Shown: in pieces, positions 1 to 64,000 of the stretch
Layout of the letters: the number at the start of each line of letters is the position of its first letter
Position numbering within the stretch: position 1 is the first letter of the stretch
Sequence record: PV805630.1
Reading direction: 5' to 3' (one strand)
Source: a phage
Length of the DNA stretch: 64,000 bases
Notes under the pieces: model-generated
Told to the model about the DNA's origin: nothing
Seen by the model: the letters and a program-made list of their open reading frames with translations, nothing else
Databases searched by the model: none
Position numbers and translations under genes: made by a program

Positions 1-1
1 T

Positions 2-646
2 AACCGTTACGTATGGGTACTGCCTGACAACTTCCATGCTGTCATTAAGGTCATGGTTCCAGAAGTACAGACCGTTAACTTCTTAGGTAAGCCATTCGAC
101 ATCACCCGTATGGTACAGGGTACTGAAGATAAGACTCGTATGCTCTCTGCTAACATCACTCACTCTATTGATGGGATGGTGGTACGTGAAATGCTGCGTC
201 GTTGTAACTTCAACATGAACCAGGTGAACTATGTTAAGTCCCTCTGTGAAGGAACCAGTGAGTATATGCTGGGTACTAGCGGGAACTACGACATGGTTAG
301 TCAACTGTGGCATAACTATGAGAAATCAGGATTCCTGTCTACCCGTATCTTTGATTATCTGGATTCTGACTCAATTAAACTGGTTGATACAGATGTAATC
401 ATGGCTATGATTAATACTATGCCTAAGAAACCATTCCCTGTAATGACTGTACATGACTGCTTCCGTTGTCATCCTAACTACGGTAATGATCTGCGTCGTC
501 AGTACAATCAGATTCTGTCTGACATTGCTAAGAGTGATCTACTGGGCTTCATCCTGTCTCAGGTACTGGGACAAGAGTTCTCTGCTGGTAAGCTGGATGA
601 CAGCCTCTGGCAGGACATCCTTGAAACAGACTATGCGTTAAGTTAA
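2..646 (+). CDS. Phage single-subunit RNA polymerase (N4 RNAP II large-subunit-like), C-terminal part; 5' end lies outside the window
   Basis: Open frame from the window edge. Translation has a T7-RNAP-like motif C (TVHDCF vs T7 HDSFGT) and a C-terminal tail ILETDYALS resembling the T7 RNAP C-terminus. Sits directly upstream of the N4 gp17-like gene. Confidence 0.6.
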   Translation, partial: NRYVWVLPDNFHAVIKVMVPEVQTVNFLGKPFDITRMVQGTEDKTRMLSANITHSIDGMVVREMLRRCNFNMNQVNYVKSLCEGTSEYMLGTSGNYDMVSQLWHNYEKSGFLSTRIFDYLDSDSIKLVDTDVIMAMINTMPKKPFPVMTVHDCFRCHPNYGNDLRRQYNQILSDIAKSDLLGFILSQVLGQEFSAGKLDDSLWQDILETDYALS

Positions 647-654
647 TAAACTGG

Positions 655-688
655 CCTCATACCTTCGGGTATGGGGCTTTTATTTTTT
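655..688 (+). terminator. Rho-independent terminator after the RNAP II gene
   Basis: Hairpin cctcatacc-ttcg-ggtatgggg followed by cttttatttttt. Confidence 0.6.
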
Positions 689-705
689 GCTTGGAGGTAG
701 TCAAC

Positions 706-888
706 ATGACAGACATCTATGATGTTATTACTAAAACTGTACTGATAGTTTTATCTGCTATTGTGGTACTCACTATAGCCAACGTTCATAAATCCAAGTT
801 TTCCTATTGCTACTATGGAGCATATTCTGCCGGATGTTTTGTATTAGCCGGTTGGATAGCTTACTGGATTTACCGCATCAACAACTAG
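706..888 (+). CDS. Small hydrophobic membrane protein
   Basis: Track ORF starts at TTG 691; first in-frame ATG at 706 follows GGAGG at 693-697. 60 aa, two hydrophobic segments; flanked by terminators. Confidence 0.35.
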   Translation: MTDIYDVITKTVLIVLSAIVVLTIANVHKSKFSYCYYGAYSAGCFVLAGWIAYWIYRINN

Positions 889-916
889 CCACCCTCATGG
901 GTGGCTTTCTTTTTTA
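887..916 (+). terminator. Rho-independent terminator
   Basis: Hairpin agccaccc-tcat-gggtggct followed by ttcttttttat. Confidence 0.6.
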
Positions 917-962
917 TCAGCCTTCATAATAATTAGGCATATTTACTCAAGAGGATACATGT

Positions 963-1784
963 ATGCCAACCTTAAAGATTGCGTTTAATAAAACAACCAA
1001 CGTTGCTATCGTGCTTGATTCAGATGGTAGTGTTCCAGATGGTTTTGCGGAAGTAGGTACTTTTGTACATCCTGATGCCACTTACCCTGATAGCTTAGTT
1101 ATCTATCACGGTGTACGTGACCTGTTGTATAAACGTTCTGCTGAAGACCCTGCTGAAGAAGGTTTCTGGCCTAACAACATCGTGGATATGCAGTCGATCA
1201 CTATTACCCCACAACTGGCTATTGCTACCGAACTGCCTAATGAAGTCTCTGCCATCGAAGGTGAAGATATTAACTGGCATATTGATGTAGCAGGTGGTAA
1301 AGCACCTTTTACCTATAAGTGGCAATACAAAGCAGATACTGATGATGCAGTATTCACTGATATTGATTCTGATGACAACGAATCTGCTGCTACTGCAACA
1401 TTGACCATTAGTGGCGTAACCGCTGCTTCTGCTGGTACTTATAAAGTGATTGTTACTGATGCTAATGGAACCACGGTGGAAGATACCTCACTGCTGACTG
1501 TAAGCTACCCCGAAGCAAGTTCACTGGTAGCTACCCCTGATTCACTGGAACTATCTGTTGCTGACGATGCCACTGATGGCAAGACTGTAACCATTACTGC
1601 TATGCCTGTTGGAGCGTCTGTTGGTACTTTATCTATCAAGACTGCTCCGGATTCTGCCCGTGCTACAGCTACCATTTCTGATAACGTACTGACAGTTAAA
1701 CCTGTGGCAGAAGGTGAAGCTACTTCTGTAGTAGTTACCAACGGTACTGTCGATGTAACCATCGCTATTACTGTTGCAGAGTAA
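963..1784 (+). CDS. Ig-like domain protein, putative capsid decoration protein (N4 gp17-like position)
   Basis: ATG with AAGAGGA RBS. Translation has an Ig/I-set-like signature (YKWQYK ... AGTYKVIVTD) and a Big_2-like C-terminal repeat. Position right after RNAP II matches the N4 decoration gene. Confidence 0.45.
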   Translation: MPTLKIAFNKTTNVAIVLDSDGSVPDGFAEVGTFVHPDATYPDSLVIYHGVRDLLYKRSAEDPAEEGFWPNNIVDMQSITITPQLAIATELPNEVSAIEGEDINWHIDVAGGKAPFTYKWQYKADTDDAVFTDIDSDDNESAATATLTISGVTAASAGTYKVIVTDANGTTVEDTSLLTVSYPEASSLVATPDSLELSVADDATDGKTVTITAMPVGASVGTLSIKTAPDSARATATISDNVLTVKPVAEGEATSVVVTNGTVDVTIAITVAE

Positions 1785-1834
1785 GAGTATCCCTTATTTG
1801 GGGTTATAAACCCTGAAAGGAATCCCTCTAGTTT

Positions 1835-1864
1835 GACCTCCCTATTGAAGGGAGGTCTTTTTTG
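1835..1864 (+). terminator. Rho-independent terminator after the decoration-protein gene
   Basis: Perfect 8-bp stem gacctccc / gggaggtc with loop tattgaa, followed by ttttttg. Confidence 0.65.
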
Positions 1865-1888
1865 ACTTAAACAAACCGGAGCCAGGAA

Positions 1889-2074
1889 ATGAGATCTGAA
1901 ACAGTCTTTGCTTTGATTGTTGGCTTTGCGTTTGGGCTATTCACTATGGGTGTGTTAATGACTCATATTGGCCCAAACTCTAAGGCCAAGGTTGATGCTC
2001 GCAAGGCCGAATGTGAATTGAATATCCCTCGCAATCAAAACTGTGTAATGCAGTTCATACCGGAGAAGAAATGA
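1889..2074 (+). CDS. Hypothetical small membrane protein
   Basis: 61-aa ORF with N-terminal hydrophobic helix; GGAG 8 nt upstream of the ATG. Confidence 0.3.
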   Translation: MRSETVFALIVGFAFGLFTMGVLMTHIGPNSKAKVDARKAECELNIPRNQNCVMQFIPEKK

Positions 2075-2280
2075 GAGTAACAAATCGTTCTGAAAACACT
2101 GAAGTAACTTTCGGTGATGTGCAACCTGCTAACGGTTTTATTTATAACCAGTCTGTGTGTTTAAAGATTTACTTACCTGATGGTAAACCTGCTGCTGTTG
2201 CTGTAGAGACAGGAAAATCATTCTGTCTATCAGCAAGTACTTTTGTAACACCAATAAACCTGGAAGCATATTACCTATGA
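2071..2280 (+). CDS. Hypothetical protein
   Basis: 69-aa ORF, ATGA overlap with the upstream gene (translational coupling). Confidence 0.3.
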   Translation: MRVTNRSENTEVTFGDVQPANGFIYNQSVCLKIYLPDGKPAAVAVETGKSFCLSASTFVTPINLEAYYL

Positions 2281-2462
2281 AACTTACCCAGTCCCAAGCA
2301 ATCTTCCTTCGCATGGTTCAAGGTGGTTCTGCCACCAGCAACCGTAATAACAAAACCGCACAGTCTCTTAAGAAGCTGGGCTTAGTACAGTTCAATGCTG
2401 GTCTTGGGTGGTCATTAACCCCTACCGGCGTACTTCAACTCAACGGGTTAAAAGGTAACTAA
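2277..2462 (+). CDS. Hypothetical protein
   Basis: 61-aa ORF, ATGA overlap with the upstream gene. Confidence 0.3.
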   Translation: MKLTQSQAIFLRMVQGGSATSNRNNKTAQSLKKLGLVQFNAGLGWSLTPTGVLQLNGLKGN

Positions 2463-2789
2463 ATGAAAACTTTAATTGCTGTTGTTCTAGTAGCTTTATC
2501 AGTTCTTTCCTTCGGTGCTCAAGCATCTAGTCGTGCAACCTTGTTGGAATCTGCTGCTGATTACAAAGCTAATAATGCAAACTTTGTGAACCAGGGTTAC
2601 TTCATGGGCATGGTTACTATGGGTGTGGAAGCAGGAAAGAATTGTGTACCTGACGGTATAAAATTAGGGCACATTTTTGACAGAGTGGCCTCTATTATTC
2701 TGTATGACCGAAAGGTTAATGCAGTAAAAGTACCATCAGACATGATTCTGTTAGCGATTGATACAGCGTATCCCTGCGTTAAATCTTAA
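2463..2789 (+). CDS. Secreted/periplasmic hypothetical protein
   Basis: N-terminal signal-peptide-like segment MKTLIAVVLVALSVLSFGAQASS; 108 aa. Confidence 0.35.
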   Translation: MKTLIAVVLVALSVLSFGAQASSRATLLESAADYKANNANFVNQGYFMGMVTMGVEAGKNCVPDGIKLGHIFDRVASIILYDRKVNAVKVPSDMILLAIDTAYPCVKS

Positions 2790-2823
2790 TTAGTAATTCC
2801 ATTAACTTTAGGAGAGTAAGTAA

Positions 2824-3876
2824 ATGGCGAGCATTGACTCCTTGACTGTATGTAATACACGCCAAGCCCGTAACTTTATCATCCGTGCCCTGCAAGCAGG
2901 TAACGTACCGTTCCTGACTTCATCACCGGGCATGGGTAAATCTGCAATTATCCGCTCTGTTGCAGAAGAATTTGGCATGAAGCTGATTGACCATCGTCTG
3001 TCTACTTCTGCCCCGGAAGACTTGTCTGGTCTACCATTCCGTAATGGTGACCGTGCAGAGTTTATTCCATTTGCTGACTTGTTCCCTATCGAGGGAGACG
3101 AAGTACCGGAAGGATATAATGGCTGGCTCCTGTTCCTTGATGAGTTCAACTCAGCTAAGAAAGAAGTAGTAGCTGCTGCATACAAACTGATTCTCGACCG
3201 TATGACTGGACAGAAAAAACTTCACCCTAATGTGATGATTATCTGTGCCGGTAACAAAGCTACTGACCGTGCTATCGTTAACCCACTGGGTACTGCAATG
3301 CAGTCTCGTGTTGTCCACTTCGAAATGGAACTTAACTTCGACATCTTTGTTGAAGACGTAATGATTCCACAAGAATGGGATGAGCGTCTGGTTGCATTCT
3401 TACATGCTAACCCTGGTTATCTGCATGACTTCGACCCTGCCCATAAGAACAAAACATTCTGTTGCCCTCGTACCTGGGACTTTGTTAACAAAGACCTCAA
3501 GAACCGACCAGAAGGTGCTCTGCCTGATGAAGATTCTATCTACTATGCAGGCCACGTTACTGCCGGTAAAGCTACAGAGTTTGTTCAGTTCACCCAGGTA
3601 TACAATCGTATGATTACGATTGAGAAGGTAGTCAAAGACCCTTTGGGCTGTGCACTACCGGAAGATAATAACCTGTGTTGGGCTACCGTTAACCATCTGG
3701 CTAACAAGACTACAGAAGAGAACTTCGTTGATGTACTTAAGTACATTGAGCGATTCAAAACGTTCACTCATAAGATTCTGTACTTCCGTACAGCAGGTAA
3801 AGCATTACCAGAAATTCAGGCTACCCCTGAATGGCGTAAGGCTGCTGCCAATATTTCTCGTTACATTCACGGATAA
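2824..3876 (+). CDS. MoxR-like AAA+ ATPase
   Basis: Walker A SSPGMGKSAI and Walker B LLFLDEFNSA, followed by a MoxR-like helper region; AGGAGAG RBS. Confidence 0.6.
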   Translation: MASIDSLTVCNTRQARNFIIRALQAGNVPFLTSSPGMGKSAIIRSVAEEFGMKLIDHRLSTSAPEDLSGLPFRNGDRAEFIPFADLFPIEGDEVPEGYNGWLLFLDEFNSAKKEVVAAAYKLILDRMTGQKKLHPNVMIICAGNKATDRAIVNPLGTAMQSRVVHFEMELNFDIFVEDVMIPQEWDERLVAFLHANPGYLHDFDPAHKNKTFCCPRTWDFVNKDLKNRPEGALPDEDSIYYAGHVTAGKATEFVQFTQVYNRMITIEKVVKDPLGCALPEDNNLCWATVNHLANKTTEENFVDVLKYIERFKTFTHKILYFRTAGKALPEIQATPEWRKAAANISRYIHG

Positions 3877-3883
3877 TCACAAC

Positions 3884-5059
3884 ATGAACCAGATACCTCA
3901 GCACACACTTAGTGATGAACAACTCATGCGCGAGTATGACCGTATTCAGGCCCAAGCCTTTCTAGGCAAGTCTGCTGCGTTTTTTGGTTCATTGCTGTGT
4001 AGTCTTAAGTTCTCATGGAAACGTGAGGACTGTCCTACTGCATGTACTGACGGGATAGAACTTCATTTCAACCCAGACTTCTTTATATGGATGTGCCCAG
4101 ATGCAAGAGAAACAGTGCTAATGCACGAACTCTGGCATGTGGCATATCTGCATGGAATCCGTTGTGGAAGCCGTGACCCAGAAGTCTGGAACCAGGCATG
4201 TGACCACTTCATTAACCTTCAGTTAGAGGAAGATGGTTACAAGTTCACCGGTATCGACGAAGGCATTTGCAAAGACCCTCAATATAAAGGATGGGTCGAA
4301 GAAGACATCTACGATGATCTGATGAAGAACCCTCAGAAAAGGCAGAAGCCGTCAGGGGGTATCGGAGCAGGTCTTGCTGGCGACATGAAAGCTCCCTCTT
4401 CGGGGCAGTCCCAGGGTGCTGTTGTCAACAACGTTGTACGTGCAATGCAAAGCCAGAAGATGGCTGGTGGAACAATGCCCGGTAAAGGTGCTGGTCGTAT
4501 GGAAGAGGTTATTACCCAATTCCTTAAACCAGTGGTTCCATGGCAGGAAGTCCTGCTGAACTTCTTTACCGACATCGATGACACACACTATACGTGGGCC
4601 AGACCTAACCGTCGTTTCACTGACGTCTATCTACCTTCTATGGAAGATGATGAAGGACGCTTACGACACTTAGCCTACTTTGAGGATGTATCTGGTTCCA
4701 TTAGTAGTGCTGACTCTCTGCGTTTTAACTCAGAGGTTGCCTACGTTAAGAGCCAGTTCAATCCTAAGAAGATGACCCTAATTACCTTCGACGATATTAT
4801 CCAAGAAGAAATAGACATCACTGAAGAAGATACTTTTGAAGAGATTAAGATTACTGGACGAGGGGGTACAAACCTTGAACCAGTGCGCGAATGGATTATT
4901 AAGAATAAGCCAACCGCTGCAATCATATTCTCTGATATGTATGTTCGTCCTATGGAAGAATTACCATTTGATATCCCTATCATCTGGTGCGTTCTGAATA
5001 ATCCCAATGCTACCGTACCTTTTGGGGAGGTAGTTCATATCCCTAAAGGAATGAAATAA
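3884..5059 (+). CDS. VWA-like / HExxH metallopeptidase-like partner of the MoxR ATPase (DUF2201-like)
   Basis: Track ORF starts at 3650 inside the upstream gene; in-frame ATG at 3884 lies just after the ATPase stop. Translation contains HExxH (MHELWHVAYLHG) and a C-terminal VWA-like region. Confidence 0.5.
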   Translation: MNQIPQHTLSDEQLMREYDRIQAQAFLGKSAAFFGSLLCSLKFSWKREDCPTACTDGIELHFNPDFFIWMCPDARETVLMHELWHVAYLHGIRCGSRDPEVWNQACDHFINLQLEEDGYKFTGIDEGICKDPQYKGWVEEDIYDDLMKNPQKRQKPSGGIGAGLAGDMKAPSSGQSQGAVVNNVVRAMQSQKMAGGTMPGKGAGRMEEVITQFLKPVVPWQEVLLNFFTDIDDTHYTWARPNRRFTDVYLPSMEDDEGRLRHLAYFEDVSGSISSADSLRFNSEVAYVKSQFNPKKMTLITFDDIIQEEIDITEEDTFEEIKITGRGGTNLEPVREWIIKNKPTAAIIFSDMYVRPMEELPFDIPIIWCVLNNPNATVPFGEVVHIPKGMK

Positions 5060-5565
5060 TGATTGTTAATGGTAATTCTCTATACCGTTCATCTCAATTG
5101 CTGGATGTCCCAGACCGTAAGGTATCCGAGCATGGTGTAAGCTATGGATTAGGTGAAGCTGGTTACGATATTCGTATCAAACAAGACATTACCTTCTATC
5201 GCTTATTTGGGTTGATTCCAATGGTGAAAATCGTTGATGGAAAGCAAGTATCACGCCATCTCGGTAAATTCGCATTGGCTTCCGCAATTGAGAAATTCAA
5301 CATGTCACCCTCCTGTGTAGCTATCGTTCACGATAAGTCCACATGGGCAAGACGTGCATTATCTGTGTTCAATACCGTAATAGAACCAGGATGGAAAGGG
5401 TATCTTACTCTCGAACTGGTCTATCATGGTCGTAAGAAACTGCATATCCCGGCTGGTGCTGGGATAGCTCAAGTATTATTTCATCTGGTTCAAGAACCTG
5501 CCACATATACGGGCAAGTACAATAACCAGGAAAACAAACCAGTAGCTGCAAGAAGCAGTAAATAA
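5059..5565 (+). CDS. dcd: dCTP deaminase / dUTPase-superfamily protein
   Basis: 168 aa with a dUTPase-fold-like motif (GVSYGLGEAGYDIRI); TAATG overlap with the upstream gene. Confidence 0.45.
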   Translation: MIVNGNSLYRSSQLLDVPDRKVSEHGVSYGLGEAGYDIRIKQDITFYRLFGLIPMVKIVDGKQVSRHLGKFALASAIEKFNMSPSCVAIVHDKSTWARRALSVFNTVIEPGWKGYLTLELVYHGRKKLHIPAGAGIAQVLFHLVQEPATYTGKYNNQENKPVAARSSK

Positions 5566-5574
5566 GGAAACAAC

Positions 5575-5775
5575 ATGTCTGTATTTCAAGTAACTCCTGT
5601 TGACAGTACCCAACGTAAAACTATTGTTGCAACTAACGTAGTAGACGTAGATGAAACTCCGGCTGGTGCTGTAATCCATCTCATTGATGGGCGAACTGTA
5701 ACTGTAAAAGAAAGCTATCGTTCAGTACGTGGTTACGTCCGTAAAGCTTTGACTGCTGTCTCTGATGCAGAGTAA
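5575..5775 (+). CDS. Hypothetical protein
   Basis: 66-aa ORF with AAGGAAA RBS. Confidence 0.3.
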   Translation: MSVFQVTPVDSTQRKTIVATNVVDVDETPAGAVIHLIDGRTVTVKESYRSVRGYVRKALTAVSDAE

Positions 5776-5848
5776 GTAGCTGCCTAAATAGCCCGACATA
5801 GTTGGGCTATTTGTGAAGAAACTAACTCAACCTCACATAGGAACCATC

Positions 5849-6109
5849 ATGGAATCTTTAGCAGCAATTCTCGTTCTGTTATTTGCACTTGCTGTATACC
5901 TTATCCCTACTATTATTGCTTTTGCACGAGGCCATGCCTCTAAGTGGGGCATTGGTGTACTCAATATCGTATTAGGCTGGTCTTTAGTCTTCTGGGTAGT
6001 AGCACTGATTTGGTCACTGTCTAATAAAGGACAGTCTCAGACTACAATCGTTAACGTTGGTAGTGGTAACCAGTACAACGTGTCTCAAACGAGCCAGTCT
6101 GATAAGTAA
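5849..6109 (+). CDS. Two-helix inner-membrane protein, superinfection-immunity (Imm)-like
   Basis: Track ORF starts at GTG 5813; in-frame ATG at 5849. Two TM helices with a motif (IPTIIAFARGH ... NIVLGWSLVFWVVALIWS) resembling the T4 Imm family as recalled. Confidence 0.4.
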   Translation: MESLAAILVLLFALAVYLIPTIIAFARGHASKWGIGVLNIVLGWSLVFWVVALIWSLSNKGQSQTTIVNVGSGNQYNVSQTSQSDK

Positions 6110-6184
6110 CTAACCTAAGCATCATTGTATAGTGGTGCTTGTGGAAGTTGCTTCCAGCTCATTACTTATCCATCTCCTAATCCA

Positions 6185-6211
6185 AGCCCACCTAACCCGT
6201 GGGCTTTTTTA
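6185..6211 (+). terminator. Rho-independent terminator after the Imm-like gene
   Basis: Stem agcccac / gtgggct followed by tttttt. Confidence 0.6.
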
Positions 6212-6231
6212 ATTACAGGTAGTAAATACTA

Positions 6232-6675
6232 ATGCGTATCCCATTCCTAAGAAAAAGGGAACGGAATCCTGTTCTTTATAATAAAGGCATAGAGGATGAG
6301 TACGAACTCAACCATAAAGCCCGTTCCTACGCAGCAAAATTATTCATGGGGACTAGCAACCCTAATAGATTACTGGACTTTGTTTTCGAACAAGTCTTTA
6401 TCATATACAGTTTAGCTATGTCTGCTGGTTCACAAGAAATAAGTGATAAGGCAAGATACGCTCTCTGTATGCTCCGGAAAGAGTACGAAGCCATCCTGTA
6501 TGAAGACTTGTACTCCTTTAAGAAAGAAACCGCTGTAGCGTGTTCTGTGGCTCTTACTGAAGGTATAGCAGTATTACAAGAACTACCCCGTAGTGAATTT
6601 AAGCTGGTATATGTACAGGCCAGGAGAATTACAGAAAACCGTAGTGGTATTACCAACTATCTAAGGTCATTCTAA
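6232..6675 (+). CDS. Hypothetical protein
   Basis: 147-aa ORF following a rho-independent terminator. Confidence 0.3.
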   Translation: MRIPFLRKRERNPVLYNKGIEDEYELNHKARSYAAKLFMGTSNPNRLLDFVFEQVFIIYSLAMSAGSQEISDKARYALCMLRKEYEAILYEDLYSFKKETAVACSVALTEGIAVLQELPRSEFKLVYVQARRITENRSGITNYLRSF

Positions 6676-7619
6676 TGATTAAGGCAACTGTCATTGCAGA
6701 TTCCGTTCATCATGTAACGGGTACTCGTATTACTACCTTTGAATTGGTTTATCCTCGATTCATTCACAGTGAGTTTATGACCCACCGTGTATTCAACCGC
6801 AATGCTTCAAGTAGTCGTGCTATCCCTACTTCTAAGTTTATTGAACAGGTTCGTAATGAACCAGTAATGCCAAGTCACTGGGGCAAGAACCAGAAAGGTA
6901 TGCAGGCATTTGAAGAATTGTCTGAAGACCAGCGTAGTGACGCAACCTTTATCTGGGAACAAGCTGCGTCAAGTGCTGCTACCTATGCTGAAATGCTACG
7001 TCGTGGACAAGTACATAAGCAGATTGTTAACCGTATTCTGGAACCATTCACACATATCCGTGTAGTGGTAACTTCAACTAGCTGGGCTAACTTTTACGGA
7101 TTGCGTGACCATGAAGATGCTCAACCGGAGATTCGTGAACTGGCTCAAGCAATGCGTAAGGCTCATAATGAAAGTGTTCCATCTAAGCTGTCCCAAGGTG
7201 TGTGGCATCTGCCTTATATTCGCAAGATTGATTGTATTAACGCTTACGATCATTGCAAACATCAACGAGTTACTTGTGATAAACCAAGTGATGAAGAAGT
7301 TTTAGGCTTACTGCTTAAAGTCTCTGCTGCTCGTTGTGCTCGTGCCTCCTATAACAACTTTGAAGGCAAGCCATCTACTATTAGTGATGACCTTGCTCTC
7401 TTTGCTAAGTTGGTAGAGAAACAACCAATTCATGCATCACCTACTGAGCATCAAGCTACCCCGATGGACTTCAGTACCAAGTTTGTTAACAACCAGAACC
7501 CATTAACCTGGGAACAAGGTGTTACTTCAATGGACCGTGAAGGTAAGCTGTATTCTGGTAATCTGTTAGATTTCATCCAATTCCGTAAACTAATCCCCGG
7601 AGAAACAATTACAGAATGA
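6675..7619 (+). CDS. thyX: ThyX-like FAD-dependent thymidylate synthase
   Basis: Translation aligns by eye to ThyX signature regions: FMTHRVFNRNASSSRA (cf. FRHRIASYNELSGRY) and WANFYGLRDHEDAQPEIRELAQAM (cf. [24 protein letters not shown]). Confidence 0.55.
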   Translation: MIKATVIADSVHHVTGTRITTFELVYPRFIHSEFMTHRVFNRNASSSRAIPTSKFIEQVRNEPVMPSHWGKNQKGMQAFEELSEDQRSDATFIWEQAASSAATYAEMLRRGQVHKQIVNRILEPFTHIRVVVTSTSWANFYGLRDHEDAQPEIRELAQAMRKAHNESVPSKLSQGVWHLPYIRKIDCINAYDHCKHQRVTCDKPSDEEVLGLLLKVSAARCARASYNNFEGKPSTISDDLALFAKLVEKQPIHASPTEHQATPMDFSTKFVNNQNPLTWEQGVTSMDREGKLYSGNLLDFIQFRKLIPGETITE

Positions 7620-7852
7620 AACGTTTAGCTATCCAAGCAATATTTGTAAGTATCATCCTGGTTCTGGAATTTGTATTTGCACTACATGGTGCACAGAGCC
7701 TGGAAGAGATGTTCTTCGTAGTAGCCCGTTTCTCTGCATGTGTTCTTGGCTTATGGTGTGTGTATTACTATGCACGCGACTATGTAGCCATCAAGGAACA
7801 CGATGATGCTAAGGAACGTCTACGACAATTCGTAGAAGAGAATCGTAAGTAA
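7616..7852 (+). CDS. Small membrane protein
   Basis: 78 aa, ATGA overlap with thyX, N-terminal hydrophobic helices; followed by a terminator. Confidence 0.3.
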   Translation: MKRLAIQAIFVSIILVLEFVFALHGAQSLEEMFFVVARFSACVLGLWCVYYYARDYVAIKEHDDAKERLRQFVEENRK

Positions 7853-7854
7853 AC

Positions 7855-7881
7855 CTAAGACCTCCTACGGGAGGTCTTTTT
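7855..7881 (+). terminator. Rho-independent terminator
   Basis: Stem agacctcc / ggaggtct with loop tacg, followed by ttttttt. Confidence 0.65.
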
Positions 7882-7911
7882 TTGGCTTCAATTACTGTCC
7901 CAGGAGGACTT

Positions 7912-8136
7912 ATGGCAAGTTGGTATGCAACTATGTTGGAGAAAGATTCTAATGGACTATACAGGGAATCCGTCGGTAGTTTTAAAAACATCTGTATAGA
8001 TGGGCGTTTATGCTTGATTAACGCAGTAGATATTACAGAAGAAACCCTGTCTAAAGAACCAGATTATGCAGGGTTTAAGCTGGAAAAACTTAATAGAGCC
8101 TGGGATTACAGAAATCCTTTTATTTATAAAAAATAA
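7912..8136 (+). CDS. Hypothetical protein
   Basis: Track ORF starts at TTG 7882; in-frame ATG at 7912 follows AGGAGG. Confidence 0.3.
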   Translation: MASWYATMLEKDSNGLYRESVGSFKNICIDGRLCLINAVDITEETLSKEPDYAGFKLEKLNRAWDYRNPFIYKK

Positions 8137-8145
8137 GGAAACAAT

Positions 8146-8358
8146 ATGCCTGCTAAATACCGTATCAAAGACACCCCACTAATGTGTGAGGGTGAGAAGG
8201 GTGACATTGTATATGCCTGTATCCAGGATGATTTCAATGCTGCTCTGATGTTAACCCAAATGACAAATACACTGCATGTATCAGTAACACTGGACCCTAC
8301 CGGCGACTACCCATACTTCCCTATTCCTGCTCATAACCTGGAGCAAATCCGTGATTAA
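8146..8358 (+). CDS. Hypothetical protein
   Basis: 70-aa ORF with AAGGAAA RBS. Confidence 0.3.
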   Translation: MPAKYRIKDTPLMCEGEKGDIVYACIQDDFNAALMLTQMTNTLHVSVTLDPTGDYPYFPIPAHNLEQIRD

Positions 8359-8659
8359 TCCTGAAGTTATTCATAGTAAAACCGGTAGGGCTGTACCACT
8401 TAGTGATATTGCAGTTACCGGTGATATTGCTGCTTGCCCAGCTAATATCGCCTCCCTATGCATGTGCATTGCTGCACTAGCAGAGGAACGTAAATTATGG
8501 CTGGAACCAAGCAAAGAAATGGTACTGGCTGGTATGTCTGAACTGAATGCACTTCTGAAAGAAATGTATGACGAGGATGGACAATTAGTTGAGCCAACCG
8601 ATGACCAAATTTCTGATGCTGTAGTATTCGTACTTCAGGCAATGGCTTCAAAACGCTAA
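8351..8659 (+). CDS. Hypothetical protein (GTG start, uncertain)
   Basis: GTG start overlapping the upstream stop; first in-frame ATG is far downstream at 8462, so the start is unresolved. Confidence 0.25.
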   Translation: MINPEVIHSKTGRAVPLSDIAVTGDIAACPANIASLCMCIAALAEERKLWLEPSKEMVLAGMSELNALLKEMYDEDGQLVEPTDDQISDAVVFVLQAMASKR

Positions 8660-8698
8660 TTAATTCAATAAGCAACATTTAAACTGGAGAGTAAATAA

Positions 8699-11263
8699 AT
8701 GTTAGTCGCAGATACCAATCAATCAGCCACTTCAGCGACACTGGGTGGCAAAGAAGCAATCGCCTTTGGCATCTCTGATGACCCGGCATTCTTTCACGTA
8801 TTAAGTACTTCCTTGTATAACAACCCTACACTGGCAGTAGTCCGTGAGACTATCTGTAACAGTTGGGATGCTCATATTGAAGCAGGTAAGACTGATACTC
8901 CTATCCGTATCACTATTGATACTGACAATTTTATTACCTTCCGTGACTTCGGTAACGGTATCCCAGATGAACTCATTGGTTCCATTTATGGTGTCTATGG
9001 GGCATCTACCAAGAAGTCCAACAGTAGTGTTACTGGTGGCTTTGGTTTGGGATGTAAATCCCCATTCGCTTATACAGATAGCTTCCAGGTTACCTCATGG
9101 AACCAAGGAAAGATGTCTGTATATAACGTAGCTAAGGCTGCAATTGAGAATGATGGTAAACCGGGTATTGTTCCTATTGTTACTGGTATTCCTACTGAGG
9201 AATCTGGTCTGGAAGTTAAATTCCAGTTGGGTAAACATGATGTAAATACCTTTGTACATTACATCACATCAATTGTATTTAACGGTGAAATTAAGGCTGA
9301 GCTTAGTATTCCCAAACTTGTTCGTGAAGAAACGGGTAATAGTATTCAGCAGGGTAACTACACTCTACTGAATACTCTAGGTATGTCATTTGAACCTGGT
9401 TCATATGATATGTCTGATAGATGGTATCAAGGCTATATGGGTAACAGTACCATCTTTGTTCGCTACGGTAACGTAATGTACCCAATAGTATCTAGTCCAG
9501 CTAGTGAAGAGGCTGTGGGTCTTATTCTCAACTTCATGAATATCATTGGAGCTGATAATTTAGTAGTTCAGGCTGCACCGGATACACTAGCGATTGCTCC
9601 TAGTCGTGAAACTCTGTCTAACCAGAAGTTAACCGACGATGGCATTACTGCTCTATGTGTAGACTTAGTAGACCGTATGGAGAAAGAGATTAAAGCTAAA
9701 ATTCCTGAAGCTATTAAGCAGATTGAAGAATATGCCTCCCAATCTTCTGCCCGTGACTGGGAATACCCATCTTTCCTTCTTGCTGTTACAGATGAGATTG
9801 TTCGCCGCTATATGTCCTCCAGTTTGTGGGCTAAGCAGCGTAAACATCATGTTAAGCACTGGCGTAATCTATCCAATAAGGCATTACTAGCTCGCCCTGA
9901 ATATGCAGGGCTTAAAAAACTGTATAGTAAGGCTATGCGTGCTCTTAAGTGTACGCGTGAAGATAAAACATACTATCAATTCCAGGATTTAGTATATCGG
10001 CATCTGCACTTACCTCAGCTTGCTGCTTTAAAAGCTACAGGTATTAAGTGGTCTGGTTACATAATGAACCAGGGTAGCAGTGTTGGCCTGGTAACAGGTA
10101 AACTTACTGACTACTTTAAGATGGGCTATAACAGCCATTTGGGTATCGGTATATTCACTACCAAGAACGTTGTAGTTACAAGACGTTTATCTGACTGTGC
10201 AGACTCTTTCTCATACTTCCCAGAGTACATCCAAGGTGACCTGGAGCGAACAGCTTTTGTTCACGTCGTTGGTCCTAAGAAAGGGGAAGCAGAGAAAGCT
10301 GTAGCTAAGTTCACTGCTATGGGTTATCGGGTTATTGACCTTACTCAATATAATGAGTGGGACAGGCCAACTAACTTCCGCAGGGAACAGGCTAAGATAG
10401 CTGCTGAGAAGCGGGCTAAGACAATAGCTGCCAATAAAACCAAAGCAGGTGGTAAAACTAATGCACTGGTTTCATTGAATGCAGTACTTGGTACTTCCCC
10501 TGTACGAGATAAAAATGAAGATTTGGTATCTAAACCACACATTGACAAGGATTTTGCTGACCCAAGATTCCATGAGGAACCTAGATTCGTCGAAGTGGGA
10601 CAGCCTAAGTACTACGTACCAGCCAGTCAGGTTGTTTCTGGTAGACCAGAAACTGCCAAGATTGGAACCATGTGGAAATGGTGGGAGCTGTCAGATGAGA
10701 TGAAAGCAGAAACTGTTGTCTGCCGTAATCAAATCGAAGTTAACAAGGCCAAACGTCGTGGTGCTATTCACATTGACGATATTCGTCTTAATGAATTGAT
10801 GTCTGTTATTACCAGCAAGGGATTCAAGAAGTACGCCACTGAACAACGTAACGGTGTTCTTGAGTATCTTGATTTAAATGACAAAGAATACTGTGAAATC
10901 CTCGACATTCTTGGACTAACATTCAAACCATTACAGAGTCTGGTTCTTAAACCAGAGTACGAATGGGCATGTGACTTCCTAAGAAATCATTCAAGTAACA
11001 AAGATAAACTGGTTGAGATGGGCCTCATTAAGTCAGTAGATGACTTGGAACCATATGTAAGGATGGTTAATCCTCGTATGCATAAGTATTTCAAAGTACT
11101 TAACGAGTACAAAGGGTTATTTAGATATAGCTGGAATGATAATGACATCCTGCAAAGCCTGGATTTGAGTAGATTAATCAAACATCTCAAGAAAAATCCA
11201 GAGGATATTCCTGGGTTTAAGCCCCTCTACCGTAATCGTCTAAATAAACTGAAAGGTAAATAA
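8699..11263 (+). CDS. rIIA: rIIA-like protein with GHKL-type ATPase domain
   Basis: 854 aa; N-terminal GHKL-ATPase-like boxes (RETICNSWDAH, DFGNGIP, GGFGLGCKS). Followed 5 nt later by an rIIB-sized gene, as in T4 and N4. Confidence 0.6.
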   Translation: MLVADTNQSATSATLGGKEAIAFGISDDPAFFHVLSTSLYNNPTLAVVRETICNSWDAHIEAGKTDTPIRITIDTDNFITFRDFGNGIPDELIGSIYGVYGASTKKSNSSVTGGFGLGCKSPFAYTDSFQVTSWNQGKMSVYNVAKAAIENDGKPGIVPIVTGIPTEESGLEVKFQLGKHDVNTFVHYITSIVFNGEIKAELSIPKLVREETGNSIQQGNYTLLNTLGMSFEPGSYDMSDRWYQGYMGNSTIFVRYGNVMYPIVSSPASEEAVGLILNFMNIIGADNLVVQAAPDTLAIAPSRETLSNQKLTDDGITALCVDLVDRMEKEIKAKIPEAIKQIEEYASQSSARDWEYPSFLLAVTDEIVRRYMSSSLWAKQRKHHVKHWRNLSNKALLARPEYAGLKKLYSKAMRALKCTREDKTYYQFQDLVYRHLHLPQLAALKATGIKWSGYIMNQGSSVGLVTGKLTDYFKMGYNSHLGIGIFTTKNVVVTRRLSDCADSFSYFPEYIQGDLERTAFVHVVGPKKGEAEKAVAKFTAMGYRVIDLTQYNEWDRPTNFRREQAKIAAEKRAKTIAANKTKAGGKTNALVSLNAVLGTSPVRDKNEDLVSKPHIDKDFADPRFHEEPRFVEVGQPKYYVPASQVVSGRPETAKIGTMWKWWELSDEMKAETVVCRNQIEVNKAKRRGAIHIDDIRLNELMSVITSKGFKKYATEQRNGVLEYLDLNDKEYCEILDILGLTFKPLQSLVLKPEYEWACDFLRNHSSNKDKLVEMGLIKSVDDLEPYVRMVNPRMHKYFKVLNEYKGLFRYSWNDNDILQSLDLSRLIKHLKKNPEDIPGFKPLYRNRLNKLKGK

Positions 11264-11267
11264 TCTG

Positions 11268-13313
11268 ATGAAAATCGAATTGATTTCTATCATCGCACTG
11301 GCAGTTGACAGTCGAAACCTCACACTGTGGAAGCCAGATGGCTCTACGGTTGTATACCCTCAGAGCGACCCACGGGTTGCTCGTATTGTATCTGAAGCAC
11401 AGACTAAAGGTCTGGGCACTACCCAGGACCAAATAGAAGTAAACATTGCACCAGAAGTAGAGCTACGTACTGAATATCTGGAAGCAGAGAAGAACACCAA
11501 TGGGTTCGTTCGTTTCTTTAAGGTAGCTAAAGCTAAACTCAAAGAGTTCTTCGAAGATGGTACAGGTGTTCAACCAGCCCGTACCGTCTCAGATATTAAG
11601 CTGGGTAATCCTACTAAGACACTGGTATCTAAAGCTATGGATACCTTCCTGGCTATTCAGGCTAATGAACCAGAAGTAACAGTAGCAGATGGTTACTATG
11701 ATAAACGTGACAATCTGATGTGGGTTACTGGTTGGGATAAAGACCATAACCATCTTGCACTGGTTCGTTTTATTAACGACGTACTTTGTTGGAGCCATAA
11801 ACATACTGATCTTACTCTTAGACAAGAATGGCCTATTGCAATTCGTGCAGTATCTGATGATGAAATGGGTGAGTTTGCTAAACAAGCCCAGAACATCAAA
11901 GGTGTACACGTTGTATTTACCAATCGTGGGGAAACACCACTGCCTTACGTGGAAGTAGCTAAAACTACGAACCAGGATAAGCTGGCTGCTGCTTCTGAGA
12001 AACTGGCTGCATTGGGTGCTATCAGCACCGATGATGCTAACTTCCACACTGATGTGAAGGAAGATGAAGTGGTTGTTGCTGTTACCAACAATGGGGTTAT
12101 CCCTGGGGTTGAGAACCTGCAACGTCACCTGCGTCAATCTGCCAAACTGAAAGACTACAAGGGCTTTACTAAGTTCCTTGAGCGTCTGGCTCCGGTTATT
12201 AAAGACCGCCTGCACTCAGTGGAAGACCTGATGAAGTTCATGGAAACTGCTGAACTGCCTATCGCTGATGATGGCTCTATCCTGTTTCTGAAACGCCTTG
12301 AGTTCAGAGGTGAAGAAAATGGTAAACGTGTATTCGTTGACTGTCACTCGGGTAACATCCGTCAGTGGGTAGGCTGTAAAGTACAGGTACGGGAAGACCT
12401 GGTAGACCCAGACCGTCGTCAGGACTGCTCTAATGGTCTGCACGTAGCATCCATGAGTTACATTCGTACCTTCGGTGGTAACGTAACTATCCTTGGTAAA
12501 GTAGCACCAGAAGATGTATTTGCTGTTCCTGAGTACAACACTAATAAGATGCGTGTAGCTGCGTATCACATTATTGCTGAACTACCGGAAGAGGAACGTT
12601 GCAACGTTAACAATGGCATTTATCTGTCTAAAACAGAAGTGGGTAAGAAACTGCTTAATGATGCCATCGTTGGGAACCATAGTTCACCTACCACACTCGT
12701 TATGGTTGGTGGGCATCATGGCACTAACCTCAAATACACCAATCTCTCGTCTGGTTCTGTAGAACAGTTCCGTACAGTTGCTAATAAAGAGGCACTGAAT
12801 ATGGAAGAGTCACTGAATGAAGCTGTAGCTGCTGAACCAGTGAAGGCTACTGACCTTAAACCTATTGTTAATAAGGCTCCTACTGTGAAAGAACAAATCC
12901 AGGAACTGATTAAAGAGTTCCTTAACGCTGCTACTCCAGAAGATAAATTAGCTGCTGCTGATTTACTTGTGGAAATGCGAGGTAAGGCTCGTAAGCCATG
13001 GGCTGCTTTAGGTGTTGGTTCTGATGTGGTGGCTAAGATTGCTGATGTGCGTAGTACTCGCATTCCTGCACCGAAAGCTGTACCAGTGAAGCAAGCTAAG
13101 GTTCATCGCTCGGCTACTGCCACTAAGGTAGCACCGTCAGGTAAACACGCTGATAACCTGCGTAGCATCCTGAACGATACGTCCTACTCTGACTATCAGA
13201 AAGGTCATGCTCTACAAGACTATAAGCGTCATGCCAAGAAGTCATTCACTGCAATGGGTCTGACTGAAGAAGAAGCTAAGTTGGCTACCAAGCTGGTCAA
13301 GGCCGTTAAGTAA
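11268..13313 (+). CDS. rIIB: rIIB-like protein
   Basis: 681-aa ORF immediately downstream of the rIIA-like gene; assignment by synteny and size. Confidence 0.45.
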   Translation: MKIELISIIALAVDSRNLTLWKPDGSTVVYPQSDPRVARIVSEAQTKGLGTTQDQIEVNIAPEVELRTEYLEAEKNTNGFVRFFKVAKAKLKEFFEDGTGVQPARTVSDIKLGNPTKTLVSKAMDTFLAIQANEPEVTVADGYYDKRDNLMWVTGWDKDHNHLALVRFINDVLCWSHKHTDLTLRQEWPIAIRAVSDDEMGEFAKQAQNIKGVHVVFTNRGETPLPYVEVAKTTNQDKLAAASEKLAALGAISTDDANFHTDVKEDEVVVAVTNNGVIPGVENLQRHLRQSAKLKDYKGFTKFLERLAPVIKDRLHSVEDLMKFMETAELPIADDGSILFLKRLEFRGEENGKRVFVDCHSGNIRQWVGCKVQVREDLVDPDRRQDCSNGLHVASMSYIRTFGGNVTILGKVAPEDVFAVPEYNTNKMRVAAYHIIAELPEEERCNVNNGIYLSKTEVGKKLLNDAIVGNHSSPTTLVMVGGHHGTNLKYTNLSSGSVEQFRTVANKEALNMEESLNEAVAAEPVKATDLKPIVNKAPTVKEQIQELIKEFLNAATPEDKLAAADLLVEMRGKARKPWAALGVGSDVVAKIADVRSTRIPAPKAVPVKQAKVHRSATATKVAPSGKHADNLRSILNDTSYSDYQKGHALQDYKRHAKKSFTAMGLTEEEAKLATKLVKAVK

Positions 13314-13375
13314 TAGCCTGTTCAAATGCCCTCACTTATAATAAAGTGAGGGTAAATTTGAAGAGGAAGTGTACT

Positions 13376-13771
13376 ATGAGTTCTGTATACAGAGTTAATC
13401 GCAAAGCAACTGATGAAGACATCATTCGTATGAATGCTGTTGGTCTATCCCTCGCAACTATCGCTAAGACGTTGGGGGTTCACCCCACTACGGTTACTCT
13501 GCGATTGCGTTCTTTAAACATTGAACCAGCCGACACACGTCGGACGTTCATGGAGAATGTACTCCGTCCATTACCAACCCATGTGGTAGATTGGCTATCA
13601 GAGCAAGTTGGTCCTGCTTATGAGATTCGTTCATATGTAAGGGACTTGATTCTGGAGGCATATAATAATCGCCACCTTAACCAAGAGAGTGAGCATGACA
13701 AGTTCATCCGTTTGTACGCTGGAAAACACACGGCAATGGTTTCTAAAAGCCGTACCAAATCCGACGAGTAA
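13376..13771 (+). CDS. Small helix-turn-helix DNA-binding protein
   Basis: Track ORF starts at GTG 13346 inside a terminator-like hairpin; in-frame ATG at 13376 follows AAGAGGAAG. HTH-like segment GLSLATIAKTLGVHPTTVTLRL. Confidence 0.4.
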   Translation: MSSVYRVNRKATDEDIIRMNAVGLSLATIAKTLGVHPTTVTLRLRSLNIEPADTRRTFMENVLRPLPTHVVDWLSEQVGPAYEIRSYVRDLILEAYNNRHLNQESEHDKFIRLYAGKHTAMVSKSRTKSDE

Positions 13772-14156
13772 GAACATTAGTACCCAGATTGGTTGTCATC
13801 TGGAAGAAGTATGTGAAATGTTAGACGAGTTAACTCCTTCCTGCGAAGAAAGTATGCAGGTATTAGCTGAAGCACAATCTGCTTTAGGTAAACTGTCCTT
13901 ACTCATGAAAACAAATCACACAGCTGTTTTCCCAGAAGATGCCAATCGTTTGGCTCTCCTGGACTCACTGGCAGATCAGATCGTTACAGCAACTGGCGTC
14001 GGTACTTTCCTTGGGATGAATGTCCCTGGAGCATTGGCTGAAGTCAATCGCTCAAACTATTCCAAGTTCGAAGATGGGGAACCTATCTTCAACGAGAACA
14101 AGAAAGTCATGAAGGGGAAAGATTATACTCCCCCTGATTTGTCCAGTTTCATTTAA
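13695..14156 (+). CDS. MazG-like nucleotide pyrophosphohydrolase (putative)
   Basis: All-alpha protein with an EExxE...D cluster (HLEEVCEMLDEL) typical of MazG/HisE-like NTP pyrophosphatases. Start uncertain: GTG 13689, ATG 13695 or ATG 13818; overlaps the upstream gene. Confidence 0.35.
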   Translation: MTSSSVCTLENTRQWFLKAVPNPTSKNISTQIGCHLEEVCEMLDELTPSCEESMQVLAEAQSALGKLSLLMKTNHTAVFPEDANRLALLDSLADQIVTATGVGTFLGMNVPGALAEVNRSNYSKFEDGEPIFNENKKVMKGKDYTPPDLSSFI

Positions 14157-14158
14157 TG

Positions 14159-14184
14159 AAAGCCCCATTTGGGGCTTTCTTTCT
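14159..14184 (+). terminator. Terminator-like hairpin upstream of the HNH-AP2 gene
   Basis: Stem aaagcccc / ggggcttt with loop attt, followed by ctttct. Confidence 0.45.
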
Positions 14185-14673
14185 ATGGAGTCATATATGA
14201 ATTGGCACGCTTTATTTGAATACATAGATGGAAAGCTCTATTGGAAAGTTAATCCATCTATGGCAGTGCGTATAGGACACGAAGCAGGGTCCATAAATGG
14301 AGATGGTTACATTCAAGTAGGTTACAAAGGCCATGTTTATCAAGCACACATAATTGTGTGGGAAATGCACAACGGCCCGGTTCCACCAGGAATGGTCATA
14401 GACCATGACGACAGGAACAGAATCAATAATCGAATAGATAATTTGAACTTAGTTACTCAGTTGCAAAACAATAGAAACAAGTCCAAAAGTAAAAGAAACA
14501 CATCTGGTGTTACTGGTGTGTACTGGCACAAACGTGACCAGAGATGGGTAGCATCAATCAGGATAGAAGGTAAGCTGAAACAGTTGGGTCAGACTACCTG
14601 TCTGGAGGAAGCTATTAAATTAAGAAGGGAAGCTGAAATAAAACATGGCTTCCATAAAAACCATGGTAAATAA
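14185..14673 (+). CDS. HNH homing endonuclease with AP2 DNA-binding domain
   Basis: HNH motif (HIIVWEMHNG ... IDHDDRNRINNRIDNLNL) plus AP2-like domain (SGVTGVYWHKRDQRWVASIRIEGKLKQLGQ ... EEAIKLRREAEIKHG). Free-standing between conserved replication genes. Confidence 0.6.
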   Translation: MESYMNWHALFEYIDGKLYWKVNPSMAVRIGHEAGSINGDGYIQVGYKGHVYQAHIIVWEMHNGPVPPGMVIDHDDRNRINNRIDNLNLVTQLQNNRNKSKSKRNTSGVTGVYWHKRDQRWVASIRIEGKLKQLGQTTCLEEAIKLRREAEIKHGFHKNHGK

Positions 14674-14685
14674 CTGGAGATTTAA

Positions 14686-15996
14686 ATGTTTTCCAAACCT
14701 ACCAAAGCCCCATTGAACCAGGGGCAAGAAGCGGTTGCGAAGGAGTTCTTCGACTTCCTGCTCGACCCTAATGCCACAGAGTTCGGAATCAGTGGACCTG
14801 GAGGAACTGGTAAGACATTCCTGATGTCGCACCTCATTGATGACACTATGCCTGCATATATGGAAACCTGTTCTCTGATGGGAACCAAGCCTCTGTATAA
14901 CGAAGTTGTCATGACTGCGACCACGAACAAAGCTGCTGAAGTTCTGGCTCAAGCTACTGGGCGTCCAACGTCTACCTATCATTCCTTCCAGGGACTGATT
15001 GTTAAGAATGACTTTAAGACCGGTGAGGCTAATGTCGTACCGTCTAAGTCATTCACTATTAAGAAGAACAAAATCATCTTCGTAGACGAAGCATCCATGA
15101 TTGACCGTCAGTTACTTAAGTATGCACGTGAAGGCACTCACCAGTGTAAACTGGTATTCGTAGGTGATGCTTCTCAGCTTCTACCTGTTAAAGAGAGTAA
15201 GTCTCCAGTGTATGCTGGCAATATCCCAACACACTATCTGACTGAACAGATGCGTACCGATTCACCAGAACTCAAAGCGTTGCATCAGCAATTGCGTGAT
15301 ACGGTGGAAGGTAAGACAGGCTTCCTGCCTATTAAATGTATTCCAGGCATTATTGACTGGGTGCAAGGGGAAGAGATGGAGAAACTGGTTCTCAGTCACT
15401 TCACTCAACCCACTAATAGTCGTATTGTTGCTTACACCAATGACCAGGTTATTAATTACAATAACTACATTCGTGAAGCTAACGGCTACGTGGGTGAATA
15501 CTCCATTGGAGAACAGCTTGTTTCTAACTCAGCTGTTCGCTTGGGCGTGGATGACCGTCTGTCTATCGAGCAGGACGTAAAACTCATTGACCAAGATAGC
15601 AGTACTCGCATGATTCAAGTCACAGGCGACCTGGAACTAGAAGTCCGTGATAGTACTCTAGACCTTGGTTATGGTGGTATTGTTAGTGAAGTTCCAATTC
15701 CTACTGACCCGGACTACTTCAACCGTTTGGTTAAGTGGTTAGGTAAAGAGAAGAACTGGGAACCTTACTTCCGTCTTAAAGAAACCATTCCAGACCTACG
15801 TGCTACTCATGCATGTACTGTTCATAAATCACAAGGCTCTACTTACGACACAATCTTCATTGATGCAAATGACCTCTCAAGCTGTCGCCAACCTGATATG
15901 GTTGCCCGTCTGCTTTACGTCGCTGTGTCTCGTGCCCGTAAGCGTGTAGTGTTCTATGGCAATCTTGCCAGTAAGTACGGTGGTCTAACTTTCTAA
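14686..15996 (+). CDS. SF1 DNA helicase (Dda/RecD-like)
   Basis: Walker A GPGGTGKTF, Walker B region IIFVDEASMI, and C-terminal VHKSQGSTYDTIFID typical of RecD/Dda-family helicases. Confidence 0.6.
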   Translation: MFSKPTKAPLNQGQEAVAKEFFDFLLDPNATEFGISGPGGTGKTFLMSHLIDDTMPAYMETCSLMGTKPLYNEVVMTATTNKAAEVLAQATGRPTSTYHSFQGLIVKNDFKTGEANVVPSKSFTIKKNKIIFVDEASMIDRQLLKYAREGTHQCKLVFVGDASQLLPVKESKSPVYAGNIPTHYLTEQMRTDSPELKALHQQLRDTVEGKTGFLPIKCIPGIIDWVQGEEMEKLVLSHFTQPTNSRIVAYTNDQVINYNNYIREANGYVGEYSIGEQLVSNSAVRLGVDDRLSIEQDVKLIDQDSSTRMIQVTGDLELEVRDSTLDLGYGGIVSEVPIPTDPDYFNRLVKWLGKEKNWEPYFRLKETIPDLRATHACTVHKSQGSTYDTIFIDANDLSSCRQPDMVARLLYVAVSRARKRVVFYGNLASKYGGLTF

Positions 15997-16006
15997 GGGA
16001 GAGTAT

Positions 16007-16537
16007 ATGCCTCAGATTGGTTCAGCGACTATTGGTCAGGTTGCCAATAGTAGTGAGATAGTCAAACACCTGTTCTTAGCAGAGCTGGTTCGTCTTGATG
16101 GTGTGTTAAACGGCATTATTGATAAGAATGATCGTATCAATGGCGTAGACGTATCGGCGGGATTTCTTCATCAAGGGGAGTTCTATCAGCGTTCTAATGC
16201 TACCAGACCTCCAACCTACGGTGAACGATTAACGCTTAATCCAGAACTATGGCCTGCAATGGACAAGTATCTGAAAGCCTCCAGTCGTCTGATTATGGAA
16301 GTACACCTTGTGAACCAGACTGTATATCGACTGGTTCGTGGTTGTATGTCCTACCAGGATGTACGTGATGCTTTGCCCGAATGTCTGGTAGCACAAGACC
16401 AGACTGGACAGTACAAAGGACTACCGCGTACTCGTGAAGCAGCTTGGACTCTTGCTGGTGATGCTATGGCAATCAAACAGTATGAGAAGATTCTTCCTTC
16501 TATTGAGTATTATGCAGCTTCCCATCTGATTTTCTAA
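16007..16537 (+). CDS. Hypothetical protein
   Basis: 176-aa ORF between the helicase and polymerase genes. Confidence 0.35.
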   Translation: MPQIGSATIGQVANSSEIVKHLFLAELVRLDGVLNGIIDKNDRINGVDVSAGFLHQGEFYQRSNATRPPTYGERLTLNPELWPAMDKYLKASSRLIMEVHLVNQTVYRLVRGCMSYQDVRDALPECLVAQDQTGQYKGLPRTREAAWTLAGDAMAIKQYEKILPSIEYYAASHLIF

Positions 16538-16546
16538 GGTAAAGCT

Positions 16547-18364
16547 ATGCGTTACATCACCTCTCAGGATACTGGCAAGTATCCTATTGCTATCCTCGGT
16601 CATCAAATCCGAAGGGAGGAGATGATTAAAACCTACCTGCTGCCTTATGACCTAAGCATGGAAGATTTCATCTTCCTTGAACTTCATTCTGCCCCTGGCA
16701 AGAAGAAAACTCCTGCAAGGGAGATTAAGGAGTTCATACAGCAGGAACTGCAACAAGTACTGGATGATGCAGAGACTCAATACATTATCTGTACCGATTC
16801 TGACTACTTTAAAATACTGACTAAAGAAGCTAAAGCAGAAGCTAACCTCGGCTATGTTTGTGACTCAGTATGGGGTAAGCAGAAGGTTATCTATACACCT
16901 AGTTACAGACAGGTCTTTTACGACCCACCAGTAGTGAAAGCCAAGATTGCTCAGGGTATGGATGCATTACTTAACCACATTCGTGGGCAGTATGCTGAAC
17001 CAGGACAGGGAATTATTGAGTTTGAAGCCTATCCGGATACACCCGAAAAGATTAAAGCCTGGTTAGACCAGTTGCTTGAGATGAATAAGCCTCTGGCTAT
17101 AGACATCGAATCATTCGGTTTAAAGCACTATAACGCAGGTATAGGAACTATTACGTTCTGTTGGAGTAAGACACAAGGCATAGCCTTTAATGTGGACTAC
17201 GAGCCGATTAAGGGGGCTACTGAAGCCCCTTATGGGCGTATTAACAGGAATGATGTTGTTCGTAACCTGTTACGTGAGTTCTTCATTAAATACACTCAAC
17301 GGCAGATGTATCACAACATTAGCTATGACGTGTACATACTTATCTATCAGTTATTCATGGATAACCTGATTGATACAGAAGGCTTACTGCATGGCATGGA
17401 AATCATGCTACGTAACTGGGACTGTACTAAGTTAATCACCTACCTGGCTACTAACAGTTGTGCCGGTAATCACCTTAGTCTGAAAGATCAGGCTCAGGAG
17501 TATGCTGGTAACTATGCTCAGGATGACATTAAAGACATACGTCTTATTCCTAATGAGCAACTGTTACGCTACAACCTCATTGATGGTTTGTGTACGTGGT
17601 ACACCTACGAGAAGCACTGGGATACTCTCATTGCTGATGACCAACTGGATGTTTACAACAACATCTTTAAACCAGCCTGTGAAGACATTATTCAGATGCA
17701 GTTAACCGGTATGCCCATGAATATGGAAACCGTTAACCAAGTAGCTGAAGAGATGGAAACTGACAGGAATCAGGCTCTGAAAACTATTCGTGAGTCTAAG
17801 CTCATGAAGAACTTCACCCTGATGCTTCGGCAGGAATGGGTAGACGATAAGAATGCTAAGCTTAAGAAGAAGCAGGTAACACTGGCTGATTGTGACATCG
17901 AGTTTAATCCTAATTCAGGGCCACAATTACAGAAACTGTTATTTGATTATATTGGCTTACCGGTCCTTGGTCTTACTAAGAGCAAGCAACCTGCTACTGA
18001 CGGTGACACTATTAAAGCACTGCGTACACATACGCAGAGTGAAGATGTTAAGGAACTGCTCAATGCACTTATCGACTATAAACTCGTGGATAAGATTATC
18101 ACTAGTTTTATACCAGCTTTCAGGAATGCCCAACCGGGGCCGGATGGCTGGCACTATCTGTTCGGAAACCTCAATCTGGGAGGCACAGTCTCCGGTAGGC
18201 TATCGGCTTCAGAGCCAAATCTACAAACAATTCCATCCGGCTCTAAATATGCCAAGAAGATTAAGAAATGCTTCGAAGCCCCACCCAGTTGTTACTTGCC
18301 AAACAGGAATAAGCTGGATACATTAATCCAGTCCCTGAAAAATACAATTGGTGGTGCCGAATGA
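16547..18364 (+). CDS. Family A DNA polymerase, N-terminal part (3'-5' exonuclease, thumb, start of fingers)
   Basis: Exo I-like motif LAIDIESFG; near the C-terminus PNLQTIPSGSKYAKKIKKCFEAP matches the Pol I segment NLQNIP...IRQAFIAP that precedes motif A. The frame then ends after 26 unrelated residues. Confidence 0.65.
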   Translation: MRYITSQDTGKYPIAILGHQIRREEMIKTYLLPYDLSMEDFIFLELHSAPGKKKTPAREIKEFIQQELQQVLDDAETQYIICTDSDYFKILTKEAKAEANLGYVCDSVWGKQKVIYTPSYRQVFYDPPVVKAKIAQGMDALLNHIRGQYAEPGQGIIEFEAYPDTPEKIKAWLDQLLEMNKPLAIDIESFGLKHYNAGIGTITFCWSKTQGIAFNVDYEPIKGATEAPYGRINRNDVVRNLLREFFIKYTQRQMYHNISYDVYILIYQLFMDNLIDTEGLLHGMEIMLRNWDCTKLITYLATNSCAGNHLSLKDQAQEYAGNYAQDDIKDIRLIPNEQLLRYNLIDGLCTWYTYEKHWDTLIADDQLDVYNNIFKPACEDIIQMQLTGMPMNMETVNQVAEEMETDRNQALKTIRESKLMKNFTLMLRQEWVDDKNAKLKKKQVTLADCDIEFNPNSGPQLQKLLFDYIGLPVLGLTKSKQPATDGDTIKALRTHTQSEDVKELLNALIDYKLVDKIITSFIPAFRNAQPGPDGWHYLFGNLNLGGTVSGRLSASEPNLQTIPSGSKYAKKIKKCFEAPPSCYLPNRNKLDTLIQSLKNTIGGAE

Positions 18365-19017
18365 TTGGAAAGAAATTCAATAGATTGACAATAGTAAGAT
18401 TCAGTCACAAAGACAAATACTATGCAAAGCATTGGGAATGTCTTTGTGACTGTGGGAACACTACTATAGTCAATATTCAAAAATTAAAGAGTGGTCATAC
18501 AAGAAGCTGTGGATGTTTACACAAGGAACGCCCGGGCAACTACAAAGATGGGCGTTCCAAGGAACTCCTATATAAGATTTACTACGGTATTCTTGACCGC
18601 TGCCATAATGAAAAGTGTTCCACTTATTACAAATATGGAGCCAAAGGCGTAATTGTTTGCGACGAGTGGAGGAATTCATATGAAACTTTCCGAGAATGGG
18701 CATTATCTTCTGGCTATAAAGTAGGTCTTAGTATTGACAGGATTGATTCTTACAAAGGGTACTCTCCTGACAACTGTAGGTGGGCAGATAGAAGTACCCA
18801 ACAAACTAATAAGAGGGTTTGGAGTACAACTCCTTACGTTAGTTACAGTAAGTCGAAAAATAAATGGGTAGGTAGAATTACCCATTTAGGTAAGAGAGTA
18901 GAAATCCTAGTAGATAAAGATTTAGATGCTGTTATGAATGCGGTTATTGCTTATGTATTAGCAAATAACATGGTTGAACAGGAGAAGGTACTTCGTAATG
19001 CAGGACTTATTAAATAA
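18361..19017 (+). CDS. HNH homing endonuclease inserted within the DNA polymerase gene
   Basis: 218 aa with a Cys-rich N-terminal region (CLCDCGN ... SGHTRSCGC) and an HNH-family C-terminal signature (LSIDRIDSYKGYSPDNCRWADRSTQQTNKR). ATGA overlap with the polymerase N-part stop. Confidence 0.5.
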   Translation: MIGKKFNRLTIVRFSHKDKYYAKHWECLCDCGNTTIVNIQKLKSGHTRSCGCLHKERPGNYKDGRSKELLYKIYYGILDRCHNEKCSTYYKYGAKGVIVCDEWRNSYETFREWALSSGYKVGLSIDRIDSYKGYSPDNCRWADRSTQQTNKRVWSTTPYVSYSKSKNKWVGRITHLGKRVEILVDKDLDAVMNAVIAYVLANNMVEQEKVLRNAGLIK

Positions 19018-19969
19018 ATTAGTTAGCATAAAAGATAGAGTAACCCTGGATGACTATGATGAATTAATGCAATTAGCTAGTAAATATGACATGCAGGAAC
19101 AAGTGTCTGATTGCTTTAACTATGAGGGGGGTTGGTTGTTCTGTGGCCTCGATTTTGCATCCTTAGAGGATCGCATATCAGCCCTAACAACCAAAGACCC
19201 TAATAAATTGCGTGTATACACTGACGGGTTCGATGGACATTCACTCAGAGCTAAATTTTATTTCGGGGAACAAATGCCGGATATTGATGACTCTGTGGAA
19301 GGCATCAACTCTATACAGAAAAAATATAAGTCATTACGTAGTGAATCGAAAGCACCTACTTTCTTATTAACCTACGGAGGGACTTATATGGGCTTAATGA
19401 AAAACTGTGGTTTCTCTGAAGAGAAAGCTAAGTTAATCGAATCCAGATACCACGAAATGTATACAGTTAGTGATGCGTGGGTTCAGTCTAAGCTAGACGA
19501 AGCTGCCAAAACTGGTTATGTAACTGCTGCATTTGGTTTGAGAGTGCGTACTCCTTTACTGGCTCAGGTATTACGTGGGACATGTAAGACTCCATATGAA
19601 GCAGAAGCTGAAGGTAGGACTGCTGGTAATGCCTTGGGGCAAAGCTGGTGTCTACTTAATAACCGTGCTGGTTCAGAGTTTATGCGTAAAGTCAGAGCCA
19701 GTGAGTTCAGATTAGATATACGTCCTAGTATTCACATTCATGATGCTCAGTACTTCATGATTCGTGACAATATGGATACCTTGCAATTCACGAACAAGCA
19801 TTTGGTGGAAGCCGTTAACTGGCAAGACCATCCTGATATTGCTCATCCAGAAGTTGGTTTGGGTGGGGAACTATCCTTGTTCTACCCAACGTGGGCTAAC
19901 GAGATTGAGATTCCAAATCACGCTACCCCAGAAGAAGTTCATCAAATAATTCAAAAGGCATTCGCATGA
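18998..19969 (+). CDS. Family A DNA polymerase, C-terminal part (palm motifs A, B, C)
   Basis: Track ORF begins at TTG 18974; in-frame ATG at 18998 follows AGGAGAAGG. Motif A-like GGWLFCGLDFASLEDRI, motif B-like KAPTFLLTYGG, motif C-like IHIHDAQY. Confidence 0.6.
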   Translation: MQDLLNKLVSIKDRVTLDDYDELMQLASKYDMQEQVSDCFNYEGGWLFCGLDFASLEDRISALTTKDPNKLRVYTDGFDGHSLRAKFYFGEQMPDIDDSVEGINSIQKKYKSLRSESKAPTFLLTYGGTYMGLMKNCGFSEEKAKLIESRYHEMYTVSDAWVQSKLDEAAKTGYVTAAFGLRVRTPLLAQVLRGTCKTPYEAEAEGRTAGNALGQSWCLLNNRAGSEFMRKVRASEFRLDIRPSIHIHDAQYFMIRDNMDTLQFTNKHLVEAVNWQDHPDIAHPEVGLGGELSLFYPTWANEIEIPNHATPEEVHQIIQKAFA

Positions 19970-20271
19970 CTAAAAGTACTAAAGAAACCGTCGTCAAAAA
20001 ATATCATTGGATGGTGGCAGCACAGGTAATCTTCCAGCTTCCTAAAGCCGATGATGGTTCCCTGCTTACCATGAACACAATGCTGCTCACTACTGAACCT
20101 TATGTGACCTATAAAGATATGGCTCGTGCCAATCATTCCCTGAAAATTAGTCTGGACCAGCGTTTCGATACCTCAGTTGACCTGAAAGACATTGTTTATC
20201 TGTCTCTTAGCAACCTGGGTCTGATGTCTGAACCAGAGTTCCAGGCAAACATGATTCCCAAGGGGGAATAA
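19966..20271 (+). CDS. Hypothetical protein
   Basis: 101-aa ORF, ATGA overlap with the polymerase stop. Confidence 0.3.
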   Translation: MTKSTKETVVKKYHWMVAAQVIFQLPKADDGSLLTMNTMLLTTEPYVTYKDMARANHSLKISLDQRFDTSVDLKDIVYLSLSNLGLMSEPEFQANMIPKGE

Positions 20272-20555
20272 TGACTAAGCTCTCCGGTGGCCTTAATAAC
20301 TACTATGTAGTTTTGATTAAGAATCCCCAACGGAAAGAGCAAGAGCCATACCAAGCAGAGTGTGAGGATATTATCCAAGCATTGGGCATGACCTTCGATG
20401 AAGGTTGTGCCTTTAAAGCTCTATGGCGAAATGCTGCTGCCCGTATGGGTAATGGTAAACCAGGTAACTCTTCGGTGTACGACTCAGAGAAGATTGTGCA
20501 CTATGCCAATCGAATATTGAAAAAGGCTTATAATGAAGATAACCAACAATCATGA
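20271..20555 (+). CDS. Hypothetical protein
   Basis: 94-aa ORF. Confidence 0.3.
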   Translation: MTKLSGGLNNYYVVLIKNPQRKEQEPYQAECEDIIQALGMTFDEGCAFKALWRNAAARMGNGKPGNSSVYDSEKIVHYANRILKKAYNEDNQQS

Positions 20556-21513
20556 TGTCTCACTGGCGCTGGCTGTTTGGCTTGTTACAGATGATTATGA
20601 TTATGTAGACAATCCTAAGTACCTGTCTGCTACTACATTGCTTAAGCCTATTAAGCAAATCGTCATGAAGCATCGTGTAGATTTTAGTGACCAGTCTATT
20701 GATGTTATGGATTTTGTTTCCACATCAATGGGTACTGGCTTACATGATTCTATCGAGAAAGCCTGGAAGCTAGGTCATAAGACTGCATTGAAGAAGCTAG
20801 GTTATCCTCAGCGAGTAATTGATGCAGTAGTCATTAACCCAACCAAAGAAGACTTTGCTGCTAACCCTGACCTTATCCCAATCTACATTGAACAGCGTGG
20901 AACCAAGCAGGTTAAGGGATGGACTATTGGTGGTAAATTCGACATCGTAACGGAAGGTCTGTTGCAAGACTTCAAGTCTACCTCAACCTATTCCTGGGTT
21001 GCTGGTTCCCGTGATGATGAACACAAGATGCAAGGCAGCTTGTACCGTTGGATTCACAACGACATCATTACTGAGGATGTAATTCGTATTAACTACATCT
21101 TCACCGACTTCATGAAACACATGGCTAACAGCAATCCGAACTATCCTGCTAATCGCATTATGCATAAGGATATTCCGTTACTGTCTGTCGAGAAGACTGA
21201 GCGTTGGGTGGAAGAGAAAATTCACTTAATCGAAAAGTACTGGGATGCACCTGAAGAGGAAATCCCTGAATGTACTGACGAGGAGTTGTGGCGAACAGAG
21301 CCACAGTTCAAATACTTCTCTGATGCTTCTAAGGTAGATGTACCTGGGGCCAGAAGTACCAAAAACTTTGGCGATATGGCATCTGCCCGTATCTTCATGG
21401 CTGAAAAAGGTGGCAAGGGTGCTATCAAGGTTGTGGAGGGGCAGGTTAAACGCTGTTTATATTGCCCTGTCGCATCCATTTGCAAACAAAAAGAGAGATA
21501 TTTTCCATCATGA
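20533..21513 (+). CDS. PD-(D/E)XK nuclease with C-terminal Cys cluster (Cas4/RecB-like)
   Basis: D-x(n)-D-x-K arrangement (GKFDIVTEGLLQDFKS) and a C-terminal CxxCx5C (RCLYCPVASIC) with an upstream Cys, as in Fe-S RecB/Cas4-type nucleases. Confidence 0.45.
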   Translation: MKITNNHDVSLALAVWLVTDDYDYVDNPKYLSATTLLKPIKQIVMKHRVDFSDQSIDVMDFVSTSMGTGLHDSIEKAWKLGHKTALKKLGYPQRVIDAVVINPTKEDFAANPDLIPIYIEQRGTKQVKGWTIGGKFDIVTEGLLQDFKSTSTYSWVAGSRDDEHKMQGSLYRWIHNDIITEDVIRINYIFTDFMKHMANSNPNYPANRIMHKDIPLLSVEKTERWVEEKIHLIEKYWDAPEEEIPECTDEELWRTEPQFKYFSDASKVDVPGARSTKNFGDMASARIFMAEKGGKGAIKVVEGQVKRCLYCPVASICKQKERYFPS

Positions 21514-23663
21514 GTATTGACCTTACCGGAGTAGTGCACCATCCAGCGATTGAAGAAATCGTAGATGTGCTCTGCAATAAAACCCAGAATAACGACCGGG
21601 GATTCTTCCGTGTCGAAGTAGCCTACTTCTTGGCTAAAATGGCATCCTGCATGGGTGCAACCATCGTAACTAAAGACCGTGGTGACCTGCCGGTAAACAT
21701 CTACGCTATGGCGTTGGCTACATCTGGTTTCGGTAAAGGTCACTCGGTAAATATCATTGAAGACGGGTTCATGACTGGCTTCCGTAAACGTTTTATGGAA
21801 GACACCATGCCCGTCATTGCAAATGACCGTTTATGGAAGATTGCTAACGAACGTGCTGCTCGTCAAGGTACGGACCAGAATGATGAATTCGATAAAGTTG
21901 AGGCAGAGTATAAGCGTGCTGGGGCATTCCCATTCACGTTCGACTCTGGTACAGCACCTGCTGTAAAACAACTTCGTCACAAACTGCTTATGGCTGGTTG
22001 TGGTGCTATTAACTTACAGATTGATGAGATTGGTTCCAACCTCATTGCCAACGTTGAAGTACTTAACCTGTTCCTTGAGTTGTATGACCAGGGGAAAGTA
22101 AAACAGAAGTTAACCAAGAACACTGCTGAAAGTATTCGTGGTGAAGAACTGGATGGTAAGACTCCTGCTAACCTGCTGCTGTTCGGTACTCCGAGTAAGC
22201 TGCTGGATGGTGGTCAGACCGAAGACCAGTTCTATGACTTCCTCGATACAGGATATGCACGTCGTTGTCTGTTTGCCATTGGACACTTAGACAAGCGAGC
22301 ACATGCAACGATGACTCCGGAAGAAATCTACCATAACCTGATTAAGCAGGATAACGTTCAGTCTCTTGGTAAGTGGGCCAACCACTTCCATAGTCTGGCT
22401 GACCCAAACCTGTTTGGCTTTAAGATGATTGTGGAAGATGCAGTGGGTATTGCTCTGATTGCTTACAAAATTGATTGTGAGAAACAAGCAGAAGCTATGG
22501 CTGACCACGAAGAAATTCGTAAGGCTGAAATCTCCCATCGTTACTTCAAGGCTCTTAAGCTGGCAGGTGCATTGGCGTTTGTTGACCAGAGTTCATTCAT
22601 TGAGATGTCTCACCTTAAACAAGCAATCCTGCTCGTAGAAGAATCTGGGGCAGCATTCCAGGGTATTCTCAATCGTGAGAAAGCCTATGTGAAGCTGGCT
22701 AAGTACATTGCCTCCGTAGGCAAAGAGGTTACTCATGCTGACTTGCTGGAGTCGTTACCATTCTATAAGAGTGGTAATGCAGCTCGTAATGAGATGATGA
22801 CTCTTGCTACAGCATGGGGTTACAAACAGCACATCATTATTAAGAAGACCTTCAATGAGGGTATTGAGTTCTTCCGTGGCGAGACTCTGAAAGAGACTGA
22901 CACCAATGAGATGATAGTGGCTTATAGTGATAGCTTTGCTTATGACTATGTTGGTGAACGTGTACCGTTTGACCAGCTACATGTATTAACCCAAGCTCCC
23001 GGTATGCACTGGGTGAACCATCACATGAAGAATGGGCATCGTTCTGAAGAGAACGTTATTCCAGGATTTAACATGATTGTTATTGATTGTGATGGTGGAG
23101 TACCACTGCATACGTGCCATGAACTGATGAAGGAATATAAGTTCATGACCTATACCACTAAGCGTCATACCGATGAAGAGAACCGCTTCCGTCTGATTAT
23201 TCCAATGAATTATGAGTTACACCTCGACACTGAGGAATACAAAGAGTTCATGAATAACGTTATGGCTTGGCTACCATTCGAAACGGATGAATCTGCTAAC
23301 CAACGAGCTAAGAAGTGGATGTCCTGTGAGACTGGTTCATATCATTACAACCTTGATGCGAATCTGTTGGATGTACGTGACTTTATTCCTCGTACCAGTA
23401 AGAACGAGCAGTTCCAGAACCAGATGAAGGAAGTACAGTCGTTAGACAATCTGGAGCGTTGGTTCGCTGGTCGTATTGCCTCCGGTAATCGTAATAATCA
23501 AATGATTAAGTACGCACTGGCATTAGTAGACAGTGGTTGGGACTTTGCTCAGGTACAGCAAGCCGTCTACACATTCAATAAGAAACTGGCTAATCCATTG
23601 CCAGATGATGAATTGAATTCAACCGTAATGGTCACCGTAGCTAAACGCTTCGCTGGCAAGTAA
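21510..23663 (+). CDS. Primase-like replication protein (putative; acidic DxD motif)
   Basis: Track ORF starts at TTG 21462; in-frame ATG at 21510 overlaps the upstream stop. Large protein with MIVIDCDGG (primase-polymerase-like) and a P-loop-like SGFGKGHS; functional call is weak. Confidence 0.35.
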   Translation: MSIDLTGVVHHPAIEEIVDVLCNKTQNNDRGFFRVEVAYFLAKMASCMGATIVTKDRGDLPVNIYAMALATSGFGKGHSVNIIEDGFMTGFRKRFMEDTMPVIANDRLWKIANERAARQGTDQNDEFDKVEAEYKRAGAFPFTFDSGTAPAVKQLRHKLLMAGCGAINLQIDEIGSNLIANVEVLNLFLELYDQGKVKQKLTKNTAESIRGEELDGKTPANLLLFGTPSKLLDGGQTEDQFYDFLDTGYARRCLFAIGHLDKRAHATMTPEEIYHNLIKQDNVQSLGKWANHFHSLADPNLFGFKMIVEDAVGIALIAYKIDCEKQAEAMADHEEIRKAEISHRYFKALKLAGALAFVDQSSFIEMSHLKQAILLVEESGAAFQGILNREKAYVKLAKYIASVGKEVTHADLLESLPFYKSGNAARNEMMTLATAWGYKQHIIIKKTFNEGIEFFRGETLKETDTNEMIVAYSDSFAYDYVGERVPFDQLHVLTQAPGMHWVNHHMKNGHRSEENVIPGFNMIVIDCDGGVPLHTCHELMKEYKFMTYTTKRHTDEENRFRLIIPMNYELHLDTEEYKEFMNNVMAWLPFETDESANQRAKKWMSCETGSYHYNLDANLLDVRDFIPRTSKNEQFQNQMKEVQSLDNLERWFAGRIASGNRNNQMIKYALALVDSGWDFAQVQQAVYTFNKKLANPLPDDELNSTVMVTVAKRFAGK

Positions 23664-23719
23664 GCAAACAGGAGTCTTTCTTTGGTTTGAAGGACTCCTA
23701 AACTAAACGAGGAAAAATA

Positions 23720-24472
23720 ATGTCCGAAGAAATCTCCAATGATATGAACACTCAGCTAATCCTGATTGCAGGATTCTCAGCGAGTGGTAAATCAGCATCA
23801 CTGCGTAATATCCGGAACCAGGAACGCTGGCTGTATCTGAATACAGAAGCAGGTAAGCGTCTACCTTTCCGTAATAAGTTCAACACCTACAACATCGAAG
23901 ACCCATATCAGATTTGGGAAGCATTTGATGTTGCATCTCCAGGTGGTGAAATGGCAGACGATGTTGATGGTATCATTATTGACTCTGCTACCTTCATGAT
24001 GGACATGCTGGAATCTCAGTATGTATTGCCATCTGCTAATACCCAGAAAGCCTGGGGAGACTTTGCACAGTTCTTTAAAATACTGCTGCAACAGAAAGTC
24101 GTTAAGTTTGGTAAGCCAGTAATTATTACTGCCCATGCCAAAGATGAACTTGACGAAGCTGCTGGTGTGATGAAAACATTCATCCCGGTTAAGGGTTCAC
24201 TGAAAAATAATGGCCTTGAGGCTTATTTCTCTACAGTAGTTTACGCAGAACGTGTAGACATTAAAGAACTGGAGAAGTACGGCAACAAGATGCTTGATAT
24301 TACGGAAGAAGAACGTGACTTAGGCTATAAGCACGTATTCCAGACTCGTCCAACCAAGAAGTCTGTTGGTAAACGACTTCGCTCACCAATGGGTATGTTT
24401 GATAAGTCGCAGACTTATATTGATAATGATGCCCAAAAACTCTTAGACCATCTGGCTGAATACTACGCTTAA
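23720..24472 (+). CDS. P-loop ATPase (RecA/Sak4-like)
   Basis: Walker A GFSASGKSAS near the N-terminus; 250 aa; GAGGAAA RBS. Confidence 0.4.
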   Translation: MSEEISNDMNTQLILIAGFSASGKSASLRNIRNQERWLYLNTEAGKRLPFRNKFNTYNIEDPYQIWEAFDVASPGGEMADDVDGIIIDSATFMMDMLESQYVLPSANTQKAWGDFAQFFKILLQQKVVKFGKPVIITAHAKDELDEAAGVMKTFIPVKGSLKNNGLEAYFSTVVYAERVDIKELEKYGNKMLDITEEERDLGYKHVFQTRPTKKSVGKRLRSPMGMFDKSQTYIDNDAQKLLDHLAEYYA

Positions 24473-24512
24473 GCGTTTGCCTGGTTGTTAATCACTTATT
24501 AGGAAAAATATT

Positions 24513-25316
24513 ATGTCACTGTTCAGTAACTTGAAAGAAAAGACCAAAAACGTTGAAGCTGTAAAAGACTCCCTTGGTGGTGGTGGCTTCGGTGCTAAAG
24601 AATCCGATATCTACACCGGTACTGTAAAAGTAGCATATGTAGGTAAAGCTGACTCTGGTGCAGACTGGATGCAGTTAATCATTGAAAACCTGAAAGGTTC
24701 TGACGGCAATGATGCTGGTGAGTTCCGTGCTCAGGTGTACTTTACTTCTGGTAATGCTAAAGGCAATAAGCCAACTTACGAGAAGAATGGTAAAGAGTAC
24801 TTCCTGCCTGGTTACACTGTCATTAATGACATGATGCTGATGGCTACTGGTTGTGAACTGCCAGATGCAGACTTCGAAGAGAAGATTGTTAAAGTCTATG
24901 ACTTCGATCTGAAAGCTGAAACCAATAAATCTGTCATGGTTCCAGTTGACCTGGTTGGTCAGACTGTTACCTTCGCTCTGGAAAAGGTTCTGGAAGCTAA
25001 GCAGGTTAAAGGTGACAACGGTTACGTTGACTCCGGTGAAACCCGTGAAGTAAACGAGATTCAGAAAGTGTTTCATCCGGAACTGCTGGTCACAGTCGTC
25101 GAGGCTCAGGAAGCAGAGAAGGCTGAGAAAGAACTGACCCCAGAACTGGCTGTATTCTATGGAGCATGGCTGGAAAAGAACAAAGGTAAAACCCGTGATA
25201 AGACCAAGGGTTCTGCTGGTGGTAATGGTAAAGGTGGCTTGCCTCCTAAACCAGGTGCAGGTGCTGGCACGGGTACTACTCCAGCTGGTGGTAAATCTCT
25301 GTTCGGTAAGCGTTAA
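24513..25316 (+). CDS. Putative single-stranded DNA-binding protein (N4 SSB-like position and size)
   Basis: 267 aa with a Gly/Pro-rich flexible C-terminal tail; assignment by position and size (N4 SSB is about 265 aa). No canonical OB-fold motif recognised. Confidence 0.35.
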   Translation: MSLFSNLKEKTKNVEAVKDSLGGGGFGAKESDIYTGTVKVAYVGKADSGADWMQLIIENLKGSDGNDAGEFRAQVYFTSGNAKGNKPTYEKNGKEYFLPGYTVINDMMLMATGCELPDADFEEKIVKVYDFDLKAETNKSVMVPVDLVGQTVTFALEKVLEAKQVKGDNGYVDSGETREVNEIQKVFHPELLVTVVEAQEAEKAEKELTPELAVFYGAWLEKNKGKTRDKTKGSAGGNGKGGLPPKPGAGAGTGTTPAGGKSLFGKR

Positions 25317-25870
25317 TGAAAATCCCAATTGTCGGTGCAGACATTAGCCTCCGCAATTGGGGATTAGCTCGTGGGATGCTGGACATTGAGTCCGGCGTCT
25401 TCGAGCAGGTCGAACTTAAACTGGTTCAAACTGAAGTTGACCACAACAAACAAGTTCGAACCAACTCCAAAGATATACAAGCTGCCCATGATTTGTTTCT
25501 TGGTTGTGAGGAATGGTTACGGTCTGCTAAAGCAGTATTCGTAGAAGTACCAGTAGGCTCTCAGTCTGCTAATGGAATGAAGTCCTATGGTGTATGCGTA
25601 GGATTAATTGGTGCATTCCGTGCATTGGGTTGTCCAATCTTTGAAGTATCCCCAATTGAAAACAAACTTGCACTGGTCGGCGATAAAACTGCATCAAAAG
25701 ACACGATGATTCGTGCTGCTCATGCCATCTATCCTGAAGCCAACTGGCTCACGGATAGTAAAGGTAAACTTCTGAATAAGAATGAGCACTTAGCTGATGC
25801 AATCGGTGCAATCCACGCTGGTGTAAATCTCCCAGCTTTCCAGAATCTCATTAAATTAATAAAGGCATAA
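25316..25870 (+). CDS. RuvC-like Holliday junction resolvase
   Basis: N-terminal MKIPIVGADISLRNWG, central VFVEVPVGSQSANG ... FEVSPIENK, and C-terminal HLADAIGAIHAG follow the RuvC pattern. Confidence 0.55.
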   Translation: MKIPIVGADISLRNWGLARGMLDIESGVFEQVELKLVQTEVDHNKQVRTNSKDIQAAHDLFLGCEEWLRSAKAVFVEVPVGSQSANGMKSYGVCVGLIGAFRALGCPIFEVSPIENKLALVGDKTASKDTMIRAAHAIYPEANWLTDSKGKLLNKNEHLADAIGAIHAGVNLPAFQNLIKLIKA

Positions 25871-25871
25871 T

Positions 25872-26321
25872 ATGCAAATCGTTCTGAACCAGTCTGAAGT
25901 AGAAGCTGCTATTGAAGCTTATGTAAATGAACAGGTTAATCTTGCCGGGGACATTAATATCCTGGTGAATGCAGATGGTACTGCCACCATTGGCATCAAT
26001 GAAGAGGCCGGTCATAGTGATGACACTCCCCCCGTGGTAGAGAAGAGGACTCGTCGTTCTCGTAAGAATCCACAAGAAGCCAAACACCGTCCGGTAGAAC
26101 CAGAACCAGTTGTTGGGGATGAAACTGAAGAAGAGGTAAAGGAAGAAGAAACCCAGACCTCTACTGGTGGTGTGAACGAGAGTTCTACGCCGGAACCTGA
26201 AGAAGCAGTAGCTGAACCAGAAGCACAAGAAGAAGTTGTGCAGGAGGAAGTTAAGGCAGAAGAACCAGCAGAGAAACCTGCTGCGAAGCCTTCACTGTTC
26301 GCTGGCCTAAAACGTAGTTAA
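25872..26321 (+). CDS. Acidic hypothetical protein
   Basis: 149 aa with a Glu-rich low-complexity C-terminal half. Confidence 0.3.
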   Translation: MQIVLNQSEVEAAIEAYVNEQVNLAGDINILVNADGTATIGINEEAGHSDDTPPVVEKRTRRSRKNPQEAKHRPVEPEPVVGDETEEEVKEEETQTSTGGVNESSTPEPEEAVAEPEAQEEVVQEEVKAEEPAEKPAAKPSLFAGLKRS

Positions 26322-26552
26322 TCTGGTAGGTGGCTCAGAAGCTGCTGCTAGGTGTGGTAGTGTTTATAGTCCTGATGTTACTACTGGTCAGGATTATAGA
26401 CGTGTCGGCTCCATACATAGCTTTTATCATCACTGTCATTATCCTGTGGAAATGCAGTGGTAAACACGGTGGTGACAAGCCGCCAGAATAACAACAACCG
26501 AACCAGTGGATTGGAATACTCTCCCCAGTCCATTGGTTCAACCGAGGTTGAT

Positions 26553-26723
26553 ATGAACAAATTTACTATTCACTGGCTCAATGGAAAGGTTAGTTCTTTC
26601 ATGGGTGGGGAACCTGCTGAAGGAAACAAAGCATTCCACATTGATTCAGAAGGCTGCAAAATCTTAATACCTTATGCTTGGTATAAAGGTGGTGAAGTTG
26701 AAGCATTGAAAAAGAGTAGTTAA
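26553..26723 (+). CDS. Small hypothetical protein
   Basis: Track ORF starts at GTG 26457; in-frame ATG at 26553 follows GAGG. 56 aa. Confidence 0.2.
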   Translation: MNKFTIHWLNGKVSSFMGGEPAEGNKAFHIDSEGCKILIPYAWYKGGEVEALKKSS

Positions 26724-26759
26724 TATCGTGAAGGGTTCTGTTAGAATCCTTTGAGATAG

Positions 26760-27850
26760 GAACTCCTATCATAACCTTTCTTAACTTAATCTTTGCCGTA
26801 TGGCACTGACGCTAGGGGTGGCCCCCCATCCGTCAGACAGACTATTTTAAGAACCGGTTATCTCAGAAAATGTAAAGCAACATTCGGGTTAATCAATGGC
26901 CTCTCCTATAGGGGCCATTTCTGAATCTTAGGCTATATCCCAAAGGTTAGTATCTTTGGGATAAGGCTTCAGATCCCTTATCAAACTAACTGCTCAATGT
27001 TGAGTATATTAATTAACCCAGCCCACTAAGGGGGCAGGAGTTTAATGCCGGTAAGCATAAGCCCATCCGCCTACAACATCGAACTGTTAGATCTTACATG
27101 CAACATAGGGTAATGGGAGGATTCGTCCCCTCCCTCCTATTATGAACCAATTCGTGAGAACTCTTATCTTGGCTACCGGGAAAGGAGTGAAAAATGTTCG
27201 TAAACTACTCCCCAATTAGGTTCAACTCCTAAGCCAGGGTAAGTGTTCTCACTAATTGGAAAAATTAAGACGGGTCTGGTGAAGTAGATGGGGTTCGATT
27301 CCCTCCGGTGGAGTAATCCACTAGCGTGCTTGGTGTACGAATAAGACTTAGTACTGGTGGTTCGATTCCATCCCCCGTTACCCGAAGTCGCCAGGTACTT
27401 ATGGCAAACAACGAGGTAGTAACGAACTAGTCATTCGTCAAACGCCCACCCAATTATGAGTCAGCAAGAACGCCTTCACTTAAACTTAAACAAAAAAGCT
27501 TAACGCAATAATTATGTAGGGGTATGTAAGGATTGCGAAGAAGGAGCCAGTTAGAGCCTGGCATGACTCACCCATTTAGCAGTAACATAGTCCTGATTGC
27601 ATAGCACTCTAAAGACAACACTGGTAAGACAGTCCAGTGGCTGCTAATGTACTGTTATTCCCCTCGACGGGAATTTCGCTAGTGAAGGTAACACTTAAAA
27701 ATCCAAACCTACGTCTTACTGCTATCGGGCTATCAACCCACGGTCGCTTAACCCACTAGTGGTAGTAGTTTGACGGCCTACCTCGTTGACTGCGTTAAAG
27801 TCACTAAGTCCCTCGGAGCCGTCACTCTGGGGGACTTTTTTATTTGAGAA
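26760..27850 (+). other. ORF-poor, hairpin-rich non-coding region at the middle/late junction (possible ncRNA, tRNA remnants or origin)
   Basis: About 1.1 kb with no convincing ORF. Perfect 10-bp hairpin at about 26934-26965 (tatcccaaag / ctttgggata), further hairpins near 26807-26836 and 26895-26920, and two copies of ggttcgattcc at 27292-27302 and 27359-27369. Confidence 0.4.
27808..27843 (+). terminator. Rho-independent terminator closing the structured non-coding region
   Basis: GC-rich stem gtccctc / gggggac followed by tttttttat. Confidence 0.45.
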
Positions 27851-28274
27851 CTACTTATTGGACGATTCATATGATTGACCTAATCTTAACCCCGTATGCC
27901 TATGAGGTAACGGATAACCGAGGACGTAAGTCTCTGGTATTTGCAGGTAGCGTAGCCTATAACAACGCAGTCATGTTTAAATACAAACTTAAACCACTCT
28001 ATGAGGCTAACAATGGAATTTGATGATTTAGATTTTGAAGCTATTGAAAAGGCGAACCGGGAGAAACTGGAACAAGCTAATCGTGAAGCTGAAGAGTTAG
28101 AAAACGCTAAAGGTAACAATGATTGCACGAGTGGTGGTTGCACCATTTAACAAACAAGTGTAAGGTGGTTTTTACCGAAAGGTACTAAACTACCCGACAT
28201 GTAGTAAGGCTCATGAAGCCAAAACAAAACAAGCCCTCTTAGTGAGGGCTTTTCCATATCTGTAGGAAACTATT

Positions 28275-28505
28275 ATGACGCAAGTATCTATTACCTCTGT
28301 TGTTCGTGAAGCCATTCTCAATAATACCGTCCGTACATATTCATTCGATGAAATCGCAGAGAAGCTAGGAGTAACCCGTTACGTGGCTAAGAAACTCTAC
28401 TTCACTTTCCTGTGGTTCCCTACGGAAGAAACATTACGGAAGATTAAAGAGACTGGTAAATTTCCAAGTGAAGGACGTAAGCCTAAAATGTGGAAAACAC
28501 CCTAA
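28275..28505 (+). CDS. Small helix-turn-helix protein at the middle/late junction
   Basis: 76 aa with AGGAAA RBS; HTH-like segment SFDEIAEKLGVTRYVAKK; lies between the structured region and the bidirectional terminator before the vRNAP gene. Confidence 0.35.
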   Translation: MTQVSITSVVREAILNNTVRTYSFDEIAEKLGVTRYVAKKLYFTFLWFPTEETLRKIKETGKFPSEGRKPKMWKTP

Positions 28506-28516
28506 CTTCTAAAAGC

Positions 28517-28548
28517 AAAGCCCCTCTTTTGAGGGGCTTTCTCATTTT
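28517..28548. terminator. Bidirectional terminator between the plus-strand block and the vRNAP gene
   Basis: Perfect 10-bp stem aaagcccctc / gaggggcttt with tttt loop, A-run on one side and T-run on the other; sits between convergent genes. Confidence 0.6.
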
Positions 28549-31500
28549 AGTTTACTAAGTTCATCCAAGGGTTCAGGTTGTGAGCACGAAGCCCCTGACC
28601 AAAGCCCCATGAGTAATCCAGACTGCCCTTAGCAGCAATACTAAAGATGTTGTCCTGAATAGGCAGGCCAACATTACCAAACATGGTAGGAGTTGGAGCC
28701 AGCATAGCCATTGCTGCATGTACCGGGTTATTACGAATCATGGACACTGCAACTTTTGCAGAACGAATCTTAAAGTTGTAGAACCACATTAAACCAACAC
28801 TCTCCATATACCCACGGAAACGGCCCGGCAGACGGTCATAGTTAATGAACTCTTCGGTTACACGTCCCAGTGCTTCTTCACGAGTCTTACCTTTACGCTG
28901 GGTCAATTCATCATAGATGATTGCTTTAGCGATAAAGTCAGAGTACTCAACCGTCTTCTGGATACCCTGGAACAGAGCAGTATCCTTAGTGATAAGTGCA
29001 TAACGACCAGCAGCACGTACAGACTTAGGTAACTTATCCGCCAGCTTTTCCATGTATTCGTGAAGTTTACCTTCAGTAATCAGGATGTCATCACGACCAA
29101 TACCAGCATCTGCAATTGAAGAGAACTCACCAGCTTCTATCAGAGGCCAGATACTCATACGCTTATGGCTATCAGTAATGGACTGAATCTCAGCCTTAAG
29201 TTTACGAATCTGGTTCGGGTTAGTAGCTGCACGTAATTCTGCTTCTGCATCTACCTGACGTAAACGAGATTTAAGGTATTGGTTAATCTCAGCAGTCTTC
29301 CGTGGAATGCTCTTAGCAATGTTCTTAACCGGTACACCACGAGCAACCATCTGGTAAAGGTTAGCCAAAAAGTTAACAACAGGTACGACTACTGACTTAA
29401 CTACAATCAGAGTCTTAGCATCTTTAACTAAATTTTGAACCAGGTTCTCACCACCCATTAAGTACTTATAGGCACGGTTACCGGCTAAACCCAGAATAGC
29501 TTTTTTAAAAGTATTAAGCGTTTCCGGGGACCAACGAGAATTACCAGACCAAGCATCACCAATCGAAGCTGCACGATAGCCAAGTGCATCATTCAGCATG
29601 TCACGACGTACCCACAGTTCACCCTCACCAAACAGTTTTTCTGCTTTCCGTCGAGTTTCGCTGTTCATCAGCTTAAGTGCATCAGCAGTTACTGGGTCCA
29701 GTTTAGAACCAAAAAGGTTCACGTACTGGGACTTATTAGCAGCAGACATCTTAAGGTCTTCCTTGTACATGCTATACAGGTTCTCAATCAGCATATCGTT
29801 GAAACGCTGAGCCTTAGCTTCTTCCACCTGACGTCCACGCCATACACCAATTGCACGGGCAAGATGATTTTCACCTTCAATATGCTTCAGCATATTAGGG
29901 TTAATTGATTGCTCATAAGCAACCACATCACCTTTAGCATTATATATGGGCAATAGTGGTTCATTACCACGCTCACCACGAGCTAGTGCTTTAGTGATAC
30001 GGTCTACAGAAGGCTTGTCAGTAATACGACCGGCTACCATGGAACCCATCGTAAAGCCTGTGCCGAGGTCTACACCACCAGCAGTATTACGAACGCTCTG
30101 TAGGATACCTTGTGAGAATGGAGCCTGTGCCTGTACCGGTGCAAAGTAGTAGCTACTCGATGGACCTCGGTTAGCAGAGCTACCTTGATAAGTACCCAGA
30201 CGAACATAGGACTTCTCTATCAAATCGCCAAACTCGCTATCTTCAGCAACAACCAGACTAACACCCTGTTTAGTCTCACTAGGGATATACCCTTTGTACT
30301 GGTTCAGGGTTGCACGCATATTAGATTTGGCTTTAGCCATTTCATCTTTACGCTGCCCAACCAGGTAAGAAGTAGCAAAGTCCATTCCCTCAACTTCTGT
30401 CTGAGCCAGTGAAGATAACATCTCACGGTCGGACTTGTTCATTGCTTCCAGTGCATACAGGGTAATAAGTTTATCCAGTTGAGCTACATCTACAATAGGG
30501 CGAGTAGTCTTACGTTCACCCAGCATACGAGAGATTGCAGTAGCATTACGCAGCAAGTTTTTACCGACTGTGCCATTAATCATGTACTGAGCCAGTTGCT
30601 TAGATTTACGGTTAATCAGAGGCCAGTTACGACCAGCTTGTTTCTGCAAATCTGCTTCCAGCTTATTCACTTCACGGTCAACAATCTTCTGGTCTGACAG
30701 CAGGTCACGAATTTCAGCCAGAGACATGGTGTCACGCAGGACAGCTAAGTCAGTTTTACCCATACCAGTGTGCATTGCTTTCCACTCATCCTTAGTCAGC
30801 TTACGGCTGAACTTAGATGCGATAGTGGTAGGCAGGTGTTCACGGAACTGCTGACGGTCAGCCTGCACCTGTGCACGGACTGCTTTAATCAAATCGTATA
30901 CAGAAGCATTACTCTTAGTACGACCGGTTAAGTCATTAACCAGGTCATGGAAAGGTTGCCATACTTTACCCTGGTTCATTGCAACCATAACGCCTTCAGC
31001 TACGTTTGCACCATTCTTCTCTGTAGCAATAGCAGCCATTAGTTGTGCAGCATGAGCAGCACCTTTGACCAATGGGTTTTTGGTATTAGCTGCAACTTCA
31101 CGAGCACTTTCTAAAACACGAGTAGACAGTACATCAATAGAGTCCACCAAATACTGGTTAGCACGGTCAATAGCATTACCACTAGGAGTAGCAACGGAAT
31201 CATAGAATGACTGTGCATTTAGGCTAGTCTGCATGATTGTTTGAGCCAGTGCATCCATACCTTCCTGTACGTTAGTAGCTTTAGTATCACCTGCTACACG
31301 AGCATTCAGGCTTGCCATTGCAGCAGTACCAATGTTAGTCAGCATTGCATCAACGGTATTCCCAGATTTCTTATCTGCTTTCATAACAGGAATGTTAGCC
31401 AGTACGTTACGTACCTCTTCACTTACCATTGCCAGACCAACAAAGGTAGGCAGTATTGAAGAACGGCCCTGTGCATCAAACTCAATATTGTTAGCACCCA

Positions 31501-34500
31501 TGATGGTATCGAACTTCTGCTGTGCATAGTAACGGTCAGCAGGGTTAGTACTATCTGGGTCAGTCATGAATGATTCAACAGTCAGGTTCTTAGTAACGTG
31601 TGCATAGTATTCCTGTGCACGAGAAAGAGCAGCAGGGCTAATAGCAGCTTCAGTAGCCAGTGCAGCAACAATGTTAGTAAAGAGTCGCTGTTCCTGCATA
31701 TTCATAGTGAAGCCATGAGCCTGAACATCACGGGTTACTTTAGTTGCGTGCTTTTTCGCATCAGAGAACTTACCTTCACGGATTACTTGCTGTACTGGTT
31801 CTGAACCAATGTAGTTAGTAATCAGCTTATCAAAGGTCTGTCCTAACTCTTCCAGACGGGTATTGTCACCATATGCTTTGTTATGGAACAAGGTAGTATC
31901 TTTGGCTACAGCAGCCGTAGGAGCCTGTCCACGCATAACAACTGAAGAGTTAAACAGTAAGCCAGAGAACATATCATCTGCATTAGCAGGTGCTTTCTTG
32001 CGACCGAATACTAGACGCTTGATTGCTTCATATACAGACTGAACCATGGCTTTCAGTGCAGTGGTCTTCTTCTGCTTACCAATCAGTTCACGGTTGGTTA
32101 AGCCCCAAGCCATGTACTCATTCAGTGCAGCAGCTTTAGCCATTGCAGGTTCAATGAAGCCGTTAGACAAATGACCATTAATGGTATTAAGTGCATCAGC
32201 ATATGCTTCACGTACTGCCGGGGATTCATCCTTAACATCCAGAGTAAGGAACTGGTTCATCAAGTCTTCAATATTCTGGACTGCTTCATTAGGAGTACCC
32301 TCATAGTGAGCCAGTACAGATTCAAAGGTAGAAGCATGTACTAATTCATGAACCAGAGTCTCTAAGGAAGGGGTAACTAAGTAGATGGTTTTATCATCAA
32401 AGTTAGTCCAACCGTATGCATTACCAGCTTCGGCAGCTTCAATATCTTCTGGTGCTGGGCGAGTAATGTTCTTCTCAATAGCATAAGCATCCAATTGAGC
32501 AGGAGTACCGTAAACAACCTTGTAGTCTTTAGCAGCAAGGGATTTCTGTATTTCTTTCAATACTGCTTGCTGTTCTGGAGACATCTCTTTAGCCAGTTTA
32601 GTAATGGCAGTATTAGACAATAGACGTACACCAGACTTAAGTACACGGCCAACCTGCTCCATCGCTGGCACTTCTTTAACAGGTGCTTCTTTAGTAGGCA
32701 CTTCTTTCACTGGTTCTGCTTTAGAAGCACGCACTGCATCACGACGCCTGTTTAATTCAGCATCAAACAGTTCGTTCAACTTAGCTACTTGCTGGTCTAC
32801 AGTCAGACCTTCCAGAGAAATTTTACCGTTGTTCACATATGGAGCACCTACAGCAGCCATCTGGTCAACAGTGGTCTGTACCTGGTTCATTACTTTGTGG
32901 CGAATATCTACACCCAGGGCAATGTTACGCAAGTTACGCTCAATGAGGTTAACACCGGAATTCTTAATCATATCAATCTTATACTGCCTGTCTCCCTCAA
33001 CACGACTGATATGAGAAAGCTGTTCAAAATCTAAAGCGGAACGAGCAATGTCATCGATTGTCTTATCCGATAACTTATCAAAGTCTACGTTCTTCATGAA
33101 CTTAGAGAAGGAGTCATACACGTTCTTAATAGGGTTGCCCTGCCAAGAAGTATATACAGCCTCATTAGCTTTACGGCTTGCATCAGTAATGTCACTGATA
33201 CCAATGTTCATACCATCAAAGATTTTCAAAGTATTCTTCGGTGCACCTTTCATAGTAGAAAGGGTCTGCATCATCATGCCATCACCAGTACCGATGGTCA
33301 TAAACGGAATACCTGCAACACCTGCTTGTGAAGGAGCATAGATGCTCATTGGCACACGCATACGGTCATCTAAGTTGGTAGCCAGTACTTGGTTAGCAAC
33401 ATCAGTATTCTCACTACCAGCAATGTAGAAAGTCTGTAAACCAGTCTCAATCATTGGAGCCAGTGGAGACAAGGATTTCTGAATTTCATTCAGTTCTTTC
33501 TGTGTTAAGAAATCACCCTTCTTCCAGGTTGGGTCTTTTTCTTTTTCAGCCAGTTTAGCCTGTACTGCTTGCTGGAACATATCTTGCAATACCAGAGACT
33601 GAATCTGAGTAGCCTTCTGCAAGTTCTCAGTGGATTGCATCAGCCCCTCCCCAACGGTGAACCGGATACTTTGTCTCATTGGTTCAACGAAGAAGTGCAA
33701 CATGTTCTCTTGTAAGTTCTTAAGGGCAGCACCAGATACGGTAAACTCCTGGGGATTTAACTCACCAGTCAGAGCACCATCTACTTCTTTAATAAATAAC
33801 TTACCTTTACGCTTAGCTGGAATCTTACCAGTCAGTGCTTCCATAGAAGTAAGGAAGGTATCCAGCATAGCCTGAGCATCTGCCTCAGACGCAGCCTCCT
33901 TACCAAACATTGCCATAGCTGGGGAAATGCTAGGGTCAGCAGCACGTGCTTGTAGAACGTCACTGAGGCGTTCGTAGATGGTGTCAGTAATTGCACTAAC
34001 CATCTTCCCAGCAATACCACGTGCACCAGAACCATAGATGGTAATAGTCAGTGGGTTTTTAGCGATACCACGTTTCAGGTCCAGAGTGCCATCTTCATTC
34101 AGGTTAAAGTCTTTAATGAACAGGTCCATCAACTTCTGGAGATGGTTCATCTGGCTCATAACCGGAACATTGTTACGGTAAGTAGTACGTAACTCATTTA
34201 GATAAAATTGCAGACCATTAGTAGATGCTTCATACAGGTCAACATTATCGTCAATAGAACAATGTTCATTCATCGTTTTACCAGCACGACCAAAGAACAA
34301 ACCACCCTTGGCAGTATTCTTAATCCAATTTGGAGTGAACTTACCTCCAGTCATTAATACCATTGCATTGATTGGGCCGTTGGTTACACCATCAGCTTCG
34401 ACATACAGTGGGGTATTAAAGTTAGCACGGTCATCACTGTTCAGGTAACGGGCATATTCCATCAGAGCCATGAGAGCCACGAAGGATTTGTTATCACCCA

Positions 34501-37500
34501 GGGAAGACTTCAGAATATCTACTGCATCAGTAGGTAAGTAACCAGACTTATCAAACTCGACCATCATATCAACAGCAGGTTTCAGATTACCTTCTAGAGC
34601 TTTGGTCAGATTTTCAGACATAGCTTCACGGGACATTTTGTGTACCTTGATGCCTAATGCCTGGGCCAGTCCTAGCTGGAAGTCAGAGAACGCTTGGCTG
34701 TTTTCATTACTCAAGTCAATAGTGGAGAAGGTTGGCAGAATTGCTTCACGAACCAGCTTACTGGATTGTGGATTGTTCTTACCAAGCATCTGCATACGAC
34801 CTACACGGGTCATGTTGTAACCGTAATGGATAGGTGTATCCAGACCATTCTCTTGTTCTTTTAGCTGATTAATTAAACCGAACAAGGAATCATATGCCAT
34901 AGATACCGATAAGTTCTTACCTTCCAGAGATTTGGCAGTGTTTTCATTCAGCAAATCAGGATTAAGAGAACCAGCACCCATCAGTTCCAGAATGCCGTCA
35001 CGCCCCAATGCTTCATAGAAGTTAACCATCGGCATGTGTACACGGAACTCCGTAGCCTGTTCAGCTTTCAGAGCAGCTTTCTGTTCTGGGGTATTCCTAA
35101 CCGCAGGGTTACGTAACTGAGTTTGAGCCACGGAAGGAATGTCGTCACCGAAGTACGTTTTCTCTTCCGGGTTTACCAAAACAGCTTCTTCAATTGCTGT
35201 AAGGAAATTATTAATAGGGTCTTTATCAGCCAACTTATTAATAGTGTACAAACCAATAGTCTTATTAGAGTCCGGGTCAATCTCAGACACATCCAACATA
35301 GACTCAGTAACTGCACCCATCTCGATGAGGGAAGACAGAATCTCTGTAGCCATTGCCACTGGAATACCCTTGGTATAACCCAGTGGTGCATTAGGGTTAC
35401 GGTTTAAACCCCAGTAGGATTCAATCTTTTGAGCCAGTGAGTTAGTAGCCTCAATCAGAGTCTGGGCATTATCAAACTCAGCCAGAATACTTTCTGGTAA
35501 CAGAGATGCATCTACACCAGTAATAGCAGCCACGTCTTTCATGTCTTTAATGGCAGCATTCTGTGTAGCAGTCAGTCGCCATTGCAGACCAGCAAGTACA
35601 GCAGTCTCTAACAACTGGTCATTGAACTTAAAGGTATCTCCATCTTTCTCTACGATGTTAAGTAACTTACCACCTACCCAACGGTTAGCCTCAGTACCTT
35701 CTGCAAAACGTTTACCAACATTTTTATTAGCAAGGAACTTAGCCAGTCGTTCAGACAGAGTAGCCTTCAGAGTTTCCCCAAAGTCCATCAAGTCTTGATA
35801 GCGTTCTAACACATCACCTGCGAGAACGTTATTTTCTTTTTGAGTGAACGCTTCAAAGCGAGCAGCAGAAGACAGTGCTTGCTTGATATCAGCCAAAGGA
35901 GATTCAGAACCAATGGTACGGGACTTAGGTTCTTCCGGTAGGGTAAATGCCTTCAGGAACTGGTTCGGTGTCTTCTCATTGTTATAGACAGGGAACACTG
36001 CTTCCATTCCAGAAAGGGGTTTGCCACCCACTGTATAATCTGCTTTCAGCTGAGCCAGTGATACTTCATCCTTCTCCACGTTGTTAGTGTTACGACCAGA
36101 GGTATCTACACCAACCAGAATCTGTGCATTATTGGCTTCAACGAAAGACTGAACAGTATTGAATTGTTCAGCAGTCAGCTTCTGATTATCAAACAGTTGC
36201 AGAGATACAAATGGTTGTTCACTACCTTTATAGAAGGTAGAGCGAATAGCACCTGTATCCAGGGACATATCACGATACCCATCATGCCCAAATACGTCGG
36301 ACAGGCTGATATGGTCGCCATTAGAACCAACCACAGTACCATCAGCAAACAGCCATGGACTCTCCCTACGATCACCATACTTATTAAGAGTTTCCTGTGA
36401 AATAGTATTTTCTTTCACATAGGCATCTCTTTCAGATTCAGTAGGTTGCTCGATGGTATCCTCATTAGTGGGGGTAGCATCATCTACAACCGGGCTAGTC
36501 TTTTCAGACTTAGGTACTTTCTCTTCCTGTACAGGTGTAACTTCTGGCTGGGAGAATGTATTACGTACATAGTTCATAAAATCATTACGTGCTTGAGAAG
36601 GAGAAGACCATACTTCCCGTGTGCTACGTAAACTAAAGATTCGTCCTTCAGGAGTCATTACGTAAGGTACATTTGTTTTACCGTACTTAAATGAAGTGAG
36701 TACATCTGACTTACCAGTAACAGTGCTTTCCCCTGGAATGACAATAGTCTTACCACCAGTAGAAGGAACAGCACGAACACCCTCAATATCCTTACCAAGA
36801 GAAATATACTCTTTACCGTTGTAATCAAAGTACTGACCTATCTGCATATAGGTAGCTTGTTGCTTACCAGTAAACTCAGCAGTTTTCATCTCCGGGCCGT
36901 TAGGTACAGACGTACTTTCAGACTTAGGCTTAGATACTTTCTCTGGTTCTGACTTAGACTCTACAGTGTTAGGAGCAGTTTTATTGTTTACCACTGGTTT
37001 AGCTTTAGACTGTACAGTAGTAGTGTCCTCTTGCACTGGTGCAGGGGTTTCATCAACCTGATTCACTGGTTCATTAGTCTGTTGGGACTGAGTGGCATTA
37101 AGACCACCTTGACGGAACTCTTTAACTACCTGGGCAGCTGGCTTGTTCAGACGTGAATCCAACGAGGTAACTTTCACATGAGAAACATTAAGCTCCGGGT
37201 AAGCCGTAGCAAGTGCGTTAGCAATATCAGCTACGGTCTTAGCTTCCAGCGCTACTTGCTGGGCAAACTTAACAGACTTGGTATCATAAGGATTAACACC
37301 GAGGCCAGTACGACTACGTACCCATTCACGAGTAGGCGTGAGAGCCTGATAATGAACAGACTTATTCTTATCCGCATTCCCCGAAATCAGATGCTCATTC
37401 AACGCTCCGACCTTATTCTGCATGTGCTGGGCGAACTTCATAAAATCGCTCAGATAAGCGGAGGCCAAATCGAAGTTACCAGAGTTATACGCAGAACGAA

Positions 37501-39808
37501 TGCGTTTCGCATGTTGCAACGCAGAGTACTGTCCTTCATTAGAACGAGACTCGTCGGTTTTAATCTGTTTACTAACGATGTCTTGACGACGTAAGCCCAG
37601 TTCTTCTGCTTTAGCATCATACTCACGTGCACCCTGTAACAGAGCAGCAGCTGATTGCAGGGCAGCACGTTGACGATTATTCAGTGTAATCTTACCCTCA
37701 CTCGCATGCTTCAGAACCATGTTCACTGAATCTGCATCCAGTACTTCTGGAGACACATCAGCAGCCATAGCAATGTTGTTTGCTTGGGCTTGGTTAGCTT
37801 CTTCAGTAGCTTTCAGCTTACCTGCTTCAGCCTGTTCCTGAATCATAGAATGGATGGCACGGAATGCACGAAGTACTTTAGGGGTATTCTGTATGTTAGC
37901 CATCAGACCGGAGAACTGGTCTACGATTGCAGCAGCAGGAGAACCCTGTTCCAGATTAGCCAGAGCACCTGGGTCACGGTTAATGAAGCTATCCATAGAC
38001 ATGATGTTGTCATACATCTGGATTGCAGCTTCCATTTGAACGTCAGGGTCTTCAGCAGTATTAACCAGGTCAGCCATCTTCTGAATAGCTTCTACACGGT
38101 TAGTGGAACCAGAAACAGCTTCACGGATTACTGGGTTGGCTTGTTCCAATTCTACCGGGTCAAACTTCATTGCCTGGGTTAAGTCAGCAGCATACTGAGT
38201 AGCAGCAGCCTTCTCTTCTGGAGTGATGTCCATTGCATCTACTGCTTCCTGTACGGTTGCCTGTGCTTGCTCTGCCTGAGCAACAGCTTCCTGTGCAGCA
38301 GCATTAACCGTAGCATCAGCTACAGGGGATGCTTGTTCATTACGCTTAGCAACTTCTTCACCACGTTGAACCAGGATGTTAGTAAGAGGGGAGGCAGCTT
38401 TTGCTAATGTTTTACCAACCAGAGAAGCACCAGCCAGGGTAGTACGAAGAGCAGGTCCAGCAGCAGCACCGGCAGCTTTAACAGTTGCACCAGGAGCCTG
38501 AGCAACACCAGCACTACCGAAGCCATAAAGTGCACCAAGACCTGCTTGCTCACCGACACCTTTGAGGGTATCTCGGGATGCATCAACATTTTCCTTGATT
38601 GCACGGTTCTGGGCATACTGACCAAAGCCTGACTGAATACCTTCTTCAACTGTTTCACGTAGCATATTGGAACCAGCACCAGCCAGTGAACCTACCTTAA
38701 GTGGGTTAAGTTCAAAGCGAGATACCAGTGGACCGGTAGCAGCAGCAACTGGAGCAGTTAAGCCAGCAGCAAGGATACCTGTTTCAGATGCAGTCTGACG
38801 ACGTGCTTCATCAGGAGATAAACCATCGGCAATATGTTGTTGGTAAACAGGAGACTTACTTGCCAGTTCTGGATGGGACATCTTCATGATTTCAGAAGCA
38901 GTCTGTTGGTATGCACCACCAGCTTCCATAGCACCGATTGCAATAGCAGGTGCAGCAACACGACCAGTAGACAGTGCAACCTGTGCAGGACGTGAACCTA
39001 ACCCAGCAGCTAAGGTAATACCCTTAACAGCTTTATCACCACCTACCATTACTTTACCGAGTGCAGATACACCACGGATAAGTGGACCACCGGTAAAGAG
39101 GGAACCAACGCCTTCACTCAGTCCATCTGAGGCAGCCATACCATTATCAAGTGTGTTAGTAACAGAGTCGAAAGCATCACGACCAATGCGAGACAGGGAG
39201 GCAACCAAATCGCTCTCCCCGTTTTTGATGTCCTGTTCATAGAGTTTCTGGTTCTTTTGAGCAGAAATCTGGTTCTGATTCTGAACAACTTTACGTGTAG
39301 CATTCAGTGCATCAGATTGTAGATTGTGTACGCCTTCATTCAACCAATCCATCCCGGAAGCAATGGTTGCCCCGGCATTATCATTGACCAGACCTGCGCC
39401 AAGAGCAGCAATGCCCCCAAGGGTATTAGCAACACCAAGACCAACACCAGAAAGAGTATCGCCAAATGCTTCTGCGTTAGTACGCTGTTTAGATAAGTCC
39501 TGACGTACAGCATCCGCAGCATTAGCTCGACTATTAAGAATTTGTAGACCTTGCTCATTACCGTATTTATTAATGATTTCTAATGGGGAGGCTTGAGTGA
39601 AGTCTGCCTGAAGTGAACCTGGTTCGAATGCACCGATTCCAAGATTACCTACTCGTCCAGTCTGGAGAGTGTAAGCATTCTCTGGGGTTAATTGGAAAGG
39701 GCTTTGCCCTTGTGCAGCTTGCTTCTGAGAGGTTGCAGTAGAGACATCGACTTGCTTAGCATTAGTGATGCTGTCTGCGAAACCTGCCAGACGGTCAAAT
39801 GTTGACAT
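28547..39808 (-). CDS. Virion-encapsidated giant RNA polymerase (N4 gp50 vRNAP-like)
   Basis: About 3750-aa ORF, the size class of N4 vRNAP. Contains a T7-like motif A candidate (LYVEADGVTNGPINAM). Last gene of the minus-strand late block, as in N4. Track start is TTG 39826; in-frame ATG at 39808 follows AGGA. Confidence 0.85.
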   Translation of the reverse strand: MSTFDRLAGFADSITNAKQVDVSTATSQKQAAQGQSPFQLTPENAYTLQTGRVGNLGIGAFEPGSLQADFTQASPLEIINKYGNEQGLQILNSRANAADAVRQDLSKQRTNAEAFGDTLSGVGLGVANTLGGIAALGAGLVNDNAGATIASGMDWLNEGVHNLQSDALNATRKVVQNQNQISAQKNQKLYEQDIKNGESDLVASLSRIGRDAFDSVTNTLDNGMAASDGLSEGVGSLFTGGPLIRGVSALGKVMVGGDKAVKGITLAAGLGSRPAQVALSTGRVAAPAIAIGAMEAGGAYQQTASEIMKMSHPELASKSPVYQQHIADGLSPDEARRQTASETGILAAGLTAPVAAATGPLVSRFELNPLKVGSLAGAGSNMLRETVEEGIQSGFGQYAQNRAIKENVDASRDTLKGVGEQAGLGALYGFGSAGVAQAPGATVKAAGAAAGPALRTTLAGASLVGKTLAKAASPLTNILVQRGEEVAKRNEQASPVADATVNAAAQEAVAQAEQAQATVQEAVDAMDITPEEKAAATQYAADLTQAMKFDPVELEQANPVIREAVSGSTNRVEAIQKMADLVNTAEDPDVQMEAAIQMYDNIMSMDSFINRDPGALANLEQGSPAAAIVDQFSGLMANIQNTPKVLRAFRAIHSMIQEQAEAGKLKATEEANQAQANNIAMAADVSPEVLDADSVNMVLKHASEGKITLNNRQRAALQSAAALLQGAREYDAKAEELGLRRQDIVSKQIKTDESRSNEGQYSALQHAKRIRSAYNSGNFDLASAYLSDFMKFAQHMQNKVGALNEHLISGNADKNKSVHYQALTPTREWVRSRTGLGVNPYDTKSVKFAQQVALEAKTVADIANALATAYPELNVSHVKVTSLDSRLNKPAAQVVKEFRQGGLNATQSQQTNEPVNQVDETPAPVQEDTTTVQSKAKPVVNNKTAPNTVESKSEPEKVSKPKSESTSVPNGPEMKTAEFTGKQQATYMQIGQYFDYNGKEYISLGKDIEGVRAVPSTGGKTIVIPGESTVTGKSDVLTSFKYGKTNVPYVMTPEGRIFSLRSTREVWSSPSQARNDFMNYVRNTFSQPEVTPVQEEKVPKSEKTSPVVDDATPTNEDTIEQPTESERDAYVKENTISQETLNKYGDRRESPWLFADGTVVGSNGDHISLSDVFGHDGYRDMSLDTGAIRSTFYKGSEQPFVSLQLFDNQKLTAEQFNTVQSFVEANNAQILVGVDTSGRNTNNVEKDEVSLAQLKADYTVGGKPLSGMEAVFPVYNNEKTPNQFLKAFTLPEEPKSRTIGSESPLADIKQALSSAARFEAFTQKENNVLAGDVLERYQDLMDFGETLKATLSERLAKFLANKNVGKRFAEGTEANRWVGGKLLNIVEKDGDTFKFNDQLLETAVLAGLQWRLTATQNAAIKDMKDVAAITGVDASLLPESILAEFDNAQTLIEATNSLAQKIESYWGLNRNPNAPLGYTKGIPVAMATEILSSLIEMGAVTESMLDVSEIDPDSNKTIGLYTINKLADKDPINNFLTAIEEAVLVNPEEKTYFGDDIPSVAQTQLRNPAVRNTPEQKAALKAEQATEFRVHMPMVNFYEALGRDGILELMGAGSLNPDLLNENTAKSLEGKNLSVSMAYDSLFGLINQLKEQENGLDTPIHYGYNMTRVGRMQMLGKNNPQSSKLVREAILPTFSTIDLSNENSQAFSDFQLGLAQALGIKVHKMSREAMSENLTKALEGNLKPAVDMMVEFDKSGYLPTDAVDILKSSLGDNKSFVALMALMEYARYLNSDDRANFNTPLYVEADGVTNGPINAMVLMTGGKFTPNWIKNTAKGGLFFGRAGKTMNEHCSIDDNVDLYEASTNGLQFYLNELRTTYRNNVPVMSQMNHLQKLMDLFIKDFNLNEDGTLDLKRGIAKNPLTITIYGSGARGIAGKMVSAITDTIYERLSDVLQARAADPSISPAMAMFGKEAASEADAQAMLDTFLTSMEALTGKIPAKRKGKLFIKEVDGALTGELNPQEFTVSGAALKNLQENMLHFFVEPMRQSIRFTVGEGLMQSTENLQKATQIQSLVLQDMFQQAVQAKLAEKEKDPTWKKGDFLTQKELNEIQKSLSPLAPMIETGLQTFYIAGSENTDVANQVLATNLDDRMRVPMSIYAPSQAGVAGIPFMTIGTGDGMMMQTLSTMKGAPKNTLKIFDGMNIGISDITDASRKANEAVYTSWQGNPIKNVYDSFSKFMKNVDFDKLSDKTIDDIARSALDFEQLSHISRVEGDRQYKIDMIKNSGVNLIERNLRNIALGVDIRHKVMNQVQTTVDQMAAVGAPYVNNGKISLEGLTVDQQVAKLNELFDAELNRRRDAVRASKAEPVKEVPTKEAPVKEVPAMEQVGRVLKSGVRLLSNTAITKLAKEMSPEQQAVLKEIQKSLAAKDYKVVYGTPAQLDAYAIEKNITRPAPEDIEAAEAGNAYGWTNFDDKTIYLVTPSLETLVHELVHASTFESVLAHYEGTPNEAVQNIEDLMNQFLTLDVKDESPAVREAYADALNTINGHLSNGFIEPAMAKAAALNEYMAWGLTNRELIGKQKKTTALKAMVQSVYEAIKRLVFGRKKAPANADDMFSGLLFNSSVVMRGQAPTAAVAKDTTLFHNKAYGDNTRLEELGQTFDKLITNYIGSEPVQQVIREGKFSDAKKHATKVTRDVQAHGFTMNMQEQRLFTNIVAALATEAAISPAALSRAQEYYAHVTKNLTVESFMTDPDSTNPADRYYAQQKFDTIMGANNIEFDAQGRSSILPTFVGLAMVSEEVRNVLANIPVMKADKKSGNTVDAMLTNIGTAAMASLNARVAGDTKATNVQEGMDALAQTIMQTSLNAQSFYDSVATPSGNAIDRANQYLVDSIDVLSTRVLESAREVAANTKNPLVKGAAHAAQLMAAIATEKNGANVAEGVMVAMNQGKVWQPFHDLVNDLTGRTKSNASVYDLIKAVRAQVQADRQQFREHLPTTIASKFSRKLTKDEWKAMHTGMGKTDLAVLRDTMSLAEIRDLLSDQKIVDREVNKLEADLQKQAGRNWPLINRKSKQLAQYMINGTVGKNLLRNATAISRMLGERKTTRPIVDVAQLDKLITLYALEAMNKSDREMLSSLAQTEVEGMDFATSYLVGQRKDEMAKAKSNMRATLNQYKGYIPSETKQGVSLVVAEDSEFGDLIEKSYVRLGTYQGSSANRGPSSSYYFAPVQAQAPFSQGILQSVRNTAGGVDLGTGFTMGSMVAGRITDKPSVDRITKALARGERGNEPLLPIYNAKGDVVAYEQSINPNMLKHIEGENHLARAIGVWRGRQVEEAKAQRFNDMLIENLYSMYKEDLKMSAANKSQYVNLFGSKLDPVTADALKLMNSETRRKAEKLFGEGELWVRRDMLNDALGYRAASIGDAWSGNSRWSPETLNTFKKAILGLAGNRAYKYLMGGENLVQNLVKDAKTLIVVKSVVVPVVNFLANLYQMVARGVPVKNIAKSIPRKTAEINQYLKSRLRQVDAEAELRAATNPNQIRKLKAEIQSITDSHKRMSIWPLIEAGEFSSIADAGIGRDDILITEGKLHEYMEKLADKLPKSVRAAGRYALITKDTALFQGIQKTVEYSDFIAKAIIYDELTQRKGKTREEALGRVTEEFINYDRLPGRFRGYMESVGLMWFYNFKIRSAKVAVSMIRNNPVHAAMAMLAPTPTMFGNVGLPIQDNIFSIAAKGSLDYSWGFGQGLRAHNLNPWMNLVN

Positions 39809-39876
39809 AGCATGTTTCCTGTTCAAACTTATATCGTATATAGGTAACCTACTCTACAGTAAGCCAGTGTAAGAAA

Positions 39877-39894
39877 AAAGCCCCGTAGGGCTTT
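39877..39894 (-). terminator. Intra-operon terminator/attenuator immediately upstream of the vRNAP gene
   Basis: Stem aaagccc / gggcttt with loop cgta; on the minus-strand transcript the hairpin is followed by a U-run. Lies between the gp51-like stop and the vRNAP start. Confidence 0.45.
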
Positions 39895-39911
39895 TATTAG
39901 TATGAAGTATT

Positions 39912-41858
39912 TTAAGGCATTTTCACATACCCAGGTATGCCTTGGGCTTGGCGTATATACCGTATAGCACGCTCCTGGTTTTCTTTCTCAGCCTCCCGAT
40001 CTACAGAAGCCTGTGATCGAAAATTACGTGGAGCCAGGTTTTGAGGGTCAGCCTGAACTTGGCCCTGGGCATTTTTAAGCATTTCAGCAGCTCTACGTAC
40101 TTGTTCCTGTCGTGCAGGTAACAGTGCAGTAAGTGCAGTCTGCCCAGTAGCAATCTTATTCTGAGTATTTGTCAGTGCAGCTACGGCAGCATCATATGCA
40201 GTTTGTGCTGCCTGAATATTCTGCATAGCCTGAGCACGACCAAGGTTACGTACACTTGCTTCAAGAGGTTCACCACGTTTTAACCCCTCAATCATTTGGT
40301 CTACCTGACGGTCATTAAGTCGCAAGCCATTACCGGCTTCTGAGGTTTTCCCTATAGTTAGGTAATCAACAAGACGTCCTGTATAACTTTCCGGTACGTT
40401 AGTCATTGCACGTTGCATAACAACACCTGCCATAGCAGGGGATACATTAGCACGCTGAGCAATTTTACTGATACGAGCCACAACCCATTGTTTATCTGCT
40501 CCCTTAAAGTCACCCTCTAGTAATCTATTAGCAACTTCCCCAACAGTAGAAGTGTCATTTAAGGCAGGTAAATAATCAGGAGCAATACTTCCAGCATTGT
40601 CCTCCATAGAACGAGTACCAATCATACCGGTAGCCAGAGTAGATACTGCCTGATTGCCCTGAACCATAGCAAGCGGGTCAGCCTCTACCTCAGCTTGAGC
40701 AATAACAGGTTTCATCTCTTCCCATGTCTTATCCTTATAAGCACCTGGGGTAGAGTTAGGCAGAGCATCCCAGGTATCTTTAAGGTTACCGTTCTTACGA
40801 GCCTCGAAGATAGCCCTACCAATCTTATCCTGGTTCTCGGGGGAAAGAGGCTGGCTTTGCCAATCTGGACCAAGAACTTTAGGAGCGAAATATTTCAGAG
40901 TATCTTGGTTAATCTGGAAAGCGCCCACAGGTGAAGCACCTAGTGTCGTCTTCATACTATCCTGATGCTTAATTACATCACCAATACTCATTTGAGTAAT
41001 AGGAGTAGATGTACCAGTAAACCGGTAAGTAACATCATAAGGAGAACCCTGACGAGTACCGGCAGTACCTGGTGCAGACGTAGCACTAGCATTGTTACCG
41101 TAAACACCCGGATATGCTCGTGCAAGCATTTCCTGTAAACGTGCCTGTGCAACCGGAGACAGTTGCTTACTATAAGATTCTGCCAGAATACGGGCATCGT
41201 CAGCATTCTCAGCACCTCTAGTAATCAGTGCCATTACACTCGTAGCAGCCTGATTATCAGCATCATTACGTTGAGCAACACCTAAATCAAAACGGTTCTG
41301 TGCCTGATTGATAGCCTGACCGCCCTGACCTTGTAGACGGGTCAGCAGCTCAAGCTGTTGGTCAGCAGGAAGTGCAGACAATGTATCACGTGTCTGTTCC
41401 AACGCAGTATTAATACGATTCTGGTCACCAGACTGGTATGCCTCAGACAGTAAACGGATAGCAGGAGAAGCATTATCTAATGCAGAATTAATATTCCGTA
41501 AACGGTCAAAGTTATAAGTATTGTAGTCATTGGTTCCCTGCTGACCTTGTTGAGTCAGCAATGTACCTGCTCGCTCATCCAGATTTTGAAGGGTACGCTG
41601 GTTTATCAATGAACGGTCAACCCCCTGAAATAATGCACCAGATGCCAAAGCATTACGGTACTCAGTAGGGTCTTGGTACTGCATAGCATTCATCATGACG
41701 GCATTGCCAGCCTCCTGCTTGGCAGCGTTCTGGAAATTACCCAGTGCATCACTTAAGCCGGAGGTGGCGTTACCAATCATGCTACCAAATGTGCGAATGC
41801 TGTCACCAACTCCAGAAAAGTTAGGTGCATCAACATTACGCCATGTAATTTGAGCCAT
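39912..41858 (-). CDS. Virion structural protein (N4 gp51-like position)
   Basis: 648-aa ORF with ATG start, adjacent to the vRNAP gene; Gln/Ala-rich predicted coiled regions. Confidence 0.45.
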   Translation of the reverse strand: MAQITWRNVDAPNFSGVGDSIRTFGSMIGNATSGLSDALGNFQNAAKQEAGNAVMMNAMQYQDPTEYRNALASGALFQGVDRSLINQRTLQNLDERAGTLLTQQGQQGTNDYNTYNFDRLRNINSALDNASPAIRLLSEAYQSGDQNRINTALEQTRDTLSALPADQQLELLTRLQGQGGQAINQAQNRFDLGVAQRNDADNQAATSVMALITRGAENADDARILAESYSKQLSPVAQARLQEMLARAYPGVYGNNASATSAPGTAGTRQGSPYDVTYRFTGTSTPITQMSIGDVIKHQDSMKTTLGASPVGAFQINQDTLKYFAPKVLGPDWQSQPLSPENQDKIGRAIFEARKNGNLKDTWDALPNSTPGAYKDKTWEEMKPVIAQAEVEADPLAMVQGNQAVSTLATGMIGTRSMEDNAGSIAPDYLPALNDTSTVGEVANRLLEGDFKGADKQWVVARISKIAQRANVSPAMAGVVMQRAMTNVPESYTGRLVDYLTIGKTSEAGNGLRLNDRQVDQMIEGLKRGEPLEASVRNLGRAQAMQNIQAAQTAYDAAVAALTNTQNKIATGQTALTALLPARQEQVRRAAEMLKNAQGQVQADPQNLAPRNFRSQASVDREAEKENQERAIRYIRQAQGIPGYVKMP

Positions 41859-41870
41859 GATGGTTTCCTA

Positions 41871-42332
41871 TTAACGGGTTAGTTTATTAGCTGCAATGTA
41901 AGCATCAGCTGAAGACTGGTCACGGTTCTCTGCTGTAGCACGGCTACGAGCACGGTCTTCCAGTGCAGTGTTATAAGACTTAATCTGATTATTCAGGTTA
42001 GTGTTAGTAACGCTCTTAGCAAAGTTCAGCTGGTTTTTGGCTAACTTGTTAGCCTGGAAACCACCATAGATATTGGCTAAGGAACCAAGTGCACCAAGTC
42101 CAAGTTGGAAGGTAGGAATGTTCATGCCTAATTGATCAGTCAAGCCTGAATCATTACCTGATTCAAACAAAGAACTGTCCAAATTACCATTTAAAAAATC
42201 CATGCCAACTGTTTGTCCGGGCCGATAATTCATTGCCGGAGTACTAAAGTTTTGCTTCTGGTTGTTACCAGATAACCAGGACAAAGCCCCTGGCTGAAGG
42301 GTTTGGTTGCCTGTAAAGAATGACAAATCCAT
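41871..42332 (-). CDS. Virion protein (N4 gp52-like position)
   Basis: Track start is TTG 42353; in-frame ATG at 42332 follows AGGAGA. Confidence 0.4.
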   Translation of the reverse strand: MDLSFFTGNQTLQPGALSWLSGNNQKQNFSTPAMNYRPGQTVGMDFLNGNLDSSLFESGNDSGLTDQLGMNIPTFQLGLGALGSLANIYGGFQANKLAKNQLNFAKSVTNTNLNNQIKSYNTALEDRARSRATAENRDQSSADAYIAANKLTR

Positions 42333-42344
42333 GGGGATTCTCCT

Positions 42345-42481
42345 GTTAAACAAGGTCAGTATTAAGAGTCATATCAGAGTAGCTTCCAATCATGTTTAAA
42401 GACATGTCAGCTATATCAGAACCAGTCATGAGAGTACGTGAGAGGAAAGTATCCAACGACTCCATTGACACGAATTGCATA
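42345..42481 (-). CDS. Small hypothetical ORF (about 45 aa) between virion genes
   Basis: Reverse-strand ATG-initiated ORF, hand-translated, filling the gap between two virion genes; below the track's size cutoff. Confidence 0.2.
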
Positions 42482-42488
42482 GGGTCAA

Positions 42489-45008
42489 TTACACCCTGCC
42501 CAGCAGTACCAAACATTCTTCATACTGCTTATTGATTGCCATCATATCAGTATTGTACTGCTGCATTACATTCTCTGCTTTCTGAATAGTAGCAGCCGTG
42601 GATGCATTAATATACTGGCTAATGCCGTTACCTACTGAACTGGTAAGCTGCATGATGTTCTGAGCATTCATCATTTCACCGGCTAAGGTAGATAAGGATG
42701 TACCAGTAGACATAGCAGTACCAACGTTCATAGCCACCATTGAAGCAATAGCAGCAATGATAAAACCTAGCTTATCACCAAACAGAGAAGTGGATACTTT
42801 AGTGACAATAGATATCATAATCATTGCAGCAATGGCGTTTGCTACAGCACCAACAATTACGGCAGCTAATCCAACAAAGCCAAGTGATGCACCAACTGCA
42901 CCATATGCCCCAAGAATACCTGCACCACCAGCACTACCAGCACCCATAGTAAATACGGATATAACGACAGCAACTACAACAACCACAATCTTAAAGGCAG
43001 AGGAGTGATACCACTTTTTCTTAACCTTTTTATATGAGTTCATTACTAAGTAAGAGCAGGCAGTAGATAACTGAGTACTACGAACCAGTGACATTGTGCG
43101 ATAGATGTTGGTGTGCAGGGGAATAATGAATCCGCTTTCCTCTGCATCACCCATTGCTTCAGCAACATCAATATTTACTGACTTATTTTTATATACCCTG
43201 TTGCTATGATGAAGCCCCAATACCCTAAGTTTACGGTAGGTATTATTACCATCCTGCCAAAGCAACTCATATTCTTGCATAGTATAAAACGTAGGGGTAA
43301 CTTCCAGGTTCTTAGTCGAACCGGAGTTACTAGCAGTACGTATGTTTTTACGGGTAAGGGTTATATCCCCTGCATATCTGGCTCGAAGTTGTCCTTGTTT
43401 AGCACCAGCCCATGCTTCACCGGAATGGGTAGTTTCAAATACGTAGTTCCAACTAATAGTCATATCATACTTATAATGCTTACTACTATGCACCCTAAAC
43501 TCCCGCTTAGGTATAACAGGGTATTCTGGCAGAGGTGGGGGTGTTCCAACAGTTTGACCTTCCTGTCTGTTCCACCATTCTACGTATGCATCAACTGCGT
43601 CATTCGCTGCCTGATAACCTGCAATCACTGCTTCCAGTGTGGGGTAGGTTGGGTCAGGTGGGAATGCTTCAGTAGCCATCTGAAAGAAACGGTAGATGTA
43701 TTCCTTAGCAGTATCTTCTGGAGTATTAAGAGATACACCGAATGTGCCATAGATGTATTGAATATCACCTATGTCGTCATTCTTCTTAAGCTCAGTCACT
43801 ACTTTATCAAGCTTACCACCAGTAGCTTTATAGAGTGCCTTCTTACAGTGGGGGTAGATTGGGTCATTCTCTACCCATTGTTTATCATTCCTGATTGGGA
43901 TGAATGGATAGAATCGGTTATCAGTAGCTTCAGTCTCAAACAGTGAATCAAGTGCAACGTTGCCTGAGTTCTGCTTATAGATAAGCATCTTAGGTGTACC
44001 AACAGCAGTCATCTCAGTATCGGTACGGGTAGTCTGGGATGAGTACTTACGAACCAGTGTCTCTGTGGTTGTAGTGATTGTATCGGTGCGAGTAACACCC
44101 CCACCTATATTAACAACGTTGGTAGTTACAGTAGTACTGGATTGAATCTCACCAAACTTTGTATGAGTCATTACCCTATCAGATACAACTACAGTTACAT
44201 CATCAGGTTTCTCAGTGAAGCCTCTACGGTAAACCTTAACGTAAGAGTTCCAGTTATCCACACTTGGTTCAGTAACAGTACTGTTTTCATCCGGTCTACC
44301 ATCAGAGTAAACAGAATGGATCTGTATAGTCTTAGTAAGATTTGCTGTGTTAGCCGTCGTATCACTTGAGATGGTAGTCCATAACAGAGTAGACGGTAAG
44401 TCATTTTCGCTGTTATAGACAGTAGTCGGACCTACTACCGGTGGATTGGTAGCCGGGGACTTATAGAACGTGTAATCAGCATAGAGATACAAAGCACCTG
44501 GTTCAAAGTTAGTAGGTGTGAATGTAATGGGGGAACCTCCATCTAAGGAGGTCATAGTAATTTCATTGGTATCTTCATCAATGTCTACATCGAATCGTTC
44601 CATGATTCGACTTGGGGCATTCTCATAAAGATACTGGTCACACCATTGCTCAAAGTCAGCAAAGCCAATCTCTGCTGCCTGAACATAGACAGATTCTCCA
44701 GCAGGTGGAGTAATTTGACCCTCTACAACAGTAGGGTCAATCTTAGCCAGTACACCTAACGAAGAACCTGCCATACCAACTTCTGAATCATAGTGGTTCT
44801 TACTCCAGCTAGAGAACAGTCGCATACGAATACCCGGCCCATTCAGATAACTATCAGAGATAGTGTCTGCCATAGTGAATCCTGTATCAGCAACAATCTT
44901 ACCGATGACTACAGTCTTCATATAGTTTGGACGTTTATGTATATCCCCTGCCATGTTATAGACAGAGGATGCTACGTATACTTTGGTCTTACTACTGAAT
45001 AAGCCCAT
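42489..45008 (-). CDS. Large virion protein with C-terminal Gly/Ala-rich hydrophobic region (N4 gp53-like position)
   Basis: 839 aa; C-terminal about 150 aa are strongly hydrophobic and Gly/Ala-rich (AFKIVVVVVAVVISVFTMGAGSAGGAGILGAYGAVGASLGFVGLAAVIVGAV...). Start abuts the upstream stop. Confidence 0.5.
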   Translation of the reverse strand: MGLFSSKTKVYVASSVYNMAGDIHKRPNYMKTVVIGKIVADTGFTMADTISDSYLNGPGIRMRLFSSWSKNHYDSEVGMAGSSLGVLAKIDPTVVEGQITPPAGESVYVQAAEIGFADFEQWCDQYLYENAPSRIMERFDVDIDEDTNEITMTSLDGGSPITFTPTNFEPGALYLYADYTFYKSPATNPPVVGPTTVYNSENDLPSTLLWTTISSDTTANTANLTKTIQIHSVYSDGRPDENSTVTEPSVDNWNSYVKVYRRGFTEKPDDVTVVVSDRVMTHTKFGEIQSSTTVTTNVVNIGGGVTRTDTITTTTETLVRKYSSQTTRTDTEMTAVGTPKMLIYKQNSGNVALDSLFETEATDNRFYPFIPIRNDKQWVENDPIYPHCKKALYKATGGKLDKVVTELKKNDDIGDIQYIYGTFGVSLNTPEDTAKEYIYRFFQMATEAFPPDPTYPTLEAVIAGYQAANDAVDAYVEWWNRQEGQTVGTPPPLPEYPVIPKREFRVHSSKHYKYDMTISWNYVFETTHSGEAWAGAKQGQLRARYAGDITLTRKNIRTASNSGSTKNLEVTPTFYTMQEYELLWQDGNNTYRKLRVLGLHHSNRVYKNKSVNIDVAEAMGDAEESGFIIPLHTNIYRTMSLVRSTQLSTACSYLVMNSYKKVKKKWYHSSAFKIVVVVVAVVISVFTMGAGSAGGAGILGAYGAVGASLGFVGLAAVIVGAVANAIAAMIMISIVTKVSTSLFGDKLGFIIAAIASMVAMNVGTAMSTGTSLSTLAGEMMNAQNIMQLTSSVGNGISQYINASTAATIQKAENVMQQYNTDMMAINKQYEECLVLLGRV

Positions 45009-45009
45009 A

Positions 45010-45846
45010 TTAATTCAGCCCGTTGTTAATCTTCAGCTTGGACAAAATGGTATCAATACTTGCGTTGGTGAATCCATTAGGTGGGTTCAAGCCTTCATCA
45101 ATAGTCTTCTGTGTAATCCATGCATCAGTAAACAGCTTAGATGCTTTAACTTCTGCATCACGTTGGTAAGAAGTAATCTGTTGAGAGTACAACTCTTTCT
45201 GCTTACCTACGGAACCCCTAACTGCTGCACCGTCTGTACGAGTATCCAATGTCTGTGCACGTTGTGCCTCAGTCTGCTCAGTAATCAGTTTAAGCTGTTG
45301 AGGTAACATCTGGGCAGCATTAAACAATGCAGCACAGTATGTCTCAGACTCAGTAGCAATCTTCATCTTAGTGAGAGCATATTCACTCTTAGCAGACAGT
45401 GCCTGAATCTTAGCCAGTACATACTGAGCTTTAGAAGTAGCCAGTTGCACTCGTGCAGTAACTGCCTGAATCTGTGCCATAGCAGCAGCCCAGTATGCTT
45501 GGTCACGACCAAGTAAGAACTGAACAGCATTACTCATGCATGATTCCATCATGGCAATATAGGCTTTGGTATATTCACCACCAGTAATACGGTTAGCTTT
45601 AAACTCAGCTTTAAGATGGTTGTGTGCAGATTCCATTAAAGCATCAAACGTACCGCTACCACCCACTTCACGGGTAGTAAGTGATTCATTAGTTACTTTA
45701 GTAATAGCATCAAAGATTGGGGAATCATCTCCACCAGGGATATCCCATTCAGGACCAGACATATCAATGTCGGGGAGGGTAAAGTCATCACCCTTAGTTA
45801 ACTCTTCTAGGAGTCGGTTAGCTTCTACCTCAGCAGAACAAGACAT
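45010..45846 (-). CDS. Virion protein (N4 gp54-like position)
   Basis: 280-aa class ORF with predicted coiled coil; second ATG at 45846 has better spacing to AGAGGA. Confidence 0.45.
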
Positions 45847-45922
45847 AATCATTCCTCTCGGTTCAAAAAGAAACGGCCCACGGAGTTACCCCAGTGAGCC
45901 GTGTTGAACTGTAGCTTATACG

Positions 45923-46558
45923 TTAATCGTTCAGGCTACCAGCAGCAATCTGTGCTTGAGCCAGTTGAGCCAATTCTGCTTCAGTCAGCGGAGGCAATAC
46001 TTCAATGGAGAACTCACGTGCTTCTGTTGCACGGATATCCGGTAAGCCATTCTTACCTTTACGAGTCGTAATGTTGATGAACTTACGCTCTTTAAGGAAC
46101 TCGTAGATACAGTACGGAATATGATAACCATTGTCGGTGACTTCACCGAACGGAACAAACTTACGTACAGTACCCATATATTCGTTAGCTACGGTGATAA
46201 TCTCACCCGGCAGGTCTTTCTTCTTAGGATCAAGGTTCTGGATACGTACACGAATCAGTCGAGTCTGCTCTGCACGAATCTTCTGACCCAGGGTCATCTT
46301 CTTAACACCAGCTTCTTGTTTTTCACCCAAAGGATTAACAGCAGCTTCTTTTACTTCTGGTTCATCTTTTGCTTGTGCAGCTTCAATCTTCTCACGGAGT
46401 TTCTCAACGGAGATGTTGTTAGAGAACTTAATATTCATCAACGTTGCACGTTGCTTAAGAACCTCAAGTTCGCTAGGCATTGCAATATCGTTAACGGTAT
46501 CTTCGTTGCCCTGTACGTCCAGTTCTACGCCAGTGGTCGGTTTATCGTTAATGCTCAT
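45923..46558 (-). CDS. Hypothetical structural-module protein (N4 gp55-like position)
   Basis: About 211 aa; ATG at 46558 has better spacing to AGGAAA than the first ATG at 46564. Confidence 0.4.
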   Translation of the reverse strand: MSINDKPTTGVELDVQGNEDTVNDIAMPSELEVLKQRATLMNIKFSNNISVEKLREKIEAAQAKDEPEVKEAAVNPLGEKQEAGVKKMTLGQKIRAEQTRLIRVRIQNLDPKKKDLPGEIITVANEYMGTVRKFVPFGEVTDNGYHIPYCIYEFLKERKFINITTRKGKNGLPDIRATEAREFSIEVLPPLTEAELAQLAQAQIAAGSLND

Positions 46559-46631
46559 GTTCATATTTCCTGTGGTTCAACTAGTTTTATTAAGAGGGGG
46601 ACACTAGTCCCCCTTATTTTATTTAGGACTA

Positions 46632-47834
46632 TTACAGAGGAGCAACAGTCTTAATCAGAGCCAGACGTTCCGGACGTTTAACCAGGATACCGTAGTACCA
46701 CTTGATGGAACTGAAGCCAGTCTCACCATACGGGTCATTACGGTCAGCAGTTTCTCGACCAGGCATCTTAGTCATGATGGAGAACTTAACAGACTTACCA
46801 TCAGTCTGGAAACCAATGGTAGAGAAGGAGTCATCACCAACTACCAGCATCGGGAACACGTCATAGTGTTCTTCGCCACTAACCATAGAAGAACGGTAAC
46901 CTGGGTTAGTAGAGACTTGTGCACCAGCACCTGCCCAATGCAGCATCTCAGGAACCTGGATAATACGGAACTTGTCGATACAACCAATCTCACCATTCAT
47001 CAGAGTACCGGCATCAGCATAGTGCTGAACCTCGATGAATGCTTTGTTACCGAACAAGTCTTTCATCGCTTTCAGTTCTGGAACTAGTTCAGAACCAACG
47101 TACATTACACGAGTACCACCAAGTACTTTGGTATCGGTAAGTTTAGAACCAGTGATGATAGTAGTCTGAGTCGGAGTACGGTTCTCAGTAAGAATCTGGT
47201 CAAGACGCATCAGGTTCTTATAAGAAACTACAGACGGGGTAGCACCTTCACCAGTGATGGTAGCATCGGAGGTAGCAGCACCTGCATACAGTACAGTACC
47301 AGCAGCAGCCAACAGGTCTTTCTGGAGAACAGCTTCAGTCAGCTGTACAGCACCGTTCATCAGTTCACGAGACAGGTGTTCTTTCAGTTGGTCATCAGAA
47401 TCAAAGTCCAGGGACTCTTGAGTAAATTCGTAGAAGAAACCGAACTTATGAATGGAACCTTCACGAGACAGACGAGTAAAGCCTACACGGTTAACACGAC
47501 CACCGTTCTCTGTCAGCAGAGGCAGTTTAGAAGTGATGTTACCAACGTCTCGGGAAGAACCATACAGGTTACCATTAACGATGGTAGCACCATTAGCATC
47601 AATACCCTGGTCGTTGATGTTCTTATCGTCAAGCAGTGGGACGTACTCATACACCTTAACAGTCTTACCGTAGTTCTTCGGCATGTTAATGGTGTTAGCC
47701 AGTGGCATGAAGTACTGGTCTTTACGGGACTGAATAATAGCTTTCTTCAGCCAGTAATAGGTATTCATCTGGTCGGAACCAGCACCATCAATGCTAGATT
47801 TCTGGCCGTCAATTGGGGCGTTATAGTTTAACAT
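46632..47834 (-). CDS. Major capsid protein
   Basis: 400 aa (N4 major capsid is about 400 aa); sits between a scaffold-like acidic protein and the virion proteins, with portal further upstream, in N4 late-gene order. Confidence 0.6.
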
Positions 47835-47850
47835 ATCATCTTATTCCTGT

Positions 47851-49071
47851 TTAAAGACTACCCGGTACTGGGAGTTTAGCGAAATCTTCGTCACTCATAG
47901 CGAGTGGGTTTACAATAGGTGTTGCTTTACGTGTAGCAGCCCGATTAAGGGAAGCTGCTTTAGCTTGCTCACTGTTAGCCAGAGTCTGCTTAGGTTGTGC
48001 TACACGCACTACCGGCTGAACCACTGGCTTAACTGCTTGTACCGGTTCTGGCTTAGCCACTCGGTTAAATGCCCCTTGCTGTGTAAGGAGGTTACCGACG
48101 TGGTTATAAGCCTGAATGAACGGAGTACCTACCGGAATCTGGCCTAACATTTGAAGACGGTTCACTTCGTTTGCAATGGTGTCATAAATACCATTCTCAC
48201 GTTGTTCGTGAATAGTCTGAAGTAGGCCACGATTCTGGTAAAGAGCTTCTTTACTGGCAGCATCCCATGTCGAGCCGATAACACCTAATGTAGCTTGTCC
48301 TTCTTGAGTAGACTTTAAGTCGTCAATTTCGGTTGCAAAATCTGCTTCGGTGTCGGTAACACGGTGATTGCCACCCTGGTAGTTAATTTCCTCATCTGGA
48401 TTAAAGTCCAGAGGATCTGTACCAGAGTCTTTGAGCAACTTCTTAATGGCTTCTGGATTCTTTTTATCCAGGTCAATCAGGAAAGAAAGTTTATCCTCAT
48501 CCATTAAACCGTTGTTCTGTAACATCAGCATTACCTTACGGTAAGGCTTTAGTTCTTGCATCTTGCGAGTATAGTTAGCACCCATCTGCATCAGGCTAAT
48601 GGCCTCCTCCGGTGAACGGGGAGTAATCACTTTGCCGTTAGCTTTAAAAGGAGCCATCAACTTCTCGTAACCTTCTTTATAGTTGAAGTCAGCAGGCAGA
48701 CCTTCAGACTGTTTGCCTTCTTCTTTCTGTTCCTGGCCTGGTTCAGTAGTAGAAGGTTCAGCTTTAGTAATCGGCTCGCCGTTACTATCAACTTCTGTGT
48801 CAACAACTTTATCACCAACTTTATCAGAAGTTAAAGGATTTGCTGAATCTTCTTCATCAGGTTCGGCTTCAGGGGGGGTTTCTTCGGTTGGTAGGTCTTC
48901 AACAGCAGGGGTGTCAACTTCTTCTTCAGGAGTCTGTACGCCGTTGGTTTCTGGGTTGTTCTGAGTGGAAGTATCTTCCTCAGCAATAATTGCTGGGGCT
49001 TCCATATTCAGAATCTCATCATCCGACATTGCGAGAATGTCGGAAGCTGTGGTTGCAGCTTCCGTAGTCAT
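47851..49071 (-). CDS. Scaffolding-like acidic protein (N4 gp57-like position)
   Basis: 406 aa; very acidic Glu/Pro/Thr-rich N-terminal third and helical C-terminal part; GGAGA RBS. Confidence 0.4.
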   Translation of the reverse strand: MTTEAATTASDILAMSDDEILNMEAPAIIAEEDTSTQNNPETNGVQTPEEEVDTPAVEDLPTEETPPEAEPDEEDSANPLTSDKVGDKVVDTEVDSNGEPITKAEPSTTEPGQEQKEEGKQSEGLPADFNYKEGYEKLMAPFKANGKVITPRSPEEAISLMQMGANYTRKMQELKPYRKVMLMLQNNGLMDEDKLSFLIDLDKKNPEAIKKLLKDSGTDPLDFNPDEEINYQGGNHRVTDTEADFATEIDDLKSTQEGQATLGVIGSTWDAASKEALYQNRGLLQTIHEQRENGIYDTIANEVNRLQMLGQIPVGTPFIQAYNHVGNLLTQQGAFNRVAKPEPVQAVKPVVQPVVRVAQPKQTLANSEQAKAASLNRAATRKATPIVNPLAMSDEDFAKLPVPGSL

Positions 49072-49090
49072 AGGAAATATCTCCGGTTAA

Positions 49091-49435
49091 TTATTCGTCT
49101 TCAGGTTCAGCACGAACTGCGTCGAGTTCTTCTTCTACCTGTAGAATAACGTCAGCTTCGTTTTCGCCCATACGAATGGCAAGATCAAGCCAACGACGTA
49201 AGTGACCAGCAGCTTGAGCCATGTTCAATGCATCTGCACGGTTATTAGGTTCAAGCAGTGGGTCACCAGACTCTTGCACGTAACGTGCACAATCTTCCGT
49301 ACAGAACTGGCGAAGAATTACTTTACGGAACAGTGGATTCTCCAGAAGTTTACGTACATCTTCTGCATGTGCAACTGCACCTTTAGCAGCTTCCAGTCGA
49401 TGTTCCAGTCCAGCGATTGTTGATTCTTTACTCAT
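49091..49435 (-). CDS. Hypothetical protein
   Basis: 114-aa ORF between the portal and scaffold-like genes. Confidence 0.35.
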   Translation of the reverse strand: MSKESTIAGLEHRLEAAKGAVAHAEDVRKLLENPLFRKVILRQFCTEDCARYVQESGDPLLEPNNRADALNMAQAAGHLRRWLDLAIRMGENEADVILQVEEELDAVRAEPEDE

Positions 49436-49448
49436 GTGAAGGTCTGCC

Positions 49449-51719
49449 TTACAGGTTCATGCCAAGAGCCGATGCTGGGTCTTGGCTAGGGTCATAGTAT
49501 TGGGAACTAAGTGAATAAGCTGGGTCTTGCTGAGCAGCTAAATCCCGTTCTGGTATAGAGTTCACGTTAGTCAAAGTATTATATCCAACAGCTGCAGATA
49601 TGTTGGGGGTAGTTTCCCCTTCTTTAATAGGTGTTGTCAATGCCTTAGTTATCTGAAGGTTCTGGTTTCCTTGGGATTGTGCTTTTTGTTTTTCCATATC
49701 ACGAGCATGTTTAGTACCAGATTCCTGTTCCAGATAATCCAGGTCTTTAAGGTCACCACTGGAAGCAGCCTCTTTAGCCTTAGCCATATTGAGTGCAATC
49801 TTACTTTGTAACTCTTCATTCTCAAGCTGTGCTTTCTGAATTGCCAATTGCTTAAGCTGTTCTTCCATAGGGTCTGGCTGTGGTTGCCAGGTACGTAACT
49901 CATGAGCCAGGTCGGGCATACGTTTAAGTTCTGCAATCTTAGCTACGAGAGATAACGTAATAGTTTGGTCAACCGTATTACCCAATGTTTGAACCATGAA
50001 GCTCAAGTCCTGGGATTTCTGGTTATCAATTTCAGCAGTGTTGATATCAACCTCAATATCGAAGTTACCTTTAAGGTCTTCACGGTTAATCTCTACATAC
50101 TGCTCGTTAGTAATACGTACTACTTCTTTCTCAGATAAGAACACAGCATTCATTGCACAAATCTTAGTACCAATGTCTGCCATGCCCTTAGCTAATCGGC
50201 GAAGGATTGCCATCTCACGTTTGGATGCTGCATCAAGTGCACCACGAATACCGGCAGCCACTTCCCCGTATGCTGAACCAGTTACACCACCAGAGAATGC
50301 TTTAACACCAGTTAATGATTCAGCTTCCTGGTTTTGCATCTGGGTCATTATTATTGCCGACTGAGGTAACTCAGGGAACTTATGTTCCATAATGGCCTGA
50401 CTAGGATTACCCTGCATTGGGTTGTATTCGTAGTCTTGCCCATCGTCATATCGACGACGGTTTAGTGTATCCAACATCCCTTTAGGATAACCACGTTGAC
50501 CGTTTGCACTTCGACCTAACAGGTCAATCATCCCACGCATAGTTGCGCCAAGAATTGCTTGGTTATCCCCTAACAGTTCAGCATCAGCTTCACCGAAGAG
50601 TTCGCGTTTACGGGGCATGTAAGGAACAACTACTAAAGGTAATTTACCGTCAGGGAATGGGTTCCTCTCCATACGAATAAGAGTAGAACCAATCCAGGTA
50701 GCAACAATAGGTTCCAGAGAACCATCATCATTGATGTCGTAAAATCCCCAGTATTCGTAGGCAACAACTTTCTTACGAAGTGCATCCTTAAACTGAAAGT
50801 CACTTGGAGTCTTACTTTCATGGTCTGGGTCGGTCATAGGGCTAGAACTTTCCCAGTCAATCTTATCTAAATTGTGATAACGATCTTTGTTCTTCATGAG
50901 GTCTGCTTTGCATGTCTCAAAGGAGATAACTGCATACAGAGCCTTATCCAAATCACCGTTACAGCTTGGGTCAATAACTACGTTATTAGGGTTAAGCATT
51001 TCAACGGTAGGTCTGTTAACTAGTGCCTTCTCTACTTCTACTTCAGTAACTCCAGTCTGGATTGCATAGGTAGCTTCCCCAGTTTCATTAAAGTAGTTAA
51101 CAGCTTCCTTAATATCTTCCGGCATTGTCTCATCGTACTCACGAGGATTCTCTGCCTGAAGCTGTAAAGCCTGTTGAAGAACATCTGCTTGTTCCTGGTT
51201 CTCGATTGGATATAACTGGAAGACTGGTGTTTCTGTTTTAATCTTAACAGTCTTACGTTCCCAACCAATACGAGCAATACCAGTACCGTCATCTACAACA
51301 CTGTGTACGTAATCATCCACCAGTTTTACTTTATTAAGCTGGGTACGAAATTGGTAGTTAAGAACTAATTCATTCTGTCGTGCAGCTAACTCATCCTCAA
51401 AAGTAACCGGAGTTACTTTAAAGAGCTTATTAGATGAGAGGAATGGCTCAGACAATGGAGCATATCGCCACTCTGCCTGACGGCGAACCAGTCTGGGTTG
51501 GACTTGTGAGCGTCCCTTAACCTTTGGGGGTTTAGCCTTACCTTTAACTTCCATCAGGTCATTCCACTCACGAATCTGAGCCATAATTGCATCGTGAGCA
51601 GGTTTAGCCGATTCCAAATCACCCTTCAGTAATTGGATACTTGGTTCCTTCTTCCAGTCCGTTAGCTTCTCTGATTGAGCTGGGTCTGGTAAAGGCTTAA
51701 AAGTGTCTTGGTGTTCCAT
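49449..51719 (-). CDS. Portal protein
   Basis: 756 aa (N4 portal is about 760 aa); upstream of scaffold/capsid genes on the late strand; AGGAT RBS. Confidence 0.6.
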
Positions 51720-51727
51720 AGTTAATC

Positions 51728-52228
51728 CTATTCAAAAAGTTTACGGTCAGCCTGAATTTGTTTACCCAACTCAATTAGTTGGTTGTCACGGAGTCTAACA
51801 GTTGCCCGGAGTTCTTCAACCAAACGTCTGCCTTCTTCAAGACTGTTGTCGAGTCTGGCTGCATGGCTTGCAAGACTTCTGCACTCAAGGGTTCCGGCTT
51901 CGGCTTGACGTTTATATACCGATGCTCGTCTTTCAGACTGTTGCATCCGGCTGTCGTAATCACTGCTAACGCGAGCAAGCTCGCTTGCGTAATTACTCTC
52001 AGCCGTCTGCAACCGGGAAGTGAGTAACCCGACTTCATAACTATGGTTTCTTTGGAGAGCATTGTATTTGTCCTGTAGTTTTTGTGTTGCCTTCTGGTCT
52101 TCAACCTTTTGGGCATCCCACTTCTTTTGAACAGTAGACTGTCCATTGGAATTGCCCCAAAAGTAAATGGTGGCCCCGAGGACCACCACCAGAAGATAAG
52201 GCCAACCTTTAGAGATTAGCATCTTCAT
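51728..52228 (-). CDS. i-spanin (Rz-like)
   Basis: N-terminal TM helix ([24 protein letters not shown]) followed by coiled coil; the ATG at 52228 is preceded by GGAGG. Immediately downstream of the endolysin gene. Confidence 0.45.
51775..52062 (-). CDS. o-spanin (Rz1-like), embedded in the i-spanin gene in another frame
   Basis: Alternate-frame ORF wholly inside the i-spanin gene. Has a lipobox-like [11 protein letters not shown], then a short Pro-rich mature part ([12 protein letters not shown]). Start codon uncertain (ATG 52062 or 52038). Confidence 0.35.
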   Translation of the reverse strand: MLSKETIVMKSGYSLPGCRRLRVITQASLLALAVITTAGCNSLKDEHRYINVKPKPEPLSAEVLQAMQPDSTTVLKKADVWLKNSGQLLDSVTTN

Positions 52229-52844
52229 TACATGCCTCCAGTGGTACATTACCGATTCGGTTAGCTACCCAACCATACGTAAAGTCTGGCATGTTCAATG
52301 AGGTGTAGTGGTTCAGTTGTTTAGCATCAAGTAACTTAATCATTACCTGACATGCTGCAACTTTGCCTCGTTTTTTCTGCAATGCTTTATATGCATTAAC
52401 AGTACCTGCACCGACTTTACCATCAACTTGTATTTTAGGGTAGTCTTTGCCATCACGGGACATTTCATTAAGTGACTGTTGTAACCACTTAGCTGGTCTG
52501 GTTACACCGGTATTAACACCAGCATCAACCAGTTTGTGTGTTACAGCAGGAGATATATCAGCGAAGGCTACGAAGTTAGGCTTAATAACGTAGTCATCAA
52601 TGTATATCTCAGCAGCCATCTCTTTAGATAAACCCTTCATGGAACCATCCCAACCATACTCAGTAGCCAGAACTTCTTTATGAGACTTAGCTACTGATTG
52701 GGTAATTCCATGATTAGTTTCCCCACCTGGGTCACGAGGATTGTTTACGTACCCTCCTTCCATATAGAACACTGCCCCCAGAATAGCAGCGATAACTCCT
52801 CCCACTGCACCCCCTTTTGCAGCAAGTTTCTGTTTAGCTTTCAT
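52209..52844 (-). CDS. Endolysin, GH108-type N-acetylmuramidase with N-terminal signal-anchor (SAR-like)
   Basis: GH108-like motif EGGYVNNPRDPGGETNHGIT after a Gly/Ala-rich hydrophobic N-terminus (AAKGGAVGGVIAAILGAVFY), plus a C-terminal peptidoglycan-binding-like region; AGGAAG RBS. Confidence 0.65.
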   Translation of the reverse strand: MKAKQKLAAKGGAVGGVIAAILGAVFYMEGGYVNNPRDPGGETNHGITQSVAKSHKEVLATEYGWDGSMKGLSKEMAAEIYIDDYVIKPNFVAFADISPAVTHKLVDAGVNTGVTRPAKWLQQSLNEMSRDGKDYPKIQVDGKVGAGTVNAYKALQKKRGKVAACQVMIKLLDAKQLNHYTSLNMPDFTYGWVANRIGNVPLEACNEDANL

Positions 52845-53094
52845 GAGAATCTTCCTTTGGATGGAATCGTATTAGTCTGCCCACAATATTTAAAGCAAAC
52901 AGTGCGATTGTAATACTGGAACCATGTGGAATATCTTCAAGGATGTGACGAGGTAGTCCCGTCAGCATTGGTTGGATAATATCTACTGTAGAAAACAGAA
53001 TTAATCCAAATGCACTAATCTGAACAGATGCCCACTTCCAGGACTTCTTCCAGTTAGGAACTAGCCCTATTTTTCTTTTTAGCTTGCGAACCAT
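52834..53094 (-). CDS. Holin (two TM helices)
   Basis: Track ORF starts further upstream; ATG at 53094 follows GGGAGA. 86 aa with a basic N-terminus and two TM helices; overlaps the endolysin start. Confidence 0.45.
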   Translation of the reverse strand: MVRKLKRKIGLVPNWKKSWKWASVQISAFGLILFSTVDIIQPMLTGLPRHILEDIPHGSSITIALFALNIVGRLIRFHPKEDSHES

Positions 53095-53411
53095 GCGAAT
53101 ATCTCCCGTCTTGCAGCAGCCAATACACCAATAATTGCACCTGCTCCAGCCCACACCCACTTACCAAAAATTCCAGCACCTGCAACCTTATGTTTAATGG
53201 TGATGAACTCTTCGATGGTAGGTTCAGACTTAGTGATGCTCTCCTCTACCCGTCTAAGTCGGGTACTAAGATCACCCATAGACTCGCTTAGCTTTTTAAT
53301 AGACTCATCCATTTTCTCCCTTTCCCTCGATTCACGAGTTTGGTTTTCGAAAATGTTTCTCAGTCTCTCTTCGAGTCGGGCTAGAGTTACGTTATCTGGT
53401 TCATTTCCCAT
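53079..53411 (-). CDS. Coiled-coil protein with C-terminal TM anchor (lysis-cassette associated)
   Basis: 110 aa; charged N-terminal coiled coil and a C-terminal Gly-zipper TM (VAGAGIFGKWVWAGAGAIIGVLAAA). Adjacent to the holin. Confidence 0.3.
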   Translation of the reverse strand: MGNEPDNVTLARLEERLRNIFENQTRESREREKMDESIKKLSESMGDLSTRLRRVEESITKSEPTIEEFITIKHKVAGAGIFGKWVWAGAGAIIGVLAAARREIFAWFAS

Positions 53412-53587
53412 AGGGATTTTCTCAGGTTAGTTAAGTCGTAATTGACTGAAACAGTCTACATAAAGGTTTGATTGGGGTACAACAAAAAAGCCCCTCCCTC
53501 ATGGGCTTCGAAGATTAAATACTTTTTCTGATGATAAAAATAACCCCGCCGAAGCGGGGCATAATTTTAGTTAACTGCTATGCCAGA

Positions 53588-56143
53588 TTAGCCCACATTA
53601 CCAATAGTCATGCTGTACTCAAGAGTAAATAACTGACTAGAAGCAGACGTGTTATATAATCCTACATAACCAGATGTAGCTACAGTAGTAGAGAATGCAG
53701 ACGTAGTTGCCGTGCCATCATCTGACTCTACGGTAAAGGTATGAGCACCAGTAGAGGCGGAAGTATATTCCCATACTTTAAAGCCTTTATCTTCACGAGT
53801 AGTATCACCAAATACTACCCAGTCAGTTGGGTTAGTATTGTTGAACGTACCGATGCACATATTACCTGCAGCATTCACACCGACTAACACACCAACATTA
53901 GTAAGTGGGTTATAGTTAAGTGCAATATAGGTGTTTTTCTTAAGACCTTTCGGTACAGCCAGATAACCTACAGATGCACCATTATAAAGGTGAGAGTCTG
54001 CGGTTTTACTGAACTGAGTACCAGACAAAACTTCACCAAATACACCATAGTCATTGGCGTTAGACTGCTTCATTACTGGAGCAGGGCGGGTCATGTTAGG
54101 TTCTTTGCTAAGACGAACCATCGGCAGCTTAACCCCATCCGTTTTGTAAGAACCAAACTTCAGCATAGGGAAGTAAGCATCAGTAGGACTACCATCAATG
54201 ATATAACGGATAAAGTTCAAACCTTTACGTAATCGCCCCATATAGGTAGTAAGGGTTTTGCCACCCCCAAAGTAACTCATGGCAGTCTTGCCATTAAGCA
54301 CGGTACGGTAGGCATTAATTTGAGTATTACGCTCTTGGTATTCACCGGACTCAATCAATGCTTTGCCCGCAGGAGACTCAACACGGATGTTGTGCTGTTG
54401 CCCAACAACGGCAGCATTAGTCCATGGTTCTAGAAGGGATACAGTCATACCTTCTTCTTCACACCATACCATTGTGGTCATGGTTACATTTTCATTAGTT
54501 ACACACTTAGACAGAAAACGGAATACGTTCAGAGCAGGAGCACCAGATACAGGTACATACTGTGGTGCATAGTGAGTACCGGAAGGATACCCTACACAAT
54601 CCCAATAGTTTTCTACAGCAGCCTGAGTGATCATATCCCCCGGTCTAACACGACGACAGTACTTATTACCAAGGGTCTGCATATACATCGCATTACCCAT
54701 AGCCATTTGTCCAAGTTCTTGTGGGTGAGTAGTATCCCAGGTTCCATCCTTCTTAACATAGTAGTAGTACCCAGTTTGCTCATTGCGGCTACTTGCACTA
54801 GTCAGATTTGGTCCCAAGTTAAAATACTCAACACCTAGTTTATCTGCCATGTACTTCTTAGTACTAAGCTCAAATGCCATACGTACTGAGTCATTATCGT
54901 TGACTGTTACAATACCAACGGCACAACCGTAGCCCCATGCTTTACGAACAAACTTGTCAATCTGGTCACGGTAGGTAGCGATACTAGCACTACTGTCATT
55001 CCAACCCATTGCAAGGATACATACACGAGGAGCTTCTGCACCATAGCGTGTGTTACCGAAGAACCCACGGTCGAAGTTACGATAGCCCCAACCGTCGGAT
55101 AACTTCTTACCAGATACGGAACAGTTAGCTGATTGGTAAATAGTTTCACCACTACGACGAGACTGTGTGAGCAACAAGCCATTCATCCAGTGTTCAGTCC
55201 ATGAGTGGGAACCCCCAGATAAAGAATGATTGTATGTACTTGGGGCATCTAAGTCACCATCTGAGTTAGTTGGCGGAGAACTCCAATCCTGTTTACCCCA
55301 TGCACCATCAGTAATGGAATCGCCAATGATACCGATACGACAAAATGTCTGGTCACGGAATGCACAGTATATTTCGTCATTAACGGTTTTATTGTTACCA
55401 TTCATTGAAGCAGCAATGTCAAACGTATGGTCCTTTGCATACCACTGGTTTTTAACAATAAGTTTGCCTTCCCCAACAAACTTACGGACATCATCATCGG
55501 GTAGTAAGTTACAACGAATGGTAACACCCTTAGGGATAAAGATTTTACCGGGGAAAGCATAAGCAGCTGCACGGTTATCCGTAGTAGTATTAACAACAAT
55601 GCCAGGAACATCATATACGGAAGTAGAACCAACAGGAGGAATTAGCCCATTGTTTAATTCTTGTCGTATTAATTCATCATTAGCAATAACCCATGCAGTG
55701 GGAGAAATACCACCTGCACTAAACGGAGTAGAGTTAAGTGGTACGCTCTTGGGTAACCCACCAGCCCAGCGATACTGCGTGCCATTATGAGTAAGCAATT
55801 CATTCTTGGTCTGTATAACTGAGCCAGAAGTAAACGTATCCGGTAAAGTTACATATTCTTTGCGAGTAACAGCTAATGCACCTAAGTCCACGCTACCAGC
55901 AGAGTGAACTAATACACCAGCAGGACTAAGGCTTATAGCAGTAACCCCTGAACCAATGTCAGCAGGTAAGGAATAAGCACGTTGTGTCTCTTTGTCGTAG
56001 ATGACTTTATATCCACTTAGTACAGCACCCTCTGAGAAGTAAACAACCTCTGATTGCTTAACCCCGAAGTGACGGGCTACTGCTTGTTTATTGGTTAAGA
56101 TTCCAGTTGAACCCTTACCACCTTGTGAGAACATTTCGTTCAT
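53588..56143 (-). CDS. Tail fibre/appendage protein with SGNH (GDSL-like) esterase domain
   Basis: 851 aa with an SGNH-hydrolase signature (RIGIIGDSITDGAWG) in the central part; AAGAGG RBS; between the lysis cassette and the tailspike gene. Confidence 0.5.
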   Translation of the reverse strand: MNEMFSQGGKGSTGILTNKQAVARHFGVKQSEVVYFSEGAVLSGYKVIYDKETQRAYSLPADIGSGVTAISLSPAGVLVHSAGSVDLGALAVTRKEYVTLPDTFTSGSVIQTKNELLTHNGTQYRWAGGLPKSVPLNSTPFSAGGISPTAWVIANDELIRQELNNGLIPPVGSTSVYDVPGIVVNTTTDNRAAAYAFPGKIFIPKGVTIRCNLLPDDDVRKFVGEGKLIVKNQWYAKDHTFDIAASMNGNNKTVNDEIYCAFRDQTFCRIGIIGDSITDGAWGKQDWSSPPTNSDGDLDAPSTYNHSLSGGSHSWTEHWMNGLLLTQSRRSGETIYQSANCSVSGKKLSDGWGYRNFDRGFFGNTRYGAEAPRVCILAMGWNDSSASIATYRDQIDKFVRKAWGYGCAVGIVTVNDNDSVRMAFELSTKKYMADKLGVEYFNLGPNLTSASSRNEQTGYYYYVKKDGTWDTTHPQELGQMAMGNAMYMQTLGNKYCRRVRPGDMITQAAVENYWDCVGYPSGTHYAPQYVPVSGAPALNVFRFLSKCVTNENVTMTTMVWCEEEGMTVSLLEPWTNAAVVGQQHNIRVESPAGKALIESGEYQERNTQINAYRTVLNGKTAMSYFGGGKTLTTYMGRLRKGLNFIRYIIDGSPTDAYFPMLKFGSYKTDGVKLPMVRLSKEPNMTRPAPVMKQSNANDYGVFGEVLSGTQFSKTADSHLYNGASVGYLAVPKGLKKNTYIALNYNPLTNVGVLVGVNAAGNMCIGTFNNTNPTDWVVFGDTTREDKGFKVWEYTSASTGAHTFTVESDDGTATTSAFSTTVATSGYVGLYNTSASSQLFTLEYSMTIGNVG

Positions 56144-56292
56144 ATAAACCTCTTTGTTTTTCTAGGAAACCCCTCCGAAGAGGGGATAGTGTTACAGGGA
56201 AACAGATGCATGGAATAACTTTCCTGATACCACCCATTCAGAAAGGCTATCTTAGAGATAGCCTTTAAGAAAAATTGAGTGAAAAGCAGTGC

Positions 56293-58980
56293 TTACGCAC
56301 TGCCTAATACACGTTGGGATAATGCTGCGATACAGAAGCAAGACAGTTCTGCATAGTTAACACCATACATATCTGCTTCAGCATCATAGGTAACGAGAGA
56401 GTAATCCAGAGTATTTAACCCATGTTTCTCCATAATTAGCATGACTTCTTGCGCCAGACAACCGAAGTGATACTTGTCTGCTTCCGTATCTGTCCACTTG
56501 AACTTAATCATGCTAGAGGACAACTCTAGGCCAGCATGGTATTCAGCCTTGGTAATCTCGTATACATCCTTGCATCGCCCATCAGACGTCTGAATAACAC
56601 CATTTGTAGCAAAGACTGTCTGCCATCTACGGCTAGATTGACCACAGGTTCTTGTGTTATCAATCTGAGGTGCTACACTCCCATCTATACGGAGATAGTT
56701 ATTCTCACTCTGAGCACCACCCATAGTACCTTCTATGAAAGGCAAGCCAGTGTGATTGTTAATAATTAGCGTATTAGACTTCTCACTATCAATACCTGCA
56801 CCTGCATCCGCACCAATGAAGATGTTACCAGATCCGCTAGGTAACTTACGTCCTGCCCTTGCTCCAACAATAGTATTCAACTCACCAGAGGTAAAAGAGG
56901 TTAAGGTGTCAACACCAACAGCCGTGTTAAAGCTACCTTCCATCGTACCAGTAAAACTGTTACTCTCTGAGCTTACACCGCGTAAAGCACCATTACCTAC
57001 GGCTGTATTATGGTTGCCTGACTTCAATTCACGACCAGCCGCGTTACCTATTAACGTATTACCGCTACATGTTGTATAACCTAAGCGTACACCCTCTTCA
57101 TTAGTGTAGATGCCAGTACGCATACCTGCCGAACGACCTATTGCTACATTAGCCTCACCAGAATGTAGCTGTTGCAAAGCAGACATACCTATAGCTACGT
57201 TGAATCGTCCATCCTTACACTCATTCAGGGCATCACGACCGATACCAATCATGTTGTTGCCAGTGGTAGTTTTCTTAAGAGCATTGATACCGATGCTAAT
57301 AACCTCTGTACCAGTGAAAGGAGACGTGTCTGTCAGTGCATCTTCTAGGGTATCACCCGATAAACCACCCACACCAACTACGATAGAGTTAGTACCTGTG
57401 GTAAGGTTGCGACCTGAGCTTGGGCCAAGTAATACTAATTGGTCGCCTTTTCCTGCGTCCGTGTAATCTTTTGCAGCATCATAACCTAAGATGAGGTTGT
57501 TATGGGATTGGGCTACGTTAGTGAAAGGAATACCACTATCGCCTACAGCCTTGATACGCTTACCCTGACCATAGAATCTGCCATTAATATCTTCTGGTAA
57601 TAAATACGTGCCTGACGGAACATAAGCACCTTGAGGTGAAGCAGATGCGGCAGCAGCAAAGGCTTGTGTGTCGTCTGTAATACCATCACCTTTAGCACCA
57701 AAATCAAGGACGCTTACATAATCAGAAAGCCGTTCATGGATACTACGTGCAATAGCACCGCTTAATGCAGTTTTATAGGTAACTAATTCTGAACCAGTTT
57801 CTGCAGCTAGTTCCGAGCGTAACGCATCAGTGTATTCATTTGATACAGGCAGCAAATCAACTGTAATGCTACCTGGGGAATAAGTTAACTGCCCATTGGA
57901 AACAGTGTTGATATAAACATTAGCAGGAAGAGTAGGAAGACCATAAATCTTATGCTCAACTACATCATAAATAACCCTCTTCCCATTCAGATACTGAGTA
58001 GTATTAGTACTCAAAATAACATCATCCTCATGCACATTAGCTGAACGTGCTACTTCCTGAATGGTACGGTCAGACATAACCAGGGTAGTAGACTCACCGC
58101 CAATAGTTACAATCAAACGATCGTTGGTAGCCAGAGGCTCTGTTAAAAAGATACGCTGGTTAGCTGCATCGACTGTATAGGATTTATCAGCCAAACCTGC
58201 ATAGTAGCGTTCGCCATTCTTGTAGATGGCTGGCACAGATTCAAACGTATACGGAATAGCAATTACTTGCTCACCACCCGAAGCATACCCACCGTTGTAT
58301 AGCCAGTTAATCTGAATCCAGTCGCTAACGTTAGGGTTATCCGGTACAGCAGGAGTTCCAGTTAGAAGAAATACTACTTCATCACCTTCTTCCAGAGGCT
58401 GAGCCAGAGTCACGGACTGATTCTCTACATTAAATTCAAAGCCACGGCCTACATACTGCATGTCACCATTAACAATAATGAAAGGTACGCCTAACGTATC
58501 ATCCGGTACGTTGATTGTGGTTTCCCCACCAGTAGCGGAACCGTTTGCATATACCCAGGGAATATAAGCACCCCCGCCAGAGGAAGTACCACCACCACCA
58601 CCATTAGAACCAGAAGTAGCAACAGTAATCCATGAACCAGTTGCTTCTGGATCATCCGGAATGATGCCGGTACGATCACCATCTACGTACAAATAGTCAG
58701 TAACCTGACGGTCTCCTGTACGGGAGAATCCGTAGATACGGGCGTACTTAGCATCTGAAGTAAGAGCCTTAAGCTCAGCCTCAGATTGTACGCCAATAAC
58801 CATTCCATATTGATTCAGAAAATCATACAGGAGTTTCAGGTTACCCAAATTACAATACACAGTTCGGACTACGTGGTAAGCATTACCAAGTAGTGCATCT
58901 ACCATTGGGTCGTTGGATCTATTCTGGCAGTAAGGATTGGACCAATCCTGATTTGCATCGAAGGGGGTATGTGCGTTCAT
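56293..58980 (-). CDS. Tail fibre/tailspike with beta-helix repeats and C-terminal intramolecular chaperone (S74-like) domain
   Basis: About 895 aa. Gly-rich linker, then repetitive Gly/Asn-rich segments (NTLIGNAAGRELKSGNHNTAVGNGALRG...). C-terminal region TSDGRCKDVYEITKAEYHAGLEL resembles the auto-cleaving chaperone domain of phage fibres. Confidence 0.55.
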   Translation of the reverse strand: MNAHTPFDANQDWSNPYCQNRSNDPMVDALLGNAYHVVRTVYCNLGNLKLLYDFLNQYGMVIGVQSEAELKALTSDAKYARIYGFSRTGDRQVTDYLYVDGDRTGIIPDDPEATGSWITVATSGSNGGGGGTSSGGGAYIPWVYANGSATGGETTINVPDDTLGVPFIIVNGDMQYVGRGFEFNVENQSVTLAQPLEEGDEVVFLLTGTPAVPDNPNVSDWIQINWLYNGGYASGGEQVIAIPYTFESVPAIYKNGERYYAGLADKSYTVDAANQRIFLTEPLATNDRLIVTIGGESTTLVMSDRTIQEVARSANVHEDDVILSTNTTQYLNGKRVIYDVVEHKIYGLPTLPANVYINTVSNGQLTYSPGSITVDLLPVSNEYTDALRSELAAETGSELVTYKTALSGAIARSIHERLSDYVSVLDFGAKGDGITDDTQAFAAAASASPQGAYVPSGTYLLPEDINGRFYGQGKRIKAVGDSGIPFTNVAQSHNNLILGYDAAKDYTDAGKGDQLVLLGPSSGRNLTTGTNSIVVGVGGLSGDTLEDALTDTSPFTGTEVISIGINALKKTTTGNNMIGIGRDALNECKDGRFNVAIGMSALQQLHSGEANVAIGRSAGMRTGIYTNEEGVRLGYTTCSGNTLIGNAAGRELKSGNHNTAVGNGALRGVSSESNSFTGTMEGSFNTAVGVDTLTSFTSGELNTIVGARAGRKLPSGSGNIFIGADAGAGIDSEKSNTLIINNHTGLPFIEGTMGGAQSENNYLRIDGSVAPQIDNTRTCGQSSRRWQTVFATNGVIQTSDGRCKDVYEITKAEYHAGLELSSSMIKFKWTDTEADKYHFGCLAQEVMLIMEKHGLNTLDYSLVTYDAEADMYGVNYAELSCFCIAALSQRVLGSA

Positions 58981-59687
58981 CGCCATCCTCGTTGTTCAAA
59001 TTTAGTTTCGGTAATTGAAATACTTCCATTAGCCAGGTCGTAATCAACAACCTCACCACAGATGCTTTCATACGTTTGCAGATACTCTGCTGCTTTAGCG
59101 TTAGCTTCAGGAGTATTCAAACCAGTGTGGTAACGATAACCCACCCAGTTATGAAGTGCCGTCATTAGTGTATCAGCTAAATCAACTTCCTGTTCTTCAT
59201 CACCCGTAAGAACTGGGTGCTTAGCCTGATACGTTACGTTAAGTGCCTCAAAGTGTCGAGGTCGCATACACTGAATAGTATCAGGTCGTGGGGTGAAAAT
59301 AGCACGAGGGTCTGAGTCGTCGTTCAGTCTACGGCGATTCCCAGAGTTATCAAACACATTTAGGATTTTAATAACATCATCCTGGAAAGGCTTCATGAAC
59401 CCATCCATGATATAAGGATACTGAACCTCAAGAGTAGGCTTAGTAAATCTGGAGTAAGCATATTTGGATTGAAGAGGATAATCAGTACGCCCTTCCTTCA
59501 TCTCCACAATGCAGCTATTTGTCTTAAGAGGAAAACGACTATGCAGTCGTACCAGTCCTTCATTAATAGCTGCCAATATCTCCGGCTTACTATCTGGTTC
59601 AATACCCAGTCTGTCATCCGTGACTGAACCAGTACCCTTCAAGGTACTTAGTGCCAAGCCACGGTATACTTCCGATAATTTCTGCAT
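58977..59687 (-). CDS. Hypothetical structural/packaging-module protein
   Basis: 236-aa ORF between the terminase and tail fibre genes; GAGGA RBS. Confidence 0.35.
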   Translation of the reverse strand: MQKLSEVYRGLALSTLKGTGSVTDDRLGIEPDSKPEILAAINEGLVRLHSRFPLKTNSCIVEMKEGRTDYPLQSKYAYSRFTKPTLEVQYPYIMDGFMKPFQDDVIKILNVFDNSGNRRRLNDDSDPRAIFTPRPDTIQCMRPRHFEALNVTYQAKHPVLTGDEEQEVDLADTLMTALHNWVGYRYHTGLNTPEANAKAAEYLQTYESICGEVVDYDLANGSISITETKFEQRGWR

Positions 59688-59693
59688 GGTTCC

Positions 59694-61283
59694 TCACACA
59701 ATGTATGAACGTAGTGGGTTAACACTATCTTCTTCTTCCTCATCCCACATTGGGTCACCCTTGTTATCCACCAAAGTCATACCTGCTTGCGGTTTCCAAG
59801 GATTGAGATAACCCAGCATGGAGATAGTATCAATACAGTCATCCTTACCTTTAATACCATTAATAGTAGCTAGTTTAATCTGGCCCATGAACAGACCCAT
59901 AATAGTTGTATCTCTCAACTCTTCCGGGAAGTACATCTTACCAGCTTTGAACCATGGAACTACCAGGTTAAAGCGTGACAGCTTAGAGGTTACAGGACGG
60001 ATGCCAGGCTTACCACCCTCAGAAGATGCAAAGTTAAAGAAGACATTTCGGTTAATCATTTCTTTTTGGAGGAGTGAAATGAATCCACCTTGCTGTCCTG
60101 TAATTTCGACGCCAACGTTTTGTGGCTGGTATTCTTGAACCAGACGGAATAGGTCATCAAAGTTCTTATCCATAAGCTGACGATTAGCCACACCGTCAAC
60201 CCAGAACCAATCTCCGTTAGAACTGTAAGCCCAAACTGATATGACACTATAGTCACTGGTCTGTTTCTCCGAAGTAGCAAAGTCGGTTGTAATATAATAG
60301 TTGTAGCAAGACTTCATCCTTAACAGTTGTTGCCTGCTGTACCATTTAATCTCACTATCCTGAACAAGACGTTCATCTTCGGAGCTAATACGAAGCATAA
60401 GTTCCTGGTAGAAACCAGCTAGCTTACCAGTCTTAACTGCCATGTCGTATTGGGCTTTAATGTAGTCATATGAGAAACGGTCATCCCATGCACCCTGAAA
60501 CTCTTCTCTGCTGCAAGGAAACTTCTCACACACTGGCCATACGTTGACATCCCATGCACCGGACTCTACTGCTTCAATGATAATGTCTTCCTTATTAAAG
60601 GGGGTACCGTTGAAGATTACTTTACGACGTGTTGGGTCAAGAGCATGGTTCACACCTTTATAGACAGTATCCTTAATAGCTTCCATGCTTGTCTTAGAGT
60701 TAGCATCACCATCACTAATCAAGTCATCCAGTACACAGAGTGTTGGACGTTTACCATATATCTTCGTACCACGAAGACCTGTCTTAGCACCAAACAACTT
60801 AACACCCAGTCGATGTCCTTCTGCATTACGGAACTCTAATAGGTTATCCGTAAAGGTAGCTTCAGGTATCCACTGCTGAAGGAACTCACTATTCTTATAA
60901 CGAAACTCAATGTTCTTACGTGCAGACTTAGCACCGTTATCCATTGAGTCAGATACGTAAATCATTCCTTCTACCTTACCTAAACTTGGTAAGTGTCCAA
61001 ACACTGCCAAGAACAAAGTAAAGTATTCCATGAACACAGCAGTCTTACCTGCACCACGGAAACACAGGTTAACTACATACTGGTTCGGGGTAATCATCTT
61101 ATCCAACATCTTCAGGTGAACTGGTGGTGTTTTGTTGGATTCACCTTCTTTGCCATTAACCAACTTAATAAAGTTGGCAAAGGTAAGAGCAAACTGACTA
61201 GGAACATAGTTAGATGAATTAAGGTGGGAGTAATCCACCTGGTCTAGCCATTCATCTAGTTCCTGTTTAATTAACTCAGACAT
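59694..61283 (-). CDS. Terminase large subunit
   Basis: Track start is GTG 61304; in-frame ATG at 61283 follows GAGGA. P-loop-like RGAGKT in the N-terminal ATPase part and acidic nuclease-like C-terminal half. First large gene of the late operon, as in N4. Confidence 0.6.
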   Translation of the reverse strand: MSELIKQELDEWLDQVDYSHLNSSNYVPSQFALTFANFIKLVNGKEGESNKTPPVHLKMLDKMITPNQYVVNLCFRGAGKTAVFMEYFTLFLAVFGHLPSLGKVEGMIYVSDSMDNGAKSARKNIEFRYKNSEFLQQWIPEATFTDNLLEFRNAEGHRLGVKLFGAKTGLRGTKIYGKRPTLCVLDDLISDGDANSKTSMEAIKDTVYKGVNHALDPTRRKVIFNGTPFNKEDIIIEAVESGAWDVNVWPVCEKFPCSREEFQGAWDDRFSYDYIKAQYDMAVKTGKLAGFYQELMLRISSEDERLVQDSEIKWYSRQQLLRMKSCYNYYITTDFATSEKQTSDYSVISVWAYSSNGDWFWVDGVANRQLMDKNFDDLFRLVQEYQPQNVGVEITGQQGGFISLLQKEMINRNVFFNFASSEGGKPGIRPVTSKLSRFNLVVPWFKAGKMYFPEELRDTTIMGLFMGQIKLATINGIKGKDDCIDTISMLGYLNPWKPQAGMTLVDNKGDPMWDEEEEDSVNPLRSYIV

Positions 61284-61965
61284 CTGTAATGTCCTCATCT
61301 GCACGTACTAGTTTAGAACCAGCAATCTCTTTAGTAGGTACGCCACTATTGATTGCATTAATTTGCTGTTCAGCTAATGCAGCAAGTGTCGCCTTGAGGT
61401 CAGTCAACCCAGAGTTCTCCCTTAAGTCCAGATTGATATTAGTTACCTGGTCTTTTGGTTTAGCTAAATGAGTAAGGATTGAGTTAGCTGCATCGCATCT
61501 TACTTTCTCACTTACTGCTGTAGTCATCAGTTCAACCTGAACATTGATAGCCTTCTGATAATTGTCTTGGTTCACAATCCACACTGGAACCAAACTTTGT
61601 TCCATGATGAGGTTAACTAACTTACCTCTGTGATAAGCAGAGACGTAAGCACTAATATCTTTCTCACTGGTTCCTCGGGCTACAAGTTCTGCTTGTCGGT
61701 TAGGGAATGTTTTGAAGTAGGCTTCCTTATTTGAGTAGCCCATGTGTTTGTAAGTCACATACTGAACTGCATTCATGTAGTCCTGTGTCTTAAACTTACC
61801 CTCCTTCATAACGCCAGAGTAAGAGATGAAGTTTTCACGGAATGCTTCAGCAACCAGTTGGTCTTGGGTTATGTTGTTAATTGTGTCTACCAACTCCTGG
61901 CTTACACTGTTCTTGAAGTTAGCAGGTAAGGCATTAATGATCTGCTGCTTAGTTAGCTCTCTCAT
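61276..61965 (-). CDS. Hypothetical protein upstream of the large terminase (possible small terminase subunit)
   Basis: 229-aa ORF overlapping the terminase start by 8 nt; small-terminase call is by position only. Confidence 0.3.
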   Translation of the reverse strand: MRELTKQQIINALPANFKNSVSQELVDTINNITQDQLVAEAFRENFISYSGVMKEGKFKTQDYMNAVQYVTYKHMGYSNKEAYFKTFPNRQAELVARGTSEKDISAYVSAYHRGKLVNLIMEQSLVPVWIVNQDNYQKAINVQVELMTTAVSEKVRCDAANSILTHLAKPKDQVTNINLDLRENSGLTDLKATLAALAEQQINAINSGVPTKEIAGSKLVRADEDITDV

Positions 61966-62136
61966 ACTTATCTCTCTACAAAGTTATGTCTATTAACGAA
62001 GATTCTTTTCTTGGGGTGGGATACCCCTTGAAGAAACTCTAACACACAGTTACACTTTAGTCATGATATAGAAAAAGTTCATGATACTGAATAGTATGTA
62101 ATGTTCCGATGACCCTATTCCCAAAAGGAGTAACCT

Positions 62137-62427
62137 TTGAGAATCTATATGAGAGTCATCGACTCTAAAGACGAATACTCAGAGATAGACCACACCAAAG
62201 CTGGCTTTATGGCTGGCGATATAATCCTTACCCATGACGAAGATACATTCCATGAGTTATCTGGAATGATGCTATTAGAGAACCGTCCTGGTGTTAAAGT
62301 CTTAGAACCACAAGAAACTTACTCTTTAGAAAAGTCTATTCCATCTCTTGTGTTCTTTACAAAATTACCTCATAGTGTCTCCATCAAACGAAGCAAAGAT
62401 AGCGTTCGGATGACGGTGATGATGTGA
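62137..62427 (+). CDS. Small protein, member A of the tandem paralog family
   Basis: TTG start 7 nt after AAGGAG (alternative ATG at 62149). Carries the family motif DIILTHDEDTFHELSGMMLL. Confidence 0.3.
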   Translation: MRIYMRVIDSKDEYSEIDHTKAGFMAGDIILTHDEDTFHELSGMMLLENRPGVKVLEPQETYSLEKSIPSLVFFTKLPHSVSIKRSKDSVRMTVMM

Positions 62428-62576
62428 TTAGTCATACCGCCTAGTAGACAGTGGCGGTACTCGTAAAGAGTTAATAACTTCTACAGTCAGGGTTCCCCGG
62501 CTCCTTTCCTACTCCGTAGGTCTAACGGTACATAAGTACCTAGGGGGGTGAACTGACCCGTGATTGAAAACGGTAA

Positions 62577-62614
62577 GGGGTAGAGTCGAGAGGCTCTACC
62601 CCATTTCTTTTTCT
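62577..62614 (+). terminator. Rho-independent terminator between paralog-array genes A and B
   Basis: Perfect 9-bp stem ggggtagag / ctctacccc followed by atttctttttct. Confidence 0.55.
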
Positions 62615-62628
62615 GGAGGCATGAAATT

Positions 62629-63027
62629 ATGAGCATCTACGCTTTTGATATTGATATTACTGGAGTACTCCGTAAACAGGAACCCTATTACCTTGGGGAA
62701 CCAGAAGTAGTAAGTAAGTTCACTGCCCCGTCACAATCAGTATTCTTACCAGATTGCGAAGAGTCCCATGAAGTAATTGGTTCTCTTTTTTTATCCAACC
62801 TTCAACTTAACACTGTGATATTGTCTGAACCAAGGGTGTATGACCTTACCTATTATGATGGGTTTAACGAGTTCTTCCCTGGTATACGCTTCTATAAGAT
62901 AGACGGTTGGGAATTGATAGCTGACCATAACGTCTTTAATAAAACACTTTCAATTTACTTCAGACCTATCCCTAAAGGAAGGAAAATCAATCATGAAATT
63001 CATAATGACTATCCCCAGTTTTGTTGA
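62629..63027 (+). CDS. Small protein, member B of the tandem paralog family
   Basis: ATG after GGAGG; motif SVFLPDCEESHEVIGSLFLS. Confidence 0.35.
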   Translation: MSIYAFDIDITGVLRKQEPYYLGEPEVVSKFTAPSQSVFLPDCEESHEVIGSLFLSNLQLNTVILSEPRVYDLTYYDGFNEFFPGIRFYKIDGWELIADHNVFNKTLSIYFRPIPKGRKINHEIHNDYPQFC

Positions 63028-63307
63028 GGGGGAATCCATGTATACAACTGACTTCACCTTAGAAGAGGTCATGAATAGCAACTCTCAGCAAGTAATCCTG
63101 GTTCCTACCTTAGAGGATTATCACGAAGTAAGGGGTCAACTCTTCTTAGCAGGCAATGACCGTAAGGTTGTATGTATTATTCCTCCTTCTGTCTATACCA
63201 ACTATAACGCTAATGACCCCATACCCTACATGCTGGTATCAGATAAATACCAATGGGATAGTCGTTATGAGAATGATGAATATCATTACTACTATGTAAG
63301 GAAGTAG
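62993..63307 (+). CDS. Small protein, member C of the tandem paralog family
   Basis: ATG after AAGGAAGGAAA; motif VILVPTLEDYHEVRGQLFLA; overlaps the upstream gene. Confidence 0.35.
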   Translation: MKFIMTIPSFVEGESMYTTDFTLEEVMNSNSQQVILVPTLEDYHEVRGQLFLAGNDRKVVCIIPPSVYTNYNANDPIPYMLVSDKYQWDSRYENDEYHYYYVRK

Positions 63308-63310
63308 GGT

Positions 63311-63631
63311 ATGCACCTGTACTGCCTGATTAGCTATGCCACTACCTGTTATCTATCCCCGTATACAATGGATAATATTCTGGCAGGTAAAAGGGGAGTT
63401 ACCACCATCCTATATGAACCAAGTGAAGAAGCAGAAGTATTCCTAGGTACTTGCTTAATGCTGGGGCAACCTATCCAATTCATTAAGATAGTGGATTCTG
63501 TGGAAATACCAGAGCACACCTGTGTGTACATACTGTCTGATAATGAACCTATGGTAGCTACTACTCTTACAGGTAGACTCATTACCCTATATCCTTCTAC
63601 CCCATATTTATCTAGCGACGAGAGCCTCTAA
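63311..63631 (+). CDS. Small protein, member D of the tandem paralog family
   Basis: Motif TILYEPSEEAEVFLGTCLML. Confidence 0.35.
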   Translation: MHLYCLISYATTCYLSPYTMDNILAGKRGVTTILYEPSEEAEVFLGTCLMLGQPIQFIKIVDSVEIPEHTCVYILSDNEPMVATTLTGRLITLYPSTPYLSSDESL

Positions 63632-63633
63632 TC

Positions 63634-63927
63634 ATGTATGTATATTGGGTAGTATCCCCCTATGATGAAAGGATAGGTACATCCTCCATCAGAATGTTAC
63701 CAGGCACGGACTGGTATAAGTTCGAACCAGGTACAGCAACTATCTATGTGCATCCTGACATTGACTATCACTACATCCAAGGTGAATGCATCATCCTTGG
63801 TAAACGAGCCAAGTTAAGAGAGTGTCTAGATAATTACCGTATCAAGGAGCGAGGAGTATACATCCTAGCCCGTAATTACAAAGCAGCATTGGAGTTACTC
63901 CGGCCTAAGTATTCCCCTCCTATTTAA
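63634..63927 (+). CDS. Small protein, member E of the tandem paralog family
   Basis: Motif TIYVHPDIDYHYIQGECIIL. Confidence 0.35.
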   Translation: MYVYWVVSPYDERIGTSSIRMLPGTDWYKFEPGTATIYVHPDIDYHYIQGECIILGKRAKLRECLDNYRIKERGVYILARNYKAALELLRPKYSPPI

Positions 63928-64000
63928 CTGCTTATAAGTGAGATAATTATAATATTTTTGCATGTCAAAATTGTGATAGCTATGTATGGCTACAGTGGTG

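Follow-up and report, generated by a model that had tools for sequence, protein, structure and literature searches.

A MoxR-like AAA+ ATPase and a VWA partner with a predicted metallopeptidase-like domain, orthologues of N4 gp24 and gp25, in a G7C-like phage

Two adjacent genes in a middle-gene block

The sequence analyzed here (record PV805630.1; 64,000 nucleotides in full, hereafter the window) belongs to an N4-like coliphage, a G7C-like Gamaleyavirus (Schitoviridae), and its DNA is 95% identical to that of G7C across the stretch compared. Two adjacent open reading frames on the plus strand, found at 2824..3876 and 3884..5059 just as the initial annotation had placed them, are the orthologues of N4 gp24 and gp25. 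The first encodes an AAA+ ATPase of 350 aa, which we assign to the MoxR/midasin/dynein (AAA_5) group; the second encodes a protein of 391 aa with a predicted zincin-like peptidase domain, a flexible linker, and a VWA domain carrying a MIDAS motif. The window proteins are ∼97%–98% identical to the G7C products (96.9% for gp25) and 61% identical to those of N4. A Shine-Dalgarno sequence, AGGAG, can be read from the sequence at 2810..2814 on the plus strand, with the ATG of the ATPase gene 9 nt downstream, and 7 nt separate the stop of gp24 from the start of gp25. The open-reading-frame listing puts the start of the partner at an upstream GTG (3650); we set it at the ATG at 3884 because this start fits all homologues.

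The stop codon of gp25 overlaps, in the sequence TAATG, the start of a context neighbor on the same strand, the dCTP deaminase gene (5059..5565, plus strand; gp26 orthologue). In a consensus scan, terminator-like hairpins followed by T-runs were found on the plus strand at 1835..1857 and at 6184..6206, the putative upstream and downstream boundaries of a likely transcription unit; the position of the first corresponds to the stem-loop annotated after gp17 in G7C. The window also has the Hoc-like decoration gene gp17 upstream of the pair. The initial annotation had located the pair in a "replication-side module." The pair itself stands, and the location is better described as a middle-gene block than as the replisome genes proper: The block lies between the phage RNAP II genes and gp17 on one side and the dCTP deaminase, ThyX, and rIIA/B genes, that is, the nucleotide-metabolism side, on the other. 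In N4, gp24 and gp25 are middle-class transcripts, and both belong to the 14-gene core shared by N4-like phages (PMC4193335).

Motifs and family placement of the two proteins

Both motifs initially quoted for the ATPase are present in gp24. Invariance here refers to 31 N4-like homologues and to a set of 16 sequences drawn from six phage lineages. In the Walker A motif, SSPGMGKS (aa 33–40; 2920..2943, plus strand), G38, K39, and S40 are invariant; in the Walker B motif, LLFLDEFN (aa 102–109; 3127..3150, plus strand), so are D106 and E107. Between them, past strand beta2, lies a conserved segment, DHRLSTSAPEDLSGLP (aa 56–71; 2989..3036, plus strand), with D56, R58, P64, D66, G69, and P71 invariant. 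Its R58...P64-D66..G69 portion aligns with the corresponding stretch in the AAA domains of midasin, and the segment leads to a predicted helix-2 insert hairpin (aa 72–79). Further along (3244..3312, plus strand), the invariant N144 of CAGN and the invariant R162 of QSRV are, judging from AAA+ topology, the probable sensor-1 asparagine and a candidate arginine finger. The rest of the protein is a family-specific C-terminal region (aa ∼187–350; 3382..3873, plus strand) with a conserved CPRTW motif (aa 214–218), all-helical in the predicted structure with pLDDT > 90. That this region might serve as a docking surface for the partner is only a guess.

The MoxR clade is defined by a helix-2 insert and is usually coupled to a VWA co-chaperone (Kaur et al. 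2020, PMC7159879). In the AlphaFold2 model of gp24, strands 72–74 and 77–79 lie between beta2 (53–58) and beta3 (101–106), and short strands at 127–134 ahead of beta4 (137–144) form a pre-sensor-1 hairpin. The clade-defining insert thus appears to be present, at the level of the model only, because its pLDDT is just 54–71. Profile comparisons support membership of the MoxR/midasin/dynein (AAA_5) group. With the broadened profile A3, midasin AAA domains are nearest (E = 6e-14), and the next non-midasin AAA+ protein follows at 7.5e-4, both among the best 60 of 132 matches. In fold, gp24 comes closest to dynein, midasin, CbbQ, and NorQ, so that the closest solved relatives fall within the clade, and gp24 aligns with a plasmid protein of Synechocystis PCC 6803 (pSYSA) named "MoxR family ATPase" by RefSeq (hhalign E = 4.9e-56; 268 columns, aa 11–298), the alignment extending well into the C-terminal domain. 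Among Pfam families, gp24 passes the cut-off of generic AAA (E = 2.3e-6, 28.5 bits against 21.2), whereas it reaches 17.7 bits against the AAA_5 cut-off of 22, and AAA_3 (cut-off 27 bits) has no listed match. The AAA_5 cut-off is passed by the homologues in S-TIM5 (25.0) and pSYSA (25.3), suggesting that the link to AAA_5 holds for the family taken together where the window sequence alone does not establish it. The PHROGs match of gp24 has an E-value of 6.6e-134. No NCBIfam family matched either protein, and the PADLOC defense models gave marginal scores for the ATPase (DolB 0.0044, PDC-S03 0.039) and no match for the partner. The search of gp24 and gp25 for hydrophobic segments found none, which suggests that both are cytoplasmic.

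The partner matches two Pfam families, both with scores that exceed the gathering cut-off: first DUF2201_N (E = 3.3e-55, 188 bits; cut-off 23.2), which contains the HExxH motif, and then the VWA-like DUF2201 (E = 1.7e-34, 119.1 bits; cut-off 26.4). Pfam describes the former as a "putative metallopeptidase" domain, and COG has the DUF2201_N/DUF2201 family as "predicted metal-dependent peptidase." The profile search proposed with the initial annotation thus came out clear for the partner and, for AAA_5, below the cut-off for the ATPase. The motifs and the Pfam and PHROGs matches of the two proteins lie well outside what chance would produce. The quoted motif MHELWHVAYLHG is found at aa 80–91, and within it HELWH (aa 81–85; 4124..4138, plus strand) is the putative zinc-binding and catalytic motif. 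H81, E82, and H85 are invariant in 31/31 N4-like sequences; across lineages, both histidines are invariant and E82 is kept in 15/16, the exception being Atu_ph07 (HQxxH). HELWH is predicted to lie in a helix (72–87) that follows a three-stranded sheet (42–45, 53–55, 59–62). Two residues compete as candidates for the third metal ligand: D107, part of A105-C106-D107 (4196..4204, plus strand) in the next long helix (99–116) and invariant in all lineages, and the nearly invariant H90. A zincin-like fold of the N-terminal domain is proposed from its Pfam match, its motifs, and a predicted topology that would suit one. Searches of PDB sequences with gp25, single or as a profile, returned no zincin and only weak integrin I-domain matches at the DxSGS strand; a Foldseek search of whole gp25 against the PDB likewise gave no zincin match, all of the best 50 listed being VWA domains.

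A linker (aa ∼150–260; 4331..4663, plus strand) with low-complexity stretches and pLDDT of 35–66 follows, in which the alignment reveals conserved islands: invariant W238, R243-R244, and Y249-x-P251. The VWA-like region noted initially is a true VWA fold, Rossmann-like alpha/beta, with an intact MIDAS motif (aa ∼263–386; 4670..5041, plus strand). Its residues, D268-V-S270-G-S272, T329, and D351, are invariant in the 31 N4-like sequences and the 16 from six lineages; together with H81, H85, and D107 they are constant across Schitoviridae, RaK2, Atu_ph07, S-TIM5, CR9/rV5-like phages, and phage G. From the intact motif, the MIDAS may bind an acidic ligand residue via a metal. The domain is minimal (∼125 aa), and its predicted structure has no obvious NorD-like "finger." In PHROGs, gp25 matches phrog_1314 (3.5e-144), whose label, "HNH endonuclease," has passed by copying to many records in RefSeq and GenBank.

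Conservation of the pair in phages and on plasmids

The coupling to a VWA partner usual in the MoxR clade is observed for gp24 in all 73 IMG/VR loci with upstream DNA, where the ATPase gene is directly upstream of the partner gene on the same strand (median gap 72 nt), as well as in five further phage lineages and pSYSA. The two genes are adjacent in RaK2, Atu_ph07, S-TIM5, CR9, a 572-kb phage contig, and pSYSA; one to ten genes lie between them in rV5-like phages and several plasmids. A dCTP deaminase gene follows gp25 on the same strand in 57 of 77 related contigs and is missing from the other 20, a few of which end shortly past gp25. Two genes were considered as cryptic ATPases and rejected by hhalign, namely the neighbor of the rV5-like partner ("anti-sigma factor") and the gene adjoining the Burkholderia plasmid partner; the real ATPase homologue is instead found at a distance of a few genes. 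Jumbo phages, a cyanophage, and Vequintavirinae also carry the pair. The partner family comprises 21,679 clusters (50% identity) matching at E ≤ 1e-3, and spans N4-like, rV5-like, and RaK2-like phages, the cyanophage, ∼570-kb phage contigs, and plasmids. Domain identities and strict gene pairing together bear out the MoxR–VWA pairing proposed from the sequence, and the MoxR-like identity of the ATPase is supported by the midasin match, the fold relatives, and the pSYSA homology, its own AAA_5 score being subthreshold. Rather than an unrelated AAA clade and a partner devoid of a VWA or metallopeptidase-like fold, which the initial annotation had named as grounds for refutation, the searches returned the placements described above.

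The cellular examples of the module come from the plasmid collection only, in which 109 records match. A scan of genome contigs for homologues in cells yielded, for the most part, N4-like contigs that had been binned into MAGs. A search with the Atu_ph07 partner led to long contigs, and the two inspected (∼570 kb) are very large phage genomes, not bacteria. The pSYSA pair (MoxR family ATPase WP_011153698.1 and the VWA-like WP_011153697.1, of the "Sll7028" type) resembles that of the window in both families, in the ATPase-first order, with a 4-nt overlap, and in a partner with DUF2201_N and DUF2201. Similar pairs are found on plasmids of Burkholderia, Ralstonia, Cupriavidus, and Simplicispira. 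The ATPase homologues are nearly full-length: gp24 aligns over aa 3–313 with that of Ralstonia (hhalign E = 5e-39) and over aa 9–339 with that of Simplicispira (E = 1e-46), and its C-terminal helical region is conserved in both and in pSYSA. The plasmid systems differ in their neighbors, which are toxin–antitoxin, DUF262 protein, type IV secretion, and orphan methyltransferase genes. On the betaproteobacterial plasmids, moreover, a gene of ∼300 codons immediately precedes the VWA-like gene (no Pfam match for the Burkholderia gladioli copy), along with other intervening genes, and the ATPases have DD at Walker B where gp24 has DE. Given this substitution and the HQxxH of Atu_ph07, part of the family may lack catalytic activity.

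Mobile elements have repeatedly entered the two genes. In two gp25 homologues, an intein is inserted precisely at the junction of A105 and C106. In one related contig, gp24 has an intron-like insert, with an HNH ORF, exactly after aa 67, in the conserved PEDL|SGLP motif, and genuine HNH homing-endonuclease genes lie beside or inside the pair genes in G7C (gp24.1), U1G, ZC03, JA-1, and L032. The intein and intron landing sites fall in the best-conserved motifs and mark functionally critical residues of gp24 and gp25.

The pair is thus real and ancient, and its MoxR–VWA interpretation is supported and already known: The genes have been annotated as ATPase/vWFA in N4-like phages since 2009, and catalogued for more than 15 yr. 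Nothing in the window counts as a discovery about the window itself; the pair is among the few functionally blank entries of the 14-gene core of the Schitoviridae, a family represented in phage therapy collections. What is added here is the firm placement of the ATPase beside midasin and MoxR, the plasmid evidence bearing on the idea of virion assembly, and the intein and intron landing sites at critical residues.

Possible functions and known systems

The initial annotation called the role of the pair in lytic infection unestablished, and the literature searched agrees: We found no experiments on gp24 or gp25 of any phage, and nothing on function in publications on DUF2201, on Schitoviridae with MoxR, or in N4 CRISPRi-ART data. 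We consider it probable that gp24 and gp25 constitute a two-component protein-remodeling machine of the MoxR–VWA type, with a protease built into the adaptor. The two proteins and the dCTP deaminase would be translated off one middle-phase transcript. gp24 would act as a soluble AAA+ ATPase, presumably a hexameric ring, and gp25 as its dedicated partner, which would capture an acidic side chain of the target through the metal-loaded MIDAS of its VWA domain and dock on the ring. ATP hydrolysis by gp24 would pull or twist adaptor and target, and the N-terminal HExxH zincin-like domain of gp25 would cut the exposed target or gp25 itself. The hexamer, the gp24–gp25 contact, the peptidase activity, and the order of steps are proposed by analogy with NorQ–NorD, CbbQ–CbbO, and midasin. 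As to the target, our leading guess, a tentative one, is a cytoplasmic host or element-encoded protein, removed or activated to help the mobile element establish itself, because the ATPase–adaptor module is also present on plasmids that build no virions. A virion protein ranks below it.

That the pair is instead a virion-assembly chaperone and processing protease, which folds, assembles, and trims structural proteins, seems to us doubtful, even if the gene contexts lend it some weight: The RaK2 pair comes after three virion structural genes, the S-TIM5 pair sits between Hsp20 and a structural/packaging gene, and the pair in the window is downstream of the Hoc-like gp17. Against it, ATPase and DUF2201 modules are carried by virion-less plasmids (pSYSA, conjugative plasmids of Burkholderia and Simplicispira, and a Ralstonia megaplasmid), and the presence of the module on bona fide plasmids argues against a purely virion-assembly role. 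Many of the carriers, judging from T4-like phages in general, also encode prohead proteases of their own, which we count against this role. Virion assembly was proposed by Iyer et al. for the Atu_ph07 pair of the group 2.2 jumbo phages, which is homologous to the window genes, by analogy with the MoxR–VWA pair required for tail development in Acidianus two-tailed virus (PMC7824862); on the plasmid evidence, the published idea is probably too narrow. Moreover, the N4 genes are middle rather than late, and gp24/gp25 homologues are absent from the virion-protein lists of the N4-like phages RPP1 and RLP1 (PMC4193335); in the window, the unit is shared with dCTP deaminase.

A broader reading, which we regard as speculative and rather unlikely, makes the module a weapon that mobile elements in general use for "establishment," a protease driven by ATP and targeted through its MIDAS, and not a virion-assembly chaperone. 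Large virulent phages, with their middle pair, and conjugative or defense-island plasmids would share it, and it would remove or activate one particular host protein of the cytoplasm, for instance, a defense or stress-response factor. This suggestion stems from the near-full-length homologues of both proteins on bona fide plasmids, where toxin–antitoxin genes, type IV secretion genes, and genes for a DUF262 protein and an orphan methyltransferase are the neighbors; we also counted toward it that inteins, introns, and homing endonucleases favor gp24 and gp25, as is usual for essential genes.

Characterized MoxR–VWA pairs mostly insert metal cofactors or activate enzymes (PMC13036017, PMC9976466, PMC7159879), so that the phage pair could be imagined to insert a metal cofactor (compare NorQD, CoxDE, CbbQO, and CobST), the HExxH being a metal-binding module and not a protease. 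We find this improbable, and no less so for a phage or host metabolic enzyme, for example, of nucleotide synthesis, as the client. Nucleotide genes do recur as neighbors (dCTP deaminase and ThyX in N4-like phages, thymidylate synthase in RaK2, ThyX in S-TIM5), but this synteny may simply mirror the usual clustering of middle genes in large virulent phages. A glutaredoxin gene adjoins the pair in Atu_ph07 and the 572-kb phage contig, and there is a weak PHROG match (8.6e-4) to a CobS-type "porphyrin biosynthesis" family; the plasmid contexts, however, offer no consistent metabolic partner, and the conservation of the HExxH glutamate, described above, concerns a residue required for hydrolysis but not for simply carrying a metal. 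Finally, the database labels, which would make gp25 an HNH endonuclease on its phrog_1314 match and gp24 a clamp-loader-like replication protein (phrog_168, 5e-6), are almost certainly wrong, since Pfam sees only DUF2201_N and DUF2201 and no HNH family in the window partner and seven homologues, the midasin profile match lies ten orders of magnitude above any non-midasin AAA+ among the best 60 of 132 matches, and the obligatory neighbor is a VWA protein, not a clamp; the HNH label probably arose from the real homing-endonuclease genes inserted beside or inside the pair.

The remodeling machine that we favor can be set beside several known systems. The genes of N4 and of G7C (YP_004782149.1, YP_004782151.1 in G7C) are orthologous, with the same order and neighbors (gp17 upstream, gp26 downstream), although in G7C the 477-nt homing-endonuclease gene gp24.1 separates the pair. 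More distantly, midasin (Rea1/Mdn1) is a giant single chain of six fused AAA modules, which has no peptidase and acts on pre-ribosomes. In CLCA1-type proteins, a zincin metalloprotease domain with HExxH precedes a MIDAS-bearing VWA domain in one self-cleaving chain, and Foldseek ranks the VWA domain of CLCA1 first among the matches of gp25 (E = 5.5e-4); the likeness drawn here is one of architecture and VWA fold, and CLCA1 differs in being eukaryotic and secreted and in lacking an AAA+ partner. The NorQ hexamer holds the VWA domain of NorD via a finger in its pore and remodels the NorD linker (PMC13036017, PMC9976466). NorD and CbbO differ in having no peptidase domain and in targeting metabolic enzymes, the C-terminal helical region of gp24 is larger and family-specific, and neither window gp24 nor the N4-like profile A2 gave a sequence match to NorQ or CbbQ up to E = 1. 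Acidianus two-tailed virus, likened here by description, also encodes a MoxR–VWA pair (PMC7824862, PMC7159879), but it is an archaeal virus and its VWA pair has no peptidase domain. Closer to the window is Atu_ph07, whose ASV44729.1 and ASV44728.2 were described as a MoxR AAA+–vWA chaperone–cochaperone pair whose vWA member begins with a metallopeptidase domain (Iyer et al. 2021, PMC7824862). Its proteins are homologous to those of the window (tblastn 1e-19 for the ATPase) and share the Pfam domains of the partner, the gene order, the adjacency, the MIDAS, and the histidines, while differing in an identity of only 23%–24% and in HQxxH in place of HExxH.

Identity of the two proteins

The interval 2824-5059 is filled by two open reading frames on the plus strand, gp24 (2824-3876, 350 aa, with an AGGAG 9 nt upstream) and gp25 (3884-5059, 391 aa), whose ATG lies 7 nt past the gp24 stop. 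The initial annotation had described two adjacent genes here, and both they and every motif that it quoted for the two proteins were found in the sequence. A mechanical list of open reading frames begins gp25 at GTG 3650, within gp24; ATG 3884 is the start common to all homologues. A close relative of the window is Escherichia phage vB_EcoP_G7C (Gamaleyavirus, Schitoviridae, N4-like): along the whole of 2500-5600 the nucleotide identity between the two is 95%, and this region is covered to 80% or more by 57 phage records. G7C labels the two genes "ATPase; similar to N4 gp24" and "VWA-like domain-containing protein; similar to N4 gp25". The gp25 stop overlaps the start of a dCTP deaminase gene (TAATG). 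The unit between the terminator-like hairpins at 1835-1857 and 6184-6206 comprises three small ORFs, gp24, gp25, dCTP deaminase, one more small ORF and an Imm-like gene. Synteny with G7C identifies the C-terminal part of the phage RNA polymerase subunit RNAP2 (gp16; 53-646), the Hoc-like decoration protein gp17 (963-1784), the Imm-like superinfection-immunity membrane protein (5813-6109), the FAD-dependent thymidylate synthase ThyX (6675-7619) and rIIA (8699-11263). The pair thus lies in a middle-transcription and nucleotide-metabolism block, and the replication-side module to which it had been assigned is to be read in that sense, since it is outside the replisome genes.

In Pfam, the window gp24 passes the cut-off for the generic AAA family (28.5 bits, E=2.3e-6), with AAA_5 at 17.7 bits, under its cut-off of 22, and bpMoxR also under its own; NCBIfam returned zero families for this protein. 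Although the window protein falls short of the AAA_5 profile, two of its homologues pass it, from cyanophage S-TIM5 (25.0 bits) and from the Synechocystis plasmid pSYSA (25.3 bits); the latter, a "MoxR family ATPase" in RefSeq, aligns with our gp24 profile over 268 columns (hhalign E=4.9e-56). Against the PDB, the window gp24 alone has its best match in a midasin AAA module (E=5.7e-5). When we used a profile (A3) of N4-like gp24 together with the homologues of RaK2, Atu_ph07, S-TIM5, CR9 and one rV5-like phage, the top five matches were all midasin (6e-14 to 3e-13) and spanned the entire alpha/beta subdomain, the next protein appearing only at 7.5e-4 with a match to the P-loop alone. The AlphaFold2 model of gp24 (pLDDT 86, pTM 0.81) has an AAA+ core with a hairpin between beta2 and beta3 and short strands ahead of the sensor-1 strand, which in the model correspond to the helix-2 insert and the pre-sensor-1 hairpin. 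The helix-2 insert defines the MoxR clade, comprising dynein-midasin, MoxR, YifB and the chelatases (Kaur et al., PMC7159879). Walker A G38, K39 and S40, Walker B D106 and E107, N144 and R162 are invariant, and residues ~187-350 form a family-specific, well-predicted C-terminal helical region with a CPRTW motif. The midasin profile matches, the modelled helix-2 insert, the invariant motifs and the homologues that pass AAA_5 together bear out the proposed MoxR-like ATPase, and we conclude that gp24 is a member of a distinct subfamily within the AAA_5/MoxR-midasin group.

The partner had been described as carrying an HExxH motif and a VWA-like region, and Pfam agrees: gp25 matches DUF2201_N ("putative metallopeptidase domain", E=3.3e-55) followed by DUF2201 ("VWA-like domain", E=1.7e-34). 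Its AlphaFold2 model (pLDDT 76) has a confident N-domain (residues ~11-150), a poorly predicted linker (~150-260) and a confident C-terminal domain (~263-386). In the latter, the MIDAS residues D268-x-S270-x-S272, T329 and D351 are invariant in 31 N4-like sequences and in six deeply diverged phage lineages. In the N-domain, H81, H85 and D107 are invariant everywhere and H90 nearly so, while E82, which all the N4-like sequences share, is missing from Agrobacterium phage Atu_ph07 alone (L019 4705-5994), where the motif reads HQxxH. The predicted order of the N-domain, a three-stranded sheet, the HExxH helix and a long helix with D107, resembles that of a minimal zincin and makes it a candidate for one; no solved zincin in the PDB matches gp25 by sequence. 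Both proteins should be cytoplasmic, judging from the absence of a hydrophobic segment in either.

Conservation of the pair and its invasion by selfish elements

N4-like phages have had the two genes annotated as ATPase and vWFA since 2009, and Zhao et al. is part of this earlier literature. Chan et al. 2014 (PMC4193335) count both in the 14-gene core of N4-like phages and note that they are transcribed as middle genes in N4. We surveyed 77 related IMG/VR loci; in all 73 with DNA upstream of the gp25 homologue, a gp24 homologue lies upstream on the same strand, at a median gap of 72 nt (maximum 3.6 kb). In G7C an HNH gene lies between the two, which might be one reason for the larger gaps in these contigs. 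The two families are also adjacent in Klebsiella jumbo phage RaK2, Agrobacterium jumbo phage Atu_ph07, cyanophage S-TIM5, Cronobacter phage CR9 and a 572-kb phage contig; in rV5-like phages they are seven genes apart. In a tblastn search of phage records, gp25 was found in 728 and gp24 in 828, and for each host genus the two counts are almost the same.

Selfish elements have entered both genes. Two gp25 homologues (P0364, 519 aa; P0368, 701 aa) contain inteins, one a mini-intein and one larger, recognized by Pfam Intein_splicing and, sub-threshold, by Vint (25.6 versus 27 bits). Both sit exactly between A105 and C106 (equivalent to 4196-4204 in the window; ...WNDA/C...HN/CDYVINN..., slashes marking the junctions), beside the invariant D107, itself part of the putative peptidase active site. 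In related contigs (L032 4073-5990, L056 4081-5975 and L036 3898-5794), gp24 is interrupted by ~0.8 kb each at three sites, after residue 67, after residue 119 and near residues 201-223. The insert after residue 67, in L032, splits the conserved PEDL/SGLP motif and carries a 215-aa HNH ORF; at 4792-5081 it also matches the Rfam group I intron model below threshold (26.8 bits, E=1.5e-4). The downstream exon is in frame and has no start codon of its own. GenBank records of U1G, ZC03 and JA-1 annotate "ATPase (x2)" plus HNH, and phrog_21479 and phrog_16335 look like gp24 gene fragments. G7C has a free-standing 477-nt HNH homing-endonuclease gene (gp24.1; L001 7381-7857) between gp24 and gp25; the window, where the spacer at 3877-3883 is just 7 nt, is thus an uninvaded allele. 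Inteins, introns and homing elements typically home to conserved sites of indispensable genes. The insertion sites therefore fit the core-gene status of the pair, and they suggest that D107 and the helix-2 insert are critical to function.

The same elements probably seeded an annotation error. The gp25 family, PHROG 1314, carries the label "HNH endonuclease", and so do many RefSeq and GenBank homologues (e.g., in SP5M, RaK2, GAP32, CR9 and many Vibrio phages). For the window gp25 and the seven homologues tested, the Pfam matches are to DUF2201_N and DUF2201 alone, with no HNH domain among them, which argues against an HNH endonuclease; since homing-endonuclease elements sit in or near gp24 and gp25, the label was probably taken from these neighbours.

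We made several further observations in the surroundings of these genes. Two very large phage contigs (L098, 570 kb; L100, 572 kb) carry a DUF2201 gene, along with ribosomal protein S21, ClpS, ClpP and T4-type RNA ligase genes; in L100 an AAA_5-like ATPase lies directly upstream, and in L098 the neighbours are a 452-aa protein with no Pfam match and an acyltransferase. In rV5-like phages and betaproteobacterial plasmids, the gene directly 5' of the DUF2201 gene is not the ATPase and encodes ~290-330 aa (phage EmilHeitz bas49_0056, L016 2912-3901, annotated "anti-sigma factor"; plasmids L102 4067-4996, L104 6101-6994 and L105 6059-6919). Of these proteins we compared two, from EmilHeitz and Burkholderia gladioli; neither matches a Pfam family or resembles the ATPase. 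Blocks of gp24, gp25, dCTP deaminase and thymidylate synthase in N4 order also occur within large bacterial contigs, in Mesorhizobium yinganensis contig2 (727 kb; L004 4854-12279, positions 434974-448110) and in a Roseococcus MAG (L003, 296-kb contig). N4-like phages are regarded as strictly lytic; an integrated N4-like element, the remnant of one or an artefact of assembly might account for these blocks.

Plasmid homologues and possible targets

The module of ATPase and DUF2201 protein occurs in 109 plasmid records. In pSYSA the two genes overlap by 4 nt and lie among toxin-antitoxin genes and a DUF262 gene; the module of a conjugative B. gladioli plasmid has type IV secretion genes next to it, and that of a conjugative Simplicispira plasmid has an orphan cytosine methyltransferase and an addiction toxin nearby. 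A Ralstonia megaplasmid also carries it. The plasmid ATPases are near-full-length homologues (hhalign 5e-39, 1e-46), and those of Ralstonia (L104 4930-5994) and Simplicispira (L105 1416-2459) have DD rather than DE in Walker B. We did not count the Acinetobacter baumannii "plasmid" pRBH2-3 (L103, 75,126 bp), a PLSDB entry with DNA-directed RNA polymerase, AAA ATPase, HNH and VWA-like protein genes in N4-like order and size, which is probably the genome of an N4-like phage entered as a plasmid.

We tentatively rank a cytoplasmic, non-virion target slightly ahead of a virion structural protein; it would be a protein of the host or of the element itself whose removal or activation accompanies establishment. 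Three observations, from which this ranking follows, weigh against virion assembly as the whole story. The homologous module is found on plasmids, which build no capsids. Moreover, gp24 and gp25 belong to the middle class in N4 (PMC4193335) and are translationally linked to dCTP deaminase in the window. Finally, their homologues are not among the reported virion proteins of N4-like roseophages (PMC4193335). A structural target, with a role in virion assembly and the processing of structural proteins, may nevertheless apply in part; it was proposed for the homologous pair by Iyer et al. (PMC7824862). Third, the pair might serve in metal insertion, a suggestion that draws on the recurrence of nucleotide-metabolism genes as its neighbours.

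Relation to known MoxR-VWA systems

The pair that Iyer et al. 2021 (PMC7824862) described, ASV44729.1 and ASV44728.2, consists of the Atu_ph07 genes found here as homologues of the window genes; they called it a MoxR AAA+ and vWA chaperone-cochaperone pair whose vWA protein bears an N-terminal metallopeptidase. The MoxR-VWA reading is thus correct and already in the literature. The feature is real, correctly interpreted, and belongs to a known, already described kind; all that the window adds is one more relative, 95% identical, of a sequenced phage. The statement that the role of the pair in a lytic phage is not established stands as well, the literature searched having yielded no experimental work on either protein. 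The part that this core-gene machine of MoxR-like ATPase, VWA domain and putative zincin plays in phages and plasmids is a genuine question and easily tested.

The MIDAS domain of midasin grips an acidic residue of the assembly factors that midasin removes. Starting from the domain identities, conserved residues and coupled genes of gp24 and gp25, and by analogy with midasin and NorQ-NorD, we propose that a gp24 ring would hold gp25, whose MIDAS site would capture the target; force would then pass through the long flexible gp25 linker, and the HExxH domain would cut. Oligomerisation, contact between gp24 and gp25, peptidase activity and the order of these events are what we infer from the analogy. 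In NorQ-NorD, the best-studied MoxR-VWA couple, NorQ forms a hexamer, a finger of the NorD VWA domain plugs the NorQ pore and makes contact with the post-sensor-1 loop, the NorD linker is twisted and stretched by ATP hydrolysis, and carboxylates on the target's surface are needed (PMC9976466, PMC13036017).

Follow-up and report, generated by a model that had tools for sequence, protein, structure and literature searches.

Selfish endonuclease genes are thought to persist in essential genes inside self-splicing introns or inteins. In a 64,000-nucleotide stretch of phage DNA (record PV805630.1; hereafter the window), the gene for a family A DNA polymerase is interrupted by the ORF of a putative HNH endonuclease, and the locus raises the question of whether the polymerase is restored by splicing of the RNA, restored by splicing of the protein, or made as two separate chains. 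The phage is a coliphage of the Gamaleyavirus group (G7C-like, N4-like). On the sequence comparisons described below, we consider it likely that a self-contained mobile cassette, neither an intron nor an intein, has inserted itself into the polymerase gene, and that the enzyme consists of two separately made chains.

The interrupted polymerase gene and its intact relatives

The features of the locus are the following:

16547..18364, + strand: polN, N-terminal polymerase gene, 605 aa, TGA stop (ORF list)
18287..19129, + strand: mobile cassette, 843 nt (alignment with the empty G7C, E20 and ECBP1 alleles)
18287..18361, + strand: N tail, 25 codons translated in the polN frame, SCYLPNRNKLDTLIQSLKNTIGGAE, predicted helical
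18350..18356, + strand: GGTGGTG, Shine-Dalgarno (SD)-like, for the HNH ORF, inside the tail codons (sequence)
18361..19017, + strand: ORF of a putative atypical HNH-AP2 homing endonuclease, 218 aa (PHROG 374, AlphaFold2 model)
18980..18988, + strand: AGGAGAAGG, SD for polC, within the 3′ end of the HNH ORF
18998..19969, + strand: polC, C-terminal polymerase gene, 323 aa (ORF list)
18998..19129, + strand: C head, 44 codons, MQDLLNKLVSIKDRVTLDDYDELMQLASKYDMQEQVSDCFNYEG, with a predicted structure of three short helices and, at the end, a strand
19130..19490, + strand: divergent exon tract, directly 3′ of the cassette (sliding identity)

The three ORFs have the limits given in a preliminary description of this DNA, and its reading of a family A polymerase gene split in two was borne out by profile searches. 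Both outer ORFs matched Pfam DNA_pol_A (PF00476), polN with an E value of 3.8e-18 over profile positions 11-150 and polC with 6.3e-16 over positions 131-303, so that the pair covers the profile in order, as a family A enzyme should. NCBIfam PRK05755 was matched at positions 523-661 and 645-807, and the PHROG assignments were PHROG 17 for polN (E 1.5e-118) and PHROG 2573 for polC (E 9e-74). The product of polN comprises 580 native residues, with a putative exonuclease region, the thumb and the NLQTIP...KKCFEAPP segment, followed by an unrelated tail of 25 aa, and not 26 as previously counted; up to base 18285 the gene is 97% identical in nucleotides to G7C gp39. The product of polC starts with the 44-aa head and continues with 279 native residues (581-859), in which the catalytic motifs A (GLDFASLEDR), B (KAPTFLLTYGG) and C (IHIHDAQ) could be read intact from the translation, motif A falling opposite ..VALDYSQIELR of Taq when the chain was aligned with Taq and with the structure of a phage Pol I. 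The polymerase had been said to resume at DCFNYEGGWLFCGLDF...; this holds from GW onward, and the DCFNYEG that precedes it is encoded by the insert.

In G7C, E20 and ECBP1 the polymerase is a single uninterrupted ORF of 859 aa, and KP8 also carries a one-piece gene (860 aa). Alignment with the first three, a comparison with intact relatives that the preliminary description had proposed, fixed the insert at 18287-19129: the window gene has exactly 843 extra nucleotides, with a boundary ambiguity of 1 nt. The junction falls between Pro580 and Gly581, seven residues upstream of the motif A aspartate, and corresponds to E697|D698 of E. coli Pol I. A gene broken at this point might be dead, with replication entrusted to another polymerase. 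This is highly improbable, since all polymerase motifs are intact and the exon flanks of cassette-bearing phages are under strong purifying selection (19 synonymous versus 0 non-synonymous changes, and 34 versus 4). Moreover, the genomes of four isolated cassette-bearing phages have been deposited in complete or near-complete form, and the split layout persists among relatives whose HNH proteins are down to 43% identical.

Composition and mobility of the cassette

The cassette, with a GC content of 37% against 42-45% in its flanks, contains in order the tail codons, a stop, the HNH ORF, an SD, an ATG and the head codons. The TGA of polN (18362-18364) overlaps the ATG of the HNH ORF (18361-18363), which is read in a frame other than that of the polymerase, and GGTGGTG ends 4 nt before this ATG; SD-like purine runs were present at the equivalent place in all 10 cassette copies examined. 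The HNH ORF and polC overlap by 20 nt, from the polC ATG onward. The independent SD that had been attributed to polC was found as described, with AGGAGAAGG 9 nt upstream of the ATG at 18998, and an AAGG-type motif stands about 10-14 nt before the polC ATG in most cassette lineages.

The HNH label given previously to the middle ORF needs qualification. The ORF matched PHROG 374, 'HNH endonuclease' (E 5e-62), and five further PHROGs with the same annotation, the six ranging from 5e-62 to 2e-9. It would belong to an HNH-AP2 family of an atypical kind: no Pfam or NCBIfam profile matched the ORF, and the position of the canonical catalytic His is occupied by an Arg (R127) that is invariant in 115 of 115 homologues. 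The AlphaFold2 model (pLDDT 93) shows an N-terminal Cys-rich beta domain, a beta-beta-alpha motif (strands 124-127 and 139-142, helix 144-149) and a C-terminal AP2 fold, the latter matching 7et5 with a probability of 0.97; a Foldseek search of the model against the PDB found no HNH structure. The beta-beta-alpha motif carries D126-R127...N138...N150, and among the 115 homologues N138 is invariant and N150 at least 90% conserved. Variable sites of the ORF in five phages fall 18/13/68 on the three codon positions, with 66 synonymous and 33 non-synonymous changes. Endonuclease activity is putative, being inferred only from the distribution of the cassette.

This distribution is that of a homing element. 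The same cassette was found in phi G17, ST4, PGN829.1 and U1G at 90-93% identity and without indels, so that the site is precisely occupied in these four phages and the window and empty in G7C, E20 and ECBP1. In the window, phi G17, PGN829.1 and U1G the upstream flank is G7C-like, whereas the cassette of ST4 sits between E20-like flanks (290/300 identical positions upstream, 59/60 and 288/300 downstream, versus E20). Because the same cassette thus occupies different polymerase alleles, we conclude that it is mobile. Directly downstream of it, the divergent exon tract shares only ~62-71% of nucleotides and ~87% of protein residues with G7C and E20, and identity returns to 97-100% beyond about +360 nt; against G7C, the window matches at 297/300 positions upstream of the junction and at 37/60, 214/300 and 471/480 downstream. 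The tract is probably flanking DNA that was co-converted with the cassette. According to this scheme, the endonuclease would cut or nick empty polymerase alleles near the site, and repair would copy the cassette in, dragging along variable lengths of the downstream exon. The preliminary description had also suggested that a short CF-containing segment on both sides of the insertion may mark the endonuclease target. We could not sustain this idea, as the likeness exists at the protein level only and is not significant by shuffling, with 251 of 5000 shuffles doing as well, and the resemblance is absent from more distant cassette copies.

Among 115 homologues of the endonuclease, those associated with Pol A form a clade of 12 members. 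Genomic context was checked for nine, which come from N4-like phages and at least one non-N4-like metagenomic phage, and all nine split Pol A at ..F.AP(P/E)|GW.. and carry a tail, an SD with ATG, an overlapping polC start and a head of 44-54 aa. None of 82 HNH loci outside the clade lies in Pol A. The reciprocal best phage matches of the L012 HNH protein were the four cassette-bearing Gamaleyaviruses.

Splicing or two separately translated chains

If the 843-nt insert were a self-splicing group I intron with an HNH ORF, a spliced mRNA would encode one polymerase of 859 aa. Several points speak for such an intron: it is the usual setting of HNH genes in phage Pol A (SPO1, Bastille, Pf-WMP3, PhiI; PMC3428280), a true group I intron lies only 66 nt upstream of the cassette site in the sister phage PhAPEC5, the insert is precisely bounded with a length that is a multiple of 3, and the authors of related genomes guessed 'intron' (PMC3670811, PMC10580990). 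The covariance search proposed in the preliminary description was run with Rfam over 17800-19600 and the phi G17 locus, and gave no group I or group II match at E values up to 10, consistent with a split gene. The same search recovered the PhAPEC5 element over its full length as Intron_gpI (RF00028; 38 bits, E 6.6e-7), although this hit itself lies below the curated threshold (38 versus 50 bits), so that a negative scan is no proof, and introns with a core interrupted by a large ORF can escape the Rfam group I model. The sequence at the ends points in the same direction as the scan. If the boundary is set at 18287-19129, the five phages differ at the terminal base (19129), having G, A or T there, and the omega G is not conserved; if it is set at 18286-19128, all five have C and not U as the exon base before the insert. 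The R/S core consensus was not found in the insert, only 186 nt of which lie outside the ORF, and this sequence folds no better than its shuffles (z = -0.58).

A second line of evidence against the intron came from the translated ends of the insert. Over the 112 nt at its 3′ end, changes follow the codons of the exon 2 frame: among the five closest phages, 10 of the 13 variable sites of the head fall on third codon positions (P=0.0016), compared with 2 and 1 in the other two reading frames. No significant bias was seen for the tail in these phages (4/1/5). Both peptides, which are missing from uninterrupted polymerases, are conserved in the diverged cassettes of the metagenomic contigs L010, L011 and L017, where the HNH proteins are 58-62% identical. 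For tail and head together, diverged copies have kept the peptides (pN 0.12-0.46) despite largely saturated synonymous sites (pS 0.48-0.84), and for the tail between the three metagenomic lineages the values were 0.12-0.39 and 0.59-0.81, respectively. Taken together with the negative search, the coding behaviour of the stretch from the polC ATG to the junction and the conservation of both peptides support the preference for a split gene expressed in the preliminary description, and make the intron very unlikely.

Tail and head around a homing endonuclease gene could also represent a split intein, each peptide being one half, which would join the products of polN and polC by trans-splicing. The arrangement resembles the 'fractured gene' layout of split inteins (PMC2677866), and the tail of the window starts with Ser-Cys. 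Against this, the two peptides add up to 69 aa, below the size of a HINT fold; tails open with S, A, G or D, in most lineages with A, G or D; no head ends in His-Asn (ends are ..YEG, ..YMP, ..QDP and similar); and position +1 holds Gly or Trp in place of the Cys, Ser or Thr of an intein. Protein splicing can therefore practically be dismissed.

The locus instead has the properties of 'genes in pieces', with an endonuclease ORF interrupting an essential gene, separate translation signals for each fragment and tails derived from the insertion. In the two-chain reading, one transcript would yield three cistrons. The first, polN, would provide native residues 1-580 plus 25 cassette-encoded ones and terminate at the TGA overlapping the next ATG; the second would give the atypical HNH-AP2 protein from its own SD; and polC would be translated from its own SD and ATG inside the endonuclease ORF, to give native residues 581-859 behind 44 residues encoded by the cassette. 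The two chains would then reassemble non-covalently across an interruption of the palm that lies seven residues ahead of the catalytic motif A Asp. Indirect support for an active two-chain enzyme comes from the purifying selection on exons, tail and head and from the isolation and sequencing of phages that carry the cassette.

How the chains find each other may depend on the added peptides. The tail, as one amphipathic helix, and the head, with about three helices, may pack as a small clasp that aids chain assembly, as mobE-derived tails do for NrdA-a/NrdA-b of Aeromonas phage Aeh1; we give the clasp an even chance of being real. Alternatively, the enzyme would still be made as two chains, but tail and head would be translational by-products (a stop/start overlap, embedded SDs, an initiation leader), with the halves joining via their native interface alone. 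The overlap of the tail end with the HNH SD and the location of the polC SD and ATG inside the HNH ORF fit such by-products, as does the tail's lack of significant codon bias among the closest phages. Indeed, it may be the embedded SD, and not protein function, that keeps the ..GA end of the tail conserved. The weak resemblance of the peptides across the 'near' and 'far' subgroups of cassettes (heads P 0.02-0.1 each, tails mixed) also agrees with by-products, and because of it a common ancestry of tail and head across the clade rests mainly on shared architecture. On the other side, the head measures 44-54 aa in every lineage, far beyond what a start codon needs, and is under purifying selection, and a helix-forming hydrophobic pattern, L..LI.S[LI], recurs in the tail in most lineages. 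AlphaFold2 modelling of an artificial polN-polC fusion, globally unusable with a mean pLDDT of 32, exceeded a pLDDT of 50 only at 585-645, that is, in tail plus head, predicted there as strand, four helices and strand; we take this confident segment as a weak structural hint. In view of these data, by-products are an unlikely explanation of the two peptides, though a considerably better one than either form of splicing.

Implications and relation to known systems

Assuming two chains, the locus looks like a recurring intron-free route for a selfish element to live within an essential gene, with a conserved short peptide added to each broken end. We tentatively propose, with somewhat less than even confidence, an undescribed family of mobile 'split-and-clasp' cassettes, each combining an endonuclease gene with its own stop and restart signals and matched assembly peptides, that colonises the pre-motif A loop of essential family A polymerases in unrelated phages without RNA or protein splicing. 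If this is true, such cassettes would be a third heritable solution beside introns and inteins. Confirmation would also mean that annotators and authors of phage genomes should not presume an intron in split polymerase genes, would offer a natural, evolution-tested split site and peptide pair for two-piece Pol I-type polymerases, and would make the 160-bp stretch around motif A, which holds three different mobile elements in one genus, a tractable system for homing competition.

Split polymerase ORFs with an inserted ORF have been reported in the Vibrio N4-like phages JA1 and VchO139-I (PMC3670811) and in the OM43 phages MEP401 and MEP402 (PMC10580990), where an intron was suggested without a test. 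These are probably other elements, because in the phage database the Pol A-clade HNH proteins have their best relatives only in the four Gamaleyaviruses. With regard to the endonuclease, a close likeness, by description, is to the IPA-HNH homing endonucleases, the AP2-associated HNH proteins of ICP1-like phages that often adjoin phage DNA polymerase genes (PMC10448857). Like these, the cassette protein combines a C-terminal AP2 DNA-binding domain with a putative, atypical HNH domain which escapes the Pfam HNH_3 model, but a Pol A-splitting clade with tail and head is not described in that paper.

With the HNH nicking endonucleases encoded in Pol A group I introns (I-HmuI of SPO1, I-HmuII of SP82, I-BasI of Bastille, I-PfoP3I of Pf-WMP3 and I-TslI of W31; PMC3428280), the cassette shares a conserved functional region as target, precise insertion and a presence that varies among close relatives. 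Those genes, however, reside in self-splicing RNAs at positions 674, 676 or 881 of E. coli Pol I (PMC3428280), whereas the cassette lies at 697|698, has translated flanks and contains no detected ribozyme. The intron of PhAPEC5, a phage of the same genus, splits the Asn codon of NLQ, which by residue counting is E. coli N675, in the classic region.

The one well-studied parallel is the nrdA gene of Aeh1, split by the free-standing HNH endonuclease gene mobE into 'genes in pieces' (Friedrich 2007, PMC1851037; Crona 2011, PMC3045599), in which the NrdA tails hold the two pieces together and are essential for activity (PMC3045599). It is still cited as an isolated example, 'in at least one instance' (PMC10448857). 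In both systems an essential replication-related gene has become two separately translated genes without intron or intein, with the first fragment bearing a unique C-terminal tail and the second a unique N-terminal one. The present locus suggests that this type of solution extends to a family A DNA polymerase and was no one-off accident. It differs from Aeh1 in its target and in its endonuclease, which belongs to a different, atypical HNH-AP2 lineage, and, unlike in Aeh1, tail and head here belong to the mobile unit, and several phage lineages have them at the identical codon junction and in the same architecture.

The insertion in the polymerase gene

The window comes from a Gamaleyavirus, a G7C-like, N4-like coliphage, and its region 16000-20500 is matched by 75 phage records, the closest being phi G17 (94% identity). 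An ORF list recovered all three ORFs exactly as the preliminary description had given them, and both outer ORFs proved to be pieces of a family A polymerase (Pfam DNA_pol_A, E 3.8e-18 over profile positions 11-150 and E 6.3e-16 over positions 131-303). The polymerase gene is uninterrupted in G7C, E20 and ECBP1, where it forms a single ORF of 859 aa, and in KP8, where the single ORF has 860 aa. Alignment to these genes revealed 843 additional bases in the window, located precisely at one junction with a boundary ambiguity of 1 base. At base level, the empty allele reads ...KKCFEAPP before the junction and GWIFCGLDFASLEDRI after it, and a polymerase sequence joined across the junction would be CFEAPPGWLFCGLDF. 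The features of the interrupted gene are the following.

16547-18364: polN, N-terminal part of the family A DNA polymerase gene (605 aa)
18287-19129: cassette, the 843-nt insert between polymerase codons Pro580 and Gly581
Tail: 25 cassette-encoded codons added to the N part, SCYLPNRNKLDTLIQSLKNTIGGAE
Stop of the tail: TGA, sharing bases with the ATG of the 218-aa ORF, which is in a different frame
18361-19017: endonuclease ORF (218 aa)
18998-19969: polC, C-terminal part of the polymerase gene (323 aa)
Start signals of polC: AGGAGAAGG and ATG, 20 nt ahead of the end of the 218-aa ORF
Head: 44 cassette-encoded codons opening polC, MQDLL...CFNYEG, in frame through to Gly581; it includes the peptide segment VTLDDYDELMQLASK

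Alignment to solved Pol I structures placed the break between Taq residues E602 and G603. Counting from D705, we take the equivalent in E. coli Pol I to be between E697 and D698, seven residues ahead of the motif A aspartate. The polymerase exons of cassette-bearing phages are under strong purifying selection (19 synonymous versus 0 non-synonymous and 34 versus 4 in the flanking exon stretches analysed), and therefore the interrupted gene is not dead.

The 218-aa ORF gave no match in Pfam or NCBIfam and a strong match (E 5e-62) to PHROG 374 and related families, whose annotation is 'HNH endonuclease'; homologues were detected by tblastn in 825 phage records. In an alignment of 115 homologues, a cysteine cluster (C27, C29, C31, C50 and C52) is invariant or near-invariant, C81, C100 and C139 are additional conserved cysteines, and the motif D126-R127...Y134-x-P136-x-N138-C-R-W...Q147..N150 is found. 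An AlphaFold2 model built with this alignment (pLDDT 93) predicted strands at 124-127 and 139-142 and a helix at 144-149, arranged beta-beta-alpha as in HNH nucleases, but an invariant arginine occupies the position of the HNH catalytic histidine. A Foldseek search of the PDB matched the model only through its C-terminal AP2 fold (7et5, probability 0.97); HNH structures were not recovered. Judged by the published description, the protein resembles the 'IPA-HNH' class of Barth et al., atypical HNH proteins missed by Pfam that carry AP2 and often adjoin polymerase genes (PMC10448857). We compared five copies of the cassette, from the window, phi G17, ST4, PGN829.1 and U1G, which are 90-93% identical and differ by no indels. 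The endonuclease ORF is under purifying selection, its variable sites being distributed 18/13/68 by codon position (66 synonymous, 33 non-synonymous).

Intron, intein or split gene

The preliminary description had proposed either a two-chain polymerase or a group I intron, preferring a split gene because of the independent RBS, and had suggested a covariance search for an intron. Run with Rfam at a permissive cutoff (E up to 10), this search detected introns of neither group I nor group II, either in 17800-19600 or at the phi G17 locus. The sister phage PhAPEC5 served as positive control: it carries a different, 704-nt insert (2721-3424 of its record), annotated by its authors as an intron, 66 nt upstream of the cassette junction. 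The PhAPEC5 insert splits the Asn codon of NLQ (G7C residue 558), presumably equivalent to E. coli N675 by residue counting, in the classic Pol A intron region. The scan returned a full-length Intron_gpI match at 3125-3378 of this record (38 bits, E 6.6e-7), and the method is therefore able to see an intron in this gene and this genus; since the score lies below the curated Rfam gathering threshold of 50 bits, the negative scan is supportive, not conclusive. In phage Pol A genes, the known introns that bear an HNH occupy E. coli sites 674, 676 and 881 (PMC3428280); the cassette differs from them in its site, between 697 and 698, and in not being an intron.

The sequence hallmarks of a group I intron also failed. 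Across the five insert-sharing phages, the terminal G of the splice site is not conserved, the last insert base being G, A or T, and under the alternative boundary the insert is preceded by C, so that the 5′ exon U is absent. The endonuclease ORF leaves only 186 nt of the insert, whose folding is no stronger than that of shuffles (z = -0.58) and in which the R and S core consensus was not found.

The head, for its part, evolves as coding sequence. In the 112 nt from the end of the endonuclease ORF to the junction, 10 of the 13 sites variable among the five copies fall at third positions of the polC frame (P=0.0016), compared with 2 and 1 in the other two frames, a bias indicating that the stretch is translated in frame with exon 2. 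Diverged cassettes with the same layout are present in three metagenomic contigs (L010, L011 and L017), whose endonucleases are 58-62% identical to that of the window. Their tails (AYYLTKRDELAKLIKSIKHQISGA, AYYLTNQEKLSTLIQSIKNTLRGA and AYYLTKEDEVAKLIKSIELQILGA) are recognisably window-like, and their heads start with MQDLL and contain ...ASKYD...CFxY... Between these lineages, synonymous sites in tail and head are largely saturated (pS 0.48-0.84) and non-synonymous differences amount to 0.12-0.46; tail and head are therefore conserved as proteins. With the intron hallmarks failing and the head behaving as coding sequence, the data support the split gene with two chains that had been preferred at the outset, and they show both the anatomy of the split polymerase and the evolutionary constraints acting on it.

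Two further candidates were rejected. Protein splicing is ruled out by sequence: tails open with S, A, G or D, none of the heads has His-Asn at its end, and the junction in the cassette lineages is followed by Gly or Trp, which counts against an intein. As a structured RNA, the whole cassette folds strongly (z = -8.45), yet ordinary coding segments nearby reach z = -4 to -8.5, so this folding is not cassette-specific; the strongest cassette hairpin (18404-18450) is broken in phi G17 by two uncompensated changes. Within the replication gene block (14686-21375), several 843-nt coding segments fold far more stably than dinucleotide shuffles (z = -4 to -8.5, with -8.5 at 20533-21375), and the cassette value of about -7 to -8.5 is unexceptional there; elsewhere in the window such segments have z near 0 to -2.

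Mobility and relatives of the cassette

In ST4, the cassette resides in a polymerase allele whose flanks both resemble E20 up to the junction itself (290/300 matches upstream; 59/60 and 288/300 downstream). The upstream flank of the window is G7C-like (297/300 bases); downstream comes a divergent tract with 37/60 and then 214/300 matches to G7C, before identity recovers past about +360 nt (471/480). The presence of the cassette in these different flanks thus identifies exactly the 843-nt cassette as the mobile unit, probably with variable co-conversion of the downstream exon. We rejected the idea that the divergent tract is DNA from another genus or a distant donor: the uninterrupted ECBP1 carries its +60 to +360 portion at about 90% identity, and that part thus circulates as an allele inside the genus. 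What is left as specific to cassette bearers is roughly the first 60 nt, and even these are missing from ST4. The GC content of the cassette is 37%, versus 42-45% in its flanks. The first ~60 nt after the junction (19130-19190, encoding GW(I/L)FCGLDFASLEDRISALT) are very polymorphic at synonymous sites in the compared alleles, with a nearly invariant protein; here the window matches G7C at 37/60, E20 at 42/60 and ECBP1 at 44/60 bases, and visible differences separate G7C from E20 as well. Escape from endonuclease recognition or repeated co-conversion could explain such polymorphism.

A neighbour-joining tree of the 115 homologues places the window endonuclease in a 12-member clade, and genomic context was checked for nine members: P0136 (the protein cluster of the window itself), L010, L011, L017/L018, L012-L014 (which include a 75-kb N4-like contig), L015/L016 (a contig without N4-like synteny that also bears NAPRTase and phosphoribosyltransferase genes), L102, L103 and L104/L105. 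All nine share one junction inside a family A polymerase gene, between ..CF.AP(P/E) and GW...DF.SLE, with a possible one-residue shift in L103. Each has a tail of 17-26 aa, a head of 44-54 aa, an endonuclease with its own SD and ATG, and a polC that begins 8-32 nt before the endonuclease ORF ends. Two homologues placed just beyond the clade do not lie in polymerase genes, and an IMG/VR scan with the HNH alignment, which acted as a negative control, yielded 80 loci with related endonucleases, none of them in a Pol A gene, and no new cassette copies. The best phage-database matches of the L012 endonuclease were exactly the four cassette-bearing Gamaleyaviruses.

The cassettes form a 'near' subgroup (window, L010, L011 and L017) and a 'far' one (L012, L015, L102, L103 and L104). 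Tails and heads are clearly alike inside each subgroup; between near and far the similarity is weak (heads P 0.02-0.1 each, tails mixed), and what they have in common is the architecture and a helix-like hydrophobic pattern. Residues SKY...CF..GW on both sides of the junction suggested the head as a decayed copy of the native residues preceding it. This was rejected: the alignment is not significant (251/5000 shuffles score equally), the absence of SKY and CF residues from the far subgroup counts against it, and a long tblastn alignment to KP8 is an over-extension. A protein search with the head plus 20 residues returned 3 matches.

In L103 (867-1706), the polC fragment stops again directly after motif A (..WILCGADFSSLIY, then a stop codon). 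Some 150 nt downstream of it there is another ORF, similar to the middle domain of this endonuclease family, and the polymerase may be split twice here. Upstream of the L015 cassette (1888-3982), ORFs of 534 aa (no Pfam match), 45 aa and 110 aa (DNA_pol_A) were seen, and the N part there may be further fragmented or the contig may contain assembly errors.

A third, unrelated insertion is found in SP5M (about 2677-3378 of its record), following ..KLKVY at ~90 nt downstream of the junction. It encodes a canonical HNH (..VNHLDGNKQNPHKDNLKW..), and the polymerase is left as a polN of 654 aa and a polC of 276 aa, both extended by additional residues where the gene is broken. The polC protein cluster has many 276-aa members, which suggests that this type is common. 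With the cassette and the PhAPEC5 insert, this genus therefore has three different elements aimed at one 160-bp stretch around motif A. In the GenBank records of phi G17, U1G and PGN829.1, two features are named 'DNA polymerase I' and an HNH gene separates them; the split itself is thus already documented. Our literature searches found no paper describing the cassette, testing splicing in these phages or noting the conserved tail and head; for other split phage polymerases, papers have suggested an intron (PMC3670811, PMC10580990).

In the window, a second, free-standing canonical HNH gene lies just upstream of the helicase gene (14185-14673; PHROG 99, E 5e-65; motif VIDHDDRNRINNRIDNLNL), its C-terminal part AP2-like by eye. 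The ORF after gp40 (20271-20555) has 94 aa in the window and in E20 and 156-157 aa in G7C and phi G17, where the phi G17 annotation is 3′-phosphatase/5′-polynucleotide kinase; in G7C an extra HNH gene (gp41.1) follows it. This ORF is another variable spot in the same gene block. A helicase gene may be split in a comparable way in L108 and L109 (1857-3998): there, the last 20 nt of a SNF2-type helicase ORF overlap the start of a related 165-aa endonuclease (P0253), and the next ORF, of 167 aa, has no Pfam match.

Predicted expression and assembly of the two polymerase chains

As predicted from these sequences, one message would give polN, the endonuclease and polC, with translation coupled through the ATGA overlap and the polC start within the endonuclease ORF, and the two polymerase chains would reassemble across a surface break in the palm. 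Two-chain expression, assembly and endonuclease activity are predicted functions. That the polymerase is made as two chains we consider quite likely, and we infer that polN and polC assemble. The tail displays the amphipathic pattern L..LI.SL, and about three short helices can be read from the head. There is about an even chance that they are assembly peptides; alternatively, they are leftovers kept by the translation signals embedded in them. Owing to too shallow an alignment, an AlphaFold2 model of an artificial polN-polC fusion was globally unusable (mean pLDDT 32); its sole segment above pLDDT 50 was 585-645, tail plus head, predicted as a strand, four helices and a strand. This is a hint, not evidence, that tail and head might form a small clasp domain.

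The element is best read as a case of 'genes in pieces' created by a homing endonuclease. What makes it interesting is that the mobile element seems to carry the solution with it and to have reused it in different phage lineages. The closest precedent for the proposed reassembly is Aeh1 NrdA, in which the mobE insertion made NrdA-a and NrdA-b and the insertion-derived tails are essential for activity (PMC3045599).

What the first reader, a model, noticed from the sequence alone, without database searches (positions are those of the whole stretch)
26760..27850. 1.1-kb ORF-free structured region with a duplicated tRNA T-arm-like motif
Between the replication genes and the late block there is no convincing ORF but many perfect hairpins, including a 10-bp stem at about 26934-26965. 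The 11-mer ggttcgattcc, identical to a canonical tRNA T-stem/loop, occurs twice 67 nt apart (27292-27302, 27359-27369) in similar context. I could not close a canonical acceptor stem for either copy. Candidates: degenerate or unusual tRNA genes, tRNA-like elements, a phage ncRNA (a plus-strand terminator closes the region at 27808-27843), or a replication origin.
Basis: seen in the sequence. Interest (0 to 1): 0.6.

Follow-up and report, generated by a model that had tools for sequence, protein, structure and literature searches.

The report
Phage array of tRNA-like noncoding RNAs
The gene-free 1.1 kb of this N4-like coliphage is what remains of a tRNA operon that has lost every true tRNA but kept several conserved structured RNAs, and the two "T-arm" copies both belong to one ~113-nt tRNA-like RNA that neither Rfam nor any GenBank record I looked at contains.

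Summary
GGTTCGATTCC occurs exactly twice, at 27292 and 27359 (0.03 expected by chance), with a third variant at 27219. No ORF exceeds 48 aa, hairpins are numerous, and a terminator closes the region.

The window is a G7C-like (Gamaleyavirus) N4-like phage. The region lies in the slot where N4 and its relatives carry tRNA genes, but this phage has none there. It holds a chain of self-closed RNA modules on the + strand.

The two T-arms are not two degenerate tRNAs. A single 7-bp acceptor-like stem (27268-27274/27374-27380) encloses both, plus a variable hairpin and a UUGGU-loop hairpin. RNAalifold recovers these 27 pairs independently. Fifteen pairs show compensatory changes across three phage clades (Gamaleyavirus, Klebsiella Kaypoctavirus, T4-like Gaprivervirus/Kanagawavirus). 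In every clade the element sits in a tRNA cluster, on the tRNA strand, unannotated.

The third T-arm tops a ~27-bp stem cassette (27147-27259) that is also present in N4.

No Rfam family matches, default ARAGORN calls nothing, and 5,426 E. coli genomes contain no copy.

The most likely reading is anticodon-less tRNA mimics cut out by the tRNA-processing machinery, analogous to T4 RNAC/RNAD. Their function is unknown. The pseudogene and replication-origin readings are not supported.

The parts
26721..27141 (+). Module P. A structured block that starts at the stop codon of the upstream ORF (TAATATCGTGAAGG...). It has 5' hairpins at 26730-26751 and 26753-26768, a Gamaleyavirus-specific 192-nt insertion at 26762-26953, a closing stem at 26986-27002/27074-27090, and a terminal hairpin at 27105-27140 (GGGAGG ATTCGTCC CCTCCC).
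   Evidence: About 240 nt are shared at roughly 75-86% identity with phiEco32-like kuraviruses. There the element starts right after three different upstream genes and ends in a hairpin annotated as a terminator. Hairpin arms differ by compensatory changes between the window and phiEco32 (read from the alignments). The inverted repeats are listed.
26925..26974 (+). It lies at the 3' edge of the Gamaleyavirus-specific insertion.
   Evidence: Inverted repeat I2. Its 3' arm and what follows (26954-26990) align to phiEco32 L008 1431-1467.
27147..27259 (+). Module A, a long-stem cassette. It has a ~27-bp basal stem (27147-27174/27232-27259) with conserved mismatches. The apex consists of a 10-nt linker UACCGGGAAA, a 6-bp hairpin (27184-27189/27206-27211) with a 16-nt loop AAAAAUGUUCGUAAAC, then CCAA, then a T-arm (27216-27220/27228-27232, loop UUCAACU).
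   Evidence: Homologs exist in N4, Salmonella Ithacavirus SP-076/058, Klebsiella Pylas/KpCHEMY26 and Yersinia T4-likes TG1/phiR1-RT. RNAalifold predicts 34 pairs, 14 with compensatory changes. 93% of cells are paired, against 36-52% in slid controls. The fold has a z-score of -6.4. The covariance model scores 140 bits on the + strand and 34 bits on the - strand.
27268..27380 (+). Module B, the double-T-arm tRNA-like RNA. P1 is an acceptor-like stem, 27268-27274/27374-27380. P2 is T-arm-like, 27290-27293/27301-27304, with loop UUCGAUU. P3 is a variable hairpin, 27307-27312/27317-27322, with a GUAA loop. P4 is 27325-27329/27335-27339 with loop UUGGU. P5 is a T-arm, 27356-27360/27368-27372. Unpaired GG, GUAGAU, CC and AG are invariant, and GACUUA is nearly so. 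A tentative 3-bp P6 joins GUA 27284-27286 with UAC 27352-27354.
   Evidence: Alignment A1 holds 13 sequences from 3 clades. RNAalifold gives the same 27 pairs that I derived by hand. 98.3% of cells are paired, against 38-57% when partners are slid. Fifteen pairs have changes on both sides, and 0 of 500 shuffles reach the observed score. P6 is compatible in all 13 sequences but shows only one-sided changes.
27386..27572 (+). Module C, a Gamaleyavirus-specific structured block with possible closing stems at 27439-27457/27508-27526 and 27457-27463/27564-27570.
   Evidence: It behaves as a separate mosaic unit: UE-S5b and L023 carry about 110 extra nt between B and C. No distant homologs were found, so there is no covariation test.
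27576..27577 (.). An empty cassette site. Relatives carry tRNA-Ile(AAU) here, flanked by C[A/G]CCCATT direct repeats. G7C carries an unrelated 134-nt insert at the same point.
27579..27644 (+). Module D, a small three-way junction. The closing stem is 27579-27583/27640-27644, with hairpins at 27595-27609 and 27619-27624/27634-27639 and conserved unpaired CUCUAAAGACAA.
   Evidence: It is conserved in N4 (L033 3005-3142) and in Klebsiella Kaypoctavirus. RNAalifold predicts 16 pairs, 3 with compensatory changes. The fold z-score is -2.2 on the + strand and -0.6 on the - strand.
27806..27843 (+). Intrinsic terminator that ends the noncoding transcription unit.
   Evidence: A 13-pair stem followed by TTTTTATTT. 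It corresponds to the rho-independent terminator annotated in G7C at L001 2715-2750.

Best explanation
The region is the stable-RNA (tRNA) operon of a G7C-like N4-like phage. It lies on the + strand after the gp46/gp47-like genes and ends at the terminator at 27806-27843. This lineage has lost every canonical tRNA from the operon but kept a chain of self-closed structured RNA modules. This much is shown.

The two GGTTCGATTCC copies are the loops and closing pairs of two T-arm hairpins inside one ~113-nt RNA, module B (27268-27380). A single 7-bp acceptor-like stem closes the RNA. It contains two T-loops, two invariant GG motifs and no anticodon arm. The third T-arm motif tops module A, a ~27-bp stem cassette.

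The following is inferred. The modules are cut out of the polycistronic transcript by the host tRNA-maturation machinery. RNase P would act at the acceptor/T-arm minihelix of module B, RNase III in the long stem of module A, and exonucleases would trim the 3' ends. In T4-like phages module B fills a tRNA slot, 2 nt after the CCA of tRNA-Met in PEi26 and 8 nt before tRNA-Arg in VR25. The released RNA would be a stable, anticodon-less tRNA mimic with two tRNA-like 'elbows'. It would act in trans by binding a factor that recognises tRNA shape, such as a host tRNA-targeting defence nuclease or a tRNA-processing or tRNA-modifying enzyme. It would not decode.
For: Identity and context. The region is 95% identical to G7C 34272-35576. 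N4 has a 1.5-kb unannotated gap at the same place, holding 4 tRNAs plus modules A and D. Relatives carry tRNA-Ile, Cys, Thr, Val or Ala in this region.

Structure of module B. RNAalifold independently reproduces 27 pairs in 5 helices. Fifteen pairs have compensatory changes. 98.3% of cells are paired, against 38-57% in slid controls. The acceptor stem has entirely different sequences in the three clades: GACGGG/CCCGUU, GGCAAG/CUUGCC and CAYGGCG/CGCURUG.

Strand. About 42 G.U cells against 1 A.C cell, including a G.U that is invariant in all 13 sequences. The + strand MFE is -39.1 kcal/mol and the - strand MFE is -27.5. For module A the model scores 140 bits on + and 34 on -.

tRNA-likeness. 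The module-B covariance model aligns genuine tRNAs end to end at 13-22 bits, with P1 on the acceptor stem and P5 on the T-arm. Relaxed ARAGORN gives sub-threshold calls on both modules.

tRNA-slot placement. The element is on the same strand as the tRNAs in all lineages.

Selection. Unpaired motifs are invariant across clades that are otherwise 73-80% identical. Modules A and B are retained in a phage whose 64-kb window has no tRNA.

Not host-derived. There is no match in 5,426 complete E. coli genomes or in enterobacterial reference genomes.

Precedent. [quoted passage not shown] Phage tRNA loci act against tRNA-cleaving defences (PMC13096335).
Against: No transcript, processing or binding data exist for any member, so excision, stability and trans action are all inference. 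The single-sequence minimum-free-energy fold of module B differs from the comparative structure, and its z-score is only -1.4. No encoded CCA follows P1: the tail is CC[C/U] in N4-likes and AAC or ACU in T4-likes. One extra C separates the T-stem from the acceptor strand. The first acceptor pair is A.A in the window. The alignment has 13 sequences but effectively only three clades, so many compensatory cells are inherited events. The function could be purely cis-acting. The sharing between unrelated phages could partly reflect gene conversion linked to homing endonucleases in tRNA regions.
Confidence: 0.6

Rival explanations
1. The modules are cis-acting punctuation only. They are processing and stability signals (RNase III stems, RNase P-cleavable tRNA-like folds) that separate and protect flanking RNAs in the operon, and the excised pieces have no function of their own.
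For: The basal stem of module A is a conserved 'frame' (CUAUCARUGAGUAC...GUACUCUYUGAUAG) that carries different apical cargo in different phages. In N4 the stem starts at the CCA of an upstream tRNA-like element and ends 9 nt before tRNA-Pro. Modules are packed with spacers of 10 nt or less, as tRNAs are.
Against: In this phage no tRNA remains to be released, yet modules A and B are kept at 98-99% identity to G7C and Moonfish. Module B has long invariant unpaired motifs (GUAGAU, GG, UUGG, CC, AG; GACUUA nearly so) and two canonical T-loops, which is far more than a cleavage signal needs.
Confidence: 0.22
2. The elements are decaying tRNA pseudogenes, neutral remnants of a lost tRNA cluster.
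For: The locus is a tRNA slot, and relatives have intact tRNAs nearby. An intact tRNA-Ile is precisely absent at 27576/27577. The 24-nt duplicated context looks like two T-arms.
Against: Fifteen of 27 pairs in module B and 14 of 34 in module A keep pairing through changes on both sides, across clades 73-80% identical. The same non-tRNA architecture is found in N4-likes and in T4-likes. No relative has an intact tRNA at the homologous position.
Confidence: 0.04
3. Module B, or the apex of module A, is an unusual but functional decoding tRNA, for example one with an intron or a non-standard arm.
For: Relaxed ARAGORN calls 27269-27382 a 'tRNA-Arg with a 20-nt intron' and 27166-27241 a 'tRNA-Tyr'. 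The P4 loop UUGGU contains UGG and aligns to the anticodon arm of tRNA-Pro(UGG).
Against: No conserved 5-bp stem with a 7-nt anticodon loop exists. The P3 loop varies from 4 to 8 nt and is not conserved, and the P4 loop is 5 nt. The element falls below the ARAGORN and Rfam tRNA thresholds. It is 113 nt long with two T-arms, and the relaxed cloverleaves have poor D and anticodon arms.
Confidence: 0.04
4. It is a DNA-level element: a replication origin, a recombination hotspot, or a set of homing-endonuclease target sites.
For: Mosaic breakpoints coincide with module edges. G7C has an HNH homing endonuclease next to the region. The GC-skew trend reverses nearby.
Against: There are no iterons; the only direct repeats are the T-arm pair and one 17-mer. 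There is no AT-rich stretch, with GC at 0.41-0.47 like the flanks. The skew reversal coincides with the change in gene orientation. The conserved G.U pairs would be A.C mismatches on the other strand, and they are meaningless in duplex DNA.
Confidence: 0.05

Closest known systems
Bacteriophage T4 RNAC and RNAD (species 1 and species 2 RNAs)
   Same: They are small non-tRNA RNAs encoded inside a phage tRNA gene cluster on the tRNA strand. RNAC ends in a canonical T-arm (CCGGG UUCGAAU CCCGG) followed by one C and a short closing strand (read). Their roles are unknown (PMC3014915, PMC9697503). VR25, a T4-like phage that carries module B, has an RNAD-like start right after its tRNA-Arg.
   Different: There is no detectable homology: neither covariance model hits T4 70908-71171. 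RNAC has one T-arm and is 139 nt long. Module B has two T-arms, is 113 nt long and has different helices.
Canonical tRNA (Rfam RF00005; ARAGORN)
   Same: Module B has a 7-bp terminal stem, a 5-bp T-stem with a UUCRAWU loop closed by G-C, and a GG-containing region 5' of it. It occupies a tRNA slot in operons. Real tRNAs align end to end to the module-B model.
   Different: It has no anticodon arm, two T-arms, an extra C between the T-stem and the acceptor strand, and no encoded CCA. It is 113 nt long and is not detected at standard thresholds.
tRNA mimics in non-coding RNAs: the bacterial Y RNA (YrlA) tRNA-like domain, the tmRNA tRNA-like domain, and viral tRNA-like structures
   Same: The concept is the same: an RNA that copies the acceptor/T-arm/elbow part of tRNA without decoding (PMC4201824 for Y RNAs). 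Like Y RNAs, module A combines a long terminal stem with a tRNA-like apex.
   Different: No Rfam family matches. There is no tag reading frame and there are no pseudoknots, as tmRNA would have. The helix order in module A is that of a normal, unpermuted tRNA (my reading). From my own knowledge, E. coli has no Ro/Rsr partner.
GOLLD and ROOL large phage RNAs
   Same: They are ORF-free structured RNA loci in phage genomes that are often next to tRNA genes (my own knowledge).
   Different: No Rfam match was found. This region is a mosaic of small, independently closed modules that come and go between relatives, not one large fold.

Membership tests
canonical tRNA | A terminal 7-bp acceptor stem formed by the 5' and 3' ends | tested here: met
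   P1 is 27268-27274/27374-27380. Five of its 7 pairs show compensatory changes and 94.5% of cells are paired. The first pair is A.A in the window.
canonical tRNA | A T-arm: a 5-bp stem and a 7-nt loop UUCRANY closed by G53-C61 | tested here: met
   P5 is 27356-27372 and is 100% paired. A second T-arm, P2, has a 4-bp stem. A third lies in module A at 27216-27232.
canonical tRNA | An anticodon arm: a 5-bp stem with a conserved 7-nt loop (U33, purine 37) | tested here: not met
   No such arm exists in alignment A1. The P3 loop is 4-8 nt and variable, and the P4 loop is the 5-nt UUGGU.
canonical tRNA | Detection by ARAGORN or the Rfam tRNA model at standard thresholds, and a length of 70-95 nt | tested here: not met
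   ARAGORN finds 0 genes. Rfam has no tRNA hit even at E<=10. Only relaxed ARAGORN (-ps80, or -i -ps85) gives poor cloverleaves. Module B is 113 nt long.
tmRNA | A tRNA-like domain plus a tag reading frame and pseudoknots | tested here: not met
   ARAGORN finds no tmRNA. The Rfam tmRNA model matches only the 13-nt T-arm, at 10.9 bits against a gathering score of 47.
T4 RNAC/RNAD-type stable RNAs of phage tRNA clusters | Encoded within a phage tRNA gene cluster, on the tRNA strand, and not a tRNA | tested here: met
   Module B lies between tRNA-Met and tRNA-Arg in VR25 and directly after tRNA-Met in PEi26. Module A lies between tRNA-Thr and tRNA-Pro in N4.
T4 RNAC/RNAD-type stable RNAs of phage tRNA clusters | Sequence or structure homology to T4 rnaC or rnaD | tested here: not met
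   Models R1 and R2 give no hit on L009 1909-2172 at E<=10 and E<=1 respectively.
T4 RNAC/RNAD-type stable RNAs of phage tRNA clusters | Accumulates as a discrete stable RNA in infected cells | not testable with these tools
   No expression data were available. It needs a Northern blot or small-RNA sequencing.
bacterial Y RNA (YrlA-like) | A match to the family model, a Ro/Rsr-binding stem, and an adjacent rsr gene | tested here: not met
   No Rfam family other than those listed reached E<=10 in 26600-28000. The flanking genes are gp46/gp47-like and the virion RNA polymerase. I did not check whether Rfam holds a YrlA model.
GOLLD / ROOL | A match to the Rfam covariance model; one large conserved fold | tested here: not met
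   There are no hits. The region is a mosaic of separable modules.
replication origin | Iterons or initiator-binding repeats, and an AT-rich unwinding element | tested here: not met
   Direct repeats are limited to the T-arm pair and one 17-mer. GC is 0.41-0.47 throughout.
intrinsic terminator | A GC-rich hairpin followed by a U-run on the transcribed strand | tested here: met
   The stem is at 27806-27837, followed by TTTTTATTT. It is annotated as a terminator in G7C.

The most novel reading that the evidence does not exclude
Module B is the first well-supported member of a wider, overlooked class of compact 'double-T-arm' tRNA-shaped RNAs in phage genomes. In this class one acceptor-like stem encloses two T-loop/GG elbow units and there is no anticodon. 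Such RNAs would act as decoys or sponges for host factors that read tRNA shape, for example acceptor- or elbow-recognising defence toxins, RNase P, or T-arm-modifying enzymes. Alternatively, the two T-loops could form a platform that binds the elbow of host tRNAs. Phages would then keep these RNAs even after losing all decoding tRNAs. A preliminary IMG/VR scan found many unrelated loci with two T-arm motifs at less than tRNA spacing that ARAGORN does not call. Of 112 such loci, 27 (24%) have a perfect 7-bp stem enclosing both T-arms, against roughly 14% expected from shifted controls.
Probability: 0.25. Interest if true: 0.8.

Novelty: new variant of a known kind. Interest (0 to 1): 0.62.

Why it matters
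Phage tRNA clusters are now seen as counter-defence loci, yet the non-tRNA RNAs inside them have had no function for 50 years (T4 RNAC and RNAD). This finding adds a family with unusually clear comparative support, a defined five-helix fold, and a telling natural experiment: a phage that has discarded every decoding tRNA from the operon but kept the tRNA-shaped RNAs. That makes the question of what non-decoding tRNA mimics do for a phage directly testable in a tractable E. coli phage system (G7C/N4). It also shows that standard tRNA finders and Rfam miss these elements, so the roughly 1-1.5 kb 'empty' gaps in N4-like genomes are mis-described in every record I examined.

Tried and rejected
- Default ARAGORN and Rfam at gathering scores found nothing. 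The permissive Rfam scan gave only chance-level hits to mir-9413, His_leader and U2, plus the bare T-arm.
- Whole-region MFE folding of both strands was uninformative: -376.8 versus -381.4 kcal/mol.
The stem encloses both.
- I tested homology to T4 rnaC/rnaD. Neither covariance model hits them.
- I tested for host or prophage origin. There is no match in E. coli complete genomes. The genome-contig scan returned only unrelated bacteria, probably ordinary tRNAs.
- The metagenome scan and further IMG/VR scans returned only the same three clades, so I could not widen the alignment. One IMG/VR scan was wasted on a pattern with a wrong fixed spacer.
- I tested the origin reading. There are no iterons and no AT-rich element.
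- Literature searches for a description of these RNAs, or for N4 or G7C transcript data covering this gap, found nothing relevant.
- A palindromic AGUACU/AAUAUU in the P4-P5 linker looked like a dimerisation site, but G7C-type sequences break it, so I dropped it.
- A 3-bp P6 helix is compatible in all sequences but has only one-sided changes. I kept it as tentative.
- AlaRS-type G3.U70 identity is not conserved in P1.
Full report
**What the window is.** A 3759-aa ORF on the minus strand (28547-39826) is a virion RNA polymerase. The finding region is 95% identical to Escherichia phage G7C 34272-35576. The window is therefore a Gamaleyavirus, a G7C-like N4-like phage. The finding lies between the gp46/gp47-like middle genes on the + strand and the gp48/gp49/vRNAP block. 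Phage N4 itself has a 1.5-kb gap without annotation at the same place.

**Checking the observation.** All parts are confirmed.
- The 11-mer occurs exactly twice, at the stated coordinates. Chance predicts 0.03 copies. A looser T-loop pattern adds a third copy at 27219.
- No ORF exceeds 48 aa.
- The hairpins, including the 10-bp stem, are real.
- The terminator is real and is annotated as such in G7C.
- Default ARAGORN finds no tRNA or tmRNA in the whole 64 kb.
- Rfam finds nothing at gathering scores. A permissive scan finds only the bare 13-nt T-arm.

**The locus is a tRNA slot and a mosaic.** Relatives annotate tRNA-Ile, Cys, Thr, Val, Ala or 'OTHER' in this region. ARAGORN finds four tRNAs in the N4 gap. 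Pairwise comparison shows separable blocks whose edges recur between genomes: about 26721-27144, 27144-27258, 27254-27383, 27386-27576, 27576-27712, and then the terminator. Several blocks have homologs in unrelated phages:
- 27009-27141 matches phiEco32-like kuraviruses.
- 27155-27250 matches N4, Salmonella Ithacavirus, Klebsiella N4-likes and Yersinia T4-likes.
- 27284-27374 matches T4-like Gaprivervirus and Kanagawavirus, and Klebsiella Kaypoctavirus.
- 27566-27646 matches N4 and Kaypoctavirus.

Modules A and B fall in or beside a tRNA cluster, on the tRNA strand, in every one of those genomes (the kuravirus match has only a tRNA-Arg about 1.4 kb upstream). No RNA feature is annotated under any match.

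**Module B: the two T-arms belong to one RNA.** I aligned 13 distinct sequences from three clades. A single 7-bp terminal stem encloses both T-arm copies. Its sequence is completely different in each clade but always pairs: GACGGG/CCCGUU in the window, GGUGGG/CCCACU in UE-S5b, GGCAAG/CUUGCC in Kaypoctavirus, and CAYGGCG/CGCURUG in the T4-likes.

The stem encloses four hairpins:
- P2, a 4-bp T-arm-like hairpin whose second pair is G-C, U-A or C-G depending on the clade.
- P3, a hairpin of variable length and loop, closed by a G.U pair that is invariant.
- P4, a 5-bp hairpin with loop UUGGU.
- P5, a canonical 5-bp T-arm.

RNAalifold predicted exactly these 27 pairs without guidance, and 15 of them have compensatory changes. 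On my structure, 98.3% of cells are paired, against 38-57% when partners are slid by 1-3 columns, and no shuffle out of 500 reaches the observed covariation. In window coordinates the RNA spans 27268-27380. Unpaired GG, GUAGAU, CC and AG are invariant across clades that are otherwise 73-80% identical, and GACUUA is nearly so. That argues for tertiary contacts or a binding partner.

**Strand and molecule.** About 42 G.U cells stand against one A.C cell in module B. Module A likewise has invariant or frequent G.U and U.G pairs. These would be mismatches in the opposite transcript and have no meaning in duplex DNA. The module-A model scores 140 bits on the + strand and 34 on the - strand. The + strand folds are more stable than the - strand folds.

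**tRNA-likeness without being a tRNA.** The module-B covariance model aligns real tRNAs end to end at 13-22 bits. P1 falls on the acceptor stem, P5 on the T-arm, the 5' GG...GUAGAU stretch on the D-loop region, and P4 on the anticodon arm of tRNA-Pro(UGG). Relaxed ARAGORN produces sub-threshold, poorly formed cloverleaves over both modules.

Several features rule out a decoding tRNA. No conserved anticodon arm exists. There are two T-arms. The length is 113 nt. One extra C separates P5 from P1. No CCA is encoded.

The placement is that of a tRNA in a polycistronic cluster. In PEi26 module B starts 2 nt after the CCA of tRNA-Met. In VR25 it ends 8 nt before tRNA-Arg. In the window it follows module A by 8 nt, which is the position tRNA-Pro holds in N4.

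**Module A.** A basal stem of about 27 bp (27147-27174/27232-27259) carries a linker, a 6-bp hairpin with a conserved 16-nt loop, and a T-arm. Thirty-four pairs are predicted, 14 with compensatory changes. 93% of cells are paired, against 36-52% in controls, and the fold z-score is -6.4.

The model also finds the same basal stem enclosing quite different apical sequences in other Gamaleyaviruses and in Kaypoctaviruses. The stem therefore behaves as a reusable frame. I read it as an RNase III-type processing stem; that is inference.

**Other modules.**
- Module D (27579-27644) is a small three-way junction conserved in N4 and Kaypoctavirus, with 3 compensatory pairs.
- Module P shares about 240 nt with kuraviruses. 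There it begins at the stop codon of three different upstream genes and ends in a hairpin annotated as a terminator.
- Module C has only close relatives and could not be tested.

**What it is not.**
- Not pseudogenes: see the covariation and the invariant loops.
- Not an origin: there are no iterons and no AT-rich stretch, and the GC-skew reversal coincides with the change of gene orientation.
- Not host-derived: no match in 5,426 E. coli genomes or in enterobacterial reference genomes.
- Not detectably homologous to T4 RNAC or RNAD.
- Not a match to any Rfam family at its curated threshold.

**Likely mechanism.** Three things are shown: a + strand, terminator-closed, ORF-free unit made of self-closed conserved RNA folds; a five-helix tRNA-shaped RNA that contains both T-arms; and tRNA-slot placement.

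The rest is inferred. RNase P would excise at the P1/P5 minihelix, RNase III would cut in the module-A stem, and exonucleases would trim the 3' ends. The result would be stable, anticodon-less tRNA mimics that bind a factor recognising tRNA shape.

The nearest precedent is T4 RNAC and RNAD, whose roles remain unknown (PMC3014915, PMC9697503). The current view of phage tRNA loci as counter-defence (PMC13096335) gives a plausible but untested direction. The main rival is a purely cis-acting processing role.

**Novelty.** Every record I examined leaves these elements without an RNA annotation. Rfam 15 has no model that matches them. Six literature searches found no description. I class this as a new variant of a known kind: phage tRNA-cluster, tRNA-like non-coding RNA.

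**A lead not followed to the end.** After I removed collagen-like coding repeats, many hits were not called by ARAGORN. Of 112, 27 had a perfect 7-bp stem enclosing both motifs, against roughly 14% expected from shifted controls. Double-T-arm RNAs may therefore be a wider class.

Noticed in passing
window 27576-27577; L002 3061-3150; L001 2349-2482: This is an empty cassette site. PhAPEC5, UE-S5b, L023 and L026 carry a tRNA-Ile with the unusual anticodon AAU exactly here, flanked by C[A/G]CCCATT direct repeats. G7C has an unrelated 134-nt insert at the same point. The window has neither.
   Followed up: partly
window 26518-26560 versus L001 821-1318: The window lacks the HNH homing endonuclease gene (gp47.1) that G7C carries just upstream of the noncoding region. 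A ~43-nt stretch aligns to both sides of the G7C insertion.
   Followed up: no
L033 (phage N4) 2017-2696 and 2430-2506: The N4 GenBank record shows no tRNA annotation in the stretch I fetched, but ARAGORN finds four tRNAs there (Asn, Ser, Thr, Pro). In addition, a 77-nt tRNA-like element with an 8-bp terminal stem, a T-arm and an encoded CCA is missed by ARAGORN. Its CCA overlaps the start of the module-A stem.
   Followed up: partly
L005 1546-1636 and L032 1034-1124 (Yersinia T4-like phages): An uncalled tRNA-like element sits directly after tRNA-Met, with a GAAUGUG/CACAUUC stem, a T-arm, and the same extra C before the 3' strand. It scores 18 bits with the module-B model.
   Followed up: no
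L003 1929-2038, L026 4080-4191, L077 3128-3227, L078 6896-7008, L028-L031: A conserved long-stem 'frame' (CUAUCARUGAGUAC...GUACUCUYUGAUAGUUUUCGUAAGCGA) encloses different apical sequences in different N4-like phages, as if the stem were a reusable processing cassette.
   Followed up: partly
window 26721-27141; L008 1402-1641; L034, L036, L038: A ~240-nt noncoding element is shared with phiEco32-like kuraviruses. It begins at the stop codon of three different upstream genes and ends in a terminator-like hairpin. The window copy carries a 192-nt insertion (26762-26953) and has a degraded T-run.
   Followed up: partly
IMG/VR loci L080-L199, e.g. L104 3844-3932, L141 3709-3827, L145 7002-7102, L173 3081-3176, L180 11009-11110: Many unrelated viral contigs have two, and sometimes three, T-loop motifs at less than tRNA spacing that ARAGORN does not call. 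Some have a perfect 7-bp stem enclosing both, and L173 ends in ACCA. Others (L127) look like tandem ~50-nt mini-tRNAs that lack anticodon arms. Collagen-like coding repeats (GGTGCTCAAGGTTCAAGTCC) are false positives of the pattern.
   Followed up: partly
L003 3036-3111 and L030 76-150: ARAGORN calls 'tRNA-???' genes with two-base anticodons (a 6-nt anticodon loop) next to normal tRNAs in UE-S5b and Klebsiella phage PW7. This is another sign of non-canonical tRNA-like genes in these clusters.
   Followed up: no
L029 (Klebsiella phage K60PH164C1) 1-2517: The record annotates RIIA and RIIB pseudogene CDS across a stretch that holds three tRNAs and modules A-like, B and D. This looks like a misannotation.
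   Followed up: no
window 27197-27205 and 27333-27341: The conserved loop of module A (UUCGUAAAC) is 8/9 complementary to the 3' strand of P4 in module B (GUGUACGAA). This may be chance.
   Followed up: no
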